Shown: positions 1 through 64,000 of the stretch, one piece after another
Layout: each line of letters opens with the position of its first letter
Numbering within the stretch: the first letter of the stretch is position 1
Assembly (NCBI GenBank): GCA_028715115.1
Contig: JAQUSN010000001.1
Span: forward strand, 191,067 to 255,066
DNA: 64,000 nucleotides
DNA from: Patescibacteria group bacterium
GTDB taxonomy: Bacteria; Patescibacteriota; Patescibacteriia; UBA2591; UBA4787
Direction: 5' to 3'
Position numbers and translations under genes: made by a program
The notes under the pieces: generated by a model
Database searches by the model: none
Told to the model about the DNA's origin: nothing
What the model saw: only the letters and a program-made list of their open reading frames with translations

Positions 1-2577
1 TTCTTCCGACTCTTTTTTGGTTAAAGTAATGCCCTGTTTGTCTCCGCAGTCTTCTTCACGAATAACCACGTCTTGCGAGACATCAACCATACGCCTGGTC
101 AAATAACCAGCGCTGGCGGTTCTTAGGGCCGTATCAGACGTACCCTTACGGGCACCGTGAGTAGAAATAAAATATTCTAATTCATTGAAACCTTCTTTAT
201 AAGAACTCTTAATCGGCAACTCGATTAAGCGGCCTGTCGGAGACGAAACAATGCCCTTCATACCAAGCATTTGAGTTAATTGCGTCCAAGAACCCCGAGC
301 GCCCGACTCAATCATACTTAAAACCGAACCATATGGATCAAGAGTTTTGCGGCAAAGATTGGTAATTTTATCTTTGACTTGCATCCAAGTTTCAATATTT
401 TTCATATAACGTTCATCTTCGGCCAGTAGCCCCATTTCATATTGATGTTGAATCTCGTCAATTCTTTTCTCGGCGGCTTCGAGGATCTCTTTTTTGCCTG
501 GAATATCCGGCAAGTCGTCCATACCCCAGGACAAGCCTGACTCGGTCAAATATTTCAAAGTTAATTCTTTAATATCATCTAATAAGTCTACTGTTCTTTC
601 TTGGCCGTATTTTTCCATACACTTCATAATCAGTTCTTTTAAAACTTTTTTATCAACCACTTTGTCTAAGTTATAAACATCGGTCGGAAAAATGGAATTG
701 AAAATCAAACGGCCAATGCTGATTTCTTTAATCTCTTTGCCAAAACGAATTTTTACTTTTTCTTGTAGATTAATTTTTTTCAAATCATAAGCAATCTGCG
801 CTTGACCAACGTCGGAAAAAACTTTAATTTTATCAGCTGGCTGAATGTCGCGAATAGTCGTTAAATACCAAGCACCCCAAACCATGTCCTTAGATGGCAC
901 AACGATCGGTTCACCGGTGGCCGGTTTTAATAAGTTCTTAGATGATAAAATTATGTCCGCCGCTTCTTTGACGCCTTGCTCGGTAATTGGCACATGCACG
1001 GCCATTTGGTCGCCGTCAAAGTCGGCGTTAAAGGCCGCGCAAACTAAAGGATGAATTTGGATGGCCTTGCCTTCAATTAAAACTGGCTTAAAGGCCTGAA
1101 CTGAAAGGCGATGTAAAGTTGGCGCACGATTTAAAAATACGTAAGCCCCTTTAATGATTTCTTCTAAAATATCCCAGACTTCTTTAGCGCCTGATTCTAT
1201 ATAACGATTGGCACTGCGGACATTGTGAACAATGCCTTGTTTAATAAGCTGAGAAACAACAAATGGTCTGAATAATTCCACTGCCATAATCTTTGGCAGG
1301 CCGCATTGATATAATTTTAAGTGCGGACCAACCACGATAACGCTGCGGCCAGAATAGTCAACGCGTTTACCAAGCAAGTTTTGACGGAAACGACCTTCTT
1401 TCCCCTTTAAGATATCGGCTAAAGATTTTAAAGATCTTCGTTGGCCGGTCGAAGCGATAACGGTTTTACCAGATCTCATTTCGTTATCAATTAAAGCATC
1501 AACTGCTTCTTGTAACATTCTTTTTTCGTTGCGCAAAATAACTTCCGGCGCATGTAAATCTTTTAATCTTTTTAAACGATTATTGCGGTTAATGACGCGG
1601 CGGTATAAATCATTCAAATCAGAAGAAGCAAATCGTCCACCGTCTAGCTGGACCATTGGTCTTAAGTCCGGCGGAATAACTGGGATAACATTCATAATCA
1701 TCCACTCTGGTTTAATGTTCTGGGCTACCAAATTTTTAATTAATTTTAGCCGTTGGATAATTTTTTTCTTTTTAGCCAAAAGCAACGTTCTCTTTTTTCG
1801 TTTTTCAAGATCAACTACCATGGTTTTTAAGTCGAGCTTTCGCAACATTTTAAGCAAGGATTCGGCGCCAATGCCGGCTTCAAATAAATGACCATATTTC
1901 AGCGAAAGGTCGCGATATTTTATTTCTGAAATAATGTTACCGACCTCGATTTCTTCGATTTCTTTTTTAACTGTTTGATATTGTTTAGTGAATTCTTCTG
2001 ATTGTTTATTAAAATCATTCACCTTGTCGCCAAGTTCTTTTTTTAATAATTTCTTTTTGGTTTTGAATTCGTCTTCCAGCTGAGACTTAATTTCCTTTTT
2101 TAATTCTTCTTTCACGTCCGTAATGATAAAGTTCGCGAAGTAAACAACTTTTTCTAGGGCCTGGCCGGAAAGGTCGAGCAATAAACCAATGCGCGAAGGA
2201 ATGCTGCGTAAAAACCAAATGTGAGTAACTGGCGCAGCCAAAGTAATGTGCCCCATTCTCTCGCGGCGAACCAAAGATCTGGTTACTTCTACGCCACAGC
2301 GGTCGCAAACAATACCTCTAAATCTGACTTTTTTGTATTTGCCGCAAGAACACTCCCAATCTTTAACCGGGCCGAAAATCTTTTCGCAAAACAAACCTTC
2401 TCTCTCAGGTTTTTGCGTACGATAATTAATGGTCTCAGGCAAAAGAACTTCGCCATAAGACCAAGCTAAAATATCCTGCGGAGAGGCTAATCTCAGTCTA
2501 ATAGCGTCGAAATTAATCATGGGCCGAGCCATTTCGGTCGGGAGAATTAATGTTTTTGTTGAACCTGGTAATGACAT
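1..2577 (-). CDS. rpoC: DNA-directed RNA polymerase subunit beta' (C-terminal part outside window)
   Basis: Minus-strand ORF starting at ATG 2575-2577 and running off the window start. Its translation MSLPGSTKTLILPTEMARPMINFDAIRLRLASPQDI...CEKIFGPVKDWECSCGKYKK...CDRCGVEV is the RpoC N-terminus with the Cys4 zinc finger. It lies directly downstream of rpoB. It is absent from the ORF track because no stop codon falls inside the window. Confidence 0.9.
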   Translation of the reverse strand, partial: MSLPGSTKTLILPTEMARPMINFDAIRLRLASPQDILAWSYGEVLLPETINYRTQKPEREGLFCEKIFGPVKDWECSCGKYKKVRFRGIVCDRCGVEVTRSLVRRERMGHITLAAPVTHIWFLRSIPSRIGLLLDLSGQALEKVVYFANFIITDVKEELKKEIKSQLEDEFKTKKKLLKKELGDKVNDFNKQSEEFTKQYQTVKKEIEEIEVGNIISEIKYRDLSLKYGHLFEAGIGAESLLKMLRKLDLKTMVVDLEKRKKRTLLLAKKKKIIQRLKLIKNLVAQNIKPEWMIMNVIPVIPPDLRPMVQLDGGRFASSDLNDLYRRVINRNNRLKRLKDLHAPEVILRNEKRMLQEAVDALIDNEMRSGKTVIASTGQRRSLKSLADILKGKEGRFRQNLLGKRVDYSGRSVIVVGPHLKLYQCGLPKIMAVELFRPFVVSQLIKQGIVHNVRSANRYIESGAKEVWDILEEIIKGAYVFLNRAPTLHRLSVQAFKPVLIEGKAIQIHPLVCAAFNADFDGDQMAVHVPITEQGVKEAADIILSSKNLLKPATGEPIVVPSKDMVWGAWYLTTIRDIQPADKIKVFSDVGQAQIAYDLKKINLQEKVKIRFGKEIKEISIGRLIFNSIFPTDVYNLDKVVDKKVLKELIMKCMEKYGQERTVDLLDDIKELTLKYLTESGLSWGMDDLPDIPGKKEILEAAEKRIDEIQHQYEMGLLAEDERYMKNIETWMQVKDKITNLCRKTLDPYGSVLSMIESGARGSWTQLTQMLGMKGIVSSPTGRLIELPIKSSYKEGFNELEYFISTHGARKGTSDTALRTASAGYLTRRMVDVSQDVVIREEDCGDKQGITLTKKESEE

Positions 2578-2615
2578 ATAATTATAATTTCTAATTTTTA
2601 ATTTTCAATTATTAA

Positions 2616-5600
2616 TTATTTTTTATTTTCCGATTCGTTTAGGCCGATTTTTTTACCGTCTTTCATTAATTCAACGTTTAATCCCAGACCTTTTAATTCG
2701 CGGACTAAAACGCTAAATGATTCTGGCAGGTTAATTTCTTTAATTGGCTCGCCCCGAATAATCGATTCGTAGGCCCGAGTACGTCCCGGCACATCATCTG
2801 ATTTAATCGTTAACATTTCTTGTAAAGTATAAGCCGCGCCATAGCCTTCGAGCGCCCAGACTTCCATTTCACCAAAACGTTGGCCGCCAAATTGCGCCTT
2901 ACCGCCCAACGGCTGCTGGGTAATAAGTGAATATGGACCAATCGAACGTTGATGAATTTTATCTTCAACAAGGTGATTTAGTTTCATCATATAAATATAA
3001 CCAACAGTAGTTTTTTCTTTAAACGGCTCCCCGTTTCGGCCATCGTAAAGTGTAATTTTCCCTGATTGTGGAAAATTAATTTTCTTAAGTTCCTGTTTAA
3101 TCATTTCTTCGGTCACACCGGCTAGGGCAGGTGAAGCGGCTTTATAGCCCAACTTTTTGGCGGCAATGCCGAGGTGGGTTTCTAAAATTTGACCAAGATT
3201 CATTCTGGAGACCACGCCAAGCGGATTTAAAATAATATCAACCGGCGTACCATCGGCTAAATAAGGCATATCTTCTTCGGCAACTACGCGAGAAACCACG
3301 CCCTTATTGCCGTGACGCCCGGCCATTTTATCGCCAACCTGAATTTTTCTTAGATCAGCCACCAAAATTTGGATTGATTTGGTCACGCCTGAGGATAGTT
3401 TATCGCCTTGCTCTCGCGAGAAAATTTTCACACCGATAACTTTGCCATGCTCGCCGTGTTCAAGATATAAAGATGAGTCGCGTACATCTTTGGCTTTTTC
3501 TCCAAAAATAGCGCGCAATAATTTCTCTTCAGCTGATAGTTCGGTTTCGCCCTTGGGCGTAATCTTGCCGACTAAAATATCGCCAGACTTTACTTCCGCG
3601 CCTACGTAAACGATTCCTTCTTCGTCAAGATTTTTTAATTTTTCTTCGCCGACGTTTGGTATGTCGCGAGCAATCATCTCTGGACCAAGCTTTGTTTCGC
3701 GAACCTCAACAACGTGTTCGTCAATGTGAATTGAACTTAAAATATGATCTTTGACTAAGCGCGAAGAAATTAAAATCGCGTCTTCATAGTTTCCACCCTC
3801 CCAAGACATAAACGCGACTAAAATATTGGTTCCCAATGCTAATTCTCCTTGGTCGGTAGAAGCGCCATCGGCTAAGACATCACCGCGCTTAACGTTTTGT
3901 CCTTTATGGACAACTGGCGCTTGTGAAAAACAAGTATCGGCGTTGGAACGAATAAATTTTTCTAACTCATAAACGTCTTCGCCGCCGGCGTTTCTTTTAA
4001 CTACAACATGGGCGCCATCAACTTCGCTGACCTCGCCCGCTTCTTTGACTAAAATAACGTGACCAGTGTCGCGAGCAACCTTACCCTCAATGCCAGTACC
4101 AACCAAAGGTGACTCCGGTTTAATCAAAGGCACGGCCTGTCTTTGCATATTAGAACCCATAAGCGCGCGAGTAGCGTCGTCATGCTCAAGAAAAGGAATT
4201 AAAGAGGTGGCCACACTGACAATCTGATTAGGAGCCACGTCAATGTAATCTACTTCTTTGGCAGAACAAAAGCCGGGACGACCGTAAATTCGTCCCTCTA
4301 CTCTGGTGTCAATAATTCTGCCTTTGTCGTCTGATTGGGTTGAAAAAGAAGCAATAATATGTCTTTCTTCTTCTAGAGCGTTTAAATAAACTACTTCTTC
4401 AGTTAGTTGCCCGTTTTTTACTTTGCGATAGGGTGTTTCGATAAAGCCATATTCATTGAGCCGCGCGTAACAAGACAAGTGTCCGACTAAACCGACGTTC
4501 GGGCCTTCTGGAGTAGCAATCGGACAAATGCGGCCATAGTAAGTGCGGTGCACGTCGCGAATTTCGAAACCGGCTCTTTCTTTGGCTAAACCGCCCGGAC
4601 CAGTAACGGTCAAACGACGTTTATGTTCCAGCTCGGCCAAAGGATTAATCTGGTCCATAAATTGTGATAGTTGGCTGGACATAAAAAACTCTCGAATGAC
4701 ACCGACTATCGGGCGCGAATTAATTAATTGATTGGGTGCCAAATCGCGAACATCAATTGTACTCATTCTGTCGCGAATAATTCTTTGCAGTCTCATCATG
4801 CCTACGCGCATGCGACTTTGGGTTAATTCACCCGCGGCGCGAATGCGGCGGTTAGACAAATGATCAATATCGTCCGGCTCTTCTTGAGCAATATTTAAAC
4901 GAATAATTTCTGACATAATAGCCACTAAGTCTTCTGGCTGTAAAACTCTAGCCTCGACTTCTTTGACTTGTTTAGAAAAAGGCCACTTACCCTGTTCGGC
5001 TAATAATTTATAACGCTGATTAATTTTATAACGACCAACTGCTGATAAATCATATCTGTTAGAATTAAAAAACATCGCCTGGATTAATGATTTAGCATTA
5101 TCTGGTGTAGCTAATTCTCCTGGGCGGATTTTGCGATAAATTTCAATCAAGCCTTCATCTTCGGAAGCAGAAGGATCTTTCTCTATGGTTGAATTCATGT
5201 ATTTAACATCTGGATCAATGTCTAATTTTTTGAATAAATCTAGAATTTCCTGGTCGCTACCAAAGCCAAAGGCGCGTAAAAGCGAAGTGGCAACCGCCTT
5301 GCGCTGTCTATCAATACGCACCCAAATAACGTGATTGGCGTCGGTTTCAAATTCAAGCCAAGCGCCTCGTTCGGGGATAATCTTGGCGCCATAAAAAAAC
5401 CGCCCGCGAATGTTTTCTCTTGTGAAATACACGCCGGGCGATCTAATGAGCTGATTTACGATAACTCGCTCAATGCCATTGATAATAAAGGTGCCTCGAT
5501 CAGTCATCAAAGGAATATCTCCAAAATAGACCTCTTGGTCTACTTTTTTGCCGCTTTTCTTATTGATTAGGCGGGCCTTTACTTTTAGGGCCGCTTCATA

Positions 5601-5825
5601 AGTAAGATTACGGGCCTTGGAAACTCGTTCGTCGAATTTGGGTTCATCTAAATAACAATCAAGAAGGTGGAGTTCTAAGTTTCGGCCAACGAAATCAGTA
5701 ATAGGCGAGAACTCGCGCAATAATTCTTTTAGTCCCCTTTTTAAAAACCACTGATAGGAGTTTTTCTGGACTTCGACTAAGTCCGGAAGTTGGGTTGTTT
5801 TGAAAGGCGCAAGAAAAGTTCTCAT
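2616..5825 (-). CDS. rpoB: DNA-directed RNA polymerase subunit beta
   Basis: 1069-aa ORF with hallmark RpoB segments (GPGGL, NMQRQAVP, rifampicin-region motifs, C-terminal GQRFGEMEVWALEAYGAA). It sits in the rpoB-rpoC order. Confidence 0.95.
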   Translation of the reverse strand: MRTFLAPFKTTQLPDLVEVQKNSYQWFLKRGLKELLREFSPITDFVGRNLELHLLDCYLDEPKFDERVSKARNLTYEAALKVKARLINKKSGKKVDQEVYFGDIPLMTDRGTFIINGIERVIVNQLIRSPGVYFTRENIRGRFFYGAKIIPERGAWLEFETDANHVIWVRIDRQRKAVATSLLRAFGFGSDQEILDLFKKLDIDPDVKYMNSTIEKDPSASEDEGLIEIYRKIRPGELATPDNAKSLIQAMFFNSNRYDLSAVGRYKINQRYKLLAEQGKWPFSKQVKEVEARVLQPEDLVAIMSEIIRLNIAQEEPDDIDHLSNRRIRAAGELTQSRMRVGMMRLQRIIRDRMSTIDVRDLAPNQLINSRPIVGVIREFFMSSQLSQFMDQINPLAELEHKRRLTVTGPGGLAKERAGFEIRDVHRTYYGRICPIATPEGPNVGLVGHLSCYARLNEYGFIETPYRKVKNGQLTEEVVYLNALEEERHIIASFSTQSDDKGRIIDTRVEGRIYGRPGFCSAKEVDYIDVAPNQIVSVATSLIPFLEHDDATRALMGSNMQRQAVPLIKPESPLVGTGIEGKVARDTGHVILVKEAGEVSEVDGAHVVVKRNAGGEDVYELEKFIRSNADTCFSQAPVVHKGQNVKRGDVLADGASTDQGELALGTNILVAFMSWEGGNYEDAILISSRLVKDHILSSIHIDEHVVEVRETKLGPEMIARDIPNVGEEKLKNLDEEGIVYVGAEVKSGDILVGKITPKGETELSAEEKLLRAIFGEKAKDVRDSSLYLEHGEHGKVIGVKIFSREQGDKLSSGVTKSIQILVADLRKIQVGDKMAGRHGNKGVVSRVVAEEDMPYLADGTPVDIILNPLGVVSRMNLGQILETHLGIAAKKLGYKAASPALAGVTEEMIKQELKKINFPQSGKITLYDGRNGEPFKEKTTVGYIYMMKLNHLVEDKIHQRSIGPYSLITQQPLGGKAQFGGQRFGEMEVWALEGYGAAYTLQEMLTIKSDDVPGRTRAYESIIRGEPIKEINLPESFSVLVRELKGLGLNVELMKDGKKIGLNESENKK

Positions 5826-6016
5826 AAAATATATTTAAAATGAATTATGAATAATTTTTATAAGCAGCAAAAATTCCTCTCGCCACAAAATGAGCTGAGA
5901 GGTTTGAAGTAGTTTTAATTGTTTACCTAGAAAAATACATTTAGGGCGAAACGTTCGCTAAACGATTAATATTTTCTAGAAAACCTAGAAAATAGACTAC
6001 TAGGTCAGTGCTATAT

Positions 6017-6044
6017 ATTTTAGTGATTTTTACTTATTTGTCAA
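6017..6044 (-). promoter_or_regulatory. sigma70-type promoter for rpoB-rpoC (TTGACA-16-TAAAAT on minus strand)
   Basis: The reverse complement of 6017-6044 reads TTGACAaataagtaaaaatcacTAAAAT. It lies about 190 nt upstream of the rpoB ATG. Confidence 0.6.
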
Positions 6045-6223
6045 GCTAGAATGTCGAGTTTTCCACAGATTTTCCGACCCTTAGGCCATAAACCCTTGAA
6101 AAATTTATTATTTTTGATAGACTAAGATTCTATAATAATCAACCGAAAAGATTAAGAAATTTAATTAGCCCTTAATCTTTGGCCGGTTATTAAAATTATT
6201 ATATAAAGAGGACAATATTTAAT

Positions 6224-7300
6224 ATGCCTACAAAATTAAAAAGCAAAACCGACCACGATATATCTGAAGCTTCGGATATTAATTTCCCGAAAATAAACGA
6301 TTTATTGGAAGGAACGGTGGTCGAAATTAAAAGAAATGAAGTCTACCTTGATTTAAGCGGTTCAGCAACCGGTTTGGTTCGCGGCCCGGAACTAGAAGAT
6401 GAGTTAGGTGAATATTCTAATTTAAAAGTTGGCGACCAGGTAATGGCCACTGTTATTGATACTGATAACGAAAAAGGCTTGGTAGAGCTATCTTTCCGTC
6501 ATGCCGGCCACATCAAGGCCTGGAAAAAACTCCAGGAAATCATGAGTGAAAAGAATTTAATCGAGGTAAAAGTAACGGGCGCTAATGCCGGTGGATTAAT
6601 CATTCAATACGGCAAATTAAACGGATTTCTGCCCACCTCGCAGCTAGGATTTGATCATTTTCCTCGTGTAGAAAATGGCGACCGCAATAAAATCTTAGAA
6701 ATTCTTAAAAAGTACGTTAATCAAACCTTTAAGGTTAAAATCATTGGTCTGTCTGAAGAAGAAAACAAGCTTATTGTAAGCGAAAAAGAAGTGGCCAAAA
6801 CAGCCAGGGGCGGCAAAGAATTTAAAATCGGAGACCAAGTTGAAGGAGAAGTCCAGGGATTGGTAGATTTTGGCGCTTTTATTAAATTTGACGGCCAAGA
6901 AGGCCTGTGCCACATATCAGAAATTGCTTGGCGACGACTTGATCATCCGTCAGACATCTTAAAAATTCACGATAAGGTCAAAGCTGAAATTATCGGTATG
7001 GAAGACGGTCGATTTTCGCTCTCCATTAAAAAACTATTACCCGATCCTTGGTCGAAAATAAACGAAAAGTATAAAATTGGACAAGGAGTTGATTGTAAGA
7101 TCTTAAAAATTAATCCCTTCGGTTTCTTTGTTGAACTTGACCCGGAAATCCACGGCTTGGTCCATGTCTCCGAGTTTCCTGACGATCAAAAAGATCCGTC
7201 AAAACTAGCCAAGGTTGGTGATATAATGAAGTTTCGAATAATTTCTATTGAACCCGAAGATCACCGCCTAGGATTAAGCCTGAAAGACCTTAAAGAATAA
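6224..7300 (+). CDS. rpsA: 30S ribosomal protein S1-like protein (four S1 RNA-binding domains, short form)
   Basis: Repeated S1-domain signatures (GxxVxGxVxxxxxFGAFV...G..GL.HISE). Confidence 0.75.
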   Translation: MPTKLKSKTDHDISEASDINFPKINDLLEGTVVEIKRNEVYLDLSGSATGLVRGPELEDELGEYSNLKVGDQVMATVIDTDNEKGLVELSFRHAGHIKAWKKLQEIMSEKNLIEVKVTGANAGGLIIQYGKLNGFLPTSQLGFDHFPRVENGDRNKILEILKKYVNQTFKVKIIGLSEEENKLIVSEKEVAKTARGGKEFKIGDQVEGEVQGLVDFGAFIKFDGQEGLCHISEIAWRRLDHPSDILKIHDKVKAEIIGMEDGRFSLSIKKLLPDPWSKINEKYKIGQGVDCKILKINPFGFFVELDPEIHGLVHVSEFPDDQKDPSKLAKVGDIMKFRIISIEPEDHRLGLSLKDLKE

Positions 7301-7375
7301 AACGGTTTAATCTCTTTAAAGATATTGACTTTGCTCGTGGAGAAAATTTGTTAAAACTTTCATTAAATTTTGCTT

Positions 7376-9193
7376 ATGAAAATATTATTGAAAAATTTTC
7401 TTATCTTTTTGATAATTTTTTTAATATTAGCTGGCGTTTTGAGTTTATTGGGATCGTCTGGCGCTAAAACCGAACAAATTTCTGTTAGCCAGTTGGTGAC
7501 CGAGGTTTCTACCGGCCAAGTAAAAACCATTGCTTTAACCGGCAACCGCCTAGACGTTGTTTTGAATAATGGCCAACGTCAATTAGCCTACAAAGGAGAT
7601 GGCGACTTTATCGCGCTCTTAAAAAATTACGGAGTCGATCAAAATAAATTAAATTCTTTTGAGTTCCAGGTAAAAAACAGTTCTGGTCAGAGCATTTGGG
7701 CCACTACGATTTTGCCGATCGGTATACCGCTTATTTTTATAATCGGTTTTTTTGTTTTTCTACAACGGCAAATGCGCGGCGCCGGCAACCAAGCTTTTAA
7801 GTTTGGCGAAAGCCAGGCCAGAGAAATAGGTCCGCTGGATAAAAAAACTAAAATCACCTTTAAGGATGTAGCCGGAGTAAGCGAGGCTAAGTCAGAATTA
7901 GGCGAAATTATTGAATTCTTAAAAAATCCCCGAAAATTCATTAATTTAGGAGCAAAAATTCCTAAGGGCGTACTTTTGGTCGGCGGTCCGGGCACGGGCA
8001 AAACCCTATTAGCTCGAGCTGTGGCTGGAGAAGCTAATGTGCCATTTTTCCATATATCCGGATCTGAATTTGTGGAAATGTTTGTCGGTGTCGGCGCTAG
8101 CCGAGTGCGCGATTTATTCCGCCGAGCTAAAAAAAATCTGCCTTGTATTATTTTTATCGACGAAATCGACGCTGTTGGCCGCCAACGCGGCGCCGGATTG
8201 GGCGGCTCACATGATGAACGAGAACAAACTTTAAACCAAATTTTAGTAGAGCTCGACGGTTTTGAACCCAACATTGGATTAGTGGTGATGGCCGCTACTA
8301 ATCGACCTGATATTTTAGATCCGGCACTACTGCGGCCCGGCCGTTTTGATCGTAAGGTTATTTTAGATATGCCGAGCATTAAAGACCGCGAAGAAATTTT
8401 AAAAATTCATAGCCAAAATAAACCCTTGGCATCGACTGTAAATCTAAAAAAAGTAGCTGAACGTACTCCTGGTTTTTCTGGCGCTGATTTATCAAATTTA
8501 ATGAACGAGGCGGCCATTTTAACCGCCCGGCGCAATAAAAACAAAATCGGCCAATTAGAAATTTTAGAAAGCATTGAAAAGGTTTTGCTCGGCCCAGAAC
8601 GTCGTAGTCGCGTTTTTAGTGAAAAAGAGCGCGAGATTAGCGCTTATCATGAAGCAGGACACGCTTTAGTGGCTCATGAACTGCCTGGTTGCGATAAAGT
8701 CCAAAAAGTTTCCATCATTTCTCGCGGCCAAGCCGGCGGTTATACTTTAATTACGCCCGAAGAAGACAAATATTTAAAAAATAAAAATGAATTTTTAGAC
8801 AACGTAGCCGGACTTTTAGGTGGATTTGTAGCCGAAGAAGAAACTTTTAAACAAACCACTACTGGTTCGAGCAGTGACCTCAAAAAAGCCACCGACCTAA
8901 TTAAAAGAATGGTTACCCAATTTGGCATGAGTGATCTTTTGGGCCCTCGAACTTTTGGCGAAAAAGAAGAACTAATTTTTCTGGGTCGCGAAATCAGCGA
9001 ACAACGTGATTATTCAGAAAAAACAGCTCAATTAATTGACGAGGAAGTGTCTAAATTAATAACTTTATGCTATAATAAAGCCAAGGAAATCGTTAAAAAC
9101 AAAAAGGCTTATTTAGAAAAAATAGCTAAATTGCTTTTAGAAAAAGAAACTTTGGAAAAAAATGAGTTTGAAAAAATATTTACTACTCCTTAA
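7376..9193 (+). CDS. ftsH: ATP-dependent zinc metalloprotease FtsH
   Basis: N-terminal TM segments, Walker A GPPGTGKT, SRH region, and zinc-binding HEAGHAL motif. The track start at 7370 is a TTG; the ATG at 7376 is more likely. Confidence 0.93.
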
Positions 9194-9200
9194 TTAGTTT

Positions 9201-10100
9201 ATGTTAAAATCTCTTATTAAAACCTCCTGGCAAATTGTTTGGCAAAATCCTATTTTGTGGATTTTTGGCTTTTTTAGTACGATTTTAACCGGCAATGAAA
9301 TTAGTTTTGTTGTCAATAATTTTCAAAATTTTTCCAATAGCTTTAATAATAACTCTGTTTTAACCCAAATCACTGGCTTTAATTTTTCATCAACCCCGCT
9401 TCGTTGGTGGGGCCTTTTGTTAATTATTATTTTCTTTTTGATTTTACTATTTCTGGTGGTCTGGTCGCAGGTTGGATTAATTTTGGGCGCTAAACAGCAG
9501 ACTAGCGGCGCTAGGCCTAATTTTAAAGAAATCATGAAACGAATTGGCCACTATTTCCTGCCTTCTTTTTTGATTAATTTTGCCGCTTTAATTATTGTTT
9601 ACGTGGTTTTTGCTGTTATTAGAGTTTCTTTGGTTAGCCTCGTTTATTCTAATCATTTAATTTGGCCTGTTCTTTATTTTTTTATTAATTTAATTTTATT
9701 TATACCTATTTCTTTAATTGTTTATTTTCTTGCTCGCTTTGCTGTGATTAATTTAGTTCTAACCGACGATCCTTTTATGGCCAGCCTTAAAAAGTCTTGG
9801 AAATTTTTATTTAAAAGCTGGTTAACAGTTCTTATTTTGGTTGTTGTTTGGGGTTTAATTGGTTTTGTTTTTGGCTTAATCTTGTTTGTTTTATCATCAA
9901 CCACAGCTGCTCCGTTTGTTATTTTGGTCGCCCTAACTTCTTTGTTAAAATTTAATATGAGTTTTCCACTGGTTTTAGGCATTATATTATTTTTAATTGG
10001 GATTATTTTTGTTTTTTTGGAAGCTTTGTTTTTCTCTTGGCAAAACACGTCTTGGATCCTGTTTTATTTGGGGAAAAAGAGTGAGCAAAAAACTTCCTAA
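9201..10100 (+). CDS. Polytopic membrane protein of unknown function
   Basis: 299-aa highly hydrophobic ORF with many predicted TM helices, AT-rich native composition, immediately after ftsH. Confidence 0.5.
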   Translation: MLKSLIKTSWQIVWQNPILWIFGFFSTILTGNEISFVVNNFQNFSNSFNNNSVLTQITGFNFSSTPLRWWGLLLIIIFFLILLFLVVWSQVGLILGAKQQTSGARPNFKEIMKRIGHYFLPSFLINFAALIIVYVVFAVIRVSLVSLVYSNHLIWPVLYFFINLILFIPISLIVYFLARFAVINLVLTDDPFMASLKKSWKFLFKSWLTVLILVVVWGLIGFVFGLILFVLSSTTAAPFVILVALTSLLKFNMSFPLVLGIILFLIGIIFVFLEALFFSWQNTSWILFYLGKKSEQKTS

Positions 10101-10221
10101 AATCCTTGATTTTGCTATAATATACCTATCTTTTCCATATTTCCACCTACTTATTATTATTACTAATTTATAATATATAAATAGATTATAATACAACAGT
10201 GAAAATTTTCTAAGAAGTTTT

Positions 10222-11334
10222 ATGAAATTAACAGTTCTGCAAGAAAACTTAAATAAAATTTTATCTCAACTTAGTCGTTTAACAAGCACAAAGGCGACTT
10301 TGCCAATTTTAAATAACGTTTTAATTGAAGCCGAAAAAGGAGTTTTGAAATTAAGCACGACCAATTTAGAAATAGCGATTAGTACTCAAATTAGGGCTAA
10401 AGTAGAAAGGGAGGCGAAAATAACCATTCCTTGCCAAATTTTTGCCAACTTTGTTAATTTATTAGATAAGGGTCCGATAGATATCGAGCTTTTAGAAAGC
10501 AATGAAGTTAGCTTGAAGTCAAAAAATAGCGTAACTAAAATAAAGGGCACGGTGGCCGAAGAATTTCCAATTATTCCTCAAGTAGATCATAAAAATTTTT
10601 TCAAAGTTAACGCCCTAGATTTAAAGCAAGCTCTAGATAAGGTTGCTTTTACCGTTTCGCCAAACGAAACGCGCGCTGAAATTAGTGGTGTTTTATTTTC
10701 CTTTAACCCAGAAAACGACATTTTAACCCTAGTCGGCACCGATAGTTATCGTTTAGCAGAGAAAAGTTTTAAGGTTATCGAATCTAATATTAAAGAATCG
10801 CACAGCCTAATTGTTCCGGCGCGAACAATTCAAGAATTAAGTCGGATCGTCGAAGAAAAAGGAGTAATTGAAATTTATTTTGCCGAAAATCAAGTTTTAT
10901 TCATCTATGAAGCTACAGAAATAATTTCGCGTATTATAAATGGCGAATATCCCGACTATCGGCAAATTATTCCTCAAACTTTTGCCACTCGCGCCCTAAT
11001 GGAGAAAGAAGCTCTTTTAAGGGCGGTTAAGGCTGTTAGTCTATTCACTAAAATTGGTTTAAATGACATTAATTTAAAATTCCAGGCTAGCGGCGACAAA
11101 ACCATTGTTTCTTCTTTAAATAGTCAGGTGGGCGAAAGCCAGATTGACTTAAAGGCAGAAATAAAAGGCGAAGACAATGAGATTATTTTTAATTATCGAT
11201 ATTTATTGGATGGACTTTTAAATATTGGCGGCGATGAAGTGAGTTTAAATATTGTTAATGACAATTCGGCGGCAGTTATAACCTCACCAACCGAAAAGGA
11301 CTATTTGTATTTGGTTATGCCTATTAAAAAATAA
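10222..11334 (+). CDS. dnaN: DNA polymerase III beta sliding clamp
   Basis: 370 aa. It opens MKLTVLQENL... and shows a three-domain clamp-like repeat pattern with the right length. Confidence 0.8.
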   Translation: MKLTVLQENLNKILSQLSRLTSTKATLPILNNVLIEAEKGVLKLSTTNLEIAISTQIRAKVEREAKITIPCQIFANFVNLLDKGPIDIELLESNEVSLKSKNSVTKIKGTVAEEFPIIPQVDHKNFFKVNALDLKQALDKVAFTVSPNETRAEISGVLFSFNPENDILTLVGTDSYRLAEKSFKVIESNIKESHSLIVPARTIQELSRIVEEKGVIEIYFAENQVLFIYEATEIISRIINGEYPDYRQIIPQTFATRALMEKEALLRAVKAVSLFTKIGLNDINLKFQASGDKTIVSSLNSQVGESQIDLKAEIKGEDNEIIFNYRYLLDGLLNIGGDEVSLNIVNDNSAAVITSPTEKDYLYLVMPIKK

Positions 11335-11438
11335 TCATTATTAATTTTTTTATTTTGCCGGTGGCTAAAACCATTTTAGGCAAAACAAAGGTCGTCCCAT
11401 TTTTATTTAATCCTTAAAAAGGATTAAGAGGTAATACT

Positions 11439-11714
11439 ATGAATAAAGCTGAATTAATCGAACAGTTAGCCGGCAAGGTGGGCGCCGACTCCAAGGCCGA
11501 AGTCGGTCGTTGGATTGACGCTTTCGTTGATATGGTCATCGGCACCTTAAAGAAAGGCGACGAAGTCGCTATCGCTGGTTTTGGTACTTTTATAGCCAAG
11601 ACTCGCGCTGCTCGAACTGGTCGAAATCCAAAGACTGGAGAAAGCATTCAGATTAAAGCCACTAAGGTTCCAAAATTCAAGGCTGGAAAGGGCTTTAAAG
11701 ATGCTTTAAAATAA
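11439..11714 (+). CDS. hup: Histone-like DNA-binding protein HU
   Basis: 91 aa, [11 protein letters not shown]...GFGTF....[13 protein letters not shown]. An AGGAG-like SD lies upstream. Confidence 0.92.
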
Positions 11715-11745
11715 AAATTAAAGCCAAATCTTCAGTACTGAAAAT

Positions 11746-11782
11746 AAAATCCCTTATTTATTAAAAATAAGGGATTTTATTG
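11746..11782 (+). terminator. Rho-independent terminator after hup
   Basis: aaaatcccttattta/ttaaaaataagggatttt hairpin followed by a T-rich tail. Confidence 0.7.
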
Positions 11783-11995
11783 TTGGGCGAATAATTTTTT
11801 GTTTAAAAATATTTATAGTAAATTGGGAATATGCAAAAAGTAACCCTTCAGGCGCAGACTGTTCGGGGGGGGGTATTTTAGCTCTATTTAGTCCCCAGGT
11901 CTGTCGGCAGGCCTGGGGACGTTGAAGCTAAAATAAAACGGGAGTCGGCGACGAGCGCCTTCTCCCGCGTAGTTCCTCCATGGACTTCTTGTTTG

Positions 11996-13036
11996 TTATC
12001 CTCCCTGTCGATCCTTGCGCAACGCCAGGGCCAGCTTCGCGATACACTCAACGGCCTCTTCGCTTAGCGTGCCCGGATTACCGACCTGTTCCAGTTCTTC
12101 GCGTAGATCGGCGATGACGAGCTGGCGCACGGCCGGGCCTTCTGTTTCGGCTACGTGCACTTCTGCAGCGCGCGCTGTCTCTCTTCGTGCCTGGACCGAC
12201 GATGCTCCTCTCTTGCCTCCGCGATTCTTAGTCGAAACGCCGGCAAGATGACCCCGCCCTCCACCATTACTGCGCCATTCTTTCTCTGGTAGGAGGCTTT
12301 GGTCAACATCCACCAGTAACGAATCTGTAACGACGCCGAGTGCTGAGGCCATGCGCTGAATGGTCTCTATTGACGGCAGGGTGCCCGACTTCTTGAAGCT
12401 GACCCAGGCTGACTGAGGCCGGGCGGCATCGGGAGATATCGCCCTACCTATTACCAGGAGAGTGATCCCTTTTTCTGTCTTGGCCTCTTCGACGTTTCGG
12501 AGAAGCGCCTTCTTTGATTTCGCCTCTCCTTCTTGCGGTTTACGGGGCATAGAGCCCTTCCTTTCGATTGATACCCTTCTTGCCTTGGTGGTCTTTGCTC
12601 TTGTGTTCGGCCTTGTGTTGGCCGCCTTCACTGTTACTGTTTGTGGGTCAGGCGGATCAGCGGCGGTAGCCGTTGGCTTTGGGTTGGTTGCATCATCTTC
12701 TTGGGCTGGCGTAGTCTTTTTGGGGTCGTGCCCATTGTGCATTATAGCGCTCGGACTAATGCCCAAGCGCTGGCAACAGGCGAGAATCTGGTTGCTGGTT
12801 AATAGGTTCCAGGCAGTATCTCTGAGCCAGCTGTGCCAGACTTCAATCGGCCTGTCAGTCCTGGGGCTAACGATAAGTCCCATGGCCGCTTCGCCATACA
12901 TTCGCCGTTCAGCGGCGTCCAAAGCGATGGCTTCTCTCTCTACTCGCGCTGCTTCAAGCCTTCTGGCCACTAGCAGTTTTTGCGCTGTTCCGTCGTGGTT
13001 ATGATGGCCCGCCGCTTCTATTGGGGCCACACTCAT
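11996..13036 (-). CDS. GC-rich islet A: 346-aa protein with a central XRE/Cro-type helix-turn-helix segment
   Basis: Clean ORF at about 58% GC in a 35% GC backbone. The segment ...SAWVSFKKSGTLPSIETIQRMASALGVVTDSLL fits the XRE HTH pattern. It has a strong SD (AAAGGAGGTGTT-ATG) and a TTGACA promoter at 13092-13120. The function of the N- and C-terminal domains is unknown. Confidence 0.6.
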   Translation of the reverse strand: MSVAPIEAAGHHNHDGTAQKLLVARRLEAARVEREAIALDAAERRMYGEAAMGLIVSPRTDRPIEVWHSWLRDTAWNLLTSNQILACCQRLGISPSAIMHNGHDPKKTTPAQEDDATNPKPTATAADPPDPQTVTVKAANTRPNTRAKTTKARRVSIERKGSMPRKPQEGEAKSKKALLRNVEEAKTEKGITLLVIGRAISPDAARPQSAWVSFKKSGTLPSIETIQRMASALGVVTDSLLVDVDQSLLPEKEWRSNGGGRGHLAGVSTKNRGGKRGASSVQARRETARAAEVHVAETEGPAVRQLVIADLREELEQVGNPGTLSEEAVECIAKLALALRKDRQGG

Positions 13037-13091
13037 AACACCTCCTTTCTAAACAGACTTAGTCTTCAATGGAATTCCGAGTTATAAATAT

Positions 13092-13120
13092 AATTAACCA
13101 TTTTTAGCCGACTTTGTCAA
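13092..13120 (-). promoter_or_regulatory. Promoter of islet-A gene (TTGACA-17-TTAATT, minus strand)
   Basis: The reverse complement reads cTTGACAaagtcggctaaaaatggTTAATT, followed by the SD and ATG at 13036. Confidence 0.5.
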
Positions 13121-13130
13121 GTTAAAATAA

Positions 13131-13157
13131 AAATACCCCTAAGGGGCATTTTTGGTA
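13131..13157 (-). terminator. Terminator of the SDR gene (hairpin aaatacccctaaggggcattttt)
   Basis: GC stem with a T-run on the minus strand, immediately 3' of the SDR stop. It is paralogous to the hairpin at 13924-13950. Confidence 0.6.
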
Positions 13158-13194
13158 CTGAGTAGTTCAAGGTAAGAACTGCTATTTTCAGCTT

Positions 13195-13875
13195 TTATGC
13201 CAATCTTCTTTTTTTGCGGTTAATGGTTATGTCTGTTATTTCTATCTGTTTTGGTAATTTTAGTAAATATAAAACTATATTAGCCACATCGTTTGGGTCC
13301 ATCCACTCCGATGGGTCTTCTATTTTTTTTCTATAGTCTTTTTCGTGCATCTGTGTATTCATACCGCCACAGTGAATATATATCATTCTACTTTTTGTGT
13401 TTACTAGCTCTAGGCCGATATTATATGAGCCACCCCTTAGTCCATATTTAGTAGACGTATATGCTAGTTGATCATTAAATCCGGCCTTAAGGTCTGCCGT
13501 TGTGCCTATATTCAATATATCTGCTTCGTTTTTTACAATATTATCAAATAGAGAAGATATGAAATAGAGTGGTGCAATCGTGTTTATTTTAAATGCCCTT
13601 TCGAATTTAAGATATGTAATTTCGTTTATCTTTTCTCTACCCACAATTGCGGCACAGTTTATTATTGCGCTAAAATCATCATATTTTTCTTTTATTATAT
13701 TAACGGCATCGTTAATATTTTCTTCTTTAGATAAATCACAGGCGATATTAATAACACCAGATATATTACAAGGCGTTCTGCTTATATTAATTACCTCTAC
13801 CTCTTTTTTTACACACAAATCGGCGATTGCTTTACCGAGACCATCGCTAGCTCCTAATATGATTATTTTTTTCAT
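13195..13875 (-). CDS. Short-chain dehydrogenase/reductase (SDR) family oxidoreductase
   Basis: N-terminal ILGASDGLGKAIA (TGxxxGxG NAD(P)-binding motif) and a catalytic YTSTK (YxxxK) motif. GC is very low, about 28%. Confidence 0.75.
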   Translation of the reverse strand: MKKIIILGASDGLGKAIADLCVKKEVEVINISRTPCNISGVINIACDLSKEENINDAVNIIKEKYDDFSAIINCAAIVGREKINEITYLKFERAFKINTIAPLYFISSLFDNIVKNEADILNIGTTADLKAGFNDQLAYTSTKYGLRGGSYNIGLELVNTKSRMIYIHCGGMNTQMHEKDYRKKIEDPSEWMDPNDVANIVLYLLKLPKQIEITDITINRKKRRLA

Positions 13876-13923
13876 ATTTTTATTTAAATCAATTTTTAAG
13901 ATTTTGTCAAGAAGTTTTTATAA

Positions 13924-13950
13924 AACAATAAAATGCCCCTTAGTGGCATT
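13924..13950 (-). terminator. Hairpin downstream of tRNA-Lys (aaaatgccccttagtggcatt)
   Basis: Stem-loop at the tRNA 3' end on the minus strand followed by a T-rich tract. It is a sequence relative of the 13131-13157 hairpin. Confidence 0.5.
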
Positions 13951-13951
13951 C

Positions 13952-14027
13952 TGGTGCGCGTGGGAGGATTCGAACCCCCGACCTTCTCCTTAAGAGGGAG
14001 CAGCTCTACCAACTGAGCTACACGCGC
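13952..14027 (-). tRNA. tRNA-Lys (anticodon CUU)
   Basis: The reverse complement gives a cloverleaf GCGCGTG-TA-GCTCAGTTGGTAGAGC-...CTCTTAA...GGTTCGAATCC...CACGCGC-A-CCA. The anticodon loop CUCUUAA carries CUU and the CCA tail is encoded. Confidence 0.85.
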
Positions 14028-14095
14028 GCATTGGTCTTTTAAAATAATTTACCCCGCCTCGATTTATCCGTTCGCTGGCGGACTGAAGACTTATA

Positions 14096-14167
14096 TGCCC
14101 TCAAGAGGATTCGAACCTCTAATCTCAGCTTCGAAGGCTGATGTGATATCCATTTCACCATGAGGGC
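14096..14167 (-). tRNA. tRNA-Arg (anticodon UCG)
   Basis: Reverse complement GCCCTCA-TG-GTGAAATGGATATCAC-A-TCAGC-CTTCGAA-GCTGA-GATT-AGAGGTTCGAATCCTCT-TGAGGGC-A. The anticodon loop CUUCGAA carries UCG. Confidence 0.8.
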
Positions 14168-14190
14168 CTAGGTTTTAGCGGTGGTTTACT

Positions 14191-15243
14191 TTATTTAATA
14201 ATTAATTCCGGATATAAAGTATGAGCTAAGGCCACCTCACGAGTGATAAGTCCTTGTTTTAAAAGTTGGTTAAGAGATTGTTCAATACTGATCATACCTT
14301 CTTGTCCGCCGGTTTGTAGTACTGACTTTAACTGATTAACTTTATTTTCACGAATTAAATTACTAACAGCTGTATTGTTGATTAAAATTTCTCTTGCCGC
14401 GATTCGCCCACCGTCTTGTTTGGCCAATAAGTGTTGAGCAATAACGGCTCGTAAAGCCAAGGCTAATTGCAAACGAATTTGCGTTTGTTGGTGTGGCGGG
14501 AAGACGTCAATAACACGATCAATAGTCTGGGGGGCGTTTGGTGTGTGAAGGGTGGCGAGGATTAGGTGCCCGGTTTCGGCCAGGGTAAGCGCCAGAGAAA
14601 TAGTTTCCAGATCTCTCATTTCGCCAACCATAATTACATTTGGATCTTGACGAACGATGCGTTTTAAGCCGTCAGCAAAAGAGAGCATGTCTTTACCGAG
14701 TTCGCGCTGCGAAACAATACTTTTGTCTGGTGTAAAAACAAATTCAATTGGATCTTCTAGGGTGATAATATTGCAAATCCTGTTTTGATTAATGTAATTA
14801 ATCATAGCGGCCATGGTTGTGGATTTACCGCAACCAGTTGGGCCAGTGACAATAATTAAGCCATTGTGCAGTTTGGTTAATTCTTTAGTAATGGGCGGCA
14901 TATCAATTTCATCCATATCTGGAACGTGCGGCCAAATAATGCGCGCAGCCAGGGCTAGATTGTTTTTCTCCCAATAAAGGTTAATACGGAAACGGGCGCA
15001 GTCATCGAGCTTAAAAGATAAGTCTAACTCTTTATTATTAAAAATTTCTATTTTTTGTTTTTTGTCGATAATCGGAGCGACTAAATTAATAATGTCTTGA
15101 TTGGTCAAGATTGGCCCATTTATTCGCTGCAAAACTCCATCGACACGAAAAACAGGCGGACAATTTGCCAATAAATGAACATCGGACGCTTTTTGATTTA
15201 CTGCTTGTTGAAAAATTTGCTGAAGACTTAAGTTCATAGCCAT
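14191..15243 (-). CDS. pilT: Type IV pilus retraction (twitching motility) ATPase PilT
   Basis: 350 aa, Walker A GPTGCGKSTT, and PilT/GspE family boxes (RQDPNVIMVGEMRD, tetracysteine-free PilT type). Confidence 0.8.
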   Translation of the reverse strand: MAMNLSLQQIFQQAVNQKASDVHLLANCPPVFRVDGVLQRINGPILTNQDIINLVAPIIDKKQKIEIFNNKELDLSFKLDDCARFRINLYWEKNNLALAARIIWPHVPDMDEIDMPPITKELTKLHNGLIIVTGPTGCGKSTTMAAMINYINQNRICNIITLEDPIEFVFTPDKSIVSQRELGKDMLSFADGLKRIVRQDPNVIMVGEMRDLETISLALTLAETGHLILATLHTPNAPQTIDRVIDVFPPHQQTQIRLQLALALRAVIAQHLLAKQDGGRIAAREILINNTAVSNLIRENKVNQLKSVLQTGGQEGMISIEQSLNQLLKQGLITREVALAHTLYPELIIK

Positions 15244-15292
15244 TAAATTTATATTTATAAATTTAAACTAAAAATTCGGCCAGAACCGAACT

Positions 15293-15850
15293 TTAGACTC
15301 TTTCAACGTATTCTCCGGTTTCTGTGTTGATTCTTAGCACATCATTTTCTTTAATAAAGAGCGGGGCGTTAACTTTTAATCCGGTTTCTAGTGTTATTTG
15401 TTTCATAATATTGGTGGCTGAGTCGCCGCGCACTCCGGGCGGAGCGTCAACAACCTTAAGCTCAACCTTTTTCGGCAATTCAATATTAATCGGATTTTGG
15501 TTAAAAAGGACAATTATTACTTCTTGACCATCTTTTAGATATTTTTCTTTGCCGGCCAAAATACTTTTATTTAATCCCAACTGTTCATAGGTTGTCATGT
15601 TCATTAAGTAGACATTATGGTCGTCTTGATAGAGATAGTTGGCTTTAGCTCGCTCTACGTCGGCCTCTTTAACCTGATCGCCAGCATTAAAGGTTTTTTC
15701 CATGGTGACGCCAGAAATCAGATTTTTTAATTTAGTACGCACAAAAGCACGGCGCTGAGCAGTGCGCGCGTGTTGTGACTCTAAGACGATATATGGTTGG
15801 CCCTCTAATTCAATTATTGAACCAACCCTTTTTAATTCATTAATATCCAT
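15293..15850 (-). CDS. efp: Elongation factor P
   Basis: 185 aa, MDINELKRVGSIIELEGQPYIVLE...KPGKG.AFVRTKL-like EF-P signature. Confidence 0.9.
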   Translation of the reverse strand: MDINELKRVGSIIELEGQPYIVLESQHARTAQRRAFVRTKLKNLISGVTMEKTFNAGDQVKEADVERAKANYLYQDDHNVYLMNMTTYEQLGLNKSILAGKEKYLKDGQEVIIVLFNQNPINIELPKKVELKVVDAPPGVRGDSATNIMKQITLETGLKVNAPLFIKENDVLRINTETGEYVERV

Positions 15851-15859
15851 TGTTTAATT

Positions 15860-16084
15860 CTATTTTTTTATAAATGGTAAAAGCCCCATAATTCTTGCTC
15901 TTTTAATAGCCGTGGCCAATTTTCTTTGGTGTTTGGCACAGGTGCCTCTTTTACGTCGAGGTAAAATTTTGTGATAAGAAGAAAGAAAACGCCTTAAAAG
16001 ATCAACGTCTTTGTAGTCGATTTGATTAACGTGATTCAAGCAAAAATAACAGTGCTTTTGTTCTTGACTATTATTCATGTTCAT
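15860..16084 (-). CDS. rpsR: 30S ribosomal protein S18
   Basis: 74 aa, CYFC...[14 protein letters not shown]...[29 protein letters not shown]. Confidence 0.88.
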
Positions 16085-16102
16085 ATTTTTTATTTAATTA
16101 AT

Positions 16103-16546
16103 TTAAAAAGGAATTTCATCCGGACTGATTTCTTCTTCTAGAGAAGATCCTTGATTCGGGGTTGCCTCAACTGGCTCAAAACTTTCTTCTGATTCTGCTT
16201 GATTGGCGCTAGCGCCGCTAGCCTTTGGCCCGATCTGTAAGCGTTCGGCAACTATTTCTGTGCGATAATGCTTTACTCCTTGTGGGTCTTGCCAGTTGCG
16301 AGTTTGAATACGGCCTTCAATATAAGCTAGGCTGCCCTTGGTTAAAAATTTTTGAGCGATTTCAGCTAAACGGCCCCAGACAACGATATTATGGAATTCG
16401 GCTGATTTTTGTTTTTGGCCATTACGATCGGTCCAAAAACGATTGGTCGCCATACCAAAAGAAGCAACATTTTGTCCGCTGGGCGTAGTGCGAATTTCCG
16501 GCGCTTTGGTTAAACGGCCGATGATTAAAGCTTTATTAAGATCCAT
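16103..16546 (-). CDS. ssb: Single-stranded DNA-binding protein
   Basis: OB-fold SSB sequence with an acidic C-terminal tail ...EEEISPDEIPF. Confidence 0.88.
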   Translation of the reverse strand: MDLNKALIIGRLTKAPEIRTTPSGQNVASFGMATNRFWTDRNGQKQKSAEFHNIVVWGRLAEIAQKFLTKGSLAYIEGRIQTRNWQDPQGVKHYRTEIVAERLQIGPKASGASANQAESEESFEPVEATPNQGSSLEEEISPDEIPF

Positions 16547-16563
16547 AGAAATAATTTTAATTA

Positions 16564-17010
16564 TTAGATTTCTAATAATTCATCAATTTTATCATCAATA
16601 CTCTTAAATTCTTGTTTTTCTTCTTTGGGTTCTTCTTTTGGTTCTTCGTCAATGCTTGTCGTTTCTGTGTCGGCAGGTTTTTTGGCGGAAGGTTTTCTTT
16701 TGTGGGTTGGCGCGGGCTTTTTATATTCTACAAAATCGGTGATTTGAAAACGCAAAACCTCAGGAGTTAATTTTAATTTTTCTTCGATTTTTTTGATAGT
16801 CTCGCCCTCGGCCTCAAAATTAACCAAGACATAAAAACCGCGCTTAATTGTTTTGATTGGATAAGCCAATTTTTTATTATCAAGGTTTTCTTCGCTAATT
16901 ATTTTTGCTCCTTGTTCTTCAAGGATTTTAGCGACGTTTTTTTGGATTTCCGGCGCGTCGGTTTCGGTAAACGGCGAAGGAATGATGTATAAAATTTCGT
17001 ATTTTTTCAT
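16564..17010 (-). CDS. rpsF: 30S ribosomal protein S6
   Basis: MKKYEILYII...AYPIKTIKRGFYVLVNFE with an acidic C-terminal extension. It is part of the rpsF-ssb-rpsR operon. Confidence 0.88.
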   Translation of the reverse strand: MKKYEILYIIPSPFTETDAPEIQKNVAKILEEQGAKIISEENLDNKKLAYPIKTIKRGFYVLVNFEAEGETIKKIEEKLKLTPEVLRFQITDFVEYKKPAPTHKRKPSAKKPADTETTSIDEEPKEEPKEEKQEFKSIDDKIDELLEI

Positions 17011-17131
17011 GCCAAAATTATTAAAAAATTAAGAATACGGTTCGTAAATTTTTTCCATAATTTTGTGCACCCCGCCAAGGCGGGGTATCTTAATTATGGT
17101 TAAAATGTTAAACGACTCACTTCAGGTTTAA

Positions 17132-17160
17132 ATTCTAATAAAATCTTAATAAAAAGTCAA
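17132..17160 (-). promoter_or_regulatory. Promoter of the rpsF-ssb-rpsR operon (TTGACT-17-TAGAAT, minus strand)
   Basis: The reverse complement of 17132-17160 reads ggtcTTGACTttttattaagattttatTAGAAT. Confidence 0.5.
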
Positions 17161-17212
17161 GACCAATTAGGGCAATCTTGAAATTTATTAAAAGAAGAGT
17201 ACAATAATTGTT

Positions 17213-18445
17213 ATGTATTGCTTTATTCTAGGCCATAATCCAACTTTGTCAAGCATTGAAATCGCCAAAGTGTTGAGCGGAGATTTTAACTTAATTGAGT
17301 TATCGCCAGAGGTGATGATTGCTGATTGGCACAAAAAGATTAATGCAAAAGAGTTGCAAAATCAGTTGGGCGGGACGATAAAAATAGGCGAAATTATCTC
17401 AGAGATTGATCTCGGGATAAACGAAGCCGTTGTTGCTAAAATCAGCGATGAATTAATTAAAATCGGCGCTAGTTCAAAAAAGGTGTTTTTTGGTTTCAGC
17501 CTTTATTTATTGGACAAAAAGATTAATCCAGAGCTAATTAATGGGCAGCTCAAAAAATTAGCTATGCAAGTCAAGAAAGAGCTACAGACAAAAAAAATAC
17601 CGGCTCGCTGGGTTAGTTCTCGGGAAAGGGTCCTATCATCGGTTATTGTGCAAAAAAATAAACTATTGACACAGGGCGCCGAATTTTGTTTTTTAGTCGG
17701 CAGCCAGAAAATATATTTAGCCAGAACTTTAAGCTGCCAAGAATTTGCCGAATACGGATTTTATGATTTTGGCCGACCCGCTCGTTCAATGAAACAGGGT
17801 ATGTTGCCGCCAAAATTAGCCAAGATGATGATTAATTTAACTCAAGCTAAAAAAGATGACTTTATTTTAGATCCGTTTTGCGGCGCCGGAACCGTTTTGC
17901 AAGAAGCGATAAAAATGGGCTATCATAATTTAATCGGCAGCGATATAGACGATCAGGCCATTGAACGAACTAATAAAAATATTAAATGGTTGGTTGAGCA
18001 ATTAAATCTTAAAATAGACAAAGGAACGGTTAATGTTTTTGCTTCCGACGTTCGCACCTTAGCCAAAACCTTATCTGCTAATTCAGTGGCAGCTATTGTA
18101 ACTGAGCCGTACCTTGGTCCGATTGATAAGGCGCGAATAGGCCATGAGATTTCAAAAGTTATCGTGGAGTTGAGCCATTTATATCTTCTGGCCTTTAAAC
18201 AATTCGATAAAATTTTGAAAAAAGATGGTTGTATTGTGATGATTTTTCCGGCCTATAAAATAGGCGGACATTTGCATTTTTTGCCGATCTTAGAAGCGCT
18301 CAAAGAACAGGGCTGGAGAATTATTAATCCGGTGCCAGAAAAATTTAAAAACAATCAAGCCATTCGCTTAAGCGACCGGCAATCAATTATTTATTCGCGT
18401 CAAGATCAGCACGTGCTAAGAGAAATTTTTGTTTTTAAAAAATAA
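17213..18445 (+). CDS. SAM-dependent methyltransferase, RlmL/Trm11-like (putative RNA guanine-N2 methyltransferase)
   Basis: 410 aa. Motif I is ILDPFCGAGTVLQEA and there is a motif IV-like VTEPYLG. The N-terminal domain is of the kind found in UPF0020/THUMP-associated RNA methylases. The mRNA appears leaderless or near-leaderless (TACAAT 7 nt before the ATG). Confidence 0.5.
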   Translation: MYCFILGHNPTLSSIEIAKVLSGDFNLIELSPEVMIADWHKKINAKELQNQLGGTIKIGEIISEIDLGINEAVVAKISDELIKIGASSKKVFFGFSLYLLDKKINPELINGQLKKLAMQVKKELQTKKIPARWVSSRERVLSSVIVQKNKLLTQGAEFCFLVGSQKIYLARTLSCQEFAEYGFYDFGRPARSMKQGMLPPKLAKMMINLTQAKKDDFILDPFCGAGTVLQEAIKMGYHNLIGSDIDDQAIERTNKNIKWLVEQLNLKIDKGTVNVFASDVRTLAKTLSANSVAAIVTEPYLGPIDKARIGHEISKVIVELSHLYLLAFKQFDKILKKDGCIVMIFPAYKIGGHLHFLPILEALKEQGWRIINPVPEKFKNNQAIRLSDRQSIIYSRQDQHVLREIFVFKK

Positions 18446-18493
18446 AAGTAAAAAAAGACGATAAGGGCAATTTGCTATCTATTTTTATTATTG

Positions 18494-18523
18494 ATCACCA
18501 CGCCAAAATTTTGGCGTGGTGAT
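18494..18523. promoter_or_regulatory. Perfect 30-bp palindrome (candidate operator) abutting the -35 of the islet-B promoter
   Basis: ATCACCACGCCAAAATTTTGGCGTGGTGAT has 15-bp perfect arms. The last base overlaps TTGACA (18523-18528). No U-run follows on either strand, so a terminator role is less likely than a protein-binding site. Confidence 0.45.
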
Positions 18524-18550
18524 TGACAAAAAGCAAAAAATATCTAAAAT
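18523..18550 (+). promoter_or_regulatory. Promoter of islet-B gene (TTGACA-16-TAAAAT)
   Basis: ttgacaaaaagcaaaaaatatcTAAAAT. The TSS is about 18557, about 20 nt before the ATG at 18577. Confidence 0.6.
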
Positions 18551-18576
18551 ATACCTAAGTCTAAATGGAGGAACCA

Positions 18577-19236
18577 ATGACTTTTCGACAGTTTGTTTGT
18601 CGGGCTTCACAGATGACCACAGCGGAGAGGGGCGTCTACTTTCTTTCGCTAAGAGCTGATCTTTTCTGGGATGTTGAGCTGAGCCCAGCCCAACGCGCTG
18701 AAACCCTGCTTTGGTTAGAGAGCCATAGATACGGGTTTGTTCGGGGTCAACCGAGGGTCTTAACTCGAGTTCCTTCCCGGGAACAATCGGAGAAGAGGTG
18801 GCGACGAGAGCGACGCCGGCTGATTATGGCCAGTAGGCCGTATTATCGGTTTTGTTGTCCGTTTTGCCGGACCAAAATCATCGTGCGGCATGAACTTTGT
18901 GCTGGCGACCGGGTCAGATGTCGGAGTTGCGGCGAAGAATCGCAATATCTACATTCTGGCATCCGGCCTGGCACGGTCTTCGGCTCACTGGTTTTTACTG
19001 ATGACGGATCTTTCCGTTGTCCGGTTTGCGCCGAGTTGACGCCAAGCCAGCGCGACAAAAAACACAAAGAGGCAATCGTCTGTAGCTTCTGTAAGTCAGA
19101 GTTCACTAAACACGTGGATTCCCCTGAAGTGGCCAACGGACGAGATCCTCACGGCGTGATCTTTGTGCTTGCCGGCCCGATATTTCATCACCTTCTCGTG
19201 ATGCAAACTCCGCCCGCCCTGTCGGTTCAGCAATGA
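18577..19236 (+). CDS. GC-rich islet B: Cys-rich protein with four CxxC pairs (two predicted zinc ribbons)
   Basis: CPFC...CRSC...CPVC...CSFC motifs at about 56% GC. GGAGG lies 5 nt before the ATG at 18577; the track start at 18565 (the ATG inside ATGGAGG) is unlikely. No recognisable family. Confidence 0.55.
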   Translation: MTFRQFVCRASQMTTAERGVYFLSLRADLFWDVELSPAQRAETLLWLESHRYGFVRGQPRVLTRVPSREQSEKRWRRERRRLIMASRPYYRFCCPFCRTKIIVRHELCAGDRVRCRSCGEESQYLHSGIRPGTVFGSLVFTDDGSFRCPVCAELTPSQRDKKHKEAIVCSFCKSEFTKHVDSPEVANGRDPHGVIFVLAGPIFHHLLVMQTPPALSVQQ

Positions 19237-19264
19237 CCCGCTCGGCGGGCCATTGCTTTTAAAG

Positions 19265-19296
19265 AAAAAGACGGAATTAATGTCCGTCTTTTTCTT
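19265..19296. terminator. Bidirectional intrinsic terminator between the islet-B gene and recA
   Basis: aaaaagacgga-attaatg-tccgtcttttt hairpin with U-runs on both strands. Confidence 0.7.
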
Positions 19297-19319
19297 AATG
19301 TCATAAAGGACATTTCGAC

Positions 19320-20360
19320 TTACAATATTTTTTGATCTTCTTTCCCAGCGGCGCGAACCTTGTCCCAAACCGCGTTTTTAATATCTTTGATAATTTTCGG
19401 ATTTTGTTTTAAAAAGTCGCGCGCGTTTTCTCGACCGACGCCGAGCTTAACTTCGCCATAGAGATAAGTGTTGCCGGACTTTTTAATAATTTTACGATTG
19501 GTCGCCGTATCAAGTACGTCGCCGGCCAGAGAAATGCCTTCATTATACATAATATCAAACTCGCAGGTTTTAAATGGCGGAGCTACTTTATTTTTAACAA
19601 TTTTAACCTTAACTTGATTGCCAACAGTTTCGTCGCCTTTTTTAATTTGTTGAGCGCGGCGAACTTCAATGCGACAGGAAGAATAAAATTTTAAAGCCGT
19701 ACCGCCTGGAGTCGTTTCCGGATTGCCAAAGAAGACGCCGATTTTTTGGCGGATCTGGTTAATAAAAATAACAGTGGTTTTACTTTTACTGACTATGCCT
19801 GTTAGTTTTCTTAATGCCTGGCTCATGAGCCGGGCCTGTAGGCCGATAAATTGATCGCCCATTTCTCCTTCAATTTCCACTCGCGGAGTCAAAGCTGCAA
19901 CCGAGTCAATTACAATAACATCGACGCCGTTTGAACGAACTAGTGTTTCGACGATCTCGAGCGCTTGTTCGCCAGTGTCGGGCTGAGAGATTAAAAGGTC
20001 ATTAATTTTTACGCCTATTTTTTGCGCATAATCAGGATCAAGCGCATGTTCGGCATCGACGAAAGCGGCTACGCCGCCAATTTTTTGTACTTCAGCGACC
20101 ATATGTAGGGCTAGCGTTGTTTTGCCGCTCATTTCTGGACCAAATACTTCAATAATTCTGCCACGCGGTATGCCGCCTACGCCCAAGGCTAAATCAAGAG
20201 ACAAGCAGCCGGTAGAAACGGCATCAATGTCCATTCTTTTGGCTTCACCAAGCCTCATAATCGAGCCGTCGCCAAATTTTGTTTTGATTTGGTCAATAGC
20301 TGCTTGAGCTGCTTTGGCTCGGTCATCATTAATGTCTTTTATTTCATCTTTTTTTGCCAT
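19320..20360 (-). CDS. recA: Recombinase RecA
   Basis: 346 aa, GPESSGKTT-like Walker A ([13 protein letters not shown]), and conserved RecA core throughout. Confidence 0.95.
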
Positions 20361-20389
20361 AAATTATTTTTTACTATTTAAAATTTGAA

Positions 20390-21121
20390 TTATTCTTTAA
20401 CAAAAATTTGGCGCCAAACCACAGACTCAGGACTATTTTTTTTCTTAGCCGAAATCTTAATCATATTTATGCCCGGCACAAGCATTAATTCCTCTTCAAA
20501 GGTGTTATTCTCAAGCTTGGTTATTGATTGATTGTTAATTTTTACAATCGCGTCTTTCTCGGTCACACCCTTAATAATAATATTTTTCTGGCCAATTTCA
20601 ATATTATTATTGGGTTCAGTAACTTTAAGGCGGGGCGGTAAAAATGGTTGGGCGATGACCGTGGTAAAATAAACAACTAACCCCAAAGCCAAAACTGCAC
20701 CGCCAATTTTTTGTAAATTAGTATTGGAAATTTTTTTGGCCCTAGGCAGGTGTAGTTCGGCTGGCTGTTTAATTGGATTAAAATTTGATTTTTTTTGCAG
20801 TGGTCCGAAAAACGGCAGTCCTTTTTGCGCGCGGGAGTTTTTTATGACGCGCTGTTTAATCTCAGAAAAATAATTTTCTCTACGAAACAGAGGCATCAAC
20901 TCCTGAGCGTTAAGGCCTAAAAATTCTGCATAGTGTTCTAAAAATCCTCTGGCATAGGTCGGGCTGGGCAGCTCAAAGTAGTCAGAATTTTCTAGGGCTG
21001 AAAGATATTTTTCGGCAATTTTTGTTTTTTTGGCCACTTCATCTAGGCGCCAGCCAAGGCCAAGCCGGGCCTGTTTTAATAATGTGCCTAAGTTTTCTGT
21101 TTGCGCTTGACCAACGGCCAT
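20390..21121 (-). CDS. RodZ-like helix-turn-helix membrane protein
   Basis: The N-terminal XRE-type HTH matches the RodZ pattern (LKQARLGLGWRLDEVAKKTKI...YARGFLEHYAEFLGL), followed by a TM segment and a C-terminal domain. Confidence 0.5.
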   Translation of the reverse strand: MAVGQAQTENLGTLLKQARLGLGWRLDEVAKKTKIAEKYLSALENSDYFELPSPTYARGFLEHYAEFLGLNAQELMPLFRRENYFSEIKQRVIKNSRAQKGLPFFGPLQKKSNFNPIKQPAELHLPRAKKISNTNLQKIGGAVLALGLVVYFTTVIAQPFLPPRLKVTEPNNNIEIGQKNIIIKGVTEKDAIVKINNQSITKLENNTFEEELMLVPGINMIKISAKKKNSPESVVWRQIFVKE

Positions 21122-21124
21122 AAA

Positions 21125-22021
21125 TTAAAGATTAAGATATTTTTTCATCGCCGCGCTAGCCGCCAGCCAGCAGGTTAGAATGGTGAAAATAAGCGGCCCG
21201 CCAAAAACATACAAGGCGTGATTTACTAGATATGAAAATAGGGTCGTGGACATGCCTAAGAATGTCGATAGTTGCGGTTGAAGCTTTAAGACTATTAGCA
21301 AAAATAATGAGCCGCTGATAATTAGGGCGATAAAAATACTAATTAAAATTTCCACTAAAAATGGACCTTGGATTGACCAGCCAGTGGCGCCAACCAATCG
21401 CATCATTCTTATTTCTTCCAGTCGCCCGTAGACGCTCAAACGGATGGCGTTGAAAATCATTAAAATAACAATGGCGAAAAATAAGGCGCTTAAAATAAAA
21501 CCCAAAAATTTTATTTTTCGACCAAGAAAATCGATTTTATTAATCAATTGTTGATAATTACCAAAATCTTTTTCTTGAATCACGTCTTCATAGCGCGCAC
21601 TGGTCACCAATTGTAAAACAGGATTAACATCAGCATCAGATTTTATTTTCACCAAAAATGTCGGCCCAAAAGGATTCTGGTTTATTTCTTCCAAAGATTT
21701 AATGACGTCAGGATTGTTTTGGTGGCGCTGTTTAAATTGCTCTAAGGCCTGTTGTGGACTAATAACTGCGACGCTTTCGACTTGCGAAAAATTTTCCAAA
21801 TCCGTTTTCAGGGCGTTTAAGTTGATCTCTGTTACTTGCGGGTAAAGATAAAGGCTTAGGTCGGCTTTGGCGCGAATCGAGCTAACCGTTTCTTTGACCA
21901 AAATATTAAGTGAAATCAAAAAAGAAAAAGAAAAAAATAAAAGAATTAAAATAATAATGACCGCGCCAGACAGCCAAAAATTTCTTCTAAAATTTTGCCA
22001 ACCGTATTTAAGTGACTGCAT
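21125..22021 (-). CDS. ftsX: FtsX-like permease (cell-division ABC transporter permease family)
   Basis: 298 aa with the topology N-terminal TM, extracytoplasmic domain, then three C-terminal TMs. No ftsE is adjacent. Confidence 0.5.
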   Translation of the reverse strand: MQSLKYGWQNFRRNFWLSGAVIIILILLFFSFSFLISLNILVKETVSSIRAKADLSLYLYPQVTEINLNALKTDLENFSQVESVAVISPQQALEQFKQRHQNNPDVIKSLEEINQNPFGPTFLVKIKSDADVNPVLQLVTSARYEDVIQEKDFGNYQQLINKIDFLGRKIKFLGFILSALFFAIVILMIFNAIRLSVYGRLEEIRMMRLVGATGWSIQGPFLVEILISIFIALIISGSLFLLIVLKLQPQLSTFLGMSTTLFSYLVNHALYVFGGPLIFTILTCWLAASAAMKKYLNL

Positions 22022-22196
22022 ACTATGAATAGAAAATAGAACTTAGAATCTACCCGGCATAGCCAGGGGGTGAAGTTTGACCCTCTTTTATTGCGATATA
22101 TTTAAAGCGCTAAAATAATAGTGAATTAAATATTTTTAGGATAAATATTTATCAAGATTGAATTCAAGCAATGTCAAATTTCTACCAACTGGCATA

Positions 22197-23594
22197 CTAT
22201 TTTTTATTTCTTAAACAAATGTTTATTTCTTTGAGTTGTTCTTCGGTCATCTCGCTCGGCGCTTCCATCATCAGGTCCTTGGCGTCAGTAGTTTTAGGAA
22301 ATGGAATAACTTCACGGATATTGGGTTCGTTGGCCAAAATCATAACAAGACGGTCAATACCCGGCGCCATGCCTCCATGTGGAGGAGTCCCATATTCAAA
22401 CGCCTCCAACATATGGCCGAATCGAGCCTGGATTAATTCTTTAGATAAACCTAAGAGTTCAAAAATCTTTTGCTGTAGTTCACGCTGATGAATACGGATA
22501 GATCCACTAGACAGTTCATATCCATTTAACACTAAATCATAGGATGCCGCTCGAACACGTAAGGGATCAGTATCGAGCAATGAAACATCCTCTGGATTTG
22601 GCATACAAAATGGATGATGTGTAGCCTGAAGGTCTCCGCCCTCTACTGGTTCAAACATAGGAAAATCTACGATCCAGCAAAAAGCTAATTCATCGGGGTT
22701 TGTTTTGTCCTTTCTCAAGTCGGGCTTATCGTTTCCATATTTTTCTATGGCTTCCTGATATGAAATGCGAGGAAACGGAACGGTTGTGACGATTTTTTTC
22801 GGCGCGACAGTTTTGATTAATTCAATGAACATTCGTTCATTTAAGGCTAGCACGTCTTCCTGGTTAACAAACGACATCTCTAGGTCTAGTTGTGTGAACT
22901 CTGGTTGGCGATCACCGCGCGCATCTTCATCGCGAAAACAGCGGGCCAACTGAAAATAACGCTCGATACCGCCGACCATTAGTAGTTGTTTAAATTGTTG
23001 CGGCGATTGGGGCAAGACGTAAAATTTTCCCGGATATAAACGTGATGGCACGGCAAATTCGCGTGCACCCTCTGGCGTGCCCTTGGTTAAAATCGGCGTT
23101 TCAACTTCCAAAAAACCCTCCCGATTTAAGTAGTCGCGGAAAAATTGGCAAACTTGACTGCGTAAAATTAAATTATTTTTTACTCTTTCGTGACGCAGAT
23201 CTAAATAACGATATTTTAATCGCAGCTCTTCATTGGCGGCGATAATTTCATTATCAATGGTAAATGGCGGAGTTTTGGCTTCGGATAAAATGGTTAATTT
23301 TTTTGCTAAAATTTCTATTGAGCCAGTCAACATTTCTTGATTAATTTGATTCTTTGGTCGGGCATTAACTATACCTTCGATTTCAACGACAAATTCCGGA
23401 CGAATTTTTTTAACTGCCTCATTTGATTGTTCATCAAGTTCTTGCGGGACGAAAACTACTTGCGCTAAACTGCTGCGATCTCTCAAATCAATAAAAACGA
23501 TTTTGCCCATATTGCGGCGAGTATTAACCCAGCCCTTAAGCAAAACCTTTTCGCCGACTTTATTAACTGCGTCTTTTGTCCAAATACGATTCAT
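22197..23594 (-). CDS. aspS: Aspartate--tRNA ligase, short form lacking the GAD insertion domain
   Basis: Class IIb motif 2 CFRDEDARGDRQPEFTQLDLEMSF (bacterial AspRS type), N-terminal OB anticodon-binding domain, 465 aa. Confidence 0.8.
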   Translation of the reverse strand: MNRIWTKDAVNKVGEKVLLKGWVNTRRNMGKIVFIDLRDRSSLAQVVFVPQELDEQSNEAVKKIRPEFVVEIEGIVNARPKNQINQEMLTGSIEILAKKLTILSEAKTPPFTIDNEIIAANEELRLKYRYLDLRHERVKNNLILRSQVCQFFRDYLNREGFLEVETPILTKGTPEGAREFAVPSRLYPGKFYVLPQSPQQFKQLLMVGGIERYFQLARCFRDEDARGDRQPEFTQLDLEMSFVNQEDVLALNERMFIELIKTVAPKKIVTTVPFPRISYQEAIEKYGNDKPDLRKDKTNPDELAFCWIVDFPMFEPVEGGDLQATHHPFCMPNPEDVSLLDTDPLRVRAASYDLVLNGYELSSGSIRIHQRELQQKIFELLGLSKELIQARFGHMLEAFEYGTPPHGGMAPGIDRLVMILANEPNIREVIPFPKTTDAKDLMMEAPSEMTEEQLKEINICLRNKK

Positions 23595-23641
23595 AAATTA
23601 TGAAACAAAATTTAAGTAGTAATAGTATAACATAAAAATAC

Positions 23642-23674
23642 AAAAAAAGAAGAGCCCACCCCGAAGGGTGGGCT
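23642..23674 (-). terminator. Terminator of the islet-C gene
   Basis: agcccaccc-cgaa-gggtgggct hairpin followed by a U-run on the minus strand. Confidence 0.7.
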
Positions 23675-23690
23675 TGATTGACGAAGTGGA

Positions 23691-24266
23691 CTAGGAGACT
23701 TCTGCTTTCTCGGTTTGCCTGAGACCGAGAACCAGCGCCCAGACACCCAGGACGGGCAGGTAGACCCTAGCTATCCAGTCGAAGACGGCTGTGGCGTTCT
23801 CTATTTTGCCAATGGTATCTGTGAGCTTGGACAGCCAGAGCATCAGGATGATCACGCATAGGCCGACGGTCAGGATCAGTCCGAGAGCCTTCTTTTCGCC
23901 CAGGTAGAAACGGACGGCGACGAAGAAGATGGCGACGATCATGGCCGGTTCGATCCAGATGAGCGAAGCGGTGAGCTCGGATGATGGGTAGAGCATGAGG
24001 CCCAGGCCCAGGTAGAACCAGAAAGCGCAGAACATGCCGATCAGGATGCTGGCCGGCGTGTCTTTGGCCTTGAACACGGTGTAGCCGAGTCCCGCCAGAT
24101 GAAACAGGCCGCCGAACAGGATCAGTGACAGTCCGGTCGGGCCGTTCGGCATCATGCCGAATTTGCCCAGGATCGGTTGCCACTTGATGCCGGAGTAGAG
24201 CGCGCAGAGCAGGAAAATGCTCAACAGCACGAATCCGACTGACGAGAACCTCTTTTTGTCATCCAT
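23691..24266 (-). CDS. GC-rich islet C: polytopic membrane protein (about 6 TM), unknown function
   Basis: 191 aa at about 56% GC with GGAGGcaaaATG. The promoter is TTGACA-16-TAAAAT at 24332-24359 on the minus strand. Confidence 0.55.
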   Translation of the reverse strand: MDDKKRFSSVGFVLLSIFLLCALYSGIKWQPILGKFGMMPNGPTGLSLILFGGLFHLAGLGYTVFKAKDTPASILIGMFCAFWFYLGLGLMLYPSSELTASLIWIEPAMIVAIFFVAVRFYLGEKKALGLILTVGLCVIILMLWLSKLTDTIGKIENATAVFDWIARVYLPVLGVWALVLGLRQTEKAEVS

Positions 24267-24331
24267 TTTGCCTCCTTGTGGTTAAAGGGACGACCTTCGA
24301 ATTATACGGATTTCTTTTAGAACTGATTTGA

Positions 24332-24359
24332 ATTTTAGCAGATTTTCGGGCTTTGTCAA
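24332..24359 (-). promoter_or_regulatory. Promoter of the islet-C gene
   Basis: The reverse complement reads cTTGACAaagcccgaaaatctgcTAAAAT. Confidence 0.55.
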
Positions 24360-24403
24360 GATTAATAAAAATATATTTTTTAAAAGATTTTTGTGGAAAA
24401 TTA

Positions 24404-24431
24404 TTGACAAATTTTCCATTTTAAATATAAT
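24404..24431 (+). promoter_or_regulatory. Promoter of the tRNA-Gly/tRNA-Leu pair (TTGACA-16-TATAAT) embedded in a 9-bp-arm inverted repeat (24394-24418)
   Basis: ttgacaaattttccattttaaaTATAAT. The inverted repeat tggaaaatt/aattttcca brackets the -35. Confidence 0.55.
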
Positions 24432-24446
24432 AATTATATTCAAGAT

Positions 24447-24521
24447 GCGGGTGTAGTTCAGCAGTAGAACGTCTCCTTGCCAAGGAGAAGGCCGTGGGTG
24501 CGAATCCCATCACCCGCTCCA
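24447..24521 (+). tRNA. tRNA-Gly (anticodon GCC)
   Basis: GCGGGTG...anticodon loop UUGCCAA...CACCCGC-U-CCA; the CCA tail is encoded. Confidence 0.85.
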
Positions 24522-24528
24522 TATATTT

Positions 24529-24615
24529 GCCGCGGTGGCGGAACTGGTATACGCGTTGGACTTAAAATCCAATGATCGTAAGATCTTGAGGGTTCGAGTC
24601 CCTCCCGCGGCACCA
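24529..24615 (+). tRNA. tRNA-Leu (anticodon UAA), long variable arm
   Basis: GCCGCGG TGGCGGAACTGGTATACGCG...loop ACUUAAAAU...long extra arm...GGTTCGAGTCC...CCGCGGC-A-CCA. Confidence 0.85.
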
Positions 24616-24747
24616 TTAATAAAAAAATTTTTCTTTTATCGCCAAGTGAGCGAGAGACAAAGAAAAATTTATTTTTATTTTCCAAGCGAACGCTGGCAAC
24701 AAACGGCGAAGCCTTTTATTTTTTTCTCTATTTAGTATAATTCAGTT

Positions 24748-25353
24748 ATGAATATTTCTGATTTTTTCGGTTTAATTGCCGGAATTGTTGCCGTCATAGC
24801 TTACGGACTATATTTTAGGCAAGCCGTAAAAGGGAGCTCCACTCCGAATCCTTCTACCTGGGCAATTTGGGTTTTAATCGGCATTATTAATTCGTTTACT
24901 TACTTTTCTTTAGTTGCTAACGATTGGCGGCAGGGATTGGTGGTTTTAACCGCAGCCACTTTTTCTTTAATAACTTTTATTTACTCATTATTTCGAGGAA
25001 GGTTTTCTAGGATTTCAAAAATAGAAATAATAACTTTTATTTTAGCAGTACTTATAGGGATTTTTTGGCGATTTACAGCTAACGACAGAATGGCCAATTT
25101 ATTTTTGCAGGCGATTTACGTCATTTCATATATTCCCACCATCTCGGGTTTAGCCAGAGGTAGGGCTAAAGAGGGTTATGTGGCTTGGGTTGTGGCTTGC
25201 GTGGCTTATTTGCTTTCGGCTATTACCGTAGCCACTAATCCAAGGGCTGATTGGATTGCCTTGGTCTTCCCGCTGGTAAATGGTTTATTGGGTAATGGCA
25301 CGATCGCCGTTTTAACGATTTACAAACAAAGAGTACAAAATAATACATTATAA
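24748..25353 (+). CDS. Membrane protein of unknown function (6-7 TM)
   Basis: 201-aa hydrophobic ORF. TATAAT lies 8 nt upstream of the ATG, so the mRNA is probably leaderless. Confidence 0.5.
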   Translation: MNISDFFGLIAGIVAVIAYGLYFRQAVKGSSTPNPSTWAIWVLIGIINSFTYFSLVANDWRQGLVVLTAATFSLITFIYSLFRGRFSRISKIEIITFILAVLIGIFWRFTANDRMANLFLQAIYVISYIPTISGLARGRAKEGYVAWVVACVAYLLSAITVATNPRADWIALVFPLVNGLLGNGTIAVLTIYKQRVQNNTL

Positions 25354-25357
25354 AAAT

Positions 25358-25441
25358 GCCGAAGTGGCGGAACTGGTATACGCGCATGGCTTAGGACCAT
25401 GTGGGAGAAATCCCTTGGGAGTTCGAGTCTCCCCTTCGGCA
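25358..25441 (+). tRNA. tRNA-Leu (anticodon UAG)
   Basis: GCCGAAG TGGCGGAACTGGTATACGCG CATGG-CTTAGGA-CCATG...GAGTTCGAGTCTCC CCTTCGGC-A. Confidence 0.85.
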
Positions 25442-25467
25442 TTTTAAACGTGATTTGTCAATTAAAA

Positions 25468-25497
25468 CAAAAAGACGTTTCAAAACGTCTTTTTGCA
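25468..25497. terminator. Bidirectional terminator between tRNA-Leu(UAG) and rpmA
   Basis: aaaagacgtttcaaaacgtctttt hairpin with U-runs on both strands. Confidence 0.6.
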
Positions 25498-25512
25498 TAT
25501 TTTATAAAGCTC

Positions 25513-25800
25513 TTATTTTGTTTTTACCGCAGCTACGCTGACGATCTTGGCCTTGCGCAAAGCGCCGTTGAAACGAATCAGTTTTTTGGTATTAAATTTA
25601 ACCACGCCGGCCGTAGCAGCGTATAAAGTATCGTCTACTCCGCGGCGAACGTTTTTACCTGGTCTAAATTTGGTGCCGCGTTGGCGAATTATAATCATGC
25701 CGGCCTTGATTTTCTGGCCGTCTTGAATTTTTACTCCCAGCCGTTGACCGTGTGAATCCCGACCGAGCGATGTAGAGCCGCCTGCTTTCTTGTGTGACAT
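25513..25800 (-). CDS. rpmA: 50S ribosomal protein L27 (with C-terminal extension)
   Basis: [46 protein letters not shown]. Confidence 0.88.
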
Positions 25801-26066
25801 ATATAAGTCTTAAATTAGTAGGTTAATTGAAGCAATCAATATAATAGAAAATTATTATAAACTTGTCAAGTATAATTTTTGCATTATAATATGTTTAGCT
25901 TAACTAGTCAATCCCTCTCTTGGAAATTTTAATCAGACCCGCGATTGGCTTTTATTACTTTTTAATTAGTTAAATCCCCGATAGGTTAATCTATAAAATC
26001 GGTTTATGAATGGTCTACCTGAAAAAACCAATCAAAATTTCCAGGCGAGGGAGTTAAATAATTATT

Positions 26067-26309
26067 ATGGTTATGACCAAAAACATAAAAATTGCCATTG
26101 AAGAAGTTTTAGAAGAAATTCGTCCGATGCTTCATTCGCATGGTGGCGACATCGAATTGGTTGAATGGTTGGAGAAAGGAAAAACGGCTCAAGTCAGATT
26201 TGTTGGCGGTTGTGCTACATGTCCGATGGCACAAATGACCTTTAAAAATTTAGTTGAAGCGAGTTTAAAAGAAAAATTGCCGGAAATTAAAAAAATTGAA
26301 TTAGTATGA
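26067..26309 (+). CDS. NifU-like (Nfu) Fe-S cluster assembly domain protein
   Basis: 80 aa, HGGDIELVEW...VRFVGGCATCPMAQMTFKNLVE (CxxC NifU C-terminal domain). Confidence 0.7.
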   Translation: MVMTKNIKIAIEEVLEEIRPMLHSHGGDIELVEWLEKGKTAQVRFVGGCATCPMAQMTFKNLVEASLKEKLPEIKKIELV

Positions 26310-26677
26310 GCCTAGAAGCAGTTGTAAAAAAACTGAGACAGCAAAAGTTTTGGCACGACAGAAACGCCACAACGCCGCTTTTAATTGCCTTAATAATTAA
26401 CGTCATTAATTGGCCCTATCTTTATTTTCAAATGAGGCATTCGGGCCAATTAGTCCCTCTACGTTATAATATTTTAAATGGTGTTGGCGCGATTGGCCAC
26501 TGGACGAAGCTTTTTGCTTTACCGTTTTATGCAATTTTGATTTTTATTTTTAATGGCCTTTTAATTTATAAATTTTATCAAAAAGAAGACCGTTTTATTT
26601 TACGGCTGCTTTTAATTACGCAAATAGCAACTCAATTGATATTTTTATTGGCGCTCATTTTAATAACTAATCTTTAG
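26306..26677 (+). CDS. Small membrane protein of unknown function
   Basis: 123 aa, 3-4 TM. Its start overlaps the upstream stop (ATGA). Confidence 0.45.
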   Translation: MSLEAVVKKLRQQKFWHDRNATTPLLIALIINVINWPYLYFQMRHSGQLVPLRYNILNGVGAIGHWTKLFALPFYAILIFIFNGLLIYKFYQKEDRFILRLLLITQIATQLIFLLALILITNL

Positions 26678-26682
26678 AATTT

Positions 26683-27726
26683 ATGCTATTTAATCTTATT
26701 AAGGTTTTTTTTCTTAGCACCCTGGCCTTTGTCGTCACTATTCTGTGGACTCCGCTTTTAACAAAATTTTTATATAAGCATAAATTGGGCAAGCAAATCC
26801 GTGACGAAAAAACCGCTCCTATTTTTTCTAAAATGCATCAGGCCAAGACCGGTACGCCGACTATGGGGGGAATGTTGATTTGGGTAACGACCGCAGTTTT
26901 GGCTGTGGTGTTTTTTTATTTAGCCAAGTTTACTAATTTAGATTTTTTTAAGCAGCTTAATTTTCTCGATCGAGGACAGACGTTATTGCTTTTGGGCGTT
27001 TTGATTGCCTCAGCTGTCGTTGGTTTTATTGACGACCTATTTAATGTAAAAAAAATGGGCCCGCGTGGTGGCGGGTTGAAAATGAAACACCGCTTACTTA
27101 TATATACGGCCATTGCTGCAGTGGGCGCTTGGTGGTTTTTCTTCAAACTTGATTGGTATACTATCTATATTCCTTTTGTGGGAAACTTTACTATCGGTTG
27201 GTGGTTTATCCCGCTCTTTATTTTTATCGTTGTCTCGACCGCTTTTTCGGTTAATGAGATTGATGGCTTAGACGGCTTAGCCGGTGGAACATTGTTGACC
27301 GCTTTTGCTGCTTATGGAGCTATTGCTTTTGTTCAGGGTAAATATGATCTGGCCACTTTTTGTGCCGTGATCATTGGATCGCTCGTTGCCTTTTTGTGGT
27401 TTAATATTTTCCCGGCCAGATTTTTTATGGGCGACACAGGCGTCATGTCATTAGGTATCACTCTGGGAGTTTTAGCTATGTTTACTAATTATTTCGCCCT
27501 TTTACCGATTATTGGTTTATTGTTTGTAGTAGAGTCAATATCTGTGATTATTCAACTTCTTTCTAAAAAAATTCGTAAGAAAAAAATATTTTTATCCGCG
27601 CCTATTCACCATCATTTAGAAGCTAAGGGTTGGCCAGAACCAAAGATTGTTATGCGTTTTTGGTTGATTTCCGGCGTGACCGCAGTTTTGGGGTTGCTAA
27701 TATTTTTGATCGATAAACTTATTTAA
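26683..27726 (+). CDS. mraY: Phospho-N-acetylmuramoyl-pentapeptide transferase
   Basis: KxGTPTMGG, DDxxN(V)...D(G)LDGLA, and PIHHHLE motifs of MraY/GT4 polyprenyl-phosphate sugar-phosphate transferases. Confidence 0.85.
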   Translation: MLFNLIKVFFLSTLAFVVTILWTPLLTKFLYKHKLGKQIRDEKTAPIFSKMHQAKTGTPTMGGMLIWVTTAVLAVVFFYLAKFTNLDFFKQLNFLDRGQTLLLLGVLIASAVVGFIDDLFNVKKMGPRGGGLKMKHRLLIYTAIAAVGAWWFFFKLDWYTIYIPFVGNFTIGWWFIPLFIFIVVSTAFSVNEIDGLDGLAGGTLLTAFAAYGAIAFVQGKYDLATFCAVIIGSLVAFLWFNIFPARFFMGDTGVMSLGITLGVLAMFTNYFALLPIIGLLFVVESISVIIQLLSKKIRKKKIFLSAPIHHHLEAKGWPEPKIVMRFWLISGVTAVLGLLIFLIDKLI

Positions 27727-27732
27727 TAATTT

Positions 27733-28674
27733 ATGAAAATTTTGGTTATTGGTTCAACCGGACAGCTTGGTTCGGAGTTGACTCTGGCCTTGCGAAAGAA
27801 ATATGGCGATCAAAACGTGATAGCCGGTATTAATAAAACATTACCAGCCGAAGAACTTAAAAGAGGTCCTTATGAATTTGTCGACGTCAGCAGTCGAGAA
27901 AGTCTAAAAAATGTTATTCAAAAATACCAAATAAACGTCATTTATCATTTGGCGGCCATTTTATCAGCAGTTGGTGAAAAAAATCCGGAATTAGCCTGGC
28001 AAGTAAATATACTTGGTTTAAAAAATGTTCTTGACGTGGCCGTGGCCAATAAAATTGAGCGTGTCTTTTTCCCCAGTTCTATCGCCGCCTTTGGTCCAAA
28101 CACACCCAAAGAAAAAACCCCTCAATATACAGCTATGGATCCAAATACCATGTATGGTCTAACTAAATTGGCCGGTGAATTGCTCTGTCAATATTATTTT
28201 AAAAAATACCAACTTGACGTGCGTAGCGTGCGCTATCCAGGGCTAATTAGTTATAAAACGCAGCCTGGCGGCGGTACGACCGATTATGCAGTGGCGATTT
28301 TTTATGAAGCCCTTAAAACAAAAAGCTATACTTGTTTTGTCAGACAAGATACGGTGCTGCCGATGATGTATATGCCCGATGCAGTCCGCGCCACCTTAGA
28401 ATTAATGGAGGCGCCCAGCGAAAAATTAACCGTGCGTACCAGTTATAATTTATCGGCCATCAGTTTCTCAGTTAAAGATTTAATCAAAGAAATAAAAAAA
28501 TATTTACCTGATTTTTGTTGTGAGTGCAGTCCTGACCACCGGCAAACCATTGCCGACTCCTGGCCCAAGAGCATTGACGATTCTTATGCGCGCCGTGATT
28601 GGGGTTGGCGCCATGAATATGATTTAGCAAAAATGAGCGAAGATATGTTAAAAAATTTGAAAAATATTTTGTAA
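27733..28674 (+). CDS. NAD-dependent epimerase/dehydratase family protein (L-threonine 3-dehydrogenase-like)
   Basis: ILVIGSTGQLG Rossmann motif and a YGLTK catalytic YxxxK. Overall similarity is to extended-SDR TDH/UDP-glucose 4-epimerase-like enzymes. Confidence 0.65.
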   Translation: MKILVIGSTGQLGSELTLALRKKYGDQNVIAGINKTLPAEELKRGPYEFVDVSSRESLKNVIQKYQINVIYHLAAILSAVGEKNPELAWQVNILGLKNVLDVAVANKIERVFFPSSIAAFGPNTPKEKTPQYTAMDPNTMYGLTKLAGELLCQYYFKKYQLDVRSVRYPGLISYKTQPGGGTTDYAVAIFYEALKTKSYTCFVRQDTVLPMMYMPDAVRATLELMEAPSEKLTVRTSYNLSAISFSVKDLIKEIKKYLPDFCCECSPDHRQTIADSWPKSIDDSYARRDWGWRHEYDLAKMSEDMLKNLKNIL

Positions 28675-28701
28675 AAATTATCTATTATATAGCTAAAAAA
28701 T

Positions 28702-28729
28702 AACCCGCAGTTTGCGGGTTGTTTTTTTT
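28702..28729 (+). terminator. Terminator of the epimerase gene
   Basis: aacccgcag-ttt-gcgggtt followed by gttttttttatt. Confidence 0.75.
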
Positions 28730-28730
28730 A

Positions 28731-28758
28731 TTGACAACTATATTTAACGTTTTATAAT
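28731..28758 (+). promoter_or_regulatory. Promoter of the GC-rich element D (TTGACA-16-TATAAT)
   Basis: ttgacaactatatttaacgtttTATAAT. The predicted TSS is about 28766. Confidence 0.6.
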
Positions 28759-28765
28759 TTTAAAT

Positions 28766-29092
28766 ATAAACAACCCATGGAGGTGTCATATAGGCGCGAA
28801 AAGAGACTGCAGTATTTCCGTGGTAGTACCTCCGGACAAGGGACGTCTAAGTATAGACTCGAGACGTTCAAAACCATGTTGTTCTGCCATGGAGGCAGAG
28901 CTGAGACTTTTGCGGCCTCTTCGACAGGGCGCGGTATTGCGTCGTCCCGGCCACAACAATCTAATACCTGGTCGGCCTTGTCCCCACTGCGGAGCACTGA
29001 TTCAACTCCTCATGGAGTAAGTCCTGGGGCGGAGCCGTTTTGGCTCCGCCCTCTGTCATTACCAAGAACACAGAATTGACTTTCTGTCTTTT
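28766..29092 (+). other. GC-rich about 325-nt transcription unit D. Either a small-protein gene with an unresolved start (ORF-track candidates 28777..29079 or 28820..29020) or a structured ncRNA
   Basis: About 52% GC flanked by AT-rich DNA. A consensus promoter lies upstream. An internal GC hairpin sits at 29022-29047 and a terminator (acagaa-ttgact-ttctgt plus T7) at 29063-29092. Three overlapping ORFs with low-complexity translations. The ATGGAGG at 28777 has no canonical start 5-9 nt downstream. Confidence 0.35.
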
Positions 29093-29224
29093 TTTGTTAA
29101 AATAGTTTTAATAAAGACCTACCCGCCTATTGCCTATCCAGGAGTTAATTTTAAATAAGAATTGAAGAAAGAATATTTTTTAATTCTTAACTCGATGGGG
29201 CGGCGTTGGCAGGCGGGCCTGCTC

Positions 29225-29455
29225 GCCATTACTACGCTCAGTGGTAGAGCTCTTATATCGACAATTTTATTAATAGGCGTGCATAGCTCAGCGGCCTAAT
29301 CCAATTCTCTAAGAACTGGACGGCCCGTTCGAGTTTTTTTAAAACTCGAATTAGGGTAGAGCACGACTCTTATATCAATAAATTTTCAATATTTAGTGTC
29401 TTGAGTGCGCGTGTAGCTCAGTGGTAGAGCACCACTCTTATAGCGGTAGATTCCT
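29225..29455 (+). repeat. Three truncated or interrupted tRNA-Ile(UAU)-derived 5'-half copies (pseudo-tRNA fragments)
   Basis: 29232-29262 ctacGCTCAGTGGTAGAGCtCTTATAtcgac. 29276-29376 GGCGTGCATAGCTCAG[63-nt insert]GGTAGAGCACGACTCTTATATC. 29406-29449 GCGCGTGTAGCTCAGTGGTAGAGCACCACTCTTATAGcgg. All share the D-arm and anticodon-arm core of the intact tRNA at 29470. Confidence 0.6.
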
Positions 29456-29469
29456 ATTATTCTCTAAGT

Positions 29470-29541
29470 GGGCGCATAGCTCAGTGGTAGAGCACCACTC
29501 TTATAAAGTGGGGGTCGATGGTTCGAACCCATCTGCGCCCA
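29470..29541 (+). tRNA. tRNA-Ile (anticodon UAU, AUA-decoding type)
   Basis: GGGCGCA-TA-GCTCAGTGGTAGAGC-A-CCACT-CTTATAA-AGTGG-GGGTC-GATGGTTCGAACCCATC-TGCGCCC-A. The anticodon loop CUUAUAA carries U34-A35-U36. The acceptor stem is extended by flanking complementary ctctaagtg / cacttagag. Confidence 0.8.
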
Positions 29542-29618
29542 CTTAGAGAATAAAATAATGTTATCTACCGATATATAGGTCGCAACTTTATAAATTATTT
29601 TAATTGTAGCGACCAATA

Positions 29619-29656
29619 TAAAGTGGGGGCCTCTATTAGAACCCATCTGCGCCCAC
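29619..29656 (+). repeat. Truncated 3'-half copy of tRNA-Ile(UAU) with a replaced T-arm
   Basis: ATAAAGTGGGGGcctctattagAACCCATCTGCGCCCACTTA versus the intact ATAAAGTGGGGGTCGATGGTTCGAACCCATCTGCGCCCACTTAG. Confidence 0.6.
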
Positions 29657-29682
29657 TTATAAATTAATTATTGTTTTAAATT

Positions 29683-29934
29683 ATGCTTAGAGTATTTTTA
29701 GGAATTATTTTGGTTATTATCGGAGCGCTTGCCACCTGGAAGGCCGACTGGATTTATCGTAACATGGGTCCGGTTGAATGGGCGGAAAAACACCTGGGAT
29801 TTGAAGGCGGTACGCGATTATATTACAAGTTACTCGGTATCGCCATAATTTTTCTGGGATTTTTTGTGATTAGTGGTCTGTGGACTGAGCTATTGAATGG
29901 ATTTTTGGGGCTTTTGGGCGTGCCAACAAAATAA
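29683..29934 (+). CDS. Small membrane protein (2 TM) of unknown function
   Basis: 83-aa hydrophobic ORF between the tRNA-Ile region and tRNA-Ala. Confidence 0.45.
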   Translation: MLRVFLGIILVIIGALATWKADWIYRNMGPVEWAEKHLGFEGGTRLYYKLLGIAIIFLGFFVISGLWTELLNGFLGLLGVPTK

Positions 29935-30008
29935 GGGCCTATAGTTTAATGGTAGAACACCTCATTTGCAATGAGGAAACGGCAGTTCGATTCTGCCTAG
30001 GTCCACCA
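29935..30008 (+). tRNA. tRNA-Ala (anticodon UGC)
   Basis: GGGCCTA-TA-GTTTAATGGTAGAAC-A-CCTCA-TTTGCAA-TGAGG...TAGGTCC-A-CCA with the G3:U70 identity pair and an encoded CCA. Confidence 0.88.
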
Positions 30009-30044
30009 AAAATTAAAATATTAATTTGTATCTACACAATTTTT

Positions 30045-30362
30045 ATGAAAAAAACAGATTATATTAAAGAAAGTTTAATAAGTGGATTTGGCGTTTTGAT
30101 TTATGTTTCAGCTGTGGCGTGGTTAATAACCAGCACAAAGTCAATTTTTGGAGACATTCCTGAGCCCAACTTATTTATTCCTGTTTTTATGTTGCTGCTT
30201 TTTATTATATCAGCAACCGTTGTCGGGCTTTTGATTTTGGGCAAACCAATTTATTTGTATCTTAGTGGCTTGAAAAAAGAGGCGATTTTTTTACTTTTAC
30301 TTACCTTAGGCTGGCTTGTTCTTTTCCTTGTAGCAGCTGCAATTGTATTATTGTTTCAATAA
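30045..30362 (+). CDS. Small membrane protein (3 TM) of unknown function
   Basis: The track ORF 29949..30362 begins inside tRNA-Ala. The first plausible start is the ATG at 30045 (MKKTDYIKE...). Confidence 0.45.
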   Translation: MKKTDYIKESLISGFGVLIYVSAVAWLITSTKSIFGDIPEPNLFIPVFMLLLFIISATVVGLLILGKPIYLYLSGLKKEAIFLLLLTLGWLVLFLVAAAIVLLFQ

Positions 30363-30411
30363 TCTTATTTTAATTCATACCTACAAAGTTTGCCAAAATA
30401 AATTAATTTTT

Positions 30412-30861
30412 ATGGACGTTGTAGAATTTCGTTCAAAAATCAGGCCAAACATAAAATTATTTGCTGACGGAAAAGAGTTTTTTGTCAAAGAAGTAATAAA
30501 ATTTAGGTTTGATGACGGCAGTTATTATGTTAAATGTTTTTTAAGCGACGATTTTGTTTTTGCTGATGACTTAAATGAGAACACGTTTCTTTTGGTAAAA
30601 GAGATAAAAACTACAATTAAACAACCCTTTCCGCTAGAGTTCGATTTTGACGGCAAAAAATTTAAATTCCTTTTCAACGCTCATGCTGTTGCCGAAGAAA
30701 TACAAGGCGAAGAAATTTTTAAAAAGGGTGACAGCGAAAAATTCTGGGATTTTAAAGCAGAAGATAATGGTTATTTAAGCTTGGGAGTAAATGATAATAC
30801 GGGAGAAAGATTAGATTTTTACGGAAAGATTGTTCAAAATAATACCGTTAAGTGCGAATAA
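30412..30861 (+). CDS. Hypothetical soluble protein
   Basis: ORF 30343..30861; the likely start is MDVVEFRSK at 30412. No recognisable motifs. Confidence 0.4.
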   Translation: MDVVEFRSKIRPNIKLFADGKEFFVKEVIKFRFDDGSYYVKCFLSDDFVFADDLNENTFLLVKEIKTTIKQPFPLEFDFDGKKFKFLFNAHAVAEEIQGEEIFKKGDSEKFWDFKAEDNGYLSLGVNDNTGERLDFYGKIVQNNTVKCE

Positions 30862-30939
30862 AATAAAATTTTATAATCAAGAATATAATATCCACAATTT
30901 TCATTCCCTAATATTTGTTTTGTGCTATTATTAATTCGT

Positions 30940-31506
30940 ATGGAAAACCTAGATCCAACAAAAGTTCCTGGAGGCAATGAGTTGATTAACGCAAAAGATT
31001 TTTTGCGCAAGGTTGGCATTGAAGAGAGAATGAAGGTTGGTGATCTTGGTTGCGGCGCTCGCGGATATTTTTCTTTACAAGCCGCCAAGATGGTGGGCAG
31101 TAAGGGCATTGTTTATGCAGTTGACGTTATGAAGCGGGCCCTTGATAGTGTAATTGGCCACGCGAGAATCTTAGGAATTTATAATATTAAAACCGTTTGG
31201 TCAAACTTAGAACAATACGGCGCTACCAAGATTCCGGCCGGTTCACTTGATGTCAGTATGTTGATTAATGTTTTATTTCAAACCCAGGATGATGTAACTG
31301 TTATCAAAGAAGCCGTTCGTTTACTTAAATCGGGCGGCAAATTAGTGATTTGCGATTGGAAAAGAACAGGAGCCCCGTTTGGTCCGATACCAGAAATGCG
31401 GGTCAAGTTTGATAATTTAACCCAGGTAATCTTAAATGCCGGATTAAAGCTAGAGAAAGAATTTGAAGCCGGTCCTTATCATCTGGCCATGGTTTTTAAA
31501 AAATAA
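30940..31506 (+). CDS. Class I SAM-dependent methyltransferase
   Basis: Motif I VGDLGCGARGY and motif post-II LKSGGKLVICDW. The likely start is MENLDP at 30940 (the track start is 30922). Confidence 0.6.
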   Translation: MENLDPTKVPGGNELINAKDFLRKVGIEERMKVGDLGCGARGYFSLQAAKMVGSKGIVYAVDVMKRALDSVIGHARILGIYNIKTVWSNLEQYGATKIPAGSLDVSMLINVLFQTQDDVTVIKEAVRLLKSGGKLVICDWKRTGAPFGPIPEMRVKFDNLTQVILNAGLKLEKEFEAGPYHLAMVFKK

Positions 31507-31523
31507 TTTTTCATATTTTATAT

Positions 31524-31943
31524 ATGGATCATCTTGAGTTAGGGCAAAGCGGCGAACAAATCGCCGTTTCTTTTTTAAAAAGAAGGGGATATAAAATTTT
31601 AGAGCGCAACTTTCAGGCCTGCCTGTCCGGTAGGCAGGCCGGTCAGCTTGGTGAAATCGACATCATCGCTCAAGATTTTTCAAGCACGCCCAGACTTAAA
31701 AGAATATTTATTAAAAATGTGACCTTAGTTTTTATCGAAGTCAAAACCAAGTCAGATCATAATTTTGGTTTACCAGAAGAGGAATTAACTACTGCTAAAA
31801 AAGAAAAACTTCAGCGCGCCATTCAGCAATATTTCCGGATCAATCATTTGGATAGTCCAAATTGGCGTTTGGATTTAGTGGCTATAGATTTTTGTGACAA
31901 TAAAATTAAGCCAGAAATAAGGCATTATCAAGGATTAAATTAA
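31524..31943 (+). CDS. yraN: UPF0102/YraN-family endonuclease-like protein
   Basis: GE.IAV.FLKRRGYKILERNF....GEIDIIA...L.FIEVKTK pattern. It contains a GC-rich 9-bp-stem palindrome (about 31618-31650) encoding an inserted loop. Confidence 0.6.
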   Translation: MDHLELGQSGEQIAVSFLKRRGYKILERNFQACLSGRQAGQLGEIDIIAQDFSSTPRLKRIFIKNVTLVFIEVKTKSDHNFGLPEEELTTAKKEKLQRAIQQYFRINHLDSPNWRLDLVAIDFCDNKIKPEIRHYQGLN

Positions 31944-31970
31944 TGAGCCTACTTTTTCCCCAATTTTAAT

Positions 31971-31998
31971 TTGACTTTCATTTTTTTTCTGTTATAAT
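31971..31998 (+). promoter_or_regulatory. Promoter upstream of nusA (TTGACT-16-TATAAT), followed by a hairpin plus U-run at 32012-32040
   Basis: ttgactttcattttttttctgtTATAAT, then aactagtct-atttt-agactagtt + atttttta. This is a candidate attenuator in the nusA leader. Confidence 0.5.
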
Positions 31999-32161
31999 CT
32001 TTATATTAATAAACTAGTCTATTTTAGACTAGTTATTTTTTATTGCCGAGCGAGCGCTGGTAATAGCCCTGAGCGAGTTCGCGAGTCGAAGCGTTACCTC
32101 TAATGTCTCGTCAGTTTATCACAAGGCAATTAAATTAAATTTTTTAAATATTCAAAAATTT

Positions 32162-33493
32162 ATGGCAAATAATGAACCCACAATTTCACAAGCCATTGAT
32201 TTAATTTGTCAGGAAAAAAAGATTTCCCGCGATTTGGTTTTGTCGGCTATCGAGCAGGCCTTGGCCGCCGCTTACCGCCGCGATTATGGTGAAAAAAATC
32301 AAAACATCAAAGTTGAGTTTAACCCGATTGATGGATCAATGCGAGTTTTTGACGTTAAAACCGTAGTTGAAGATTTGCCACCCGAAGAACTGGCCGAAAA
32401 AGAAAACGAAGAAAAAGAGGCAGAAGAAATAAAAAAAACAAAAAAATCCAAAACCAAAAAAATCGAAGCTGAAGAGTCGGTGCCAGTTCAATCAGAAATT
32501 ACCGCCGAAGAAGACGAGGAAGAGAAAAAAAGATTTAACCCTAAAACAGACCTCCAACTATCAGATGCCAAAAAAATAAATAAAAAAATAAAAATTGGCG
32601 AAACCATTACCACTGAATTAAAAATGCCGACTGGATTTGGCCGCGTGGCCGCCCAAACCGCCAAACAGGTTATCGTGCAAAAAATACGTGAAGCCGAACG
32701 ACAAACGGTTTTTGACCGCTATAAAGCGCAAGAGGGCACGGTTATTAACGGTATTATCCAGCGTTATGAAAGAAATATGGTTTTAGTAGAGCTACAAGAC
32801 ACTACTGCGATTTTACCCGCCTCGGAACAGATTATAGAAGAGCGATATATGCCCAATCAAAAATTTAAATTTTATTTACAGGTCGTGCGTCAAACCCCCA
32901 AGGGCCCAGAAATTATCGTTTCGCGCCGACATCCAGAAATTTTAAAAGAATTATTCGTTCAAGAAATTCCAGAGATTACCAATGGCACGGTTGAAATAAA
33001 GGCTATTGCTCGCGAAGCTGGTTCGCGCGCCAAGGTAGCAGTTTTCACTCAAGAAAAGGGTGTTGATCCGGTTGGCGCTTGTATCGGCCAGCGAGGCGTA
33101 CGCATTCAAACAATCATCTCTGAATTAGGCGGTGAAAAAATTGACATTATCGAATGGAGCGAGGATTTGGCAAAATTTATTACTAACGCTTTATCGCCGG
33201 CCAAAGTTCAATCAATCGAAATTGACGAAAAAAACAAAAAAGCAATAGTTAGAGTAAAAGAAGAAAATCTATCTTTAGCTATCGGCCGCGCCGGACAAAA
33301 CGTGCGTTTGGCTTCTCGCTTAACAGGTTATGAAATAGATGTACAAGTAGCGCCGAAAGAAATTGAAAAAAGCGTAGCTCCAGAAGGAGAAGATGCGAAA
33401 GAAGTAACAGCGGTAGTCGATAATCCAGAAGAAAAAAAGGATTCAGCCGAACCGAAAAAAGAGAAAAAATCTCGCAAGAAAAAAACAGAATAA
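32162..33493 (+). CDS. nusA: Transcription termination/antitermination factor NusA
   Basis: N-terminal domain, S1 domain, and KH domains (GACIGQRGVRIQTIISELGGEKIDII; IGRAGQNVRLASRLTGYEIDV). Lys/Glu-rich low-complexity insertions are present. Confidence 0.85.
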   Translation: MANNEPTISQAIDLICQEKKISRDLVLSAIEQALAAAYRRDYGEKNQNIKVEFNPIDGSMRVFDVKTVVEDLPPEELAEKENEEKEAEEIKKTKKSKTKKIEAEESVPVQSEITAEEDEEEKKRFNPKTDLQLSDAKKINKKIKIGETITTELKMPTGFGRVAAQTAKQVIVQKIREAERQTVFDRYKAQEGTVINGIIQRYERNMVLVELQDTTAILPASEQIIEERYMPNQKFKFYLQVVRQTPKGPEIIVSRRHPEILKELFVQEIPEITNGTVEIKAIAREAGSRAKVAVFTQEKGVDPVGACIGQRGVRIQTIISELGGEKIDIIEWSEDLAKFITNALSPAKVQSIEIDEKNKKAIVRVKEENLSLAIGRAGQNVRLASRLTGYEIDVQVAPKEIEKSVAPEGEDAKEVTAVVDNPEEKKDSAEPKKEKKSRKKKTE

Positions 33494-33510
33494 AATATTT
33501 TAAAAAAGAA

Positions 33511-33535
33511 TCGCAGCGGGGCAATGCCCCGCTGC
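33511..33535. terminator. Hairpin terminator shared by nusA (+) and the islet-E gene (-)
   Basis: cgcagcggggc-aat-gccccgctgcg, an 11-bp GC stem. There is a U-run on the minus strand and a weaker one on the plus strand. Confidence 0.65.
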
Positions 33536-33545
33536 GTTAAGGTTT

Positions 33546-33803
33546 CTACGTGTGAAGACCGATTGCCTTCTTCTTGAATCGACTTGGCGGCACAAGTTCG
33601 CAGGCCCCGAGGATAACGAACCCGGTCACGATGGCCCCGAAAAAGGCCTTGAGCAAGCGGATTACGACCAGGGCTGTTGTCTGATAGGCGACTGGTGATT
33701 GCCCGAGAAGGGGCACCTTTTTGATGAACATGGCCGAGACCAGCCAGCCAAGCAGTAAGGCTATCGTCAGCACGATTAGCCAGTAGAAAATCAGTCTCTT
33801 CAT
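33546..33803 (-). CDS. GC-rich islet E: small membrane protein (2-3 TM)
   Basis: 85 aa. ATGGAGGatgagATG places the SD 5 nt before the ATG at 33803 (the track start at 33815 is unlikely). A TTGACA promoter lies at about 33850-33880 on the minus strand. Confidence 0.5.
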   Translation of the reverse strand: MKRLIFYWLIVLTIALLLGWLVSAMFIKKVPLLGQSPVAYQTTALVVIRLLKAFFGAIVTGFVILGACELVPPSRFKKKAIGLHT

Positions 33804-33909
33804 CTCATCCTCCATCGGTTGATATTATCAAGTTTAATTATTTTTTTTGTTTTTGTCAAGATGATTTTCCTTGTCAAAATAAATATTTTATGTTAAGTTA
33901 AAATAACTT

Positions 33910-35181
33910 ATGAATTACACTACTAAAAAATTACCTAAAAATTTATTGGAAATCGAGGTTACCTTAACCGCCGATGAGTTAAAAGAATTTTATCAGCAGG
34001 CCTTGTCTGAGCTGGGAACAACCATAACTGTTTCTGGTTTTAGACCGGGTAAGGCGCCGCTTGATTTGGTTGAACGCCAGGCCGGCCAGAAAAAGGTGCT
34101 AGAGCAGGCGACTGAATTGGCAATTAATAAAAGTTATCGCGATATTATTTTAAAAGAAAAAATTTGGCCCATCGGCGAGCCAAAAGTCGATTTAGTTAAA
34201 TTAGCCCTAGACAATCCTTTTATTTTTAAAATTACTTTAGTTTTAATGCCAAAAGTCAAGCTTGGTGATTATAAAAAAATAAAAACAGAGGCCAAGCCGA
34301 TCAAAATCGATGAAAAACAAGTCGATAGATTTTTAAAAGAATTACAGCAAATGCGCCGTAAAGAAGCGCTGGTCAAACGCCCGGCGCAACTGGGTGATCG
34401 GGCTGAAATTGACTTAGAAATGTTTCTTGATAAGGTTCCATTAGAAAATGGCTCGGCCAAAAACATGTCTGTTGTTTTGGGTGAAGATTTCTACATCCCC
34501 GGGCTTTCTAATCAGTTAATTGGTTTGGAGATTGAGAAAACAAAAGAATTCAATCTGCAATATCCGGCCGAACATTTTGACAAAAAATTAGCCGGCAAGC
34601 AAATTGACTTTAAAGTAAAATTAAATAATCTTTATCAAATAGACTTACCGGAGTTAAATGATGATTTTGCTAAAGGTGTGGGCAAATTCAAGGACCTGGT
34701 CGGACTAAAGGATCAATTGCGGAAAAACTTGGAAGATGAAGCCAAGCGCAAAGAAGAACAACGCCAGGAATTAGAAATTTTAAAACAATTAATCGACAAA
34801 TCACAATTCGAAGAAATCCCCGAGGTTTTAGTGGAAAGTGAGCTGGACAGAATTATCGGCGAACTGCAGGCTACCATTGAAGGACAGGGATTAAAGTTTG
34901 ATGATTATTTGACTCATCTTAAAAAAACCTTACCGGATTTGCGTCGCGAGTTTATTTCTAAGGCCGAAGACAGGGTTAAAACCTCTTTGGCGATTCGCGA
35001 AGTGGCTGAGCAAGAAAAAATAGTCATCTCTGATAAAGAATTAGATGATGAAGTTGAGAAAATGGCCGCTAATTATGCGCAGGAGCCCGATTTGGTCGAG
35101 CATATTAAATCTGCTCGCGGTCGCGATTACTTATATAACATTATATTAAATCGCAGGGTTATTGAATTTTTACGTAAATGA
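33910..35181 (+). CDS. tig: Trigger factor
   Basis: N-terminal ribosome-binding GFRPGKAP signature and the overall three-domain length (423 aa). Confidence 0.85.
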   Translation: MNYTTKKLPKNLLEIEVTLTADELKEFYQQALSELGTTITVSGFRPGKAPLDLVERQAGQKKVLEQATELAINKSYRDIILKEKIWPIGEPKVDLVKLALDNPFIFKITLVLMPKVKLGDYKKIKTEAKPIKIDEKQVDRFLKELQQMRRKEALVKRPAQLGDRAEIDLEMFLDKVPLENGSAKNMSVVLGEDFYIPGLSNQLIGLEIEKTKEFNLQYPAEHFDKKLAGKQIDFKVKLNNLYQIDLPELNDDFAKGVGKFKDLVGLKDQLRKNLEDEAKRKEEQRQELEILKQLIDKSQFEEIPEVLVESELDRIIGELQATIEGQGLKFDDYLTHLKKTLPDLRREFISKAEDRVKTSLAIREVAEQEKIVISDKELDDEVEKMAANYAQEPDLVEHIKSARGRDYLYNIILNRRVIEFLRK

Positions 35182-35741
35182 ATTTTATGAAAATCGTTAT
35201 TATTTCTGACACTCACGACAATTTAACCAACACAGAAAAAGCATTGAAATGGATTAAAAAGCAGGGCATAAATACTTTAATTCATTGTGGCGATTTGTGT
35301 GCGCCGACTTTTTTGACGCAATTTTTAGTTAAAAAATTCACCGGACAGATTCATTTGGTCTACGGCAATGTCGGCGACAAAAAAATGCTGGAGCAACGCG
35401 TGGTTAATTTTCCTAGCGTTAATTATTGCCGTGAATCCGGTTCAATAAAAATAGACGGCAAAAAAATTGCCTTTACTCATCGGCCAGACAAGGCAAAAGA
35501 AATGGCTTTAACAGGAAAGTATGATTTAGTTTTTTATGGCCACACCCACAAACCCTGGGAAGATAAAATAAAAATCAAAGAGAAATCTATTTCAAACGTG
35601 TTGCAAAATAAAAGAAAGACAAAAAAAATCGTGCGTTTGGTTAATCCAGGGACGCTGGCCGGCATGTTTTATCGGGCTAGTTTTGCCCTTTATGACACCA
35701 AAGCTGATAGGTTGGAATTAAAAATTTTGGATAGAATTTAA
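35178..35741 (+). CDS. Metallophosphoesterase (YfcE/MJ0936 family)
   Basis: ISDTHDN...GDLCAP...GNVGD...GHTHKPW phosphoesterase motifs. Confidence 0.7.
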   Translation: MNFMKIVIISDTHDNLTNTEKALKWIKKQGINTLIHCGDLCAPTFLTQFLVKKFTGQIHLVYGNVGDKKMLEQRVVNFPSVNYCRESGSIKIDGKKIAFTHRPDKAKEMALTGKYDLVFYGHTHKPWEDKIKIKEKSISNVLQNKRKTKKIVRLVNPGTLAGMFYRASFALYDTKADRLELKILDRI

Positions 35742-35761
35742 ATTAAAAAAAATTTAAAAAA

Positions 35762-35790
35762 TAAGAGATCGCTCGTTGATCTTTTATTTT
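35762..35790. terminator. Bidirectional hairpin terminator
   Basis: aagagatcgctcgttgatctttt with U-runs on both strands. It ends the phosphoesterase gene (+) and the candidate sRNA (-). Confidence 0.55.
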
Positions 35791-35935
35791 AGTTATAAAG
35801 ATTTGGCATGGCCACGTGGCTGTGCCGATCTCCGCTTTAGGCACCCTGGAGGATTAGTCCAGATCCAGAGAGGGCTTTGTATTGAGGGGGTTAACTGGTC
35901 GGGGCTAGTCGGAAGGATCGGGACACCAACATTTT
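35791..35935 (-). ncRNA. Candidate GC-rich small RNA (about 165 nt) of unknown class
   Basis: About 55% GC intergenic block. A minus-strand promoter TTGACA-16-CATTAT lies at 35939-35966. The 5' segment GGUGUCCCGAUC can pair with the 3' segment GAUCGGCACAGCC. An internal hairpin CUGGA-CUAAUCC-UCCAG is present. It ends at the 35762-35790 terminator. Confidence 0.35.
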
Positions 35936-36017
35936 AAGATAATGTTAGGTGGATATTCCTTGTCAAAAAAGTTCAATCTGCTATCATTCTAATTAAGATT
36001 CTTTACTAATTTATTTT

Positions 36018-37640
36018 ATGCACAAAAATAAACTTTGGACCAATTTCGTTCTAATTTTGATTTTAACGATTTTTGCTTTATTGATTGATATACCCCGTTT
36101 GCCAAGTTGGTTTCCGCTTCACGGGTGGTTTACCGATCAAAAAGTTCACCTCGGTCTAGACCTACAAGGTGGCACGCAGTTAACCTATCAAACCAATACT
36201 TCTGATTTGCCGGCTGATCAACGAGCTGCGGCGGTCGAGGGTGCGCGAGATGTTATTGAACGGCGCGTTAATGTTTTCGGCGTTTCGGAGCCGTTAGTAC
36301 AAACGGCCAAGTCCGGAGACGAGTGGAGAATTATTATCGAGTTGCCCGGCATTAAAAATGTTAACGAAGCCATTAAAATGATCGGCGAAACTCCGACATT
36401 AGAATTTAAAGAAGAGGCGCCAGCCAAGGTTTTGACTGATCAAGAAAAAAAGGAAATTGCCCAATATAATATTAATGCCCAAAAAAAAGCATCGGATGTT
36501 TTAGCTAAGGCGCTAAAGCCGGGCGCTGATTTTGCCGCTTTAGCCAATCAATACTCAGACGACCCCGGCACTCAAGGGCAAGGCGGCGATCTGGGTTGGT
36601 TTAGCCGCGGCGTAATGGTTAAGGAATTCGAAGATGCCGCTTTTACTTTAAAGAAAGGACAGATTGCTAAGACATTAACTAAAACAGAATTTGGTTATCA
36701 TATTATTAAAAAAACCGATGAGCGAACCACCGATGATGCTAAAGAAGAAATTCGCGCTAGCCATATTTTGATTAAAACTGAATCAGAGGCTGCCATTGCT
36801 GCTGGTGGCGGTTGGGCCTACACGGGCTTAACTGGTAAGCAGTTGAAAAGCGCGACCATGACCTTTAATCCGCAAACTAGTGAACCGGAAATTTCTCTGG
36901 AATTTAACGCCGAGGGCGCGAAATTATTTGCCGACATTACTGCTCGCAACGTTGATAAGCCCGTTGCTATATTTTTAGACGGCTATGCGATTAGTATTCC
37001 GACTGTTAAAGAAGCAATTACGAGCGGCAAGGCAGTGATTAGCGGCAAGTTTGGCGTTCAAGAAGCTAAAGACTTAGCGCAACGCTTATCAGCCGGCGCC
37101 TTACCCGTACCGATTAAACTAATTAGTCAAGAAAGCATTGGACCGAGCTTGGGTCAAATTGCTGTGCAAAAAAGCATTGTTGCTGGCGTGATTGGCTTTC
37201 TGGCTGTAGTTATTTTTATGGTGGTTTTTTACGGTCTGAACGGATTAATCGCTTCTTTGGCGTTGTTGATTTATGCTTTAATAAACTTGGCATTATATAA
37301 ATTAATTCCCGTAACCTTGACGCTGGCTGGCATTGCTGGTTTTATTCTGTCGATCGGTATGGCCGTTGATGCCAATGTTTTGATTTTTGAACGCATTAAA
37401 GATGAGCGCCGTTTAGGTAAAACCGGCACAACCGTCATCGATGATGGCTTCCGCCATGCCTGGACCGCTATTCGTGACAGTAATATTACTACCTTAATTG
37501 CCTGTTTCATTTTATATGAATTTGGCACCGGCTTAGTCCGAGGCTTTGGCTTGACCCTGGGCATCGGAGTTCTGCTCAGCATGTTCAGCGCCATTACAGT
37601 GACCCGAGTAATTTTAAAATTATTCGTTTATAAAAAGTAA
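36018..37640 (+). CDS. secD: Protein translocase subunit SecD carrying an inserted PpiC/parvulin-like segment (nt about 36480-36785)
   Basis: LDLQGGT start of the P1 domain and C-terminal SecD TM bundle. Residues about 155-255 read [74 protein letters not shown]...IRASHILIK, a parvulin rotamase signature. Confidence 0.85.
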
Positions 37641-37710
37641 TTTTCTAATTTCTATTTTCTAAATTTCCCGCTGAAGGCGGGTCAGCCTCGGGCTGATAAT
37701 TCATAACCTT

Positions 37711-38586
37711 ATGTATAACATTGTTGGTAAAAATAAAATTCTTTTAAGTATTTCTGCTGTTTTGGTCGGCGCTTCAATTTTGGCCTTAACTCTTTGGGGA
37801 CTAAAACCGGGCATCGATTTTACCGGCGGCACAATCATGGAAATAAATTATACTAACGAGCGGCCAACCGCCACCACGATTAACGAAGAGTTGAAGGGGC
37901 TTAATTTGGGACAAATTGATATTCGTTATAGCGGTGACAATGGCGTAATTTTACGCTTTACTGAAACAAACGAGCAGGTTCACCAGGAAATTTTGCAAAA
38001 ATTAGGGCAGCCCGAAGAGACTCGTTATGAGTCTATCGGTCCGACTATCGGCAAAGAGTTGACCGGCAAGGCTACTTGGGCCGTAGTTTTGGTTTTGGCG
38101 GCGATTTTATTATACTTGGTTTGGGCTTTTCGGCGCTTATCGCGAGTTGTTAAGAAGGGAGAGTCGTGGCGTTATGGCGCTGGCGCAATGTTAGCCCTAT
38201 TCCATGACGTTATTGTTATGCTTGGCTTATTCGCCGTCTTGGGGCACTTTCGTGGTACAGAAATTAATTCGACTTTTATTGTGGCCATTTTGACAGTCTT
38301 GGGTTATTCGGTTAATGACACGATCGTGATTTATGATCGTGTTAGAGAAAATTTATTAGTTGACGGCTGGCGGGATTTTAGAAATACGGTTAATCGTAGT
38401 TTAAATGAAACCATTGTCCGATCGCTCGGCACGACCGTTACTGTAATCGTTGCCATTTTAGCGGTATATTTGTTTGGCGGTGAATCAACTAGAGATTTTA
38501 TCCTTGCCATGATAGCTGGTGTAGCGACCGGCGCTTGGTCTACGATAGCTATTGCCTGCCCATTCCTATTATTAAAAAGGAAATAA
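37711..38586 (+). CDS. secF: Protein translocase subunit SecF
   Basis: 291 aa with SecF topology and conserved motifs (DFTGGT, ...YDRVREN...). Confidence 0.85.
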   Translation: MYNIVGKNKILLSISAVLVGASILALTLWGLKPGIDFTGGTIMEINYTNERPTATTINEELKGLNLGQIDIRYSGDNGVILRFTETNEQVHQEILQKLGQPEETRYESIGPTIGKELTGKATWAVVLVLAAILLYLVWAFRRLSRVVKKGESWRYGAGAMLALFHDVIVMLGLFAVLGHFRGTEINSTFIVAILTVLGYSVNDTIVIYDRVRENLLVDGWRDFRNTVNRSLNETIVRSLGTTVTVIVAILAVYLFGGESTRDFILAMIAGVATGAWSTIAIACPFLLLKRK

Positions 38587-38625
38587 CGTTTAGAAGATTA
38601 TTAATTAGTATATAGGCATTGATTT

Positions 38626-39729
38626 ATGAAAGTTGCTTTGGTCCATGATTTTCTAACGCAGTACGGCGGAGCAGAAAAAGTTTTAGAAGTTTTACATGAA
38701 GTATGGCCGGACGCTCCGGTCTATACTTTATTTTACGACAAAAATGGTTTTGGCGATAAATTCAAGGGTTGGGATATTAGAGTTTCGCCGATTCAAAATT
38801 TACCCTTTGGCGTCAGTCATTATCGCTGGTATCTGGGTCTAATGCCCATGGCCATTGAACGCTTTGATTTAAGGGGATATGATTTAGTCATTTCGGCCGC
38901 CTCGGGCTGTGCAAAAGGAATTTTAACGCATAAAAATACCAAACATTTTTCTTATTGTTATAGCCCGACCCGTTATTTGTGGAGCGATGCTTATGATTAT
39001 TTAAATGGTCTCCGCTCTGGCGAGAAAATTTTTAGAAAGTTATTGCCGCCGCTTCTGACTTATTTGCGCAATTGGGACTATTTGGCTGCCCAGCGAGCCG
39101 ACAAAATTATTGCTATTTCTGATTTTATAAAAAAACGTATTAAAAAATACTATCATCGCGAAGCTGATGCGATTATTTATCCTCCAGTTGAGGTGAATCA
39201 ATTTTATATCTCGCCCGAAATCGGCGACTACTATTTATTGGTTTCGCGTCTGCGCCCTTATAAAAAAATCGATCTGGCCATTCAGGCTTTTAATAAATTA
39301 AAAATACCCTTGAAAATCATCGGGACCGGGCAAGACGCTTCGCTTAAAAAAATAGCCGGACCGTTTATTGAATTTTTAGGTTCGGTCGACGAAGAAACCA
39401 AGGCCAAGTATTTGAGCCATTGTAAGGCCTTGATTTTTCCTCAAGAAGAAGATTTCGGCATAGTGCCGGTTGAAGCCATGGCTTCCGGCCGTCCAGTCAT
39501 TGCTTATCGAGCTGGCGGCGCCTTGGAAATAGTCGAAGAGGGCAAAACAGGAATGTTTTCTAACGAACAAACTTGGGAGAACTTGGCCGAGACAGTCATA
39601 AAATTTAATCCGGAAAATTTTGATCCTAAATATATTCGTAGCCAAGCTGAAAAATTTTCCAAAGAACGCTTTAAAAAAGAACTATTATTATTTCTTCGCG
39701 AGAACGCCCCAAATTTATTTGAGAAATGA
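38626..39729 (+). CDS. Glycosyltransferase family 4 (GT-B, group 1)
   Basis: MKVALVHDFLTQYGGAEKV N-terminus and a C-terminal E..G.PVIA...GG..E.V motif. Confidence 0.7.
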   Translation: MKVALVHDFLTQYGGAEKVLEVLHEVWPDAPVYTLFYDKNGFGDKFKGWDIRVSPIQNLPFGVSHYRWYLGLMPMAIERFDLRGYDLVISAASGCAKGILTHKNTKHFSYCYSPTRYLWSDAYDYLNGLRSGEKIFRKLLPPLLTYLRNWDYLAAQRADKIIAISDFIKKRIKKYYHREADAIIYPPVEVNQFYISPEIGDYYLLVSRLRPYKKIDLAIQAFNKLKIPLKIIGTGQDASLKKIAGPFIEFLGSVDEETKAKYLSHCKALIFPQEEDFGIVPVEAMASGRPVIAYRAGGALEIVEEGKTGMFSNEQTWENLAETVIKFNPENFDPKYIRSQAEKFSKERFKKELLLFLRENAPNLFEK

Positions 39730-39782
39730 ATCGCGGTTAGAAATAATAACCCCGCGGGGTTACAAAAAATAATTAAAGAAGA

Positions 39783-41339
39783 ATGCTTAAAATTATGTTT
39801 CGCAAAAGATTAATTCTAAAAGATTTGAAACAACGAAGTTTCAAATTTATCAGCAAGCTGCATCAAGAATTTCCAGTGGCGGAAATTTATTTGGTCGGCG
39901 GCGCGGTTAGAGATTTACTCCTGGGTCGCTTAAGTAAGGACATCGACTTTGTTGTCCGCGGCGTTTCAGCGCAAAAATTGGAAATTTTTTTGGCGAAATA
40001 CGGCAGCGTTAATTTAGTTGGCAAAAATTTTGGCGTATTTAAATTCGTGCCCGAAGGCGGTGATGCCCACAATCCGATTGATATTGCCTTGCCGCGCACC
40101 GAACATTCTTTTGGCACTGGCGGCTATCGAGACTTTGACGTGCAAAGCGATGAAAAATTAAGCATTGAAGAAGATTTGTCGCGCCGTGATTTTACCATCA
40201 ACGCCATGGCGCTTGATATTACTACGCCGAAAAAAATGAAAATTATTGATCCGTTTTTCGGCCTTAAGGATTTAAAGAAAAAAATAATTCGCGCCGTTGG
40301 CAATCCGCTTGATCGTTTCCAGGAAGATTACTCCAGAATGTTAAGAGCAATCCGTTTTTCTTGCCAAACGGGATTTTCCATAGAAAAATCGACGAAACAG
40401 GCCATCAAAGAAAGCGTTGCGCGCTTAAATGATTTTAACCGCGAGGTTACTTTAGTTAATGATGGTGAGCGCGTGGAGAGCGAGGTTTCCGAAACCAGAA
40501 TTATGCCTTATGAAGTCATCGCTAAAGAATTTTTAAAGGCATTTGTTTCCAACCCGGTTAAAGCCTTTGATTTATTCGATGAATTGGGTGTTTTTAAAGA
40601 ATTAATTCCGGAAATGTTGGCCATGAAGGGCTGCCCGCAAGAACCGCGTTTTCATTCCGAGGGCGACGTCTGGCAGCATACGCGATTAACTTTGGAGAAA
40701 TTAGCCTCGAAGAAATTCAAAACAAAATTTCATCAAAAGAAATTAGAAGTTCAATTAGTCGTGGCAGCTCTTTTGCATGATTTGGGCAAGCCATTGACGA
40801 CTAAAACGCCGCAGGAGCACGGAGTCGACAGAATCCGTTCCAACGAACACGATATAGTCGGCGCAAAAATAGCCCGAGTGATTTGCGAACGCCTAAAACT
40901 ATCGAGTCCCGAAGGTATCGGCGTTGATCCACAAAAGATTTCCTGGTTAATTCAGCATCATATGATTTTGGTTCATGGCAATGTCAATGAAATGCGCGAA
41001 AATACCATCGAAAAATATTTCTTTAATAGTGAAATTCCGGGCGATGATTTACTAAAGCTTTCTTGGGCTGACATTGCTGCCACGATTGGCGCTAATGGTA
41101 AATCCGACTTTTCAACCTTTAAGCAAATGCTCGGAAGAACAAATAAACTAAAAAAAATAGCCCGGAAGAAGAAGATTTTGCCGCCGGCACTTTTGTCGGG
41201 TGAAGAGATAATGGAAATACTTTCCATCGGCCCGGGCAAAAAGATCGGAGACTTGAAGGATTTACTGAGAGAAGAGCAGTTGACTGGGCGGATAAAAACC
41301 AAAGCTCAGGCCATAGAATTTTTAAAAAAATTCGAATAA
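39783..41339 (+). CDS. cca: CCA-adding enzyme / poly(A) polymerase family nucleotidyltransferase with HD domain
   Basis: YLVGGAVRDLLLGR...DIDF head motif and HD motif HDLGKP. Confidence 0.7.
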   Translation: MLKIMFRKRLILKDLKQRSFKFISKLHQEFPVAEIYLVGGAVRDLLLGRLSKDIDFVVRGVSAQKLEIFLAKYGSVNLVGKNFGVFKFVPEGGDAHNPIDIALPRTEHSFGTGGYRDFDVQSDEKLSIEEDLSRRDFTINAMALDITTPKKMKIIDPFFGLKDLKKKIIRAVGNPLDRFQEDYSRMLRAIRFSCQTGFSIEKSTKQAIKESVARLNDFNREVTLVNDGERVESEVSETRIMPYEVIAKEFLKAFVSNPVKAFDLFDELGVFKELIPEMLAMKGCPQEPRFHSEGDVWQHTRLTLEKLASKKFKTKFHQKKLEVQLVVAALLHDLGKPLTTKTPQEHGVDRIRSNEHDIVGAKIARVICERLKLSSPEGIGVDPQKISWLIQHHMILVHGNVNEMRENTIEKYFFNSEIPGDDLLKLSWADIAATIGANGKSDFSTFKQMLGRTNKLKKIARKKKILPPALLSGEEIMEILSIGPGKKIGDLKDLLREEQLTGRIKTKAQAIEFLKKFE

Positions 41340-41356
41340 GGGCCATTGACAATCTT

Positions 41357-42064
41357 ATGAATTTTGATATATTAAATATTCTTTTTGAAGACCCTAACTT
41401 TTTGGTCGTGTTTAAGCCGGCAGGTATTTTAGTTCATCCCGATAAGTACAGCCAAGAAAAAACCTTAATTGACCTGGTTGTTGAGCGATATCCCGAAATT
41501 AAGGCCGTTGGCGGTCCGACGGCTAGCGGACGGCCGGGCATAGTTCATCGTCTCGATAAAGAAGTTTCCGGCCTACTAGTTATCGCCAGAACCGAAGCGG
41601 CCTATCAGAGTCTTTGCCAGCAATTTAAAGATGGTTTGGTAAAAAAAGAATATTTGGCCTTGGTTCACGGCCAACCGGCGTCTACTCATAATATTATTGA
41701 TTTGCCGCTGGCTAGAAACGAAAAGGGCAAAATCATCGCCGTCCAATACCGCAAAGACGTTAAGAACGAGAAGCCGGCGCAAACCGAATATTGGGTCGAG
41801 AAAAAATACGAAAATTCTTCGCTGTTGCGCGTCAGGATTTTGACCGGTCGGACACACCAGATAAGAGTTCACTTGCGCGCCATTAATTGTCCGATTGTCG
41901 GAGACGAGCAGTATGGCTTTAAAGATAAAACTTTTGGCAATGATTTGGGTAGAATTTTTTTGCATTCATCTTACTTGGGATTTAACGATTTGAATAATAA
42001 ATGGGTGGAATTTAAAAGCGATTTGCCGGAAGAACTAATCAACTTTTTATCAAAAATAAAATGA
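41357..42064 (+). CDS. RluA-family pseudouridine synthase
   Basis: Catalytic HRLDKEVSGLLVIART motif. Confidence 0.7.
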   Translation: MNFDILNILFEDPNFLVVFKPAGILVHPDKYSQEKTLIDLVVERYPEIKAVGGPTASGRPGIVHRLDKEVSGLLVIARTEAAYQSLCQQFKDGLVKKEYLALVHGQPASTHNIIDLPLARNEKGKIIAVQYRKDVKNEKPAQTEYWVEKKYENSSLLRVRILTGRTHQIRVHLRAINCPIVGDEQYGFKDKTFGNDLGRIFLHSSYLGFNDLNNKWVEFKSDLPEELINFLSKIK

Positions 42065-42612
42065 TTATTACTTTAAGCGGTGGGCCGGGATCGGGCAAAA
42101 CGACCGTGGCAAAGATTCTAGCCGAAAAATTAGGTTATAAATTTTATTCAACGGGCGATCTGAGAGGTCAAATGGCCATGAAACGAGGATTGACCATCGA
42201 TCAATTAAATGAAATAGGCGCCAAGGAAGATTGGACTGATAAAGAGGTAGATAATTTAACCAAAGAAATAGCCGAGAAAGAAGATAATTTGATTTTTGAT
42301 AGCTGGTTGGCCTTCTTTTTCATCCCAAAGTCCTATAAAATATTTTTAGATATTAATCCGCGCGTTGCGGCCGAACGCGTTTTTAAAGATCAACGCCCAG
42401 ACGAAGAGCATTTTGATTCGCCAGATGGCATTGAAAAAATGTTTAATGAACGCTTAGAGCAGAGCCGCCAACGTTATTTAAAATATTATAATGTCGATTT
42501 TTTGGACAAATCGCATTATGATTTAATAATTGATACCACCAATCTATCCCCAGTAGAAAAAGTGGTTGATAAAATTTTAATTAATTTAAAAGATTATGAC
42601 CGAAGAAAATAA
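42061..42612 (+). CDS. cmk: Cytidylate kinase, short (archaeal-like) type
   Basis: P-loop ITLSGGPGSGKTTVAKILAEKLG. Length is about 180 aa. Confidence 0.55.
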   Translation: MIITLSGGPGSGKTTVAKILAEKLGYKFYSTGDLRGQMAMKRGLTIDQLNEIGAKEDWTDKEVDNLTKEIAEKEDNLIFDSWLAFFFIPKSYKIFLDINPRVAAERVFKDQRPDEEHFDSPDGIEKMFNERLEQSRQRYLKYYNVDFLDKSHYDLIIDTTNLSPVEKVVDKILINLKDYDRRK

Positions 42613-42988
42613 AACTCAAACTGAGGTAACTGAAACCAAAGAATCAAATACTTCAAAAGAAGTCAAAGTTTCTTTACCGGAAATTAAGGTTGGTTCATTG
42701 GTAAAAGTTCACCAAAAAATTAAAGAATTAGACGCCAAGGGAAATCCCAAAGAGCGTGTGCAGATTTTTGAGGGCATTGTGATAGCTCATCATGCCGGCA
42801 AAGAAAAAGGCGCTACTTTTACTGTGCGTAAAATAGCCGCTGACGCTGTTGGTGTTGAAAAGATTTACCCGCTCCACTCACCGACATTAGTGAAAGTAGA
42901 ATTGGTTAAACAGCACAAGGTTCGCCGCGCGAAACTTTACTACTTGCGCTCACAGAAAAAGCATAAAAAAATGAAAGAGATAAAATAA
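42596..42988 (+). CDS. rplS: 50S ribosomal protein L19 (with N-terminal extension)
   Basis: RVQIFEGIVIA...FTVRKI..GVGVEKIYPLHSP....VE.V....VRRAKLYYLR. Confidence 0.85.
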   Translation: MTEENKTQTEVTETKESNTSKEVKVSLPEIKVGSLVKVHQKIKELDAKGNPKERVQIFEGIVIAHHAGKEKGATFTVRKIAADAVGVEKIYPLHSPTLVKVELVKQHKVRRAKLYYLRSQKKHKKMKEIK

Positions 42989-42993
42989 ACACT

Positions 42994-43077
42994 TGCGGAC
43001 GTGGCGGAACGGTATACGCGCATGCTTGAGGTGCATGTGGGAGCAATCCCGTGAGAGTTCAAATCTCTCCGTCCGCA
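42994..43077 (+). tRNA. tRNA-Leu (anticodon GAG)
   Basis: GCGGACG TGGCGGAACGGTATACGCG CATGC-TTGAGGT-GCATG, long variable arm, then GAGTTCAAATCTCTC CGTCCGC-A. Confidence 0.8.
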
Positions 43078-43086
43078 TAAATATAG

Positions 43087-43161
43087 GGGCCCGTAGCTCA
43101 GCGGTAGAGCACTTCCATGGCATGGAAGGGGTCAGGGGTTCAAGTCCCCTCGGGTCCACCA
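43087..43161 (+). tRNA. tRNA-Ala (anticodon GGC)
   Basis: GGGCCCG-TA-GCTCAGCGGTAGAGC-A-CTTCC-ATGGCAT-GGAAG...CGGGTCC-A-CCA. The G3:U70 pair is present. A terminator hairpin lies at 43177-43205. Confidence 0.85.
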
Positions 43162-43268
43162 AAAATCAACAAAAACGAGCCATTTTATCGTGGCTCGTTT
43201 TTGTATTGTTAACTTGTTAATTAAAAGGGTGGGATTATAATTAAGGTATAAATATAACCTTAAAATTT

Positions 43269-43862
43269 ATGAGAAGAGCGTTTAGTAAGGTTTTGTTAAT
43301 TATCGTTTTGGCAATAATTTTAGGCGCGGCTTATTTTTTGTGGCAAATCTATGGAAATAAGTGGTTTAATAAAGGCGAAACTACCCAGGCTCCGAAGATT
43401 GAAATTACCGAAAAAGGCGATCAAAAGATAGTGAAAAACCTGACAGATGGGTATCAAGTGGCAATTTATAAAACGTGGAACGTTAATTTTATTAATAAGG
43501 GGCACAACGAAGGGAGTCTAAAATTAACACCACCAAACTATGAAGTGTCTACGGCGGCGACGGAAAGTGATAATAATTGTAATCTAGAGATTTTTATTAA
43601 TAGAAATAATCAAAAATTAACACTTAATAATTGGCTCGAAATTAATAGTCCAGGGGGCATTTTGTCTGAGCAGAATGTTGAAATCGGCGCCGCGCATTTG
43701 CCCGCCGTTAAAGTTATTGGTAATGAACTAGGGGATTATATTGCGGTTTATATTTTAAACCCCATTAATTACAATGTGAACGAAATTGTCCTAAACACAA
43801 ATAGTGAGAAGAAATGCCTTGATGCATTTAATAATTTATTAGATAGTTATTCTATATATTAA
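43269..43862 (+). CDS. Secreted or membrane-anchored hypothetical protein
   Basis: 197 aa with an N-terminal TM/signal segment. A TTGTTA-16-TATAAT promoter lies at 43213-43240. It sits immediately upstream of the giant M23 peptidase gene. Confidence 0.45.
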   Translation: MRRAFSKVLLIIVLAIILGAAYFLWQIYGNKWFNKGETTQAPKIEITEKGDQKIVKNLTDGYQVAIYKTWNVNFINKGHNEGSLKLTPPNYEVSTAATESDNNCNLEIFINRNNQKLTLNNWLEINSPGGILSEQNVEIGAAHLPAVKVIGNELGDYIAVYILNPINYNVNEIVLNTNSEKKCLDAFNNLLDSYSIY

Positions 43863-43886
43863 TTGAATTGTACAGTACAGTATGGT

Positions 43887-46800
43887 ATGAACGTTGTTTC
43901 TAAATATAGGCTTATAGTCATAATATTTTTAATTTTTCCTCTTTTTGTTTGTTCTAAAATTTGTTTAGCGACGTCCGTTAATTTAAAATTGCCCTATGCC
44001 GATCAGGAAGAATTTAAAATAACAAGGGGTTATAATATTGCGACACACAAAGATTATGGATCATTTGCCAACGACTCCCTCGCTCTAGATTTTGTATTAA
44101 ATGGCTGTGAATCATTTAATAAATCGCACCTAGCAATATCCGATGGATTTATAAGATATCTTAAAATGAGCAACATTGGATATGGGAATACAGTTTTAGT
44201 CCAATATGATAATGGCTTAATTTCGAGATATGCACATTTAGATAAAATTTTAGTTTCCGTGGGCGAAAAAGTGAAAATTGGTCAAATAATAGGGTTAGAG
44301 GGAAATACCGGGAACGTATCGGGTGATTCTTGTCTAGATCATCCCGGAACGCACCTACATTTTGCTGTATATAATTCTGATGGTAGTGCCTATAGACCCG
44401 AGCCAATGTCGGGATACATAAATTTTTTAGCTGGTAATTGGTATATTTCGGATAATAAAATTTACAACCCAAACCACATTTACGCCGAGGCCCCTGACGA
44501 CTCACCCCATATTTTTTGGTGGAAAAGGGTATTAGCCGCCATTGGTAATGCCTTGAATATAGCGGGTGACAATATTCGACAATTTTTTATCGCTTCGCCC
44601 AGCAATTCTCTATCAGGAGAAGATCAAAATCAAATAGAAAATTGGTCGGCGCAAATAGTTTCTAATAATACTACAATTTCGGGCCAGTTAGACCAAGAGA
44701 TAACGCTAATTGCCACTGTCAAAAACACAACTAATCAAACATGGAAACCAATAAATCAGGTTTCCATTAATATTTTTAATCAAACTTCAAAGAATTTGTA
44801 TTCGTCTTCCTGGGCGACTCGTTTGCGTCCGGTAATCTTGAAGAATAACTTAGAGGTGGGTCAATCGACCGATTTGTCTTTTAAAATTAAAATACCATCT
44901 GAATTGGGCGATTATTCAGCCAGGTTTCAATTAGTCTATACTGCCGATGGTATAACTTTTCAAAATTTAGGCAATAATTTCATAGATTGGTCCATTAAAG
45001 CTGAAAAGTTCGCAATTAATCAAGAGTCATCAGCTGAAGACCCTGGCCAGAATATTTTATTACCCCAAGAGGACCAGCTGCCAGATATTTTAAAAGAGAG
45101 CGAAGAATCACAACCTAAGCCACAGGAACTTGTAGGAGGCGGCAGTTCTGCTGATGGCGCGGGTGGTTTAGATGTTAATCCACCAGAAACAACTCTTAAT
45201 AATTTTGACCAGTTGCCCCTCGTTACCAATCAACAGAATATCATTTTTCAATTTACTTCGGATGAAGATAGCTCCAGATTTGATTGCAAATTAGACAATT
45301 CCTTATGGCAACGATGTAGTTCGCCAAAAGAATATTATAATTTAATTGAAGGCGATCACATTTTTAGAGTGCGTGCCATTGATGCATCTAGTAATATTGA
45401 TGATTCTCCGGCCGATTTTTTTTGGCGCATTGATTTAACCTCGCCAGAGATTAGCTTCTTGGCCCGGCCCCCTTCACTGACCAACCAAACCGAAGTAAAT
45501 TTTAATTTTATCGCTGATGATGAGTTCGCAATTTTTGAATGTTCATTAGATGATGCGTTTTGGGAATCATGTTTTGCTCCAAAGAGTTATAATATTTTAG
45601 AAGCAGGCGTGCATTTGTTTTCCGTTCGTGCCCGAGATGCGGCCGGAAATTTTAGTGGCCCCAGCGATATTTATTGGACCATTGACTTAACTGGCCCGAT
45701 TTCAAATATTAATTCAAGCTTTAATCAAACTTATTTTAATCTAATCTCCTGGCCTGATAAAATTTTTGGTTCTACCACCTCGACTATAAGTGATATATTG
45801 CGCGTTGATATTCAAGTAGAGAGGGAAAGCAGCTATTTATATTTAGATTATACTTCTTCCACGCCAATTTGGATTGACGGACTGAATTGGATTGAAGTTG
45901 ATCTAGATAACGACACTTGGAAAATTAATTTAGATCATGAGTTTTTATTAGATGATAAATATTTAGTTTCTTCTCTGGCCAAGGACCGGGCCGGAAACAC
46001 CCAGAGCACTTCTTCGACAGTAGAATTTATTTTTGATCAAACTCCACCGAGTGCACCGACCGACATTGATTTTAATTTTAATCAGGATAGGCGAGAGCTT
46101 TTAATAAATTGGGCTGCGCGGGACAATTTGTCGGGTGTAGATTATTATAATATTTTTTGGCAGGTTGATGGTATGGATAACACAACTTCTACGCCAGACA
46201 ACTTGATTAATTTAATTGTTGAACCAGGATATAATTATTTATTTAAAATCCAGGCCGTTGATCGAGCGGGTAATCAAGGCATTTGGTCAGAAGTCAGTTA
46301 CGTGCCAAAGTTATCATTAGATGGTTGGACTAGAAAGAGAGTCTTAGTTATTGATAATAGTATTGGTGATAAAATTTTAATTAATTTTCCCATTAATATT
46401 GTCATAGATTATCAATCAGAAATGAATCAAGACTTTTCCGACGTTAGGTTTACTGATTCAGACGGCGAAACCTTACTTGATTTCGGTTGGGACGTTGATC
46501 ACGAAGGATTAGAACAAGAACAAGACGGTATTTTGGCGTTAGCAGTAGTTAAAATACCACAACTTTTAGCTAATGAGCAAAAAATAATTTATATGTATTA
46601 CGGCAATAAATATGCTGAATCGGTGGCTAACCTAGAAAACGCCTTGGATTGGTATGATCATTTTAAAATTATTCGTGAAAACTATGACTATCAATGGGTA
46701 ACTTGGGACAACGTCGATTCGGGAATTTTAAAAACTAACTTGCCGAGTTTTATTGGATTCGATGCCTGGATTTCCCTGAAAGCCCCCCTTGAATTAGCAG

Positions 46801-47219
46801 ATTTAGATATTAGTTTTAAGGCTCAGGTAAATCGGGATTATCGTGGCGGTAATGATGTCCAGTTAATGCGTTGGCGCTGGATAGATAATAATTTTTTATT
46901 ACTGGATGCGCATTTTATTGATTTCAATCAGGCCGAGATAAGGCTTTTAAAGGTTGTCGACGGAGTAGCTACAGTATTATATACCTTTTCTGTTGATCCT
47001 CGCAACTGGTTGATTTATGAAATCAAATCGCGCGGTACCCTACACAATATTAAGATCGGCGATTTGGACGAAGTACAAATTAATGTGCCAGAATTAACTT
47101 CAGCTGGCAGGGTGGTTTACATGGCCCTATTGAACAACTATAGCACCATGGATCATTTTTGGACTGATTGGTTCTATGTCCGTCAGGCGGCGGATAACCC
47201 GCCGCAAGTCAGTTGGTAG
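43887..47219 (+). CDS. Very large secreted M23 (LytM-type) metallopeptidase with tandem Ig-like repeat domains
   Basis: Signal peptide, then an M23 core (HxxxD ... GNTGNVSG ... THLHFAVY) at nt about 44150-44390. This is followed by repeated about 85-aa modules (DSPADFFWRIDLTSP / SGPSDIYWTIDLTGP) and a C-terminal beta-rich region. The track start at 43863 is in-frame upstream; 43887 (MNVVSKYRL...) gives a better signal peptide. Terminator at 47242-47266. Confidence 0.75.
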   Translation: MNVVSKYRLIVIIFLIFPLFVCSKICLATSVNLKLPYADQEEFKITRGYNIATHKDYGSFANDSLALDFVLNGCESFNKSHLAISDGFIRYLKMSNIGYGNTVLVQYDNGLISRYAHLDKILVSVGEKVKIGQIIGLEGNTGNVSGDSCLDHPGTHLHFAVYNSDGSAYRPEPMSGYINFLAGNWYISDNKIYNPNHIYAEAPDDSPHIFWWKRVLAAIGNALNIAGDNIRQFFIASPSNSLSGEDQNQIENWSAQIVSNNTTISGQLDQEITLIATVKNTTNQTWKPINQVSINIFNQTSKNLYSSSWATRLRPVILKNNLEVGQSTDLSFKIKIPSELGDYSARFQLVYTADGITFQNLGNNFIDWSIKAEKFAINQESSAEDPGQNILLPQEDQLPDILKESEESQPKPQELVGGGSSADGAGGLDVNPPETTLNNFDQLPLVTNQQNIIFQFTSDEDSSRFDCKLDNSLWQRCSSPKEYYNLIEGDHIFRVRAIDASSNIDDSPADFFWRIDLTSPEISFLARPPSLTNQTEVNFNFIADDEFAIFECSLDDAFWESCFAPKSYNILEAGVHLFSVRARDAAGNFSGPSDIYWTIDLTGPISNINSSFNQTYFNLISWPDKIFGSTTSTISDILRVDIQVERESSYLYLDYTSSTPIWIDGLNWIEVDLDNDTWKINLDHEFLLDDKYLVSSLAKDRAGNTQSTSSTVEFIFDQTPPSAPTDIDFNFNQDRRELLINWAARDNLSGVDYYNIFWQVDGMDNTTSTPDNLINLIVEPGYNYLFKIQAVDRAGNQGIWSEVSYVPKLSLDGWTRKRVLVIDNSIGDKILINFPINIVIDYQSEMNQDFSDVRFTDSDGETLLDFGWDVDHEGLEQEQDGILALAVVKIPQLLANEQKIIYMYYGNKYAESVANLENALDWYDHFKIIRENYDYQWVTWDNVDSGILKTNLPSFIGFDAWISLKAPLELADLDISFKAQVNRDYRGGNDVQLMRWRWIDNNFLLLDAHFIDFNQAEIRLLKVVDGVATVLYTFSVDPRNWLIYEIKSRGTLHNIKIGDLDEVQINVPELTSAGRVVYMALLNNYSTMDHFWTDWFYVRQAADNPPQVSW

Positions 47220-47269
47220 GAGTAAATTACCTTTAAATAAAAAACGAGAGCAATCTCGTTTTTTGTATC

Positions 47270-47297
47270 TTGACAAAAGCTAAAAATATGCTAAATT
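47270..47297 (+). promoter_or_regulatory. Promoter of islet gene J1 (TTGACA-16-TAAATT with TGn extension)
   Basis: ttgacaaaagctaaaaatatgcTAAATT. Confidence 0.55.
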
Positions 47298-47343
47298 ATA
47301 GAATAATCCCAATTTCGTCACTTTGAAAGGAGGTGATATTTCA

Positions 47344-47694
47344 ATGAATGACAGAGTAAATCCGAAGATTAAGCAGTTCCTTCAGAGGTACTTCGGTGGG
47401 ACCGACCTGGCCTCGATCATGACATTCCTGGATAAGGGCTTCAGTCTCAACGGCCAGGTAGTCGTTTCCACCATCTTCGTCTCTGCCCAAGAGTGCAGAG
47501 TCCCCGTGACTCGTGTTTTGGCAGAATGCGAGAAAGAGTGGGACAGGAACTGGAACTTCCAACACCCAGAACTCAGAGGAAACCCCGATGCTCCCGGTGG
47601 CGCTGGTATGCAGAACAGGGCTTCCCTCGAAAAGATCTATACCGCTCTCGGTATACCAAGTCCGAGAGAAGGGCGGGCCAGGAAAAGGGTCTGA
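47344..47694 (+). CDS. GC-rich islet J1: 116-aa soluble protein of unknown function
   Basis: AAAGGAGGTGA SD 7 nt before the ATG at 47344; the track start at 47323 is a TTG inside the SD region. About 53% GC. A terminator (tcggggctgcc-gtag-gcagccccga plus U-run) follows at 47722-47755. Confidence 0.55.
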   Translation: MNDRVNPKIKQFLQRYFGGTDLASIMTFLDKGFSLNGQVVVSTIFVSAQECRVPVTRVLAECEKEWDRNWNFQHPELRGNPDAPGGAGMQNRASLEKIYTALGIPSPREGRARKRV

Positions 47695-47848
47695 GCCCGA
47701 GACTCGCTGTTTCGCAAATCGTCGGGGCTGCCGTAGGCAGCCCCGACTTCTTTATTTAATGAAAGGGCCCAGCTTATTCAGCTAGGGCCCTTCTCTTATA
47801 TGCACGATGTGCATGATACCTCCCCTTGATTGTTAGTGGAGCGCGTTG

Positions 47849-48484
47849 TTATCGAAGCTCCACGGAAGCCACTCTGACTGCGGCGATGAGCAGCCACAGC
47901 ATGAACCACCCTATCTCTTTAAGCAGTCGTTGATTCATCCGAAGATAGAGCGTTCTTAACCACTGCTTGTGCTCCATGCCAACAAACCCAACCGGTTTGG
48001 TGACCAAGAAGCGTTTTTCTTTGCCCATCATTCCAAACAGCACGAACGTCTCGCGACGGAAGGGGCTGAGCCACGAGATTCCGATGTTGAACTCTTTGCC
48101 CTGCTGATCGTACTCACCAAGGCTGTCTTTTCCGAAGTGGAGTAGAGACCCCGCTGCGAACGTTAATGGCCAAATCAATGGCCAGCGCAACAGCAAGGCC
48201 AGTGCAAACCAGACGGTGAGGGCAATGCCGAAATAGAAGGGTTGGTGCAGTATGGTCCGATGATGACCGCGTGAATTGCCCCTTATTTTGGCATCGACGA
48301 CCTTCAGTACGATGTCGAGATCCGGCAGCAACGCAAAGAGAATCGCTGCCGAATAGATCCATGGCCAGTGCTGTCGGAAATAGTGGTCATCGATTGTACC
48401 AAGAGCAGTGCCAATCATCAGACCGCTGCCGATGTCGGCAGTAGCAGCCAGAACGTCACCGAATAAGAGTTTAATTCTGTCCAA
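47849..48484 (-). CDS. GC-rich islet J2: YdjM/DUF457-like membrane-bound metal-dependent hydrolase
   Basis: LLPDLDIVLK...RGHHRTILHQPF aligns with YdjM LLPDIDHPKS...HRGFTHSLL. Multiple TM segments; about 57% GC. Confidence 0.45.
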   Translation of the reverse strand: MDRIKLLFGDVLAATADIGSGLMIGTALGTIDDHYFRQHWPWIYSAAILFALLPDLDIVLKVVDAKIRGNSRGHHRTILHQPFYFGIALTVWFALALLLRWPLIWPLTFAAGSLLHFGKDSLGEYDQQGKEFNIGISWLSPFRRETFVLFGMMGKEKRFLVTKPVGFVGMEHKQWLRTLYLRMNQRLLKEIGWFMLWLLIAAVRVASVELR

Positions 48485-48584
48485 TTTCTCCCGCCTTTCT
48501 GTTTACCATTCGGTCTTCAATCAGTGTTATATCATATAATTTCACATTTTTGCCTTTTTGTCAAGATTATATAATTTTTTGTAA

Positions 48585-48617
48585 AAAGAATAGCGGGTGA
48601 GTATAGGAGCTCACCCG
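48585..48617 (-). terminator. Terminator of islet gene J3
   Basis: agcgggtgag-tataggag-ctcacccgct plus a U-run on the minus strand. Confidence 0.6.
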
Positions 48618-49003
48618 CTCAGAGACAAACTTCGATTGGATTGGACCTTCTCTTGCCAGTATCCCATCAACGAGAGAGCGTAGCCGAAGGCTACATAGCC
48701 AGCGACCAGCACGACGAGCATCACTGGCGAGAAAATGAGTTTCGGCCAGAGATATAGCGCGGCAAATCCGCTCAGAAGTATTCCTGACAGTATGACACCC
48801 GCGGCGAAAGAACCCTTACCCCTTCTCACCGACCCTAGCATAAGGCCGGTGACCATAATGAAGTGTGGAAGGAAACGGGCTATCATCTCTGCGTTGAAAT
48901 TGTGCCGAAGCGTGCCGCTGTTTATCACGGCATAGCCTCCCAGCAACCATGCCGCAACATAAGCAGCCATCAGGAAGGCACATCGGAGTACGTGTCGTAT
49001 CAT
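48611..49003 (-). CDS. GC-rich islet J3: 130-aa four-TM membrane protein
   Basis: About 58% GC. Promoter module cTTGACAaaaggtcaaaaatat at 49040-49075 on the minus strand. Confidence 0.5.
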   Translation of the reverse strand: MIRHVLRCAFLMAAYVAAWLLGGYAVINSGTLRHNFNAEMIARFLPHFIMVTGLMLGSVRRGKGSFAAGVILSGILLSGFAALYLWPKLIFSPVMLVVLVAGYVAFGYALSLMGYWQEKVQSNRSLSLSG

Positions 49004-49124
49004 GCAATCCTCCAGTTTTTAGATCTTAACCATTATTCTATATTTTTGACCTTTTGTCAAGATCATATTTTTAATTATTTTTCTTGCTATTAAAATTTTA
49101 ATATCGTTCTATATAGCCTAAGAT

Positions 49125-49163
49125 TAAAAACAAAGAGGACCTTGATCGAAGATCAAGGTCCGT
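49125..49163 (-). terminator. Terminator of islet gene J4
   Basis: Perfect ggaccttgatc-gaa-gatcaaggtcc hairpin plus a U-run on the minus strand. Confidence 0.65.
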
Positions 49164-49206
49164 CTCGCATGTTCACGTTGCCTCCTTTCTAGGCGTTTGC
49201 CTAGTC

Positions 49207-49407
49207 TTACGACTGCGCTGATTCCTTCTGTTTCTTTTCTTTGCCCGCTTCGACGGCATCCGATATGATCGCCACAATAGCGGAGCAGGAGAGGAGAACC
49301 ATCGTCATCACGAGCATTCGTTGAACGAATGTCGGGAAAGAGATGATCGTGATGATCGCCGCCCCGACAAACCACAGTCTGCCGAACAGATAGAGAGGGT
49401 TATGCAT
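49207..49407 (-). CDS. GC-rich islet J4: 66-aa two-TM membrane peptide
   Basis: GGAGatattATG. Promoter cTTGACAaaaaggcaaaaatatgcTAAGAT at about 49430-49465 on the minus strand. Confidence 0.5.
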   Translation of the reverse strand: MHNPLYLFGRLWFVGAAIITIISFPTFVQRMLVMTMVLLSCSAIVAIISDAVEAGKEKKQKESAQS

Positions 49408-49551
49408 AATATCTCCTTAGTTGTATTAATATCTTAGCATATTTTTGCCTTTTTGTCAATCCTTATTTTTTTAGAAAGTGAGGGGGGTTAAGATAAGATT
49501 TTTTGTAAATTTAATGGAGCGGACTTGCAGTCCGCTCCACTTGGTAGGCAG

Positions 49552-49746
49552 TCATTCCTCCTCGATCCAGACCTGGGTATCGGCCCTGGCGACGCCTATC
49601 GTGAGGTGTCCCAGATTGCCCTGCTCGTCAACTGATGTTGCTGATCCGGATTCCCCTTTCAGGAAGCGTACCTGCTTTCCTTCCCACTCCATCCAGAAGA
49701 ACCTTCCTGCTGGCACAGAGTCCCAATAAGTCTGTCGTTTATTCAT
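49552..49746 (-). CDS. GC-rich islet J5: 64-aa soluble protein
   Basis: aaaGGAGtgctcATG start at 49746 (the track start is a GTG at 49752). Terminator hairpin at 49513-49539. Promoter TTGACA-17-AATAAT at about 49765-49795 on the minus strand. Confidence 0.45.
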   Translation of the reverse strand: MNKRQTYWDSVPAGRFFWMEWEGKQVRFLKGESGSATSVDEQGNLGHLTIGVARADTQVWIEEE

Positions 49747-49835
49747 GAGCACTCCTTTGTCTTTATTATTTCATATTTTTTTGAATTTGTCAATGGTTAT
49801 AATTTTATAATTTATAAGCAAAAGCGGCATTTTTT

Positions 49836-50044
49836 GTAAATAAAGCGGGGGCGGAGAGCCCGCCCCCTTGGGTTCAAACGTGATCTTGGCCGGACGACTT
49901 CTTCTAGGCCGTATTCACGCTTGACGCCCTGAACCGATTTACCATGTATCCTCCATTGGCCTCGAAGAGGCCACTTTGGTACTGGATGGCCCTTGAGCCC
50001 GCAATTGGACAGATCGTCCTTAATTGAAGGGCTCATCAACCATC
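49836..50044 (-). ncRNA. Candidate GC-rich small RNA J6 (about 210 nt), possibly dual-function with a 13-codon ORF
   Basis: Promoter TTGACG-16-TATAAT on the minus strand at 50051-50078. Terminator gggggcgg-agagc-ccgccccc plus U-run at 49847-49867. Internal hairpin GGCCUC-UU-GAGGCC. It contains an SD-ATG (AUGGAGGauacAUG) opening MVNRFRASSVNTA-stop. The track ORF 49812..50039 overlaps the terminator and looks spurious. Confidence 0.35.
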
Positions 50045-50128
50045 AGCTTTATTATAATATCACATTCAGTTTCGTCAACATCTTAGCTTGCAATAAAGTA
50101 ATGTTTTGTTAAAATATAAATTAATTAT

Positions 50129-50674
50129 ATGTCTAAAAAAATTATTTTACTCGTTGCTTTAGAAGAAGAATTCCCCAAAAAATTAGTTCCTAAGGGAGTT
50201 AACGTTTATTATACTCATTGCGGCAAGGTTAATGTAGCCATTGCGGCAACAAGGGCATTAAGCAAGATAAAAAGCAAAAATGTTTTAGTCGTTAATTATG
50301 GCACGGCCGGCTCGGCCAAACATAAAATAGGCGCACTCTTAAAGGTGACGCAATTCAGACAGGCGGATATTGATGCCAGTGGCCTTGGTTTTCCTAAAGG
50401 AGTGACGCCGCTCGATAAAAAGTTTTTTAAATTTAATACGGAAAAAATTAATTTTGGTCCTGGCGAGACTTGTTATACGGCCGATAATTTGCAAAATTTT
50501 CCGTTAGAAGATATGGAGTCATACTCGATTGCCAAAGTTTGTAAAATCTACGGCTTGAAATTTGTCAGCTATAAATTTATTACTAATAATTTTAATAAAA
50601 ATGCGGCTGCTGATTGGAAAAATAACGTTAAGAAAGGAGCTAAAATATTTTTAGATAAACTTTTAAAGTTATAA
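50129..50674 (+). CDS. Purine nucleoside phosphorylase family protein (MTA/SAH nucleosidase-like)
   Basis: 181 aa, PNP_UDP_1-like pattern (VNYGTAGS... central Gly-rich loop, C-terminal ...YESYSIAKVC). Native AT-rich composition; terminator at 50699-50730. Confidence 0.5.
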   Translation: MSKKIILLVALEEEFPKKLVPKGVNVYYTHCGKVNVAIAATRALSKIKSKNVLVVNYGTAGSAKHKIGALLKVTQFRQADIDASGLGFPKGVTPLDKKFFKFNTEKINFGPGETCYTADNLQNFPLEDMESYSIAKVCKIYGLKFVSYKFITNNFNKNAAADWKNNVKKGAKIFLDKLLKL

Positions 50675-50777
50675 TTATAAAAATACGATATTTAAAATTG
50701 AAAAGACGAGTTTTAAGCCCGTCTTTTTGATTAAGAAAAACGCTGACCCGAGAGAGCCAGCGTCGAGGCTGAGTCCG

Positions 50778-50936
50778 CTATGATTGTGTCATTATCGGCT
50801 TGTAGGCGTCGTGGATTTTGGAGCACGCCCAGTCGGTGAGAGAACTTGGCGTATAGAATACTCCATTGTCCTGGACGACCCGAATCATTGGCTTTTCATA
50901 GGGCTTCCTCTTCCTGAGTGGCAATGTACGTGACAT
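50778..50936 (-). CDS. GC-rich islet I1: 52-aa small protein (below the ORF-track size cutoff)
   Basis: Strong SD gAAAGGAGGcggcaATG. The ORF reads MSRTLPLRKRKPYEKPMIRVVQDNGVFYTPSSLTDWACSKIHDAYKPIMTQS. Promoter TTGACA-16-TAAAAT (-35 at 50995-51000, minus strand). Confidence 0.45.
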   Translation of the reverse strand: MSRTLPLRKRKPYEKPMIRVVQDNGVFYTPSSLTDWACSKIHDAYKPIMTQS

Positions 50937-51075
50937 TGCCGCCTCCTTTCCGAGGGATTAAACCTCATTATTATTTTAAAATTAATTTTATTTTTGTCAA
51001 CTCCACAAAATTTTAAAAAGTAAAAGGCTGTTGTTGATATTATCTCCAACAGCCCGTAGCACGAGCAGCTCGTCA

Positions 51076-51345
51076 TTAGTCTATGCCCGCCTCAGGGCCT
51101 CGCCAGGCCTTAGATATCTTCCTTCGCCGAATCCGACTTCGATCTTTCTTTTGCCTTTGCTGATGGTCGTCACGAGCAGGCGGTGTCCTCGACACTTTGG
51201 GTTAGCCACGGCTCTCATCAGGTATGTGCCGGGAGCAAGCCGACGACTCTTCCCTCATGAAGATCTTCCGGCTGAAAAGTCGAGCACGTCCAGGCACTGG
51301 CTGATTGTTAAGACGAATCTGTCTGGCTTCATGAAGCCTCCTTAT
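51076..51345 (-). pseudogene. GC-rich islet I2: ORF interrupted by an in-frame TGA after codon 25 (possible pseudogene, readthrough or recoding)
   Basis: AAGGAGGcttcATG (51343-51345). MKPDRFVLTISQCLDVLDFSAGRSS-TGA-GKSRRLAPGTYLMRAVANPKCRGHRLLVTTISKGKRKIEVGFGEGRYLRPGEALRRA in one frame. Terminator hairpin ggctgttg...caacagcc at 51026-51054. Confidence 0.3.
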
Positions 51346-51445
51346 GTTTTATTTTATTCTTATTTCCAAAAATGAAAAGGGCCTCAAATAAAATTATATC
51401 GGGCGGGAGCTGTGTGCTCCCGCCCGAAAGTTGTAGACTAGCTCA

Positions 51446-51754
51446 TCAGTACCAGGTGGGCCCTGGACGGAAGGCGATCTGTTCTATCCGCTGCTGTCGT
51501 TTTATTCTTTCGACTTCAGCGGCAGCGGCTACTCGCCGATTGGCACGCCATCTCCTCTTCCTGGCGGTTCTCAGAGTGTTCAGGCCCTTGTCTGCGGCCT
51601 TGGACCTTGAGTGTCTTCCTCCGGCGGGCCGTAACATGGTCACGACCTTGTCTTCTCTCGCCCCACACGTCGAACATGCGTTCGGCAACGATCCTTTGCC
51701 TGAGAAGGTCTTGGTGGTGCCGCAGTTTGTGCAGCGCTGAGTGTATCTTGCCAT
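51446..51754 (-). CDS. GC-rich islet I3: 102-aa basic zinc-ribbon protein (CxxC...CxxC)
   Basis: MARYTQRCTNCGTTKTF...ACSTCGARE, then an Arg/Lys-rich tail. AGGAGtactgATG. Promoter TTGACA-17-GATAAT at 51819-51847 on the minus strand. Terminator cgggcgggagc-tgtgt-gctcccgcccg at 51400-51426. Confidence 0.55.
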   Translation of the reverse strand: MARYTQRCTNCGTTKTFSGKGSLPNACSTCGAREDKVVTMLRPAGGRHSRSKAADKGLNTLRTARKRRWRANRRVAAAAEVERIKRQQRIEQIAFRPGPTWY

Positions 51755-51892
51755 CAGTACTCCTGTTTAGGTAATAGAATTCGAGAAATACGACCAGCCC
51801 CTCCATACAGATATAGTTATTATCTCAAAATTTTATCATTTTGTCAAGGCGGTATTTTTGACTTTTTTTTCCACCGGATTAAAATAAAAAGC

Positions 51893-53017
51893 ATGAAAGC
51901 GTTTTTTAAAAGAATAACCAAAAGATATCATAGCCCTGATTATTTATTTATAATTTTATTGGGTTTGGTTTTGGTTTTGGGGTTAATATTTTTAACTTCG
52001 GCCAGCGGCGTGGTTGGTTTAAGGCGATTCGGTAGCACCATTTATTTTTTACAACACCAGATTTTAATGGGCCTTATTCCCGGCTTGATACTTCTGGTGA
52101 TTTTTTCTTTTGTTGATTATCGTTTTTGGCGTAAGTGGGCCACGGTAATTTTTATTTTGAGTTTGATTTTAATGGCCTTAACCTTTGTCTCCGGCGTGGG
52201 CTTGGCCCACGGCGAAGCGCGGCGCTGGATTTCTATTTTTGGTATCGGCTTCCAACCGGCGGAAATTTTGAAGCTATCTTTTATTATTTATTTAGCCGCC
52301 TTTTTCGACAGCCGCCAGAAAAAGATAAAAACCTGGACCGGATCTTTTTTACCGCTAGTTATCATTTTGGGAATTGCGTGCGCTTTAGTTATGGCGCAAA
52401 AAGACATGGGCACGATGATGGTGATTTTTATGATCGCCATTAGTATTTATTTTCTGGTTGGCGGCAATTTATTGCACATGCTGGTTTTATTTGGCGGCGC
52501 TGTTTCCATATTTTTCGTTTTAATTAAAGCTGCGCCTTATCGCATGGCGCGCTTTATTACTTTTCTTTACCCGCAAATGGATCCGCTTGGCGTGGGTTAT
52601 CATATTAATCAGGCGCTTATCGCTATCGGTTCGGGCGGAATTTTCGGTTTGGGCCTAGGTCATTCGCGCCAAAAATTTTTATACCTGCCGGAATCTTACG
52701 GCGATTCTATTTTTGCCGTCATTGGCGAGGAGCTGGGATTTTTAACGACGATTTTAGTACTTTGTCTTTTTGTTGCCGTGGCTTTGCGCGGGTTAAAAAT
52801 AGCCAAAGCCGCGCCGGATTTTTTTGGCCAGATTTTGGGCGGCGGAATTTTATGTTGGTTTATTTTTCAAGCCATGATCAATATAGGCGCCATGTTGCAT
52901 CTTTTTCCATTAACCGGTATACCTATGCCGCTGGTTAGTTATGGCGGCACGGCCATGATGGTGCTTTTGGCGGCCTTTGGAATTTTGATTAATATCTCGC
53001 GCCAAGCCAGGGAATAA
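51893..53017 (+). CDS. ftsW: SEDS-family peptidoglycan glycosyltransferase (FtsW/RodA)
   Basis: 374 aa, 10 TM. Conserved FtsW/RodA/SpoVE blocks (PAEILKLSFIIY..., MAQKDMGT, G.PLPL.SYGGT). Confidence 0.8.
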   Translation: MKAFFKRITKRYHSPDYLFIILLGLVLVLGLIFLTSASGVVGLRRFGSTIYFLQHQILMGLIPGLILLVIFSFVDYRFWRKWATVIFILSLILMALTFVSGVGLAHGEARRWISIFGIGFQPAEILKLSFIIYLAAFFDSRQKKIKTWTGSFLPLVIILGIACALVMAQKDMGTMMVIFMIAISIYFLVGGNLLHMLVLFGGAVSIFFVLIKAAPYRMARFITFLYPQMDPLGVGYHINQALIAIGSGGIFGLGLGHSRQKFLYLPESYGDSIFAVIGEELGFLTTILVLCLFVAVALRGLKIAKAAPDFFGQILGGGILCWFIFQAMINIGAMLHLFPLTGIPMPLVSYGGTAMMVLLAAFGILINISRQARE

Positions 53018-53069
53018 GGGGCTTGACATTTTTCAAAATAAAGTAATAATATATCTGATTGGAGGTAAT

Positions 53070-53423
53070 GTGAATACATCTCGATTCAGAAAGCTGTTGG
53101 TTGGGGTCTGCGATAAGCTCGACCTACTGCCTCACGAATATCCGGACGTTGACGTGAGTTGTTGCCGCGGTCAAATTTCGGTACAGCTTACGGTGACGGA
53201 GCCGGACGACCGTTATCCAGGAGATGAGTTGGTGGTGCTTGACCCTGCTCGGCGAGCCGACGCTCCTGCTTACAGATTCTTTCGCGGTCACGGCGGCGAG
53301 GTACTCGGCTCGTTTATAAGAGCGGTGAGAGCGGCAACTCCGGGTGGCGTTCGAGTCCAGATTAAGGCGCGCTATGCGCGGCTGGGGGTCAGCTTAACCC
53401 GAAGATGCGTCGTTCAGTCCTGA
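53070..53423 (+). CDS. GC-rich islet F: 117-aa protein of unknown function (GTG start)
   Basis: About 62% GC. Promoter TTGACA-17-AATAAT at 53024-53052. GGAGG-taat-GTG. Terminator gaggcgaac-aaccg-gttcgcct plus U-run at 53444-53475. Confidence 0.45.
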   Translation: MNTSRFRKLLVGVCDKLDLLPHEYPDVDVSCCRGQISVQLTVTEPDDRYPGDELVVLDPARRADAPAYRFFRGHGGEVLGSFIRAVRAATPGGVRVQIKARYARLGVSLTRRCVVQS

Positions 53424-53499
53424 TCCAACAGAAGATCGAACGAAGAGGCGAACAACCGGTTCGCCTTTTCTTTTTCTATAAAAATGCTAAAATAGACTC

Positions 53500-54750
53500 A
53501 TGATTGTTCTCTCTTTGGTTTTAGCTGCAGTATTTTTATTAGCTACAATCCGCTGGCCCAGAGTCGCTCTTTTTTCGTTGCTTTTATTTTTACCGGCCTA
53601 TCAAATTAGGGTTGATTTTTTGGGTTTACCCACTACTGCCTTAGAGGTAATGATTTTGGCGTTTTATTTTGGCGTATTGATTGGTAATTTTAAAACATTC
53701 GGACAAATCAAAAAAATTTTTAGCGGTTGGTTGTGGGTGATTCCGGCTTGGCTCGGAGTTGGTTTTATCGCCGCTTTGGTTTCGCCTAATTTTACTCTTG
53801 GTCTGGGACATTGGCGGGCTTATTTTGTCGGACCGATTTTAGTTTTAATGGCTGTCGTTATTTTAATTCGGCGAGACGAAAAGTTAAAAGAATTAATTAT
53901 TCCGACCTTGGCTTTTTCGGCCTTGATTTGCGCTCTCTGGGCCGTGGCCCAGAAATTTTTCGGCGGCGGAGTAATGAGCACCGAAGTTTGGGGTGCGGCG
54001 AAAGTTTGGCGCGCGACCGGGCCGTTTCCGCAACCTAATTTTTTGGGATTATATTTAGCGCCCATTGCGGTTCTGGCTTTCGGGCAATTCATTATTTTAG
54101 TAAAAAAAATTGATAAAAAAATAATTTTTTATCTCGCGGTTTATGTTTTTTCTATCATCGCTCTACTCTTGGCTCGCAGTGAAGGCGGCCTCTTAGCCCT
54201 AGTCTTTGGTACGATTTTTTTATTAATACTTTATCGGCCCAGCAGAAGGGCGACGATAATTATTTTGATAATTTTATTTATTTTACTTGCTTTAATCCCA
54301 ACCTCTCGCCAGTATTTCGTTCAAAAAGCTTCGTTTAACGGCTTGTCAGAACAACTACGTTTAAATATTTGGCATGGCGCTGCCGATTTAATTAAAGCGC
54401 ATCCAATTTTTGGCGTTGGTTTGCGTGGTTATCAGCAATTAATTTCTCATTATCAAAAGCCGTATTATCAACCCGGGACCGATAAGGTTATTTCCGTTGA
54501 GACTCATCCTTATCCGCATAATTTATTTTTAGCGCTGTGGGCTGAAGCCGGCCTCTTGGGACTTATTGTTTTTTCGTTGATTGTTATTAAATTTTTCATT
54601 CAGGGTTTTAAGAAAAAATCAGTCTTTCATTTGACGCTTTTAGCGGCAATGTCGGCAATAATTATTCATGGCCTGGTTGACACTCCTTATTTTAAAAATG
54701 ATTTATCAGTTTTATTTTGGTTTTTAATCTCAATGATGATTTGTTTCTAA
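53500..54750 (+). CDS. O-antigen ligase-like (Wzy_C domain) polytopic membrane protein
   Basis: 416 aa, about 11 TM with a central periplasmic loop containing conserved Arg/His (…ARSEGGLLAL…). The mRNA is leaderless-like (TGcTAAAAT 6 nt before the ATG). Confidence 0.45.
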   Translation: MIVLSLVLAAVFLLATIRWPRVALFSLLLFLPAYQIRVDFLGLPTTALEVMILAFYFGVLIGNFKTFGQIKKIFSGWLWVIPAWLGVGFIAALVSPNFTLGLGHWRAYFVGPILVLMAVVILIRRDEKLKELIIPTLAFSALICALWAVAQKFFGGGVMSTEVWGAAKVWRATGPFPQPNFLGLYLAPIAVLAFGQFIILVKKIDKKIIFYLAVYVFSIIALLLARSEGGLLALVFGTIFLLILYRPSRRATIIILIILFILLALIPTSRQYFVQKASFNGLSEQLRLNIWHGAADLIKAHPIFGVGLRGYQQLISHYQKPYYQPGTDKVISVETHPYPHNLFLALWAEAGLLGLIVFSLIVIKFFIQGFKKKSVFHLTLLAAMSAIIIHGLVDTPYFKNDLSVLFWFLISMMICF

Positions 54751-54813
54751 AAACAAAGACCTCTGCTCGGGGATAAAACCCAAGACAGAGGTGGGGGTCA
54801 AGGAGTCGGGGAA

Positions 54814-55020
54814 CTATGCAGCACTCAGCCTTTCGCGCAGTTCGTCGGCTTTGGATTTGAACCACTTCGACCCTGTTAGCCAGGCCAGTGCCGCCAGGAT
54901 TGCCCACCAGAGGTATGCGGCGATGACTACGACCAGGCTGAGAACCATGACCATGAGGAATACTACAAGGAACGATGACCATGGCGTTGTTCGCTGCTGT
55001 GTGCGATAGGTTGTTGTCAT
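54814..55020 (-). CDS. GC-rich islet G: 68-aa single/double-TM membrane peptide
   Basis: ATGGAGGctacATG start at 55020. Promoter TTGACA-16-TATAAT at 55049-55076 on the minus strand. Terminator about 54760-54800. Confidence 0.5.
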   Translation of the reverse strand: MTTTYRTQQRTTPWSSFLVVFLMVMVLSLVVVIAAYLWWAILAALAWLTGSKWFKSKADELRERLSAA

Positions 55021-55183
55021 GTAGCCTCCATTACTTTACATTTTTATAATTATACATTTTTAAGCCTTATTGTCAAGATTGTCTTATCCGCCAGCTGGCG
55101 GACTATAGGGTGGCTGAGTGCCTGTCCGCCAACCGGCGGAGTCGAAGCTGTTTTATAACAAAATGAAGTGACCTTACTAGGGC

Positions 55184-55270
55184 GGAGGGGTGCTAGAGTG
55201 GACGAATAGGTCGGTCTCGAAAACCGATATACCTGCAAAGGTATCGCGAGTTCGAATCTCGCCCCCTCCG
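55184..55270 (+). tRNA. tRNA-Ser (anticodon CGA)
   Basis: GGAGGGG-TG-CTAGAGTGGACGAATAG-G-TCGGT-CTCGAAA-ACCGA, long variable arm TATACCTGCAAAGGTATC, then GCGAGTTCGAATCTCGC CCCCTCC-G. Confidence 0.85.
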
Positions 55271-55285
55271 TTTTGGTAGGGTTTT

Positions 55286-55440
55286 CCGCGTCATTTGATG
55301 CGGCACCCTATTGGTCGCGAGTTCTGAGCCCTAGGCTCATCTCAGCCCAAGGCTGATGAGCCTAGGGCTCACGCCTCGGGCGGAGAATCCCTGCCTACCG
55401 CCTGCCTAACGGCAGTCAGGGCAGGCAGGTCGCCCCCACC
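55286..55440. repeat. GC-rich block of nested palindromes downstream of tRNA-Ser (about 20-bp near-perfect hairpin at 55325-55371 plus CTGCC/GGCAGG repeats)
   Basis: tgagccctaggctcatc / gatgagcctagggctca gives 17-bp perfect arms around tcagcccaaggct. This is followed by ccctgcctaccgcctgcctaacggcagtcagggcaggcagg. Confidence 0.5.
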
Positions 55441-55451
55441 GCCAGAAAATT

Positions 55452-56465
55452 ATGAGTAAAAAAATAAAATTCAATTTACCCCTAGTTAATACGCATGGCC
55501 ATGCGGCTATGCTTGCTTTTCGGGGAATGGCAGAAGACGTGCCTTTAGATGTTTGGTTAAATAATTATATTTGGCCGGCGGAAAAAAACATCACGCCTCA
55601 ATTTATTTATAAATATACGGACTTAGCTATTAAAGAAATGAAGAGCAACGGCATTAAATTATTCTGTGATATGTATTTTTTTGCCGAAGAAGTGGCTCGC
55701 GCGGCAGAAAAAAATAAAATGCCGGCGGTTATCGGCGAAGGAATTTTAGATTTTCCCACCCCCAGCGCCAAAACAGCGGAAGAGGCGTTGCTGAAAACAG
55801 AAAAGCTATTACAGCAGTATAAAAATCATTCTTTTATTAAAGTCTCCGTGGCGCCGCACTCGATTTATACGGTTAGCAAGGACAACCTACTTAAGGCTAA
55901 AGAATTGGCAAAAAAATACAACGCTTTATATCAGATTCATTGCGCTGAAACAAAAAAAGAAGTTGATGAATGTTTGGTAAAAAATAATTTGACCCCTGTC
56001 GCTTATTTAGATAAACTTGGTGTGTTAGATGATAAGACGCTTTTAGCACATTGTGTTTGGCTGACCGATGAAGATATAGAGATTATTGCCAAGCGAAAGG
56101 CGAAGGTGTCTCATTGTCCTTTAAGTAATTTAAAACTTGGTTCTGGCATTGCTTCAGTTAATAAAATGTTAGCTAGGGGCATCGCGGTGTCGCTAGGAAC
56201 TGATGGAGCGGCTAGTTCTAATCGTTTAGATGTTTGGGAGGCAGGAAAGTATACGGTGTTGTTACAAAAGGGCATTAATTATGATCCGGCAATTCTTACC
56301 GCTCGGCAAGCCATAGAAATGATGACCATAAACGGATTAAAATCCTTGGGCTTTGATGTTTTTTTAAATAAAACCATTGAATCTTGGCAACAAAAAATTA
56401 AAGAAAACAAAGATTATAGCTTTTTATATGATCGTCAGGTTAATGAATTGAATTTTGAGATTTAA
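55452..56465 (+). CDS. Amidohydrolase-superfamily nucleoside deaminase (MTA/SAH deaminase or guanine/cytosine deaminase-like)
   Basis: Metal ligands NTHGHAAM (HxH), HCAE, HCV.L, and LGTDGAASSN. Confidence 0.6.
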   Translation: MSKKIKFNLPLVNTHGHAAMLAFRGMAEDVPLDVWLNNYIWPAEKNITPQFIYKYTDLAIKEMKSNGIKLFCDMYFFAEEVARAAEKNKMPAVIGEGILDFPTPSAKTAEEALLKTEKLLQQYKNHSFIKVSVAPHSIYTVSKDNLLKAKELAKKYNALYQIHCAETKKEVDECLVKNNLTPVAYLDKLGVLDDKTLLAHCVWLTDEDIEIIAKRKAKVSHCPLSNLKLGSGIASVNKMLARGIAVSLGTDGAASSNRLDVWEAGKYTVLLQKGINYDPAILTARQAIEMMTINGLKSLGFDVFLNKTIESWQQKIKENKDYSFLYDRQVNELNFEI

Positions 56466-56556
56466 GCCAGATTCTTTGTCCATATCATATTTATTATAAA
56501 ATAAAGCCTAAAATGGGTCGAAATTAGGGCACTGGTAAGGTTGTTGTGGTTGGGGG

Positions 56557-56584
56557 TTGACAAATTATTACATTAGTGTATAAT
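56557..56584 (+). promoter_or_regulatory. Promoter of the RRM-protein gene (TTGACA-16-TATAAT)
   Basis: gggggTTGACAaattattacattagtgTATAATtaaaat. Confidence 0.6.
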
Positions 56585-56680
56585 TAAAATATTGTAAGTG
56601 TTCTCAGTTGACAAGTTATTTAATCATAATCATCAACGAGATAGGTCGTCTTACAATGTTAATTTCATTATCTTATTCAT

Positions 56681-56990
56681 TATGGCTAAGAAGTTATATG
56701 TCGGCGGTATTCCTTATAGTACTACCGATGACGGATTGAAAGACACTTTTTCTCGTGCCGGTAAAGTTGAATCAGCTACTGTGGTCATGGATCGCATGAC
56801 CGGTCGCTCTCGAGGTTTCGCCTTCGTAGAAATGTCTACGGACGAAGAAGCTAAGGCTGCTGTTGAAATGTTCAATGGCAAAGATTTCGAGGGTCGAACC
56901 ATCACTGTCAATGAAGCGAGACCGATGGGCGAACGCCCTCCTCGCCGCATGGGCGGATTCAACCGCAACCAGGGCTTTGATAACAACTAG
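56681..56990 (+). CDS. RNA-binding protein with a single RRM domain and Arg/Gly-rich tail
   Basis: RNP-2 KLYVGGI and RNP-1 RGFAFVEM. The track ORF from 56598 includes an unlikely N-terminal extension; the ATG at 56681 follows the TSS. Confidence 0.8.
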
Positions 56991-57064
56991 TTGTTAGTCA
57001 AACATTAAAAGCAGAAGTTTCGACTCCTGCTTTTAATTTATCTTAAAAATGTTAGAATTAATTC

Positions 57065-57682
57065 ATGCGCATTACCGAAATTAAAAAACAAAAAAGAGGC
57101 AATCGAGCCAATGTTTATTTAGATGGGCGCTTTGGTTTTGGGGCAACTGCCAACGCCTTGGTTGATTTTGATCTTTTTGTTAATAAAGAATTAAGTCAGT
57201 CGGAAGTAAACGTAATAATAAAAAAAGATCAGGCTGCCAAGGCCATGCAAAAGTGTTTTTTGTGGCTGGGAATTAGACCTCGCAGCGAAAAAGAGTTAAG
57301 AGATAAATTAAAAGAAAAAAAGTTTGACCCACAAATTGTTAATCAAACCATAAAACAAATTGAAGAATTGGGTTATTTGAACGATAAAGAATTTACCAGA
57401 ATGTTTATTGAGATGAAAAAGAGCAAGGGCAAGATTTTTATTCAGCAGGAATTGCGCCGCAAGGGAATAGAGCAAAAAATAATCAAAGATGCCCTGGAAA
57501 ATTATTATCCCCTTGAAGAAGAAATAGAATCGGCCCTGCGTTTGGCCGAAAGAAAAATAAAATCTTACAAAAACTTACCGAATTATAAAATTAAACAAAA
57601 ATTAGCTCAATATTTGGCCGGACGCGGTTTTAATTGGGGAGTTGTTAGCCAAGTTTTCGAAAAATTAAAATCATCGCGCTAG
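57065..57682 (+). CDS. recX: Regulatory protein RecX
   Basis: 205 aa with a three-repeat helical RecX pattern. Confidence 0.55.
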   Translation: MRITEIKKQKRGNRANVYLDGRFGFGATANALVDFDLFVNKELSQSEVNVIIKKDQAAKAMQKCFLWLGIRPRSEKELRDKLKEKKFDPQIVNQTIKQIEELGYLNDKEFTRMFIEMKKSKGKIFIQQELRRKGIEQKIIKDALENYYPLEEEIESALRLAERKIKSYKNLPNYKIKQKLAQYLAGRGFNWGVVSQVFEKLKSSR

Positions 57683-57730
57683 CCAGCCTTTCTTTATTTT
57701 TTAAATTTGTTATAATTTTATTATAAATAT

Positions 57731-57803
57731 GGCCTGGTAGCCAAGTAGTAAGGCAACAGTCTGCAAAACTGTTATACAGGGGTGCAAATCCCCTCCAGGC
57801 CTA
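57731..57803 (+). tRNA. tRNA-Cys (anticodon GCA)
   Basis: GGCCTGG-TA-GCC...GGC-A-ACAGT-CTGCAAA-ACTGT-TATAC-AGGGGTGCAAATCCCCT-CCAGGCC-T. Confidence 0.8.
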
Positions 57804-58041
57804 AAATTAAAAATTGTTTCTTGCAAACACTTTTTTTTATTCTAAAAAATGATAGAATTGGCTTATGCCAGTTGGTAGAAGTTTGGCATTACTTGAGCTT
57901 ATCTATAATTAAGGATTATTAACACTTTCTAATCGCATTTTAGTTAAATTAAGATGCCAGATTATCTAATTAATTTTTGATAATATATATTCTAATTAAA
58001 TTATAATCAATTCACGCGATGTCTAATATGTTGGCATCTTT

Positions 58042-58995
58042 GTGAAGTTATTGTTACTGGGGATGGATAAATTTATTGTCATCGATGGGCCAGCAGTCAT
58101 ACACCGCGCTTGGCATGCTCTGCCGAAATTAACCGATCCTCGGGGTCGTTCGGTTTCGGCTGTTTACGGCTTCATTTCTTTATTATTAAAATTAATTAGA
58201 GAGCAGCAGCCAAAATATATAGCCGTGGCCTTTGATACTAAGGCGCTAACGTTCCGCCACGAAGCTTATAAAGAATATAAAGAAGGGCGAGTCAAGCAAC
58301 CACAGGAATTTTATGATCAGTTTGCTATCATTAAAGAACTCCTGAATGCTTTTGGCATAAAATTTGTCGAGCAGCCGGGCTTTGAGGCAGATGATTTGAT
58401 CGGCACTTTAGTTGATAAATCAGACAAAGAAAACCTTATCGTTACTGGCGATCTCGACACCTTGCAATTGGTTAATTCGCAGACAAAAGTTTATTTTTTA
58501 CATAAAGGAATTTCCGACATAAAAATCTACGACCAAGAGGCGATTGAACAGCGCTATGGTTTAACGCCTCGGCAGTTAATAGACTTTAAGGCCATGCGTG
58601 GCGATCCTTCAGACAATATCGGCGGCATTAAGGGGATTGGAGAAAAAACCGCGCTAGTTTTATTACAAAAATTCGGTAGCTTAGAGAAAATTTATGAATA
58701 CTTAGAAACTTGTCAGAAAGATTGCGAAATTCGTGATTCGGTTAAAGACCTTTTAATTGAGCAAAAAGATAAAGCATTTTTTGATAAAAATTTAGTAACT
58801 ATTAAAAAAGATATGGCTGGCTATGAAGATTTAGAGCAATATAATCTCGAGCCAATGAACAAAGAAAAAATCACAGAAGTTTTAAGTCAGTTGGGCTTTA
58901 GCTCCTTAATTAAGCGCCTAGATAGTCCGCCAAAGGCGGTTAAAAAAACAAAAGAAACGCCGTCTTCGCGGCAGAGCAGCCTTTTCGATAAATAA
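58042..58995 (+). CDS. 5'-3' exonuclease (stand-alone Pol I N-terminal/FEN-like nuclease)
   Basis: PIN-like N-domain with acidic clusters and an H3TH motif GIKGIGEKTALVLLQKFGSLE. The likely start is MDKFIVIDG at 58063. Confidence 0.75.
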   Translation: MKLLLLGMDKFIVIDGPAVIHRAWHALPKLTDPRGRSVSAVYGFISLLLKLIREQQPKYIAVAFDTKALTFRHEAYKEYKEGRVKQPQEFYDQFAIIKELLNAFGIKFVEQPGFEADDLIGTLVDKSDKENLIVTGDLDTLQLVNSQTKVYFLHKGISDIKIYDQEAIEQRYGLTPRQLIDFKAMRGDPSDNIGGIKGIGEKTALVLLQKFGSLEKIYEYLETCQKDCEIRDSVKDLLIEQKDKAFFDKNLVTIKKDMAGYEDLEQYNLEPMNKEKITEVLSQLGFSSLIKRLDSPPKAVKKTKETPSSRQSSLFDK

Positions 58996-59007
58996 ATTAT
59001 CATCGAA

Positions 59008-59979
59008 ATGAAAATCATTCTTTACGGACCGGACACGTATCGCTCAAAACTAAAATTGGCTTATTGGCAGAGCGTTTTTGTGGCTAAAAAAGATCCGACT
59101 GGAGTTAATATGTCTATAATTGACGCTGGTCTTTTGGACGTAAATTCTTTTCGCAAATTGGTTTTATCTTCTGGTCTATTTTCTGATAAACGTCTAGTGA
59201 TTATTAATAAATTTTTTCAGAGAAACAAAGAAGAAGGGCTAGACGAAGAGGTTTTGGAATTTTTAAAGCGCTCGGGCAGAGATGAAAAAAATGATAATTC
59301 TTTGATATTTTTTGACGAAGAAGTTAAGGAGGGTAAAATGTCCAAGACCAAAAAACAGATTCTGGCTTATTTGCTTAAGCAAAAATATAGTCAAGAATTT
59401 CCACTCTTAAGCAAAGGAGACCTATCTGCTTGGGTGCAAAAACAGCTTTTAGCCCAACGCAAAAAAATAGAGCCAGCTGCGATTTCCTATTTAGTTAAAG
59501 AGGTCGGACCTGATTTATGGCGCTTAACCAACGAAATTAATAAATTAATTGCCAGTCCAGAGAAAATCGTTGTCCTGGACTTAGTTAAAAAATTTGTTCC
59601 GCCACAACCGGAAGAGGAGATTTGGCCCCTAGTTGACGCCCTGGGAGATAAAAATAAAATTAAAGCCTTGAAATTATTGCGCGACCAGTTGGATATTGGT
59701 AATGATGTTTTTTCTATTTTTGGTATGCTGGTTCGCCAGTATCGGATACTTATATTGGCACGTGAAGCAATTGATCAAGAAGGGTTCGTTAATGGGTTTG
59801 CATTGGCCAAGCGGTTAGGTCTTCATCCCTTTGTTTGCCAAAAGGCCATTCGTCAGATTAAAAACTACAATTTAATTGAACTTAAAAAAATATATCAGCA
59901 ACTTTTACAGATTGATTTAAAAACAAAAACATCTCCGGTTGACCCAGAGACGTTATTGGACTTATTGATAATTAAGTAA
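59008..59979 (+). CDS. holA: DNA polymerase III delta subunit
   Basis: 323 aa. The N-terminal clamp-loader delta-like domain order is weakly recognisable. Confidence 0.45.
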   Translation: MKIILYGPDTYRSKLKLAYWQSVFVAKKDPTGVNMSIIDAGLLDVNSFRKLVLSSGLFSDKRLVIINKFFQRNKEEGLDEEVLEFLKRSGRDEKNDNSLIFFDEEVKEGKMSKTKKQILAYLLKQKYSQEFPLLSKGDLSAWVQKQLLAQRKKIEPAAISYLVKEVGPDLWRLTNEINKLIASPEKIVVLDLVKKFVPPQPEEEIWPLVDALGDKNKIKALKLLRDQLDIGNDVFSIFGMLVRQYRILILAREAIDQEGFVNGFALAKRLGLHPFVCQKAIRQIKNYNLIELKKIYQQLLQIDLKTKTSPVDPETLLDLLIIK

Positions 59980-60237
59980 TTATTTTGTTTTCATTCTTTT
60001 GGCTAGACGAGATTTTTTGCGACTAGCATTATTTTTTTTGATCAAATTGACTTTGACTGCCTTATCTAAAGATTTTTGTAATTGAATATAAATTTTCTTG
60101 GCTTCGTTTTTGTCTTTAACTAAAGTTTTAAGGAATTTTTTTTCCAAATAATTTAAATTGGCCTTAAGGGCCTTATTATGTAGAGTTCTGGTTTTGGTCT
60201 TTCTTAATTCTTTAATAGCTGATTTTGTTTGAGCCAT
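59980..60237 (-). CDS. rpsT: 30S ribosomal protein S20
   Basis: MAQTKSAIKELRKTKTRTLHNKALKANL... basic helical S20 signature. Confidence 0.85.
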   Translation of the reverse strand: MAQTKSAIKELRKTKTRTLHNKALKANLNYLEKKFLKTLVKDKNEAKKIYIQLQKSLDKAVKVNLIKKNNASRKKSRLAKRMKTK

Positions 60238-60249
60238 TTTATTTTGTTT

Positions 60250-60552
60250 TTAGAAGTTATTTTTATCCTTGTCTTCATAAAGGTCTGCTTCATGCTGGAG
60301 CATTTCTTCTTCTGCGGCAATTAGTTTGTCCCAACGATCGCGACCGTTGATTAATATATTGACTTTAGCTTTAAAATTTTCTTCAAAGGATTCAAGTCGT
60401 TTCGGATCTTTTTGGAAAACCTCTAATAATTCTTGGAGAGCTTCTTCTGGAATAACTGGTAAAAAAAGTAAAAGATCATTTTGATCTTCTGGTGAAATTG
60501 ACGATTGAGCAACCAGTTGCGATAGTTTATCCAAGATGACAGACATAATCAA
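60250..60552 (-). CDS. Hypothetical acidic protein
   Basis: 100-aa ORF immediately downstream of rpsT on the minus strand. Confidence 0.4.
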   Translation of the reverse strand: MIMSVILDKLSQLVAQSSISPEDQNDLLLFLPVIPEEALQELLEVFQKDPKRLESFEENFKAKVNILINGRDRWDKLIAAEEEMLQHEADLYEDKDKNNF

Positions 60553-60573
60553 GGAAGAGAAAATTAATCTATT

Positions 60574-60754
60574 TTTAGAAGTTTATATCTTTAGACCATT
60601 CTTGGGCCACGGTTTGTCCATATCTTCTGTATAAAGCTCTGATTCCCGACCACTTTATTTCTGTTGGGGTGGTGCCTCGTTCGGCGCTAACAATTTGGCC
60701 GATTCGTTGGTCAAGACCTTCTCTTCCTCCTTCTTGTTCAAATGGTTTTTCCAT
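60574..60754 (-). CDS. Candidate 59-aa small protein (below the ORF-track cutoff)
   Basis: GGAGGccgaaaaactATG opening MEKPFEQEGGREGLDQRIGQIVSAERGTTPTEIKWSGIRALYRRYGQTVAQEWSKDINF. Coordinates are approximate to within 1 nt. Confidence 0.3.
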
Positions 60755-60898
60755 AGTTTTTCGGCCTCCGTTAATTTATTAATAAATATATTATACACTA
60801 ATTTAAAAATTAGTCAAGGGTTCGACCTTGTGGAAATCTAATTTTATTATATACTAAAAAGTATTAAAGTTAAATTTTAAAAGGGGATAAAAATAAGT

Positions 60899-61468
60899 AT
60901 GATTTATTATATTGAAGGCCAGGTCAAACAAAAAGGCGATAATTATCTGGTTATTGATAGCGGTAGTTTGGGCTATCAAATTTTTGTTAATGATTTTTTA
61001 CTAAATAAAGCTAAATTAAATGAATTGATCAAGATTTTTACGCATTTTCACGTTTACGAAGAAACCCTTCAATTATACGGCTTTGAAACAGAAGAAGAGC
61101 TATCTTTCTTTAAAAAATTAAACAATATTCCCAATATCGGCCCTAAGTCGGCCAACAATATTTTATCGGCGATTAAATTATCTGATTTAAAGCGAGCAAT
61201 TATTAATGAAGACATGGAAGCGTTAAATAAGGTTTCCGGTATCGGTAAAAAAACCGCCGAAAGAATTATTATTGAATTAAAAGATAAAATTAATGACGTG
61301 ACCTCTTCTACTGCGACCGGAAAAGACGACAGCGATGTCATTGATGGACTGATAAGCCTGGGATACACGCTGAAAGATTCTCGCGTGGCGATTAAAAAAA
61401 TTCCGGAAAGCGTCAAGGGCGCTAACGAACGGCTTAAACAAGCGCTTAAAATTTTATCTGGTAAATAA
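60899..61468 (+). CDS. ruvA: Holliday junction branch migration complex subunit RuvA
   Basis: MIYYIEGQV...LVIDSGSLGYQIFV OB domain, HhH motifs (IPNIGPKSA..., GIGKKTAERII), and C-terminal domain III. Confidence 0.85.
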   Translation: MIYYIEGQVKQKGDNYLVIDSGSLGYQIFVNDFLLNKAKLNELIKIFTHFHVYEETLQLYGFETEEELSFFKKLNNIPNIGPKSANNILSAIKLSDLKRAIINEDMEALNKVSGIGKKTAERIIIELKDKINDVTSSTATGKDDSDVIDGLISLGYTLKDSRVAIKKIPESVKGANERLKQALKILSGK

Positions 61469-61478
61469 CAAATAATTT

Positions 61479-62312
61479 ATGAAAGCAGTCGTAGCTTTAG
61501 CCGGTTTTGGTACTCGGCTTTTGCCATTAACCAAGGCGCAACCCAAGGCGATGTTAAGCGTGGCCGATCGGCCACTCGTTCATTATATTGTCGAAGAAAT
61601 AGTTAATAGCGGTATTAAAGAAATTATTTTTATCATTAATCGCCGCGATAATTCGATAAAGCGCTATTTCGCTCGTGATAAAAATTTGGAAAAAGTTTTA
61701 AAAAGTACCGGCAAAGATGAATTAGCCCGACAGTTAAAAAAGATTTCTAAAATGGCTAAATTTCATTTTGTTTACCAACCGAAACCACTGGGAACCGGTG
61801 ACGCGATTTTAATGGTTAAACGACTGATTGGCAATAAACACTTTGCCCTTTTATACGGCGATGATTTAATTGATTGTGTTACGCCGTGTTTAAAACAATT
61901 AGTTAATGTATATAAAAAATATCGCGGTTCAGTGATTGCTGTTAGAAAAGTGCCGCACAGAGATGTTTATCGCTGGGGCATTATTGATGGCAAAAAGATT
62001 GGTGACAGAAATTATCGTTTGAGCAATATTATTGAAAAACCCAAAATAGAAGAAGCGCCGACCAATCTCTCGATTATTGGCCGCTATATTCTTTCGCCAC
62101 AAATTTTTAAAAATTTATCTTTACTTAAACGCCGACAATCGTTTACCACCGGCAAGAAAGAGCTTTACGTGACCGATGGCATTAAAATGCTTTTAGATCA
62201 TAGGTGTCCAGTTTATGCTTGTGAATTTAAGGGTCAACGCTTTGATGGAGGTAGCCACAAAGGATTAGTTGAGGCCACTATTTTCTATAGCCGCAAACAT
62301 AATATTATTTAA
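61479..62312 (+). CDS. Sugar-1-phosphate nucleotidyltransferase (UTP--glucose-1-phosphate uridylyltransferase-like)
   Basis: N-terminal ALAGFGTRLLPLTKAQPKAML signature of GalU/RmlA-type nucleotidyltransferases. Confidence 0.7.
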   Translation: MKAVVALAGFGTRLLPLTKAQPKAMLSVADRPLVHYIVEEIVNSGIKEIIFIINRRDNSIKRYFARDKNLEKVLKSTGKDELARQLKKISKMAKFHFVYQPKPLGTGDAILMVKRLIGNKHFALLYGDDLIDCVTPCLKQLVNVYKKYRGSVIAVRKVPHRDVYRWGIIDGKKIGDRNYRLSNIIEKPKIEEAPTNLSIIGRYILSPQIFKNLSLLKRRQSFTTGKKELYVTDGIKMLLDHRCPVYACEFKGQRFDGGSHKGLVEATIFYSRKHNII

Positions 62313-62333
62313 TTTGTTATACATAAAAAAATC

Positions 62334-62900
62334 ATGAAAAAAAAGAGTAAAAATTTTTGGGGTCAGATAACTAATTTAGATGGCAATGAACTAGAGAAAA
62401 GCAGTGAAAAAGTAGAAATTTCTACTGAATCAGCGCCTATTAAGGAAAAAATAAAAGCATTAAAAGAGACGGTAATTGAGTCAGAAGCTAAACAAGAAAA
62501 GCCAAAAAATAAAATTAAAAAAGAAATAATTAAAAAAGAGGAGCTGGAAGAGCAGTGGCTGCCGGAAGGAGACGAAATAACTGGGCAATTGTCGGTTGAT
62601 CTTTATGATGGCGGCGACTCATTGATTGTTGAATCAACCATTGCCGGAGTCAAACCGGAAGATATTGATATAAGCGTGGAGCCGGATTTAATCACCATTC
62701 GCGGCAGCAGAAAAAGAGACAAGCAGATTAATAAGAAGAATTATTTTTATCAAGAGTGTTTTTGGGGTGGCTTCTCGCGAACTATGGTTTTACCGACGCC
62801 GGTCAAGCCTGACGGAGTAAGGGCTAATATTAAAAATGGCATTTTAACTGTGATTTTGCCCAAAGCCCAAGAAAAACCAACCAACATAAAGGTAAAATAA
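62334..62900 (+). CDS. Hsp20/alpha-crystallin small heat-shock protein with Lys/Glu-rich N-terminal extension
   Basis: C-terminal alpha-crystallin domain (…DLYDGGDSLIVESTIAGVKPEDIDISVE...FSRTMVLP...NGILTVILPK). Confidence 0.8.
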   Translation: MKKKSKNFWGQITNLDGNELEKSSEKVEISTESAPIKEKIKALKETVIESEAKQEKPKNKIKKEIIKKEELEEQWLPEGDEITGQLSVDLYDGGDSLIVESTIAGVKPEDIDISVEPDLITIRGSRKRDKQINKKNYFYQECFWGGFSRTMVLPTPVKPDGVRANIKNGILTVILPKAQEKPTNIKVK

Positions 62901-63118
62901 TTTATAAGGGGAAGGGAAGAGGGCTTTAAATCAAGAAAAACATTAATGTACCGTCATTATGGGCGGCTTTTATTTTACCCCGTAAAAGATTTGTTTTGTC
63001 GAGCTCAGCGATTAAATAATCTTGAGTGCAAAACCTTATTTTTTTAAAAAATTAACCCCTCAACTCTTTAACCAGGCATGCTTGCCAAATCCTATAATTT
63101 TGCTAAAATCTGAGGCAT

Positions 63119-64000
63119 ATGAAATTAATCGACCATCTTGATTTAATTGAATTGGCTGAGAAGGATCCAATAAAATATCTATCTTCTCCGTCATTTCAAA
63201 GCCGCTTTAAACAATGGCTTAAAAAGTTGTTGTTATTTTTACTTATTGTTTTCTTGATTTTTGTCGGAGCTTTTTTGGCTTATCAGCGAACTTATGCTGG
63301 TCGGGTTTTTCCGGGCGTTTATTTGGGTAAAACTTTGGTGGGCGGCATGAACGAGCAAGAGCTTAAAGATAAAATTGAGCCGGTTATTAATCAAGTTGAG
63401 AACAAAGGACTGATTTTTATCGGCCAAAGCGTCAAAGGCAAGAAAGAAGTGGCCGTTAAGTCGGTTTTAATTGCCGTTAATGACCCTGATCTTTCCCGCA
63501 GAGTCATTACTTTTGATCTAGATGATATTTTACAGCAAGCCATGGCCGTCGGCAGGCACGGATCTATCTTCCAAAGAATTGGCGACGTGTTAATAGCTCA
63601 GGCCAACGGTTATCATCTAGAGGCCGCAGTGCAAATTGATGAGCAAGAGCTAAAAAATAATTTAAAAGATAATTTAAAAGATTTAGAACAGGACTCTAAT
63701 GACGCTTCGTTTCAATTAGCCAAAAGCGGAGACATAAAAATAATTGAAGATCAAGCTGGATATTTTTTTGATTTAGCTACGGCCATTGAGCAGGTAAAAA
63801 ATAACCTTGAGCAAACAGACGCCAGTCCGATTGAAATAAAATTAATTAATTTTGCTCCGACGATAAGAACTAGCGATATTGAGAAGATGGAGCCAAAAAT
63901 TCATGAGGCCCTAGATTCAGCGCCCTTGACGCTTCGTTATCAGGATCAAAAATGGCCGGTCAGTAAAAATTTACTTAGCCAGTGGCTGACCTTTAAAAAA
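63119..64000 (+). CDS. Membrane-anchored protein, possibly VanW/YoaR-like (3' end outside window)
   Basis: The ORF opens at ATG 63119 (MKLIDHLDLIELAEK...), has a TM segment, then ...AGRVFPGVYLGKTLVGGMNEQELKDKIEPV resembling the N-terminal region of VanW-family proteins. There is no stop within the window, so it is absent from the track. Confidence 0.35.
   Translation, partial: MKLIDHLDLIELAEKDPIKYLSSPSFQSRFKQWLKKLLLFLLIVFLIFVGAFLAYQRTYAGRVFPGVYLGKTLVGGMNEQELKDKIEPVINQVENKGLIFIGQSVKGKKEVAVKSVLIAVNDPDLSRRVITFDLDDILQQAMAVGRHGSIFQRIGDVLIAQANGYHLEAAVQIDEQELKNNLKDNLKDLEQDSNDASFQLAKSGDIKIIEDQAGYFFDLATAIEQVKNNLEQTDASPIEIKLINFAPTIRTSDIEKMEPKIHEALDSAPLTLRYQDQKWPVSKNLLSQWLTFKK

Follow-up and report, generated by a model that had tools for sequence, protein, structure and literature searches.

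A Patescibacteria (CPR) genome carries, between hup and a tRNA-Arg gene, a segment that we read, with a probability of about two in three, as a small hypervariable islet at a tRNA-Arg/tRNA-Lys hotspot, made up of three transcription units with their terminators, a mobile short-chain dehydrogenase/reductase (SDR) gene and a resident orphan gene. The window (the whole stretch of DNA analysed, 64 kb) contains the features of an earlier note on this DNA at the positions it gave. Anatomy, composition, synteny breaks and gene distributions were read directly from the data; for the direction of change, gain as opposed to loss, we infer the following course.

On the minus strand, three independent transcription units would lie in series. 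The tRNA-Arg/tRNA-Lys unit would stop at a hairpin, J1. The SDR gene would be essentially leaderless, start from its own TTGACA promoter and stop at a second hairpin, J2. The orphan gene would have its own TTGACA promoter and a strong Shine-Dalgarno sequence and end at a GC-rich hairpin opposite the hup terminator. Most likely, this locus acquired the SDR gene in the interval from tRNA-Lys to the orphan gene. The orphan gene, which would encode a GC-type XRE-like DNA-binding protein, was probably linked to the tRNA locus already before. The features are as follows.

11439-11714, plus strand: hup, confirmed at this position
11743..11781, no strand assigned: bidirectional hup terminator, an inverted repeat of 17 nt without mismatch and with T runs after it
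11782..14092, no strand assigned: variable islet of 2.3 kb, without counterpart in L023, the closest relative with both flanks
11835..13075, no strand assigned: GC-rich block, about 57% GC in a genome of ~39% GC, from composition profiles
11891..11969, minus strand: 3' tail of the orphan gene, with a GC-rich terminator hairpin (about 11940-11969), a T run and a second long hairpin (11891-11920)
11996..13036, minus strand: orphan protein gene, 346 aa, open reading frame with a predicted central XRE/Cro-C1-like helix-turn-helix (HTH) at residues about 165-250
13105..13125, minus strand: promoter-like site of the orphan gene, TTGACA, 17 nt, TGGTTAATT, read from the sequence
13129..13153, minus strand: hairpin J2, putative intrinsic terminator of the SDR gene, with 11 base pairs in the stem, 3 nt in the loop and a T tail
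13195..13875, minus strand: classical SDR gene, 226 aa, adh_short match at 2e-24
13876..13911, minus strand: promoter-like site of the SDR gene, TTGACA, 17 nt, TTAAAT, from the sequence and the junction alignment
13930..13952, minus strand: hairpin J1, putative intrinsic terminator after tRNA-Lys, 8-pair stem, T tail
13952..14027, minus strand: tRNA-Lys(CTT) with encoded CCA, by ARAGORN and Rfam
14096..14167, minus strand: tRNA-Arg(TCG), 93% identical to the tRNA-Arg of L023

The variable segment and its flanks

The islet has the conserved block dnaN-hup to its left and the conserved block tRNA-Arg-pilT-efp-rpsR-ssb to its right, conserved synteny ending at the hup terminator and at tRNA-Arg, respectively. 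L023, a 77%-identical relative, gave blastn matches to the window up to 11781 and from 14093 on, with none between, and carries 2.3 kb of unrelated DNA between the same flanks, including a different tRNA-Lys type. A variable, island-like segment beside the tRNA pair, as proposed in the earlier note, is thus borne out, but its limits differ from those proposed, because the variable block takes in tRNA-Lys itself. Aligned with the tRNA-Lys genes of four relatives (L013, L014, L016 and L023), this tRNA-Lys proved to be of a different sequence type.

The arrangement PilT-tRNA-Arg-tRNA-Lys is kept in six further relatives, neither the SDR nor the orphan gene being present at their locus. The DNA after tRNA-Lys differs across seven relatives, and no similarity was found between these segments and the islet. 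The earlier note had expected an empty site between hup and tRNA-Lys; both genes are indeed absent from the relatives' locus, but other DNA fills the site, and no empty target site was recovered among them. A common terminator family combined with conserved synteny of both genes, which that note had named as contrary to its proposal, was likewise not found. L023 has a truncated tRNA-Arg 5' half, indicating that tRNA-linked recombination does occur at this locus. In searches for known RNAs, neither the islet nor that of the relative yielded any, and the 3' end of tRNA-Lys was absent from viral contigs. The SDR and orphan genes are the only two open reading frames in the islet, the latter without a catalytic domain.

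The GC-rich orphan gene

Within the GC-rich block lie the orphan gene and, behind it, a structured 3' tail. At 56.8% GC against a window median of 39%, the gene is an extreme outlier among the 27 open frames of at least 750 nt in the window, the runner-up reaching 43.5%, and the earlier note was right to single it out (it gave 58%). The GC3 of the gene is 0.56, and a perfect Shine-Dalgarno sequence (AAAGGAGGTG) lies 5 nt before the ATG. Minus-strand RNA from 11790-12000, which includes inverted repeat I21, folds at -64.9 kcal/mol (z = -5.6).

A protein search against 1.84 billion (1.84e9) cluster representatives matched only the orphan itself and one other protein, P0242 (39% identity, E=1.6e-41), which aligns over the full length with conserved blocks alternating with variable linkers. 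The HTH family thus appears to be lineage-restricted, with two known members among about 15 billion proteins. P0242 sits at the same locus, in the order EFP-PilT-501 nt-P0242 and, judged from gene coordinates only, without room for an SDR gene. Since another genome has a homologue of 39% identity in this position, the orphan gene is not simply a recent arrival.

Set beside this stands the 57% GC of a gene whose positional homologue shows only 39% identity, which we count against our preferred reading of the locus.

The central domain models as an XRE-type HTH. In the AF2 model, residues 165-250 reach pLDDT 80-89 and form a five-helix Cro/C1-type fold (helices 171-189, 193-200, 207-216, 223-233 and 237-240), so predicted to resemble the DNA-binding domains of the XRE/Cro-C1 HTH_3 family. 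Foldseek searches of the PDB matched this sub-domain to DdrO, SinR, C.AhdI and the N-terminal domain of lambda cI, with target-normalised TM-scores of 0.6-0.74 and rmsd 2.4-3.0 Å over 64-74 alignment columns; the top 50 matches were mostly XRE-type HTH domains, all with E-values above 0.04. At the sequence level, Pfam gave no match to the whole protein at E<=0.1, the excised domain scored 13.7 bits against HTH_3 (PF01381), below the cutoff of 23, and PHROG returned a weak match (phrog_8, E=0.0018). The XRE-HTH identity given in the earlier note is therefore not confirmed as it stands: behind it are the modelled fold, the weak PHROG match and the HTH_3 score below cutoff, and no Pfam match of the whole protein. 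Unlike the XRE family at large, the orphan scores below the Pfam threshold, belongs to a family of only two known members and has its domain in a central rather than N-terminal position; around it lie a long N-terminal helix, a pair of helices at the C-terminal end and two disordered linkers. The protein would probably act as a regulator.

Searches for a mobile context returned nothing for the orphan gene or its block: no orphan relative in IMG/VR, no match of the GC-rich block to plasmid sequences, no PADLOC defence hits and, for terminal inverted repeats or target duplications, only AT-rich low-complexity matches. With the SDR protein below 30% identity to phage proteins, the phage context that the earlier note suggested looking for did not emerge for either gene.

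The dehydrogenase gene and its flanking hairpins

The SDR protein resembles classical, FabG-like SDRs, with a full-length match to PF00106 adh_short (86.6 bits, cutoff 26.6), a glycine-rich nucleotide-binding motif (GASDGLG) and a YxxxK catalytic motif (YTSTK); no NCBIfam equivalog reaches its cutoff. The gene had been described as ultra-AT-rich at 28% GC. We measured 32.7%, which lies within the genome's own range (dnaN 34.8%, a neighbouring 299-aa open reading frame 31.6%), so it is not ultra-AT-rich.

Unlike typical classical SDRs, this protein is unusually conserved in distant CPR genomes, at 80-87% identity in many of them and in shifting, unrelated contexts. Nucleotide identity is about 79% and limited to the coding sequence, homology ending at the start and stop codons. 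In the genome carrying L008, the SDR is 83% identical as against 49% for an RRM protein; there a tRNA with its terminator precedes the gene by 68 nt, and no att-like repeats were found around it. Other copies are without hairpin flanks. The sequence distribution indicates that the SDR gene has moved among CPR genomes.

In the window, two related hairpins do bracket the SDR gene, the second adjoining the 3' end of tRNA-Lys, as first described; we place them at 13130-13152 and 13930-13952. J1 begins 1-2 nt past the encoded CCA of tRNA-Lys. The two fold at -13 kcal/mol (J2, z = -2.9) and -10.7 kcal/mol (J1), and a minus-strand terminator scan called both. Like Rho-independent terminators, they have a G+C-rich stem of 8-11 pairs with a short loop, an A tract before and a T tract after it, and each immediately follows a gene of its own strand; they differ from ordinary terminators in nothing but their mutual similarity. 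Judged by sequence alone, J1 and J2 are functional-looking Rho-independent terminators for the tRNA operon and the SDR gene. Four viral matches to the hairpin palindrome were all plain bidirectional terminators in unrelated phage contigs.

That mutual similarity can be measured in two ways. The motif AATGCCNCTNAGGGGNATTTT, allowing up to 3 mismatches, occurs in 64 kb only at J1 and J2 (chance expectation 0.1), and the stem is absent from about 50 other terminator-like hairpins in the window. Within the window, the search for further copies that the earlier note proposed for the genome thus confined the motif to two sites, but the pair is less exceptional when terminators are compared with one another: it ranks 5th of 1423 terminator-region pairs in the window (top 0.35%), and unrelated pairs score higher. 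J1 and J2 are identical at about 26/31 positions (about 84%) and match slightly better inverted (19/21) than direct (17/21). Each is preceded by ACCA, the sole stretch in common with the tRNA. Comparison of 13153-13197 on the minus strand with five tRNAs yielded no significant tRNA remnant before J2 (best uncorrected p about 0.014), and no partial tRNA was found at E<=1. The hairpins, which the earlier note took for direct repeats and the footprint of an integration event, are better described as intrinsic terminators that match slightly better as inverted repeats and share only ACCA with the tRNA. Given their top 0.35% rank, their neighbouring positions and the ACCA before both, a true J1/J2 duplication linked to SDR insertion is still plausible.

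Both junctions also contain a TTGACA promoter-like site, probably the promoters in use, and the SDR ATG has no Shine-Dalgarno sequence. The architecture TTGACA...TAAAAATG recurs near 55.0 kb and 33.8 kb, and the TTGACA part of both junctions is, as far as can be read from these recurrences, the genome's generic promoter. An extended duplication of terminator plus promoter was rejected: its local score of 33 is equalled at unrelated loci near 55.0 and 33.8 kb. A third junction copy behind the orphan gene (GAACTAC...TTTTATTTTARCTT) ranked only 20th of 1423 terminator pairs and is not claimed.

Alternative origins and known systems

Site-specific integration would explain the same anatomy if the 3' end of tRNA-Lys together with its terminator had served as attB for an SDR-bearing element; J1 and J2 would then be attL and attR, and the integrase would have been lost later. 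The two hairpins are the sole copies of their motif in 64 kb, adjacent and each after ACCA; the SDR gene is absent from the P0242 locus by gene coordinates, the L008 copy likewise follows a tRNA and terminator, and the truncated tRNA-Arg of L023 attests to tRNA-linked recombination here. Against this, the earlier note's statement that no integrase is present holds up: neither integrase nor recombinase occurs in the islet or, by the genome's gene table, for more than 3.5 kb past each end. Moreover, only 4 nt are common to repeats and tRNA, no tRNA fragment lies at J2, identity is only about 26/31 with the inverted match the better one, unrelated loci have terminator pairs that are just as similar, the same palindrome is a plain terminator in unrelated phage contigs, and SDR copies elsewhere lack such flanks, L008 having no tRNA-end repeat. 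We consider this origin unlikely. A literature search on CPR tRNA islands gave no relevant match.

Quite unlikely, too, is replacement of the segment en bloc, in which homologous recombination in the hup and tRNA-Arg flanks brought over a tRNA-Lys of the new type, the SDR gene and the orphan gene from a different CPR genome, and the terminators became alike by convergence only. In its favour, the breakpoints fall where sequence conservation stops, the tRNA-Lys itself is unlike that of the relatives, the orphan homologue is tied to the same PilT-tRNA locus elsewhere, and convergent terminators of equal similarity are present in the window. However, the tRNA-Lys, SDR and orphan parts have 61%, 33% and 57% GC, a strong difference that argues for separate histories, and, by gene coordinates, the orphan homologue stands at the P0242 locus with no SDR gene. 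Foreign GC-rich DNA mis-joined to a low-GC contig could account for the abrupt step from 39% to 57% GC and for several Logan contigs that stop inside the block. Yet both junctions recur in two NCBI MAGs and, from four runs, in Logan assemblies, always at 100% identity, and this agreement across six independent assemblies leaves an assembly chimera or contamination with next to no probability; the block is also internal, with native sequence on either side, and P0242 too is linked to EFP-PilT. Very improbable, finally, is that the block is a structured non-coding RNA and its 346-codon frame spurious. In AT-rich genomes, a patch of high GC is often an RNA gene, and the 3' tail folds strongly (z = -5.6), but Rfam had no match at E<=1, a perfect Shine-Dalgarno sequence stands 5 nt before the ATG, 346 sense codons would arise by chance at roughly 3e-6 at this composition (our own estimate), a full-length protein homologue is conserved block-wise, and the HTH domain is confidently modelled.

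Our preferred reading, the hypervariable islet with a mobile SDR gene and a resident orphan, recalls tRNA-linked islands of the tyrosine-integrase type, with att in the 3' part of the tRNA: variable genes of mixed composition lie directly downstream of a tRNA, the islet is absent from relatives, and similar short sequences stand at the tRNA end and on the far side of the SDR gene. By contrast with such islands, the islet is without integrase, measures only 2.3 kb and has tRNA-Lys inside the variable block; its repeats, palindromic and about 84% identical, cover ACCA and a terminator where such islands have a piece of the tRNA. By the usual tests for genomic islands, composition deviates in the orphan gene (56.8% against the median of 39%) and not in the SDR gene (32.7%), and direct repeats with a tRNA 3' segment at both ends are lacking.

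Integron cassettes offer a second parallel, each a single open reading frame followed by an imperfect palindrome, with cassette-like units in series. An attC site is typically about 55-140 nt long, with R''/L''/L'/R' sites and an IntI integrase. The J hairpins, unlike attC, span 21-25 nt, and there is no integron integrase; each islet unit has its own promoter, and other SDR copies are without the hairpin.

The locus documents a recombination hotspot at a tRNA pair in small, streamlined Patescibacteria genomes, where among relatives tRNA genes appear to be exchanged and HTH genes inserted between tRNAs, a highly conserved dehydrogenase gene seems to hop between distant lineages, and a two-member GC-rich XRE-like orphan family is tied to the tRNA locus. 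Variable islets beside tRNAs and metabolic genes that move horizontally are already well known, so no current view is overturned. The hairpins also counsel caution, as neighbouring terminators and promoters in AT-rich genomes can mimic att repeats.

A bolder reading, which we regard as a long shot, takes the orphan family as the signature gene of a minimal element, mobile or prone to recombination and specific to this CPR lineage, which would target the tRNA-Lys terminator region, bring its own tRNA-Lys and capture passengers such as the SDR gene by recombining at the ACCA-hairpin junction. Its premises are that both family members are GC-type and that both lie immediately downstream of PilT-tRNA-Arg-tRNA-Lys.

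Layout of the islet and its counterparts in relatives

Re-checking the window upheld the coordinates and gene identities of the earlier note. Around the islet, the variable stretch between the hup terminator and tRNA-Arg, the features run as follows:

10222-11334, +, dnaN
11439-11714, +, hup
11743-11781, hup terminator, bidirectional
about 11835-13075, GC-rich block
11996-13036, −, 346-aa orphan ORF, within the GC-rich block
13195-13875, −, short-chain dehydrogenase/reductase (SDR) gene
13952-14027, −, tRNA-Lys(CTT)
14096-14167, −, tRNA-Arg(TCG)
14191-15243, −, pilT-like ATPase
after pilT, efp, rpsR and ssb

The window falls in the Patescibacteria (CPR) MAG GCA_028713815.1. Across both junctions of the GC-rich block, one further MAG and the Logan assemblies from four runs match it with 100% identity, so an assembly chimera is effectively excluded. 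Neither the SDR gene nor the orphan gene was present at this locus in the six relatives tabulated.

Table. The locus in relatives. Percentages are protein identity to the window PilT; for L023, nucleotide identity to the window.
L023 (~77%): 255-aa HTH ORF (9350-10117) between tRNA-Arg and tRNA-Lys; islet equivalent totals 2.3 kb of unrelated DNA, with a small ORF rich in GC, a 147-aa ORF and a different type of tRNA-Lys
L013 (84%): 245-aa HTH ORF (5291-6028) between the tRNAs; other small ORFs past tRNA-Lys
L014 (75%), L038 (75%), L036 (74%): short spacer only between the tRNAs; convergent NUDIX gene past tRNA-Lys
L016 (74%): short spacer only between the tRNAs; contig ends ~200 nt past tRNA-Lys

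Collinearity between L023 and the window breaks off at 11781 and resumes at 14093, and the window tRNA-Lys differs along its whole length from the type common to four relatives (acceptor stem GCGCGTG versus GCCCCCA; its D loop is longer and its CCA is encoded). The variable block thus spans 11782-14092, tRNA-Lys included. The tRNA-Arg genes of the window and L023 are 93% identical, and tRNA-Arg lies 2-14 nt from tRNA-Lys in L014, L016 and L036. These comparisons support reading the locus as island-like and prone to recombination, and this part of the island proposal in the earlier note stands. The locus works like a tRNA-linked genomic islet, another case of an established type of feature.

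Several smaller features were seen in the relatives. The HTH ORFs between the tRNAs of L013 and L023 have a weak N-terminal HTH. In L023 (10325-10425, −), the stretch between pilT and the intact tRNA-Arg contains a 33-nt 5′ half of a tRNA-Arg of the L013 type, broken off in the anticodon loop, and a 15-nt copy of the 5′ end of the intact gene; together these look like the footprint of tRNA gene replacement or tRNA-linked recombination in the lineage. Directly 3′ of hup, L023 (8580-8890) and a further relative, L019 (1960-2107), carry a promoter, an SD site and a ~64-aa GC-rich ORF, followed in L023 by a terminator; this ORF had no Pfam or Rfam match and does not occur in the window.

Hairpins beside tRNA-Lys and the SDR gene

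Two similar minus-strand hairpins, J1 (13930-13952) and J2 (13129-13153), each consist of a stem-loop and a T tail (folding energies −10.7 and −13 kcal/mol), J1 directly behind tRNA-Lys and J2 directly behind the SDR gene. By sequence they are intrinsic terminators, fitting the definition of that class. With up to 3 mismatches, the motif AATGCCNCTNAGGGGNATTTT had only two sites in the 64-kb window (13130-13152 and 13930-13952; chance expectation 0.1), and the stems of ~50 other terminator-like hairpins differ from both. In a comparison of every pair of terminator regions across the window (1423 in total), however, J1-J2 ranked fifth with a score of 29, and unrelated pairs reached 31-35. Taken as a pre-specified neighbouring pair, their similarity has p ~0.004; with ~50 neighbouring pairs allowed for, chance alone would yield ~0.2 of this kind.

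Within 13-23 nt past each hairpin lie CTTGACAAA and an extended −10-like element. This promoter half of the junctions is generic: sites near 55.0 kb and 33.8 kb show the TTGACA...TAAAAATG...−10 layout and give alignments just as good. ACCA precedes both cores, and at J1 it is the tRNA-Lys discriminator base plus CCA; the 45 nt before J2 contain no significant tRNA remnant, and a search with Rfam gave none either. In viral contigs of no relation to the window, the perfect form of the palindrome, AAAATGCCCCTAAGGGGCATTTT, acts as an ordinary bidirectional terminator, so J1 and J2 may have converged; a shared origin is plausible. Stems of the AAGACG...CGTCTT type also recur in several window terminators (19268-19290, 25474-25495 and 50703-50725), so small families of alike terminators exist at unrelated loci.

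The earlier note had taken J1 and J2 for flanking repeats left by site-specific integration. We consider the islet unlikely to be such a remnant, and do not call the hairpins an att footprint: the islet holds no recombinase, no tRNA segment is duplicated, core identity is modest and of ambiguous orientation (19/21 as an inverted versus 17/21 as a direct repeat), and unrelated terminators are equally similar. Of the two features that define integrase-type integrative elements, the locus has neither the integrase nor direct repeats derived from the tRNA. A further option of slightly lower probability is that homologous recombination in the conserved flanks replaced the whole block at once.

The GC-rich orphan gene

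The earlier note described the orphan and SDR genes as compositional opposites, which is only half right. The orphan ORF (56.8% GC, GC3 0.56) is the extreme outlier among the 27 open frames in the window that reach 750 nt (median 39%, next-highest 43.5%), but the GC content of the SDR gene is 32.7% rather than 28% and falls inside the host genome's own range.

A perfect Shine-Dalgarno sequence, AAAGGAGGTG, precedes the orphan ATG. A word-indexed search of 5.8 billion proteins matched the orphan only to itself, and exhaustive HMMER against 1.84 billion representatives returned one homologue, P0242, from another genome (319 aa, 39% identity, E=1.6e-41). In their alignment, conserved blocks are set apart by linkers that are variable and of low complexity, a pattern that fits a real protein, and compared with host proteins both are enriched in Gly, Ala, Arg and Pro; a spurious ORF is effectively excluded. 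From gene coordinates, the P0242 contig reads EFP-PilT-(501 nt)-P0242 on a single strand, the same locus and orientation as in the window, with a spacer that has room for two tRNAs but is too short for the 681-nt SDR gene. This two-member family is a minor curiosity.

The XRE-HTH label applied earlier holds for the predicted fold but not for the sequence. The full protein had no match in Pfam, NCBIfam or PADLOC; the excised domain gave a below-threshold HTH_3 match, and there was a weak PHROG match to 'transcriptional regulator'. In an AlphaFold2 model from the two-sequence alignment, poor as a whole (pLDDT 55.6), residues ~165-250 reach 80-89 and resemble XRE-type HTH proteins (DdrO, SinR, C.AhdI and lambda cI; target-normalised TM-score 0.6-0.74, every E-value >0.04). 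No catalytic domain was apparent in the protein. Two strong hairpins form when the 3′ tail of this gene (11790-12000, −) is folded (z = −5.6); between these and the hup terminator, the non-coding GC-rich tail contains a G9 homopolymer (11861-11869; C9 on the minus strand).

Elsewhere in this ~39% GC genome, patches of 51-59% GC at window 47400-48900, 51000-51600 and 53100-53400 may be further foreign or fast-evolving islets. ORF 47849-48484 is YdjM-like; ORFs 47323-47694, 48611-49003 and 51372-51740 had no Pfam match.

The SDR gene

The SDR gene encodes a classical adh_short family member (2e-24; GASDGLG and YTSTK motifs), with no specific NCBIfam equivalog at cutoff. It shares 76-87% identity with over 50 protein clusters, from Falkowbacteria, Paceibacterota and other CPR as well as MAGs labelled Nitrosarchaeum, Methanoregula and Burkholderiales, whereas the neighbouring PilT has just three clusters above 80% identity, most among the matches listed being at 55-62%. 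Homologue contexts are unrelated to each other, nucleotide identity (~79%) ends exactly at the start and stop codons, and between the window and the genome bearing the L008 locus the SDR is 83% identical and an RRM protein 49%. Its behaviour is thus that of a CPR gene that moves horizontally, and these sequence patterns support its horizontal gain here; it probably entered between tRNA-Lys and the orphan gene, the latter being already resident at the site. Such a mobile SDR gene is a minor curiosity.

At L008 the SDR gene lies 68 nt past tRNA-Arg(GCG) and its terminator, and no att-like repeats were found around it. A 116-aa protein with no assigned function adjoins the SDR at L004 (4644-5681) and L008 (5001-6036), 85% identical between the genomes and in reversed order (116-aa protein then SDR versus SDR then 116-aa protein), which points to a small module whose genes move together and whose one remaining member in the window is the SDR. 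On a contig labelled Methanoregula (L011, 6273-10681), an SDR homologue adjoins N6_Mtase/Eco57I-type methyltransferase, SMODS-AGS_C and SLATT_4 genes, which we take to be restriction-modification-like and CBASS-like, that is, a defence-island context. Separately, ARAGORN called a tRNA-Ile at window 29470-29542 whose anticodon is TAT; this isoacceptor is uncommon in bacteria.

What the first reader, a model, noticed from the sequence alone, without database searches (positions are those of the whole stretch)
28731..29092. GC-rich 325-nt unit D: coding or structured RNA is undecidable by eye
A consensus promoter and terminator flank a 52%-GC segment. All three forward or reverse frames are open for 60-100 codons with low-complexity translations. 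The SD-like ATGGAGG at 28777 is not followed by a usable start codon at proper spacing. There is a strong internal GC hairpin (gggcggagcc-gtttt-ggctccgccc). I compared it with RNase P RNA (P4/CR-I/CR-V), tmRNA (tRNA-like 3' end, tag ORF), SRP RNA (GGAA tetraloop helix) and 6S, and found no convincing match.
Basis: seen in the sequence. Interest (0 to 1): 0.5.

Follow-up and report, generated by a model that had tools for sequence, protein, structure and literature searches.

The report
Orphan GC-rich mini-gene cassette without start
This 360-base GC-rich stretch is a real promoter-to-terminator unit that matches no known RNA or protein family; it is most likely one of this bacterium's many private mini-gene cassettes, in a copy that lacks a normal start codon, so it is real but fairly ordinary.

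Summary
There is a perfect sigma-70 promoter (28731-28758), a 52-54% GC body in a 40% GC Patescibacteria genome, an 11-bp GC hairpin (29026-29052) and a hairpin plus U7 terminator (29070-29095).

No Rfam family matches, even at E<=10. ARAGORN finds no tmRNA. Neither long plus-strand frame has a homologue among billions of proteins. Syntenic relatives carry a different cassette in this slot, so no covariation or codon-substitution test was possible.

The window holds about 14 GC-rich orphan cassettes of the same design: consensus promoter, ATGGAGG-type ribosome-binding site, short ORF, GC hairpin. At least one is visibly broken by an in-frame TGA.

Unit D fits that design. GGAGGUG lies 21 nt after the -10 box. 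A 76-codon frame then runs from AUA (28790) to UAA (29018-29020), 5 nt before the hairpin, and contains a CPHCG zinc knuckle.

Codon bias, period-3 signal and AlphaFold confidence are all weak. Predicted folding (z = -3.5) is stronger than in 17 coding controls.

Best reading (0.45): an mRNA-type cassette whose ORF is startless or only weakly AUA-initiated. Main rival (0.33): a species-specific sRNA.

The nested tRNA-Ile(UAU) genes just downstream are more interesting than unit D.

The parts
28702..28720 (.). Bidirectional terminator hairpin of the upstream epimerase gene; left boundary of the unit
   Evidence: terminator-like site; sequence
28731..28758 (+). Sigma-70-type promoter TTGACA-16 nt-TATAAT. 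The transcription start is inferred at about 28765.
   Evidence: 12/12; one of four perfect sites in the window. The others drive a tRNA-Gly gene (24404), a 68-aa membrane-protein cassette (55076, minus strand) and, apparently, the GTG-start ORF beginning at 56598 (56557).
28779..28785 (+). Shine-Dalgarno-like GGAGGUG inside the recurrent ATGGAGG motif, 21 nt after the -10 box
   Evidence: The same ATGGAGG motif precedes the ATG of the cassettes at 18567, 33813(-), 49954(-) and 55029(-).
28790..29020 (+). Frame f0: 76 codons from ATA (6 nt after the SD) to TAA 29018-29020. Contains CPHCG and is Arg/Pro/Leu/Cys-rich. Proposed (former) coding frame.
   Evidence: No homologue. Weak Zn-ribbon Pfam hits below cut-off.
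28777..29079 (+). 100-codon ATG ORF (frame f2). It has no SD and runs through the terminator hairpin. Gene callers picked it in the Logan assemblies.
   Evidence: (only itself in 5.8 billion proteins)
28755..28997 (-). 81-codon GTG ORF on the opposite strand, with GAGGAG 8 nt upstream. It has no promoter of its own.
   Evidence: best but marginal codon score, +0.04; no minus-strand promoter nearby
28881..28901 (+). 8-bp hairpin GUUCUGCC-AUGGA-GGCAGAGC, presenting an in-frame AUG and GGAGG
   Evidence: pairing probability 0.96; z = -3.1
29026..29052 (+). 11-bp GC hairpin starting 5 nt after the f0 stop. It is the same GGGCGG-type terminator as in other cassettes.
29070..29095 (+). Second hairpin ACAGAA/UUCUGU followed by U7: an intrinsic terminator
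29076..29103 (+). Next promoter (TTGACT-16-TAAAAT with TG), overlapping the terminator loop. It serves the tRNA-Ile region and is not part of unit D.
   Evidence: 10/12

Best explanation
Unit D is a self-contained mRNA-type cassette. It belongs to a population of GC-rich, species-private mini-genes in this Patescibacteria genome.

How it would work:
- A consensus promoter fires at about 28765.
- The short AT-rich leader presents a strong ribosome-binding site (GGAGGUG).
- A 76-codon frame (28790-29020) follows, encoding a Cys/Arg-rich peptide with one CPHCG zinc knuckle.
- That frame ends 5 nt before a GC hairpin terminator.

The frame begins with AUA instead of AUG/GUG/UUG. The gene is therefore either a recently inactivated copy that lost its start codon (about 0.33) or is translated only weakly from AUA (about 0.12).

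Shown: the promoter, SD, open frame, terminators, absence of homologues, and the existence of sister cassettes.
Inferred: transcription, the reading frame, and the decay scenario.
For: 1. Layout. The order of -10 box, about 20 nt, ATGGAGG, then a start 4-6 nt later is the layout of bona fide cassettes at 18567, 33813(-), 49013(-), 53061 and 55029(-). In unit D the corresponding position is ATA 28790.
2. Frame span. Frame f0 is open from that ATA to TAA 29018-20, directly before the terminator hairpin. I estimate by hand about a 5% chance of a 76-codon open run in one given frame at this composition.
3. Stop pattern. Eight of the 10 plus-strand stop triplets fall in one frame (binomial P about 0.01, my calculation). 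The pattern 'frame 0 open, +1 stop-rich, +2 open' matches most of the real GC-rich genes if f0 is frame 0. Overall openness gives P = 0.002 against shuffles, as in the genes 47344-47694 and 51446-51754.
4. Zinc knuckle. CPHCG lies in f0, and other cassettes encode Zn-ribbon proteins.
5. Terminator. The hairpin is of the same GGGCGG type as in the cassettes at 49847 and 51399.
6. Broken sisters. The cassette at 51332-51040(-) is an 83-codon frame with a single in-frame TGA. The one at 49954(-) keeps only 13 codons.
7. Orphan status is normal here. Sister cassette proteins are also singletons, mostly without families.
8. Variable slot. Relatives carry an unrelated mini-ORF cassette after the epimerase gene.
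Against: - There is no canonical start codon. AUA initiation is very inefficient in the bacteria where it has been studied (general knowledge).
- No significant period-3 composition: chi-square p = 0.21, whereas 9 of 13 real cassettes reach p < 0.05.
- Codon log-odds for f0 are negative (-0.13 and -0.05). f0 ranks only third and then second of the six frames, whereas true frames rank first in 11 of 13 genes.
- AlphaFold single-sequence pLDDT is 49.7 for f0, against 73.7 for a real orphan cassette protein.
- There is only one CxxC knuckle, so no complete Zn ribbon.
- No homologue of f0 exists in 1.84 billion representative proteins.
- Predicted RNA folding is stronger (z = -3.5) than in all 17 coding control windows, whose minimum is -2.76.
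- The CPHCG and stop-pattern arguments are post hoc.
Confidence: 0.45

Rival explanations
1. Unit D is a species-specific, structured, trans-acting small RNA of about 300-330 nt. It would be made from its own strong promoter and ended by tandem terminators. It might act by base pairing, for example through the exposed ACCUCC or GGAGG motifs, or by binding a protein.
For: - Perfect promoter and terminator with no canonical ORF start.
- GC-rich like the tRNAs in an AT-rich genome.
- The plus strand folds better than shuffles (z = -3.5 to -3.6), better than the minus strand (-2.5 to -3.0) and better than all 17 coding controls.
- High-probability helices, including a long-range closing stem with G-U pairs.
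- No coding signal by codon usage, period-3 or AlphaFold.
- A comparable ORF-less GC-rich unit exists in relative L004, with z = -3.9.
Against: - No Rfam match and no homologue, so no covariation is available.
- Much of the fold signal comes from the terminator hairpins: the core has z = -2.7 and the 5' 75 nt has z = -0.3.
- The SD-like 5' end, the stop depletion, and a frame that spans exactly from SD to terminator are unexpected for an sRNA.
- GGA motifs are not enriched (7 against 4.8 +/- 1.9).
- No special complementarity to the neighbouring tRNA region.
Confidence: 0.33
2. The 81-codon GTG ORF on the minus strand (28997 to 28755) is the real gene, and the plus-strand signals are incidental.
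For: - GAGGAG lies 8 nt before the GTG.
- It has the best codon score of the six frames (+0.04).
- Its amino-acid composition is balanced.
- The bidirectional hairpin at 28702-28720 can terminate it.
Against: - There is no promoter on the minus strand within 600 nt, in a genome whose promoters are near-consensus.
- The ORF runs into the plus-strand promoter.
- The score of +0.04 is at the bottom of the range for real genes.
- No Pfam, PHROG or NCBIfam hit.
- It was not called as a gene in any public assembly.
Confidence: 0.06
3. The 100-codon ATG ORF (28777-29079) that gene callers picked is a genuine protein gene.
For: It is the longest ORF, it has an ATG start, and it was called in two Logan assemblies.
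Against: - No SD. The ATG lies about 12 nt from the inferred transcription start and inside the SD motif itself.
- It runs through the GC hairpin into the second terminator.
- Its GC-by-position pattern (0.48/0.61/0.51) is that of an off-frame.
- Negative codon score.
- Only itself among 5.8 billion proteins.
- NCBI annotation of the MAG does not call it.
Confidence: 0.04
4. Unit D is a highly divergent member of a known catalytic or housekeeping RNA class, such as a group I intron remnant or an RNase P-like RNA, that covariance models miss.
For: Patescibacteria carry divergent group I introns that RF00028 fails to detect (PMC13011429). Unit D lies next to a heavily rearranged tRNA locus.
Against: - No Rfam hit of any kind at E<=10 in a 341-nt search.
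- It starts at a promoter and is not flanked by exon halves.
- It is absent from relatives that have the same tRNA locus.
Confidence: 0.03

Closest known systems
The GC-rich orphan mini-gene cassettes of the same window (e.g. 51446-51754(-) Zn-ribbon protein, 54814-55020(-), 53070-53423, 49552-49746(-))
   Same: Near-consensus promoter with a 16-nt spacer, ATGGAGG/GGAGG ribosome-binding site about 20 nt downstream, 50-120-codon GC-rich body, GC hairpin terminator (three of them GGGCGG-type), and no homologues elsewhere.
   Different: Unit D has ATA where the others have ATG or GTG. It also lacks their codon and period-3 signal and their AlphaFold confidence.
Defective sister cassettes 51332-51040(-) and 50070-49850(-)
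   Same: The promoter, SD and terminator are kept while the ORF is interrupted (in-frame TGA) or reduced to 13 codons.
   Different: The lesion in unit D is at the start codon, and the rest of the frame is still open.
Promoter-to-terminator trans-acting bacterial sRNAs
   Same: Own promoter, intrinsic terminator, stable predicted hairpins, no canonical ORF.
   Different: At about 300-330 nt it is longer than most. It carries a strong SD at its 5' end and a frame that exactly fills the unit. No conservation is available to show selection on structure.
Genes with non-AUG/GUG/UUG starts such as infC (AUU) (general knowledge)
   Same: A strong SD followed by an AUH codon at the correct spacing.
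   Different: AUA, not AUU. There is no evidence of translation and no conservation.
RNase P RNA, tmRNA, SRP RNA, 6S RNA, group I introns
   Same: Size range and GC-richness relative to the genome.
   Different: No covariance-model match, no tRNA-like end or tag ORF, no flanking exons.

Membership tests
Bacterial RNase P RNA | Match to RF00010/RF00011, including the P4 pseudoknot with CR-I/CR-V | tested here: not met
   No hit at gathering score or at E<=10
tmRNA | tRNA-like acceptor/T-arm domain plus a tag-peptide ORF | tested here: not met
   ARAGORN finds tRNAs only; no Rfam hit
SRP RNA / 6S RNA | Covariance-model match (domain IV motif; long irregular hairpin with central bubble) | tested here: not met
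   No hit at E<=10
Group I intron | Catalytic core detectable by RF00028 | tested here: not met
   No hit at E<=10
Group I intron | [quoted passage not shown] | not testable with these tools
   The model is not available here; PMC13011429 says RF00028 misses some of these introns
Group I intron | Insertion inside a gene, with exon halves on both sides | tested here: not met
   Unit D begins at a promoter and follows a terminator; there is no tRNA half on its 5' side
CsrB/RsmZ-type protein-sponge RNA | Many GGA motifs presented in hairpin loops | tested here: not met
   7 GGA against 4.8 +/- 1.9 expected; only one (28891) lies in a hairpin loop
Protein-coding gene | SD followed by ATG/GTG/TTG at 3-10 nt | tested here: not met
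   Only ATA at +6
Protein-coding gene | Open frame spanning from the start region to the terminator | tested here: met
   f0 28790-29020
Protein-coding gene | Codon-usage and period-3 signal | tested here: inconclusive
   f0 scores -0.13 and -0.05 per codon; chi-square p = 0.21. However, 2-4 of the 13 real cassettes score equally poorly
Protein-coding gene | Conserved homologues with synonymous-substitution bias | not testable with these tools
   No homologue found. The four assemblies of the same species are identical over 28690-29470
Zinc-ribbon mini-protein | Two CxxC/CPxCG knuckles and a profile match above cut-off | tested here: not met
   One CPHCG only. Pfam Zn-ribbon hits of 14-16 bits fall below cut-offs of 24-29. 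pLDDT 49.7
Structured sRNA | Own promoter and intrinsic terminator | tested here: met
Structured sRNA | Folding energy beyond composition and beyond local coding controls | tested here: inconclusive
   z = -3.5 against controls of +1.15 to -2.76, but -2.7 without the last terminator
Structured sRNA | Covariation supporting the helices | not testable with these tools
   No homologous sequence was retrieved

The most novel reading that the evidence does not exclude
Unit D is the founding member of a new, lineage-restricted structured RNA of Patescibacteria. It would be about 300 nt long, with a long-range closing stem, a multi-hairpin core and exposed SD and anti-SD-like motifs. It would be expressed from one of the strongest promoters in the region and sits next to the rearranging tRNA-Ile(UAU) locus.
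Probability: 0.3. Interest if true: 0.4.

Novelty: new member of a known kind. Interest (0 to 1): 0.25.

Why it matters
On its own it matters little: it is a private, possibly decaying expression cassette.

It is useful as a caution. In this AT-rich Patescibacteria genome, 'GC-rich plus promoter plus terminator' does not single out structured RNAs, because the genome is peppered with GC-rich orphan mini-genes of the same design, some intact and some broken.

If the cassettes are a turnover pool of small Cys/Arg-rich and membrane peptides sitting next to tRNA genes, they may be relevant to how these epibiotic bacteria vary their surface or defence repertoire.

The neighbouring nested tRNA-Ile(UAU) genes deserve their own study.

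Tried and rejected
Searches with no result for unit D:
- Rfam at gathering score and at E<=10, on 64 kb, 1.1 kb and 341 nt: nothing.
- ARAGORN tmRNA search: nothing.
- Protein searches with the 100-aa frame and the 76-codon frame: no homologue.
- Pfam, PHROGs and NCBIfam on all candidate frames: only sub-threshold Zn-ribbon noise.
- BLASTN against phage and plasmid collections: chance matches in the AT-rich promoter only.
- nhmmer, blastn and tblastn of unit D against 12 loci from syntenic relatives: nothing.
- Exact unit D 21- and 23-mers in viral contigs: nothing.

Attempts to reach relatives:
- The closest relative (epimerase 86% identical, with an 870-nt gene-free gap after it) has no retrievable DNA.
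- An exact-protein look-up with L27 returned only the same organism.
- I spent both genome-contig scans and the single metagenome-contig scan on patterns anchored in the neighbouring tRNA-Ile nest, hoping to fetch relatives. The results were 0, 0 and one already-known contig.

Other tests that led nowhere:
- Alignment to the ORF-less GC-rich unit of L004: no homology.
- Complementarity of unit D to the tRNA nest: no better than shuffles.
- CsrB-like GGA enrichment: none.
- Testing whether the GC-rich islands are phage-derived: no viral relatives of two island proteins.

Full report
**What is there.** The window comes from a Patescibacteria (CPR) metagenome-assembled genome; the same sequence is in GCA_028713815.1 and in two Logan assemblies. 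Between the stop of an NAD-dependent epimerase gene (28674) and a cluster of tRNA-Ile sequences lies the flagged unit. Its parts, in order:
- a bidirectional terminator of the epimerase gene (28702-28720);
- a 12/12 sigma-70 promoter, TTGACA-16-TATAAT (28731-28758), one of only four perfect sites in 64 kb;
- a short AT-rich leader;
- a body of 52-54% GC in a 40% GC genome;
- an 11-bp GC hairpin (29026-29052);
- a second hairpin followed by U7 (29070-29095).

The next promoter (29076-29103) overlaps that terminator. The stop-free runs are 84/31/103 codons on the plus strand and 44/71/81 on the minus strand.

**Known RNA families.** cmscan against all 4227 Rfam families finds only tRNAs in the window. 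Nothing overlaps unit D even at E<=10, in searches of 1.1 kb and of 341 nt. ARAGORN finds no tmRNA. RNase P RNA, tmRNA, SRP RNA, 6S RNA and canonical group I introns are thus excluded as far as covariance models can see. A 2026 paper reports that some Patescibacteria tRNA group I introns escape RF00028 (PMC13011429). However, unit D starts at a promoter, has no exon halves around it, and is missing from relatives that share the tRNA locus.

**Homologues.** The 100-codon ATG ORF (28777-29079) matches only itself among 5.8 billion proteins. The 76-codon frame f0 (28790-29017) has no word-sharing candidate. It has no hit in an exhaustive HMMER scan of 1.84 billion cluster representatives, no viral relative and no PDB relative. 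No frame reaches a Pfam, PHROG or NCBIfam threshold.

Syntenic contigs from relatives, with epimerase 74-79% identical (L004-L012), keep the order L27-NifU-123aa-glycosyltransferase-epimerase. They contain nothing similar to unit D within 10 kb. In that slot they instead carry an unrelated cassette on the opposite strand. It consists of a promoter, a covarying hairpin, CCAAGAGC, an SD, an ORF of 11-16 codons rich in Trp and Arg, and a terminator.

The closest relative (86% identical epimerase) has an 870-nt gene-free gap after the epimerase, but its DNA could not be fetched. The window and three other assemblies of the same species are identical across the unit. No covariation or substitution-pattern test was therefore possible.

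**Context changes the prior.** The window contains many GC-rich islands (52-58% GC). Reading them showed that most are small, self-contained genes. Each has a near-consensus promoter with a 16-nt spacer, a GGAGG site (often ATGGAGG) about 20 nt downstream, a start codon 4-6 nt later, 50-350 codons, and a GC hairpin terminator.

Thirteen such genes served as internal controls. Those I checked are as orphan as unit D: singleton clusters, and only one of ten reaches a Pfam cut-off (YdjM). At least two cassettes are defective. The cassette at 51332-51040(-) is an 83-codon frame broken by one in-frame TGA. The cassette at 49954(-) keeps only 13 codons behind an intact promoter, SD and terminator.

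Unit D has the same design:
- GGAGGUG begins 21 nt after the -10 box.
- The position where the others have ATG or GTG is ATA (28790).
- From that codon a frame stays open for 76 codons and stops at TAA 29018-29020, 5 nt before the hairpin.
- The hairpin (GGGCGGAGCC...) is of the same type as the terminators at 49847 and 51399.

**Intrinsic tests give a split result.**

In favour of a coding origin:
- Stop triplets are depleted (18 against 26 expected on both strands; openness P = 0.002-0.004 against dinucleotide shuffles).
- Eight of the 10 plus-strand stops fall in a single frame (my binomial estimate, P about 0.01).
- The pattern 'frame 0 open, +1 stop-rich, +2 open' is the one shown by most of the real cassettes if f0 is frame 0.
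- f0 contains a canonical CPHCG zinc knuckle, and two sister cassettes encode Zn-ribbon proteins. This last point is post hoc.

Against a functional protein:
- A codon log-odds model trained on the 13 cassettes ranks the true frame first in 11 of 13, but gives f0 -0.13 per codon. With a model trained only on soluble proteins it gives -0.05, and the best frame is then the antisense 81-codon ORF at only +0.04.
- Period-3 composition is not significant (p = 0.21, against p < 0.05 in 9 of 13 controls).
- AlphaFold in single-sequence mode gives pLDDT 49.7 for f0, against 73.7 for a real orphan cassette protein.

In favour of an RNA:
- The plus strand folds with z = -3.5 to -3.6. That is better than the minus strand and beyond all 17 coding control windows (+1.15 to -2.76).
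- However, the terminator hairpins supply much of this signal: the core has z = -2.7 and the 5' 75 nt has z = -0.3.

**Verdict on mechanism.** I consider it most likely (0.45) that unit D is an mRNA-type member of this cassette population whose reading frame f0 has lost its canonical start. The change would be ATG to ATA, a single transition in an AT-biased genome. Alternatively, f0 may be translated only at a low level from AUA. The weak coding statistics are compatible with a short Arg/Cys-rich peptide (two similar real cassettes score as poorly) or with early decay.

The main rival (0.33) is a species-specific sRNA. In practice a startless but strongly transcribed cassette would be an RNA in the cell, so the two readings shade into each other. 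The minus-strand ORF (0.06) lacks any promoter. The 100-codon ORF (0.04) lacks an SD and runs through the terminator. A cryptic known ribozyme is unlikely (0.03).

**Novelty.** This is not a new kind of element. It is an orphan, apparently species-private unit in a hypervariable slot, and I score its interest as low to moderate.

**Seen on the way.** Immediately downstream (29233-29656), and in relatives L004 and L010, tRNA-Ile(UAU) genes are nested like Russian dolls. An intact tRNA, flanked by an inverted repeat, sits in the anticodon loop (after CUUAUA) of an outer tRNA-Ile(UAU). The outer gene also carries a structured D-loop insertion. After in-silico removal of the insertions, ARAGORN recognises the outer genes of L004 and L010 as tRNA-Ile(tat). 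The window has three stacked 5' halves and one degenerate 3' half. A quick full-text search turned up no description of such nested tRNA genes. This is probably the most interesting feature of the locus.

Noticed in passing
window 29233-29656; L004 minus strand about 1440-1725; L010 about 237-535: Nested ('Russian-doll') tRNA-Ile(UAU) genes. An intact tRNA (window 29470-29542), flanked by an inverted repeat, lies inside the anticodon loop (after CTTATA, with a TATA-like direct repeat at both junctions) of an outer tRNA-Ile(UAU). The outer gene also has a structured D-loop insertion (about 59-65 nt in L004 and in the window copy, about 25 nt in L010), and in L010 a T-loop insertion. The window has three stacked 5' halves (29233-29257, 29277-29374, 29407-29442) and one degenerate 3' half (about 29621-29655). 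After in-silico splicing, ARAGORN calls the outer genes of L004 and L010 tRNA-Ile(tat). The cause could be a self-targeting tRNA-carrying insertion element or an unrecognised intron or split-tRNA system. No group I intron signal was found in Rfam.
   Followed up: partly
window 11810-13086, 18551-19304, 23616-24316, 33485-33826, 47339-51814, 53053-53494, 54731-55050: About 14 GC-rich (52-58%) islands in a 40% GC genome. Each is a self-contained cassette of consensus promoter, GGAGG, small ORF (Zn-ribbon, Arg-rich or membrane peptides) and GC hairpin. Nearly all lack homologues or families. Several lie next to tRNA genes.
   Followed up: partly
window 51332-51040 (minus strand): A cassette whose 83-codon frame is interrupted by a single in-frame TGA (MKPDRF...GRSS*GKSRRL...). 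It is either a pseudogene or a read-through/recoding candidate. The neighbouring cassette at 50070-49850(-) keeps only a 13-codon ORF but folds with z = -3.6.
   Followed up: partly
L004 10978-11218, L007 10951-11150, L010 3537-3750, L012 3637-4040 (all minus strand): Relatives carry a conserved small unit after the epimerase gene: a promoter, a 5' hairpin with compensatory changes, CCAAGAGC, an SD, and an ORF of 11-16 codons rich in Trp and Arg (e.g. MIWRRWWMLCL), followed by a terminator. It is duplicated in L012 and absent from the window. It could be a type I toxin-like or leader-peptide element. No Rfam match at gathering score.
   Followed up: partly
L004 2288-2525 (minus strand): Another perfect-promoter, roughly 210-nt GC-rich, terminator-bounded unit with no real ORF (z = -3.9). 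It lies upstream of the tRNA-Ile nest in a relative and is not homologous to unit D.
   Followed up: partly
window 55272-55450: A very GC-rich (61%) stretch of long, near-perfect hairpins directly after tRNA-Ser(CGA). Its fold z-score is -7.9, by far the strongest structure signal in the window.
   Followed up: no
window 29470-29542: Isoleucine AUA codons appear to be read by a tRNA with a UAU anticodon, rather than by the usual lysidine-modified CAU tRNA. The same tRNA is found in L004 and L010.
   Followed up: no
L007 7510-7584 and L008 5806-5880: ARAGORN reports a tRNA with a two-base anticodon ('tg'; Rfam tRNA score of only 37.7 bits for the L007 copy) immediately upstream of tRNA-Ile(GAT).
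   Followed up: no
window 29620-29660 versus L001 10740-10790: The window and the NCBI MAG contig are identical across unit D and the 5' tRNA halves, but they differ at about 5 of 36 positions in the degenerate 3' tRNA half. Several metagenome contigs also end at this tRNA. The locus is repeat-prone and may be partly mis-assembled.
   Followed up: no

Follow-up and report, generated by a model that had tools for sequence, protein, structure and literature searches.

An array of half-tRNAs surrounds a tRNA-Ile(UAU) gene in the genome of a Patescibacteria group bacterium. The window analyzed here, the whole stretch of 64 kb, contains a single array of this kind. Very probably the array was formed by nested insertions, and the halves are the dead shells of older copies. 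The best explanation overall, which we consider rather probable, is a decayed nest left by a selfish, probably nuclease-driven cassette carrying a replacement tRNA. Such elements would constitute a family, not described before, of "tRNA-in-tRNA" cassettes that nest in themselves and are linked to minimal GIY-YIG nucleases, a claim that we hold to be near balance with a slight lean in its favor. In a literature search covering part of the journals, neither nested tRNA genes nor cassettes combining GIY-YIG and tRNA genes were found described in CPR.

In the proposed structure, the live gene would be the cargo of a cassette of ~150 bp composed of leader, tRNA, and trailer, the leader pairing with the trailer. 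This cassette would reside inside the anticodon loop of an older copy, the two halves of which are F3 and F4. The older copy would in turn reside inside the still older F2 and F1, whose 3' halves would have been lost. The insertion point is proposed to be the palindrome TTA^TAA, U33-A38 of this anticodon loop (here a caret marks a junction). Each new cassette would push 5' halves upstream and 3' halves downstream. The features are as follows.

29076-29103, + strand: promoter-like site preceding the entire array, TTGACT-16-TAAAAT with TG (consensus scan only; the number of such sites equals the chance expectation).
29236-29272, + strand: F1, the oldest 5'-half remnant, GCTCAGTGGTAGAGC-TCTTATA, followed by the leader remnant tcgacaatttt (alignment, repeat search).
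29276-29374, + strand: F2, a 5' half with a structured D-loop insert; acceptor GCGTGCA, anticodon stem CGACT, end CTCTTATA (alignment).
29295-29354, + strand: the D-loop insert of F2, ~60 nt, with closing stem CCTAAT/ATTAGG, two hairpins, and the conserved core CTGGACGGCCCGTTC (inverted repeat I9, comparison with L069).
29407-29442, + strand: F3, the 5' half of the layer immediately surrounding the live gene (alignment, direct repeat D1).
29443-29469, + strand: leader (x), with the 5' strand of P1a, GCGGTAGAT, at 29443-51 and the 5' strand of P1b, TTATTCTCTAAGT, at 29457-69 (inverted repeats I1 and I6, fold).
29470-29541, + strand: intact tRNA-Ile(UAU), presumably functional, with no encoded CCA (ARAGORN, Rfam).
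29542-29616, + strand: trailer (y), containing in order the 3' strand of P1b, CACTTAGAGAATAA; the 3' strand of P1a, ATCTACCG, at 29563-70; TATATA; and the P2 hairpin, GGTCGC at 29578-83 and GCGACC at 29609-14 (fold, inverted repeats).
29617-29668, + strand: F4, the 3' half of the layer outside the live gene, with a decayed trailer copy CACTTATAAATTAA (alignment; D4 at 88%, D7, I2).

The sequence-only reading had recognized an intact UAU tRNA-Ile at 29470-29541, and this was borne out. ARAGORN called a tRNA-Ile with the anticodon tat at 29470-29542, the Rfam tRNA model RF00005 scored 75.4 bits at 29470-29541, and the cloverleaf is canonical. Local alignment to the live tRNA also confirmed the degenerate copies reported around it, three 5' halves before the gene and one 3' half after it. 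The 20-mer GGTAGAGCACCACTCTTATA occurs three times at <=2 mismatches, and the 3'-half pattern occurs once more (0.00 expected in both cases). No further 3' half was found in the whole window, and no other copy of the halves or of the cassette exists anywhere in these 64 kb. Over the array, Rfam reported tRNA only, both at the gathering threshold and at E <= 10. Independent assemblies of the same species (L001-L004) share the identical array, so it is not an assembly artefact. The promoter-like site at 29076-29103 might possibly be the start of a long precursor containing the dead halves, although this is a weak suggestion.

All fragments in the window have their breakpoints inside the anticodon loop, based on local alignment, and the shells are decaying: F1 by deletion, F2 by its 60-nt insert, F3 by mutation of the acceptor, and F4 by scrambling of the T arm. 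F1 at 29236-29257 aligns to tRNA positions 10-36 with the 5-nt anticodon-stem strand deleted, so that the acceptor and the anticodon-stem strand are missing. The leader remnant behind it matches the outer-layer leader in the orthologous locus L069. The tRNA parts of F2 (29276-29294 and 29355-29374) are split by the D-loop insert, and F2 including this insert aligns with the outer 5' half of L069. F1 with its spacer resembles the unit of F2 with its spacer (direct repeat D6). F3 and F4 match the halves of the live tRNA at 92% and 88%, respectively, and include bits of its leader and trailer. In F3, 29 nt are exact from 29414, the copy includes 3 nt of the leader, and the acceptor strand shows three changes, GCGCGTG versus GGGCGCA in the live gene. 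F4 at 29617-29656 covers tRNA positions 33-73 with a 1-nt deletion, and the T-arm replacement described previously for it corresponds in the alignment to a scrambled T-arm 5' strand. In a second MAG of the species (L002), F4 differs from that of the window by 4 bases and a 1-nt insertion, with identical flanks.

For F2, a D-loop insert of 63 nt with a hairpin had been placed at 29296-29358. The insert and the hairpin are real (inverted repeat I9), but the extent is ~60 nt at 29295-29354. The insert is conserved in L069, where the neighboring protein is only about 50% identical to that of the window as estimated by eye, and the second hairpin is fully compensated. Its core CTGGACGGCCCGTTC resembles CTGGCGGGCCCGTC, the core of the leader in the GIY-YIG elements of L095, L094, L085, L093, and L092, whose D-loop site is almost the same, 2-3 nt off. 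Judged from these comparisons, the insert is not a random insertion, as it is conserved in a relative and resembles the hairpin leader of GIY-YIG elements, and it is probably a nuclease-less remnant of an element of the D-loop-inserting GIY-YIG type. A sequence had also been reported to recur inside this insert. (A)TTCTCTAAG is indeed present at both 29304-13 and 29459-68, but by a rough estimate for a 10-mer in an AT-rich stretch of 600 nt the recurrence is not clearly beyond chance.

The complementarity flanking the live gene, noticed in the sequence-only reading, is real and longer than had been stated: 20 bp with 100% pairing between 29457-29476 and 29534-53 (inverted repeat I1), a helix that includes the acceptor stem. 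The predicted fold of 29407-29660 has z = -7.3. At class-i nested genes, the P1 helix between leader and trailer is perfect over 9-18 bp (p <= 0.01), and it is absent around the un-nested tRNA-Ile(UAU) genes compared. Leader and trailer thus contain terminal inverted repeats of 9-18 bp, and of 20 bp in the window. The trailer of the window is homologous to those of L069 and L085. In the P2 stem, two double changes between the window and L069 are compensatory. P2-type hairpins before the 3' junction are not individually significant (p = 0.02-0.5), and their Fisher combination is ~0.03, calculated by hand from sequences some of which are related. With the two compensatory changes, P2 is at best weakly indicated as a positionally recurrent feature. 

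Unusually for transposase sites, the sequences of the class-i inverted repeats are not the same in different elements. Class-ii inserts have the conserved arms CCCGCCTGCC and GGCGGGCAGG. These arms were considered as a MITE signature and rejected, since the same GC palindromes are seen as plain terminator-like hairpins after ORFs and are not diagnostic alone. Terminal inverted repeats are a trait shared with MITEs and insertion sequences; in contrast to these, there is a single cassette copy in the 64-kb window, and the target duplication is variable or absent.

Similar arrangements are seen in other Patescibacteria. One 20-mer scan of species-representative genomes retrieved 54 Patescibacteria tRNA-Ile(UAU) genes, and at least 14 of these 54 species-level loci have flanking halves. 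The nest-specific pattern matched 25 metagenome loci, ~18 of them distinct, up to three layers deep. When the insert of 102-141 nt was deleted at position 35/36, an outer tRNA-Ile(UAU) valid by ARAGORN appeared in 24 loci. This deletion test revealed two layers in L033, and three tRNA copies are visible by eye in L071, L074, and L080. Many outer tRNAs are perfectly intact after removal of the insert and could still be used, and shells are visibly decaying in the window, L056, L059, L032, and L057. The shells of L033 and L056 are 100% identical in unrelated flanks, which fits horizontal spread of whole nests, or co-conversion, as far as can be read from the sequences. L056 and L073 contain hybrid halves from recombination between layers. 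The junctions are heterogeneous: TATA is duplicated at both ends in some inserts, and there is no duplication in others. TATA(A) is seen at both junctions in the window and in class-i inserts, and class-ii junctions, CTTA^CCCGCC...GGGCAGG^TAAAG, have no shared core. More than one mechanism may be at work.

Comparison of empty and occupied alleles reveals a precise presence/absence polymorphism. The flanks of L044 (empty) and L054 (occupied) are ~100% identical over >450 nt, and the two loci are exactly one 102-bp insert apart. As its cargo, L054 carries a tRNA identical to the one resident in L037 and L039. Loci with the same synteny as the window are in different states: a single un-nested gene in L088, one layer in L069, and at least three in the window. 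That the insert behaves as a discrete DNA unit, present in or absent from near-identical strains, is therefore counted as shown. In the closest relative, P0001, of which the neighboring protein is 89% identical, the 83-aa gene is immediately preceded in the gene list by two extra genes, one of 144 aa and one of 314 aa with PPDK_N. Neofunctionalization of a tRNA to UAU, suggested previously, is not supported, as every fragment is already UAU, tRNA-Ile(UAU) is widespread in Patescibacteria, and the syntenic L088 has a plain single gene. The earlier view that repeated events occurred at this tRNA holds in that the array records such events, but the fragments are read here as outer shells of a nest, not as side-by-side paralogues.

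Two further steps of the proposed mechanism are also counted as shown. The insert brings a complete tRNA of the same identity as the interrupted gene, often equal to the resident tRNA of another lineage, so that the cargo compensates for the loss of a single-copy essential gene. Two or three layers arise through re-invasion of cassettes, because the cargo is a fresh target. The remaining steps are more conjectural. Full-length relatives encode a minimal GIY-YIG nuclease of ~85 aa just upstream of the cargo tRNA. The cassette would thus probably spread by homing, that is, by a nuclease-made break in the resident tRNA gene which is repaired from the cassette-bearing copy. Short inserts like that of the window could be derivatives lacking the nuclease that were mobilized in trans or through recombination. 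By holding both ends of the live tRNA together, the leader-trailer helix may help its correct folding and processing despite competing dead halves in the same transcript; alternatively, it could be the terminal inverted repeat of the element.

GIY-YIG ORFs are found inside nests (PF01541, E = 4e-14 and 1.5e-18). Nests of tRNA-Ile(UAU) with such an ORF are L085 and L051, and L009 is a nest of tRNA-Cys with one. The right end of L085, cgATATAT-hairpin-TA^TAAA, is as in the window. L093, L094, and L095 share the order 5' tRNA fragment, hairpin leader with GIY-YIG ORF, and complete tRNA, and in L092 the contig ends after the tRNA fragment, the leader, and the GIY-YIG ORF. The ORF abuts tRNA genes in L092-L095, L024, and L039. 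Longer GIY-YIG-bearing inserts are also present at tRNAs for Cys, His, Ile(GAU), Gly, Lys, Phe, and Ala. The window contains no gene for a GIY-YIG nuclease, an integrase, or a transposase, and Pfam detected nothing mobile among the ORFs beside the array and in the GC-odd regions of the window. The nuclease link here thus rests on the homology of the cassette right end and the D-loop insert to elements elsewhere; the cassette of the window would be a nuclease-less derivative of a GIY-YIG element. The GIY-YIG proteins of ~85 aa have no DNA-binding domain, and the best relative among solved structures, a UPF0213/Slx1-like protein, reaches only E = 0.008, so sequence-specific homing is unproven. 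A nuclease cutting the anticodon loop would also cut the cassette's own cargo, which is a problem for simple immunity. Inner and outer sequences are identical in some nests (L009, L057, L045, and layer 1 of the window), and this is not predicted by simple allele-specific homing. GIY-YIG-driven homing as the mode of spread is a tentative proposal, which we judge slightly more apt to fail than to hold.

The halves could instead be scars of classical integration. Here, tyrosine-recombinase elements with parts of tRNA in their attP would have entered the anticodon loop, and later deletions would have left att-type half-tRNAs. The anticodon stem-loop is reportedly a known class of integrase target, as Williams is said to have described in 2002. 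Class-i junctions have TATA at both ends, a PF00589 recombinase is encoded just downstream on the opposite strand in L018, L056, L074, L079, and others, and in L020 a 290-aa ORF lies between the tRNA and a 3' half displaced by ~1 kb. There is also an archaeal precedent, a tRNA-Thr 5' fragment displaced by a recombinase-encoding element (PMC3293823). However, the recombinase is as frequent at un-nested as at nested loci and looks like plain synteny; a role of this Xer-like tyrosine recombinase as a cassette integrase, comparable to integron- or CTX-like systems, was rejected for the same reason. Neither an integrase nor another relative of PF00589 is encoded in the window, so the classical integration-excision raised by the sequence-only reading is not supported. 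The inserts are uniformly 102-141 bp and contain a whole tRNA, unlike kb-scale islands with the 3' part, and class-ii junctions do not have any common core. It is implausible that many islands were each independently deleted almost completely, down to the same 120 bp. Viral contigs scanned with the 5'-half 20-mer and the nest pattern gave no matches, so a phage source of attP is not supported. Altogether, we regard classical integration as unlikely. Still less credible is a purely local origin, in which the tRNA gene was duplicated in tandem and then altered by deletions and unequal crossing-over, all without a mobile element. Some unequal crossing-over probably occurred, considering the likeness of F1 and F2 with their spacers, and the hybrid halves of L056 and L073 are from inter-layer recombination. 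But random deletions would not put every breakpoint in the anticodon loop, here and at dozens of unrelated loci. The outer 5' and 3' halves pair mutually and differ from the inner tRNA, which can equal that of another lineage (L054 versus L037/L039), and one clean difference is 102 bp of presence or absence. The precise and recurrent junctions contradict a local origin, which is largely refuted.

It can also be imagined that the inserts act at the RNA level as a new kind of tRNA intron: the inner tRNA is released from one precursor, the outer halves are rejoined, and each nest yields two or three working tRNAs. The canonical outer tRNAs in the 24 loci, P1 pairing that is kept while its sequence changes, and the D-loop insert conserved with compensatory changes would agree with it, and position 35/36 is a favored intron site in Patescibacteria tRNAs (PMC13011429). 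Yet no ribozyme is seen. A group I core (P3-P9) usually takes >200 nt, but the inserts of 102-141 nt are mostly tRNA, with only 25-70 nt of each being non-tRNA and matching nothing in Rfam. The 5' exon of a group I intron ends in U, paired with G in P1, but here it ends in A, ...CUUA (A35) in class ii and ...UAUA (A37) in class i. Instead of a bulge-helix-bulge with 3-nt bulges spaced by 4 bp, the junctions face each other in one continuous helix of anticodon stem, UUA/UAA, and P1. An intron would not need a replacement tRNA, and the shells of the window, L056, L059, L032, and L057 are decaying. We give this possibility very little credence. Its fullest version is equally improbable: nests would be compound genes with helix-directed inner release, and a protein-dependent pathway would rejoin the outer halves and remove the D-loop hairpins, yielding two or three tRNA-Ile(UAU) isodecoders. 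If it were true, it would be a non-ribozyme tRNA splicing system in Bacteria.

Among known systems, the selfish cassette proposed here can be compared with SegB of phage T4, a free-standing GIY-YIG homing endonuclease in a tRNA gene cluster (PMC2330249). In both cases, a GIY-YIG gene is embedded among or next to tRNA genes, is co-inherited with neighboring tRNA DNA after a break in the nuclease-less allele, the latter being putative here, and forms a selfish unit with presence/absence polymorphism (PMC2330249). In contrast to SegB, the nuclease here, with putative cleavage, comprises only a minimal domain of ~85 aa and lacks a DNA-binding module; the element lies within a tRNA gene, in one of the cloverleaf loops, and brings along a replacement tRNA, complete or partial; nesting is recursive; and the hosts are cellular Patescibacteria genomes, not phages. 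The disruption model of Caldiarchaeum tRNA-Thr is the comparison for integrase-mediated duplication of tRNA parts at att sites of genomic islands (PMC3293823). There too, a tRNA gene is the target of a mobile element, which re-establishes a functional copy while a displaced fragment stays behind, and successive events can stack fragments. In the nests, however, there is no integrase, the inserts are ~120 bp, not kilobases, and what enters the anticodon loop is a whole tRNA, so both old halves are displaced and 5' halves pile up upstream. Group I introns are located at position 35/36 of the genes for tRNA-Asn as well as tRNA-Asp in Patescibacteria, some with homing endonuclease genes (PMC13011429). 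They share with class-ii inserts the phylum, the position, and the residence in single-copy tRNA genes, but the inserts have tRNA cargo, no ribozyme core, and a 5' exon ending in A, and the interrupted gene is apparently abandoned, not spliced.

If this explanation is correct, Patescibacteria, whose tiny, streamlined genomes have mostly single-copy tRNA genes, would host selfish cassettes that attack a single-copy essential gene while bringing a spare. This would be natural recursive self-insertion, because the cargo recreates the target, and a route for horizontal replacement of tRNA genes, as the tRNA that one lineage carries as cargo is resident in another. Fragments of tRNAs in CPR genomes, and tRNA calls there that are odd or "missing", would be accounted for, and a possible role would be suggested for the abundant, unexplained GIY-YIG proteins of 85 aa. 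For annotation, half-tRNAs beside a tRNA gene in CPR genomes should be suspected as nest shells, not assembly errors. Compact loop-targeting nucleases and insulating helices might also serve as tools.

The presumed decoding of AUA by the live gene has a parallel in Mycoplasma mobile, where tRNA-Ile(UAU) decodes AUA without TilS (PMC3575796). As in that species, the UAU anticodon is not modifiable to lysidine on tRNA-Ile, and AUA codons are in use. Within the 64-kb window, ARAGORN found no CAU tRNA, and no ORF has the SGGxDS PP-loop. AUA accounts for 75 of the 479 Ile codons in ten long ORFs of the window, and different from the case of M. mobile, tRNA-Ile(UAU) looks common rather than exceptional in Patescibacteria.

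The live gene of the array is a tRNA-Ile with the anticodon tat, placed at 29470-29542 by ARAGORN and at 29470-29541 by the Rfam tRNA model (75.4 bits). This confirms the intact gene that the sequence-only reading had claimed. Alignment of the live tRNA to its surroundings also recovered the truncated fragments described there, four in number, where 0.00 matches of this quality are expected in shuffled sequence.

Remnants of tRNA-Ile(UAU) around the live gene (F1-F3, 5' halves; F4, 3' half)
29236-29257: F1, D arm and anticodon loop, missing the 5-nt strand of the anticodon stem
29276-29294 and 29355-29374: F2, with an interruption of about 60 nt in the D loop
29407-29442: F3, with 29 nt identical to the live tRNA
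29617-29656: F4, 3' half with the T arm destroyed

The 5' halves all terminate in ...CTCTTATA and the 3' half starts with TATAAAG, which places all the breakpoints within the anticodon loop. A perfect 20-bp inverted repeat, acceptor stem included, surrounds the live gene and corresponds to the complementary flanks earlier read as extending the acceptor helix. In the fold of 29407-29660, helices P1a and P1b enclose the cloverleaf (z = -7.3). F3 copies the 5' half of the live tRNA at 92% and F4 its 3' half at 88%, and the copies take in a few leader and trailer nucleotides, indicating that the next-outer layer is an earlier copy of the same cassette (leader, tRNA, and trailer). The layer just outside the live gene has three acceptor changes and has lost its T arm; it is therefore decaying. 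The window thus holds a decayed tRNA-in-tRNA nest that lacks a nuclease gene.

The array recurs in independent assemblies of the same species, and the window matches GenBank contig JAQUBC010000010.1, from a Patescibacteria-type MAG. Two Logan contigs stop inside the live tRNA (window 29514 and 29517), and the contig of a second MAG (L002) stops just past F4. At L002 7880-7934 (window 29617-29663), F4 differs at 4 bases and by a 1-nt insertion within 40 nt; the 950 nt before F4 are identical to the window. These differences and the Logan contig ends suggest strain heterogeneity at the array locus.

When a 20-mer of the 5' half was scanned over one genome per species, 55 loci were found, nearly all in Patescibacteria, and 54 of them are tRNA-Ile(UAU) genes. 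The UAU tRNA is thus ordinary in this phylum, and neofunctionalisation to UAU, raised earlier as a possibility, is rejected. Among these 54 genes, at least 14 have flanking halves. At L005, L022, L036, L054 and other loci, the acceptor and anticodon stems of the upstream 5' half are complementary to those of the downstream 3' half and unlike those of the enclosed gene. Such paired halves indicate one tRNA-Ile(UAU) split at the anticodon loop by an insert with another complete tRNA-Ile(UAU). A nest-specific pattern, the 5' half followed at close range by a second D arm, is seen at 25 more metagenome loci (about 18 distinct) and had no match in viral contigs. When candidate inserts were deleted and the results judged by ARAGORN, removal of 102-141 nt at 35/36 gave back a canonical outer tRNA-Ile(UAU) at 24 loci. 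L033 has two layers by this test, and three tRNA copies lie one within another, by eye, in L071/L074/L080.

At L026 4808-5068, a tRNA-Ala(CGC) lies within the D arm (GGTAGA|...|GC) of another tRNA-Ala(CGC), and CCTGCCCG...CAGGCGGG flank the insert; nesting thus also occurs outside tRNA-Ile(UAU) and outside the anticodon loop. At L020 699-1741, an intact tRNA-Ile(UAU) is separated from a displaced 3' half, about 1 kb downstream, by a 290-aa ORF that has no Pfam match; the anticodon-loop site is the same, but this insertion is larger and of another kind.

L044 and L054 have essentially identical flanks over more than 450 nt, and their sole difference is a 102-bp insert between A35 and U36. The tRNA it carries is identical to the one that other lineages (L037, L039) have as their resident, un-nested gene. 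Relatives were found via the 83-aa membrane protein encoded downstream of the array. They share the order tRNA-Ile(UAU), 83-aa gene, tRNA-Ala(UGC), and methyltransferase in three nesting states: a single plain gene in L088, one layer in L069, and at least three layers in the window. F2 of the window, including its D-loop insert, aligns to the outer 5' half in L069, whose trailer is homologous to that of the window. L033 and L056 have 100% identical shells, although several positions distinguish their inner tRNAs and the flanking sequences are unrelated. Co-conversion or horizontal transfer of whole nests would explain these identical shells. The contig of the closest relative, P0001 (JGI 3300075153; 83-aa protein 89% identical), has two additional genes (144 aa; 314 aa with PPDK_N) immediately before the 83-aa gene, at the place taken in the window by the end of the array.

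The inserts were sorted into two classes. Class i (the window, L069, L085, L064, L070, L071, L073, L033, and L019) has TA at both ends, giving TATA at both junctions. Its leader is the reverse complement of the trailer start, forming helix P1, which is followed by the motif (c)gATATAT and a short hairpin, P2, right before the 3' junction. P1 is a perfect helix of 9-18 bp, significant against shuffles, in class-i nested genes, and is absent around un-nested tRNA-Ile(UAU) genes. No single P2-type hairpin is significant; each element has a P2 stem of its own, and two compensatory double changes separate that of the window from that of L069. In class ii (L054, L022, L060, L068, L077, L082, and others), the arms are GC-rich and conserved, CTTA|CCCGCCTGCC...GGCGGGCAGG|TAAAG, and nothing is duplicated. 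The target U33-A38, TTATAA, forms a perfect palindrome with its centre at 35/36 and the anticodon stem on either side, and is therefore unusually symmetric DNA.

Perfect GC palindromes, CCTGCCYGCC(G)GGCRGGCAGG, are located directly after stop codons at L007 2461-2480 and 6435-6453 and at L070 738-757, the last with a T-run after it. In these genomes they are apparently the standard terminator hairpin, and their arms are the same as those of the class-ii tRNA inserts.

ORFs of about 85-100 aa matching the GIY-YIG catalytic domain (PF01541) adjoin tRNA genes in many fetched loci, and are also found within nests (L009, L085, and L051). At E <= 1e-5 the family counts 134 relatives, and those with a name are called GIY-YIG nuclease family proteins and come from CPR lineages. 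The small proteins consist of a catalytic domain alone; the structure closest to them is 1zg2 (E = 0.008). Four further contexts, L092-L095, were read.

Order of parts at loci with GIY-YIG ORFs
L009: tRNA-Cys(GCA) 5' half, GIY-YIG ORF, intact identical tRNA-Cys, 3' half
L085: tRNA-Ile(UAU) 5' fragment with D-loop hairpins, GIY-YIG ORF, intact tRNA-Ile(UAU), trailer, 3' half
L051: similar, with a GIY-YIG ORF in the nest
L093 (Ile-GAU), 1400-1830: D-loop-ended 5' tRNA fragment, two-hairpin leader, ORF, complete tRNA of the same identity
L095 (His, GUG), 290-730: same full layout as L093
L092, 1400-1780: D-loop-ended 5' tRNA fragment, two-hairpin leader, GIY-YIG ORF; the contig ends at the ORF
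L094 (Ile-GAU), 1500-2330: GIY-YIG ORF continuing directly into a complete tRNA

L085 is related to the window through its 83-aa protein. Its intact tRNA has the acceptor and anticodon stems of the window's live tRNA, and its trailer has the right end seen in the window, cgATATAT-hairpin-TA|TAAA. The ORFs of L092-L095 are about 85 aa and the two-hairpin leader is conserved, being CCCGCC...GGCGGGCCCGCC...GGCGGG-GAGC in L093 and L095; in L094 the hairpin-leader unit is seen only as a nuclease-less copy downstream of the tRNA. The core of the F2 insert in the window, CTGGACGGCCCGTTC, resembles the leader core CTGGCGGGCCCGTC and is 2-3 nt off the same D-loop position. Based on this likeness, the F2 insert is read as a nuclease-less remnant of a GIY-YIG element. 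No GIY-YIG nuclease gene was found in the window.

The tRNA-Cys(GCA) nest at L009 7349-7919 is very fresh. In its outer copies, 30 nt forming a double hairpin are inserted into the anticodon loop directly after G34, with 33 tRNA nt before them, and the unit is seemingly tandem-repeated to the contig end. In L024, L039, and L037, GIY-YIG ORFs are flanked by partial tRNA-Gly/tRNA-Phe copies, whose anticodon arm is replaced by a GC hairpin, and by a diverged tRNA-Lys copy.

The inserts are precise, recurrent, and recursively nested, and near-identical strains can differ in having one or not. The tRNA in each insert has the identity of the gene that it interrupts, and the outer shells are decaying in the window. 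The inserts are inferred to spread when a nuclease breaks a resident tRNA gene and the break is repaired from a cassette-bearing copy; the short inserts would have lost the nuclease gene. P1 may be the inverted repeat of the element, or a clamp for correct folding of the live tRNA beside competing dead halves. The nuclease-break model has weak points: the cargo recreates the target, inner and outer sequences are identical in some nests, the junction types are heterogeneous, the proteins are only bare catalytic domains, and the window lacks a nuclease gene.

Three other origins can be considered. Classical integrase scars are disfavoured: no integrase gene is present in the window, the Xer-like recombinase that accompanies some loci is as common at un-nested genes, and the inserts are uniformly about 120 bp with a whole tRNA aboard. 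Local duplication followed by decay is very unlikely, as it explains neither the identical breakpoints at unrelated loci nor the clean 102-bp polymorphism. The outer halves could be exons joined by splicing, but there is no ribozyme, no U at the 5' exon end, and no bulge-helix-bulge, and the carriage of a replacement tRNA would be unexplained; splicing is improbable.

The nests are rated with homing-type selfish elements at tRNA genes. The systems closest to them are the GIY-YIG homing nuclease SegB of T4, encoded in a tRNA cluster (PMC2330249), duplication of tRNA fragments of the integrase type, including the Caldiarchaeum tRNA-Thr case (PMC3293823), group I introns at 35/36 of Patescibacteria tRNAs (PMC13011429), and the bacterial precedent for tRNA-Ile(UAU) decoding in Mycoplasma mobile (PMC3575796). 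None of them joins loop insertion, a complete replacement-tRNA cargo, and recursive nesting, whereas all three are joined here. Full-text searches brought up no description of nested tRNA genes of this type.

A well-conserved Xer-like tyrosine recombinase (PF00589) is encoded at L018 7281-8000 and 11 other loci. In many Patescibacteria, including several Microgenomates-group MAGs, its gene is found on the opposite strand downstream of tRNA-Ile(UAU), whether the tRNA is nested or not, a pattern that looks like conserved synteny.

The roughly 300 nt at 28775-29065 are rich in G+C and strongly structured (MFE -113 kcal/mol over 335 nt), and end shortly before the array in a terminator-like hairpin, GGGGCGGAGCC-GTTTT-GGCTCCGCCC. 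This stretch is a 100-aa ORF in the Logan annotation, has no Pfam or Rfam match and no homologue among the fetched loci, and is possibly an unrecognised non-coding RNA. Another stretch, 11996-13036, has 57% G+C over 1 kb against about 40% elsewhere, with strong AT skew, and carries a minus-strand 346-aa ORF without a Pfam match. dnaN is located just upstream of it (10222-11334), and near 5-6 kb the sign of the GC skew changes; the replication origin is therefore probably nearby.
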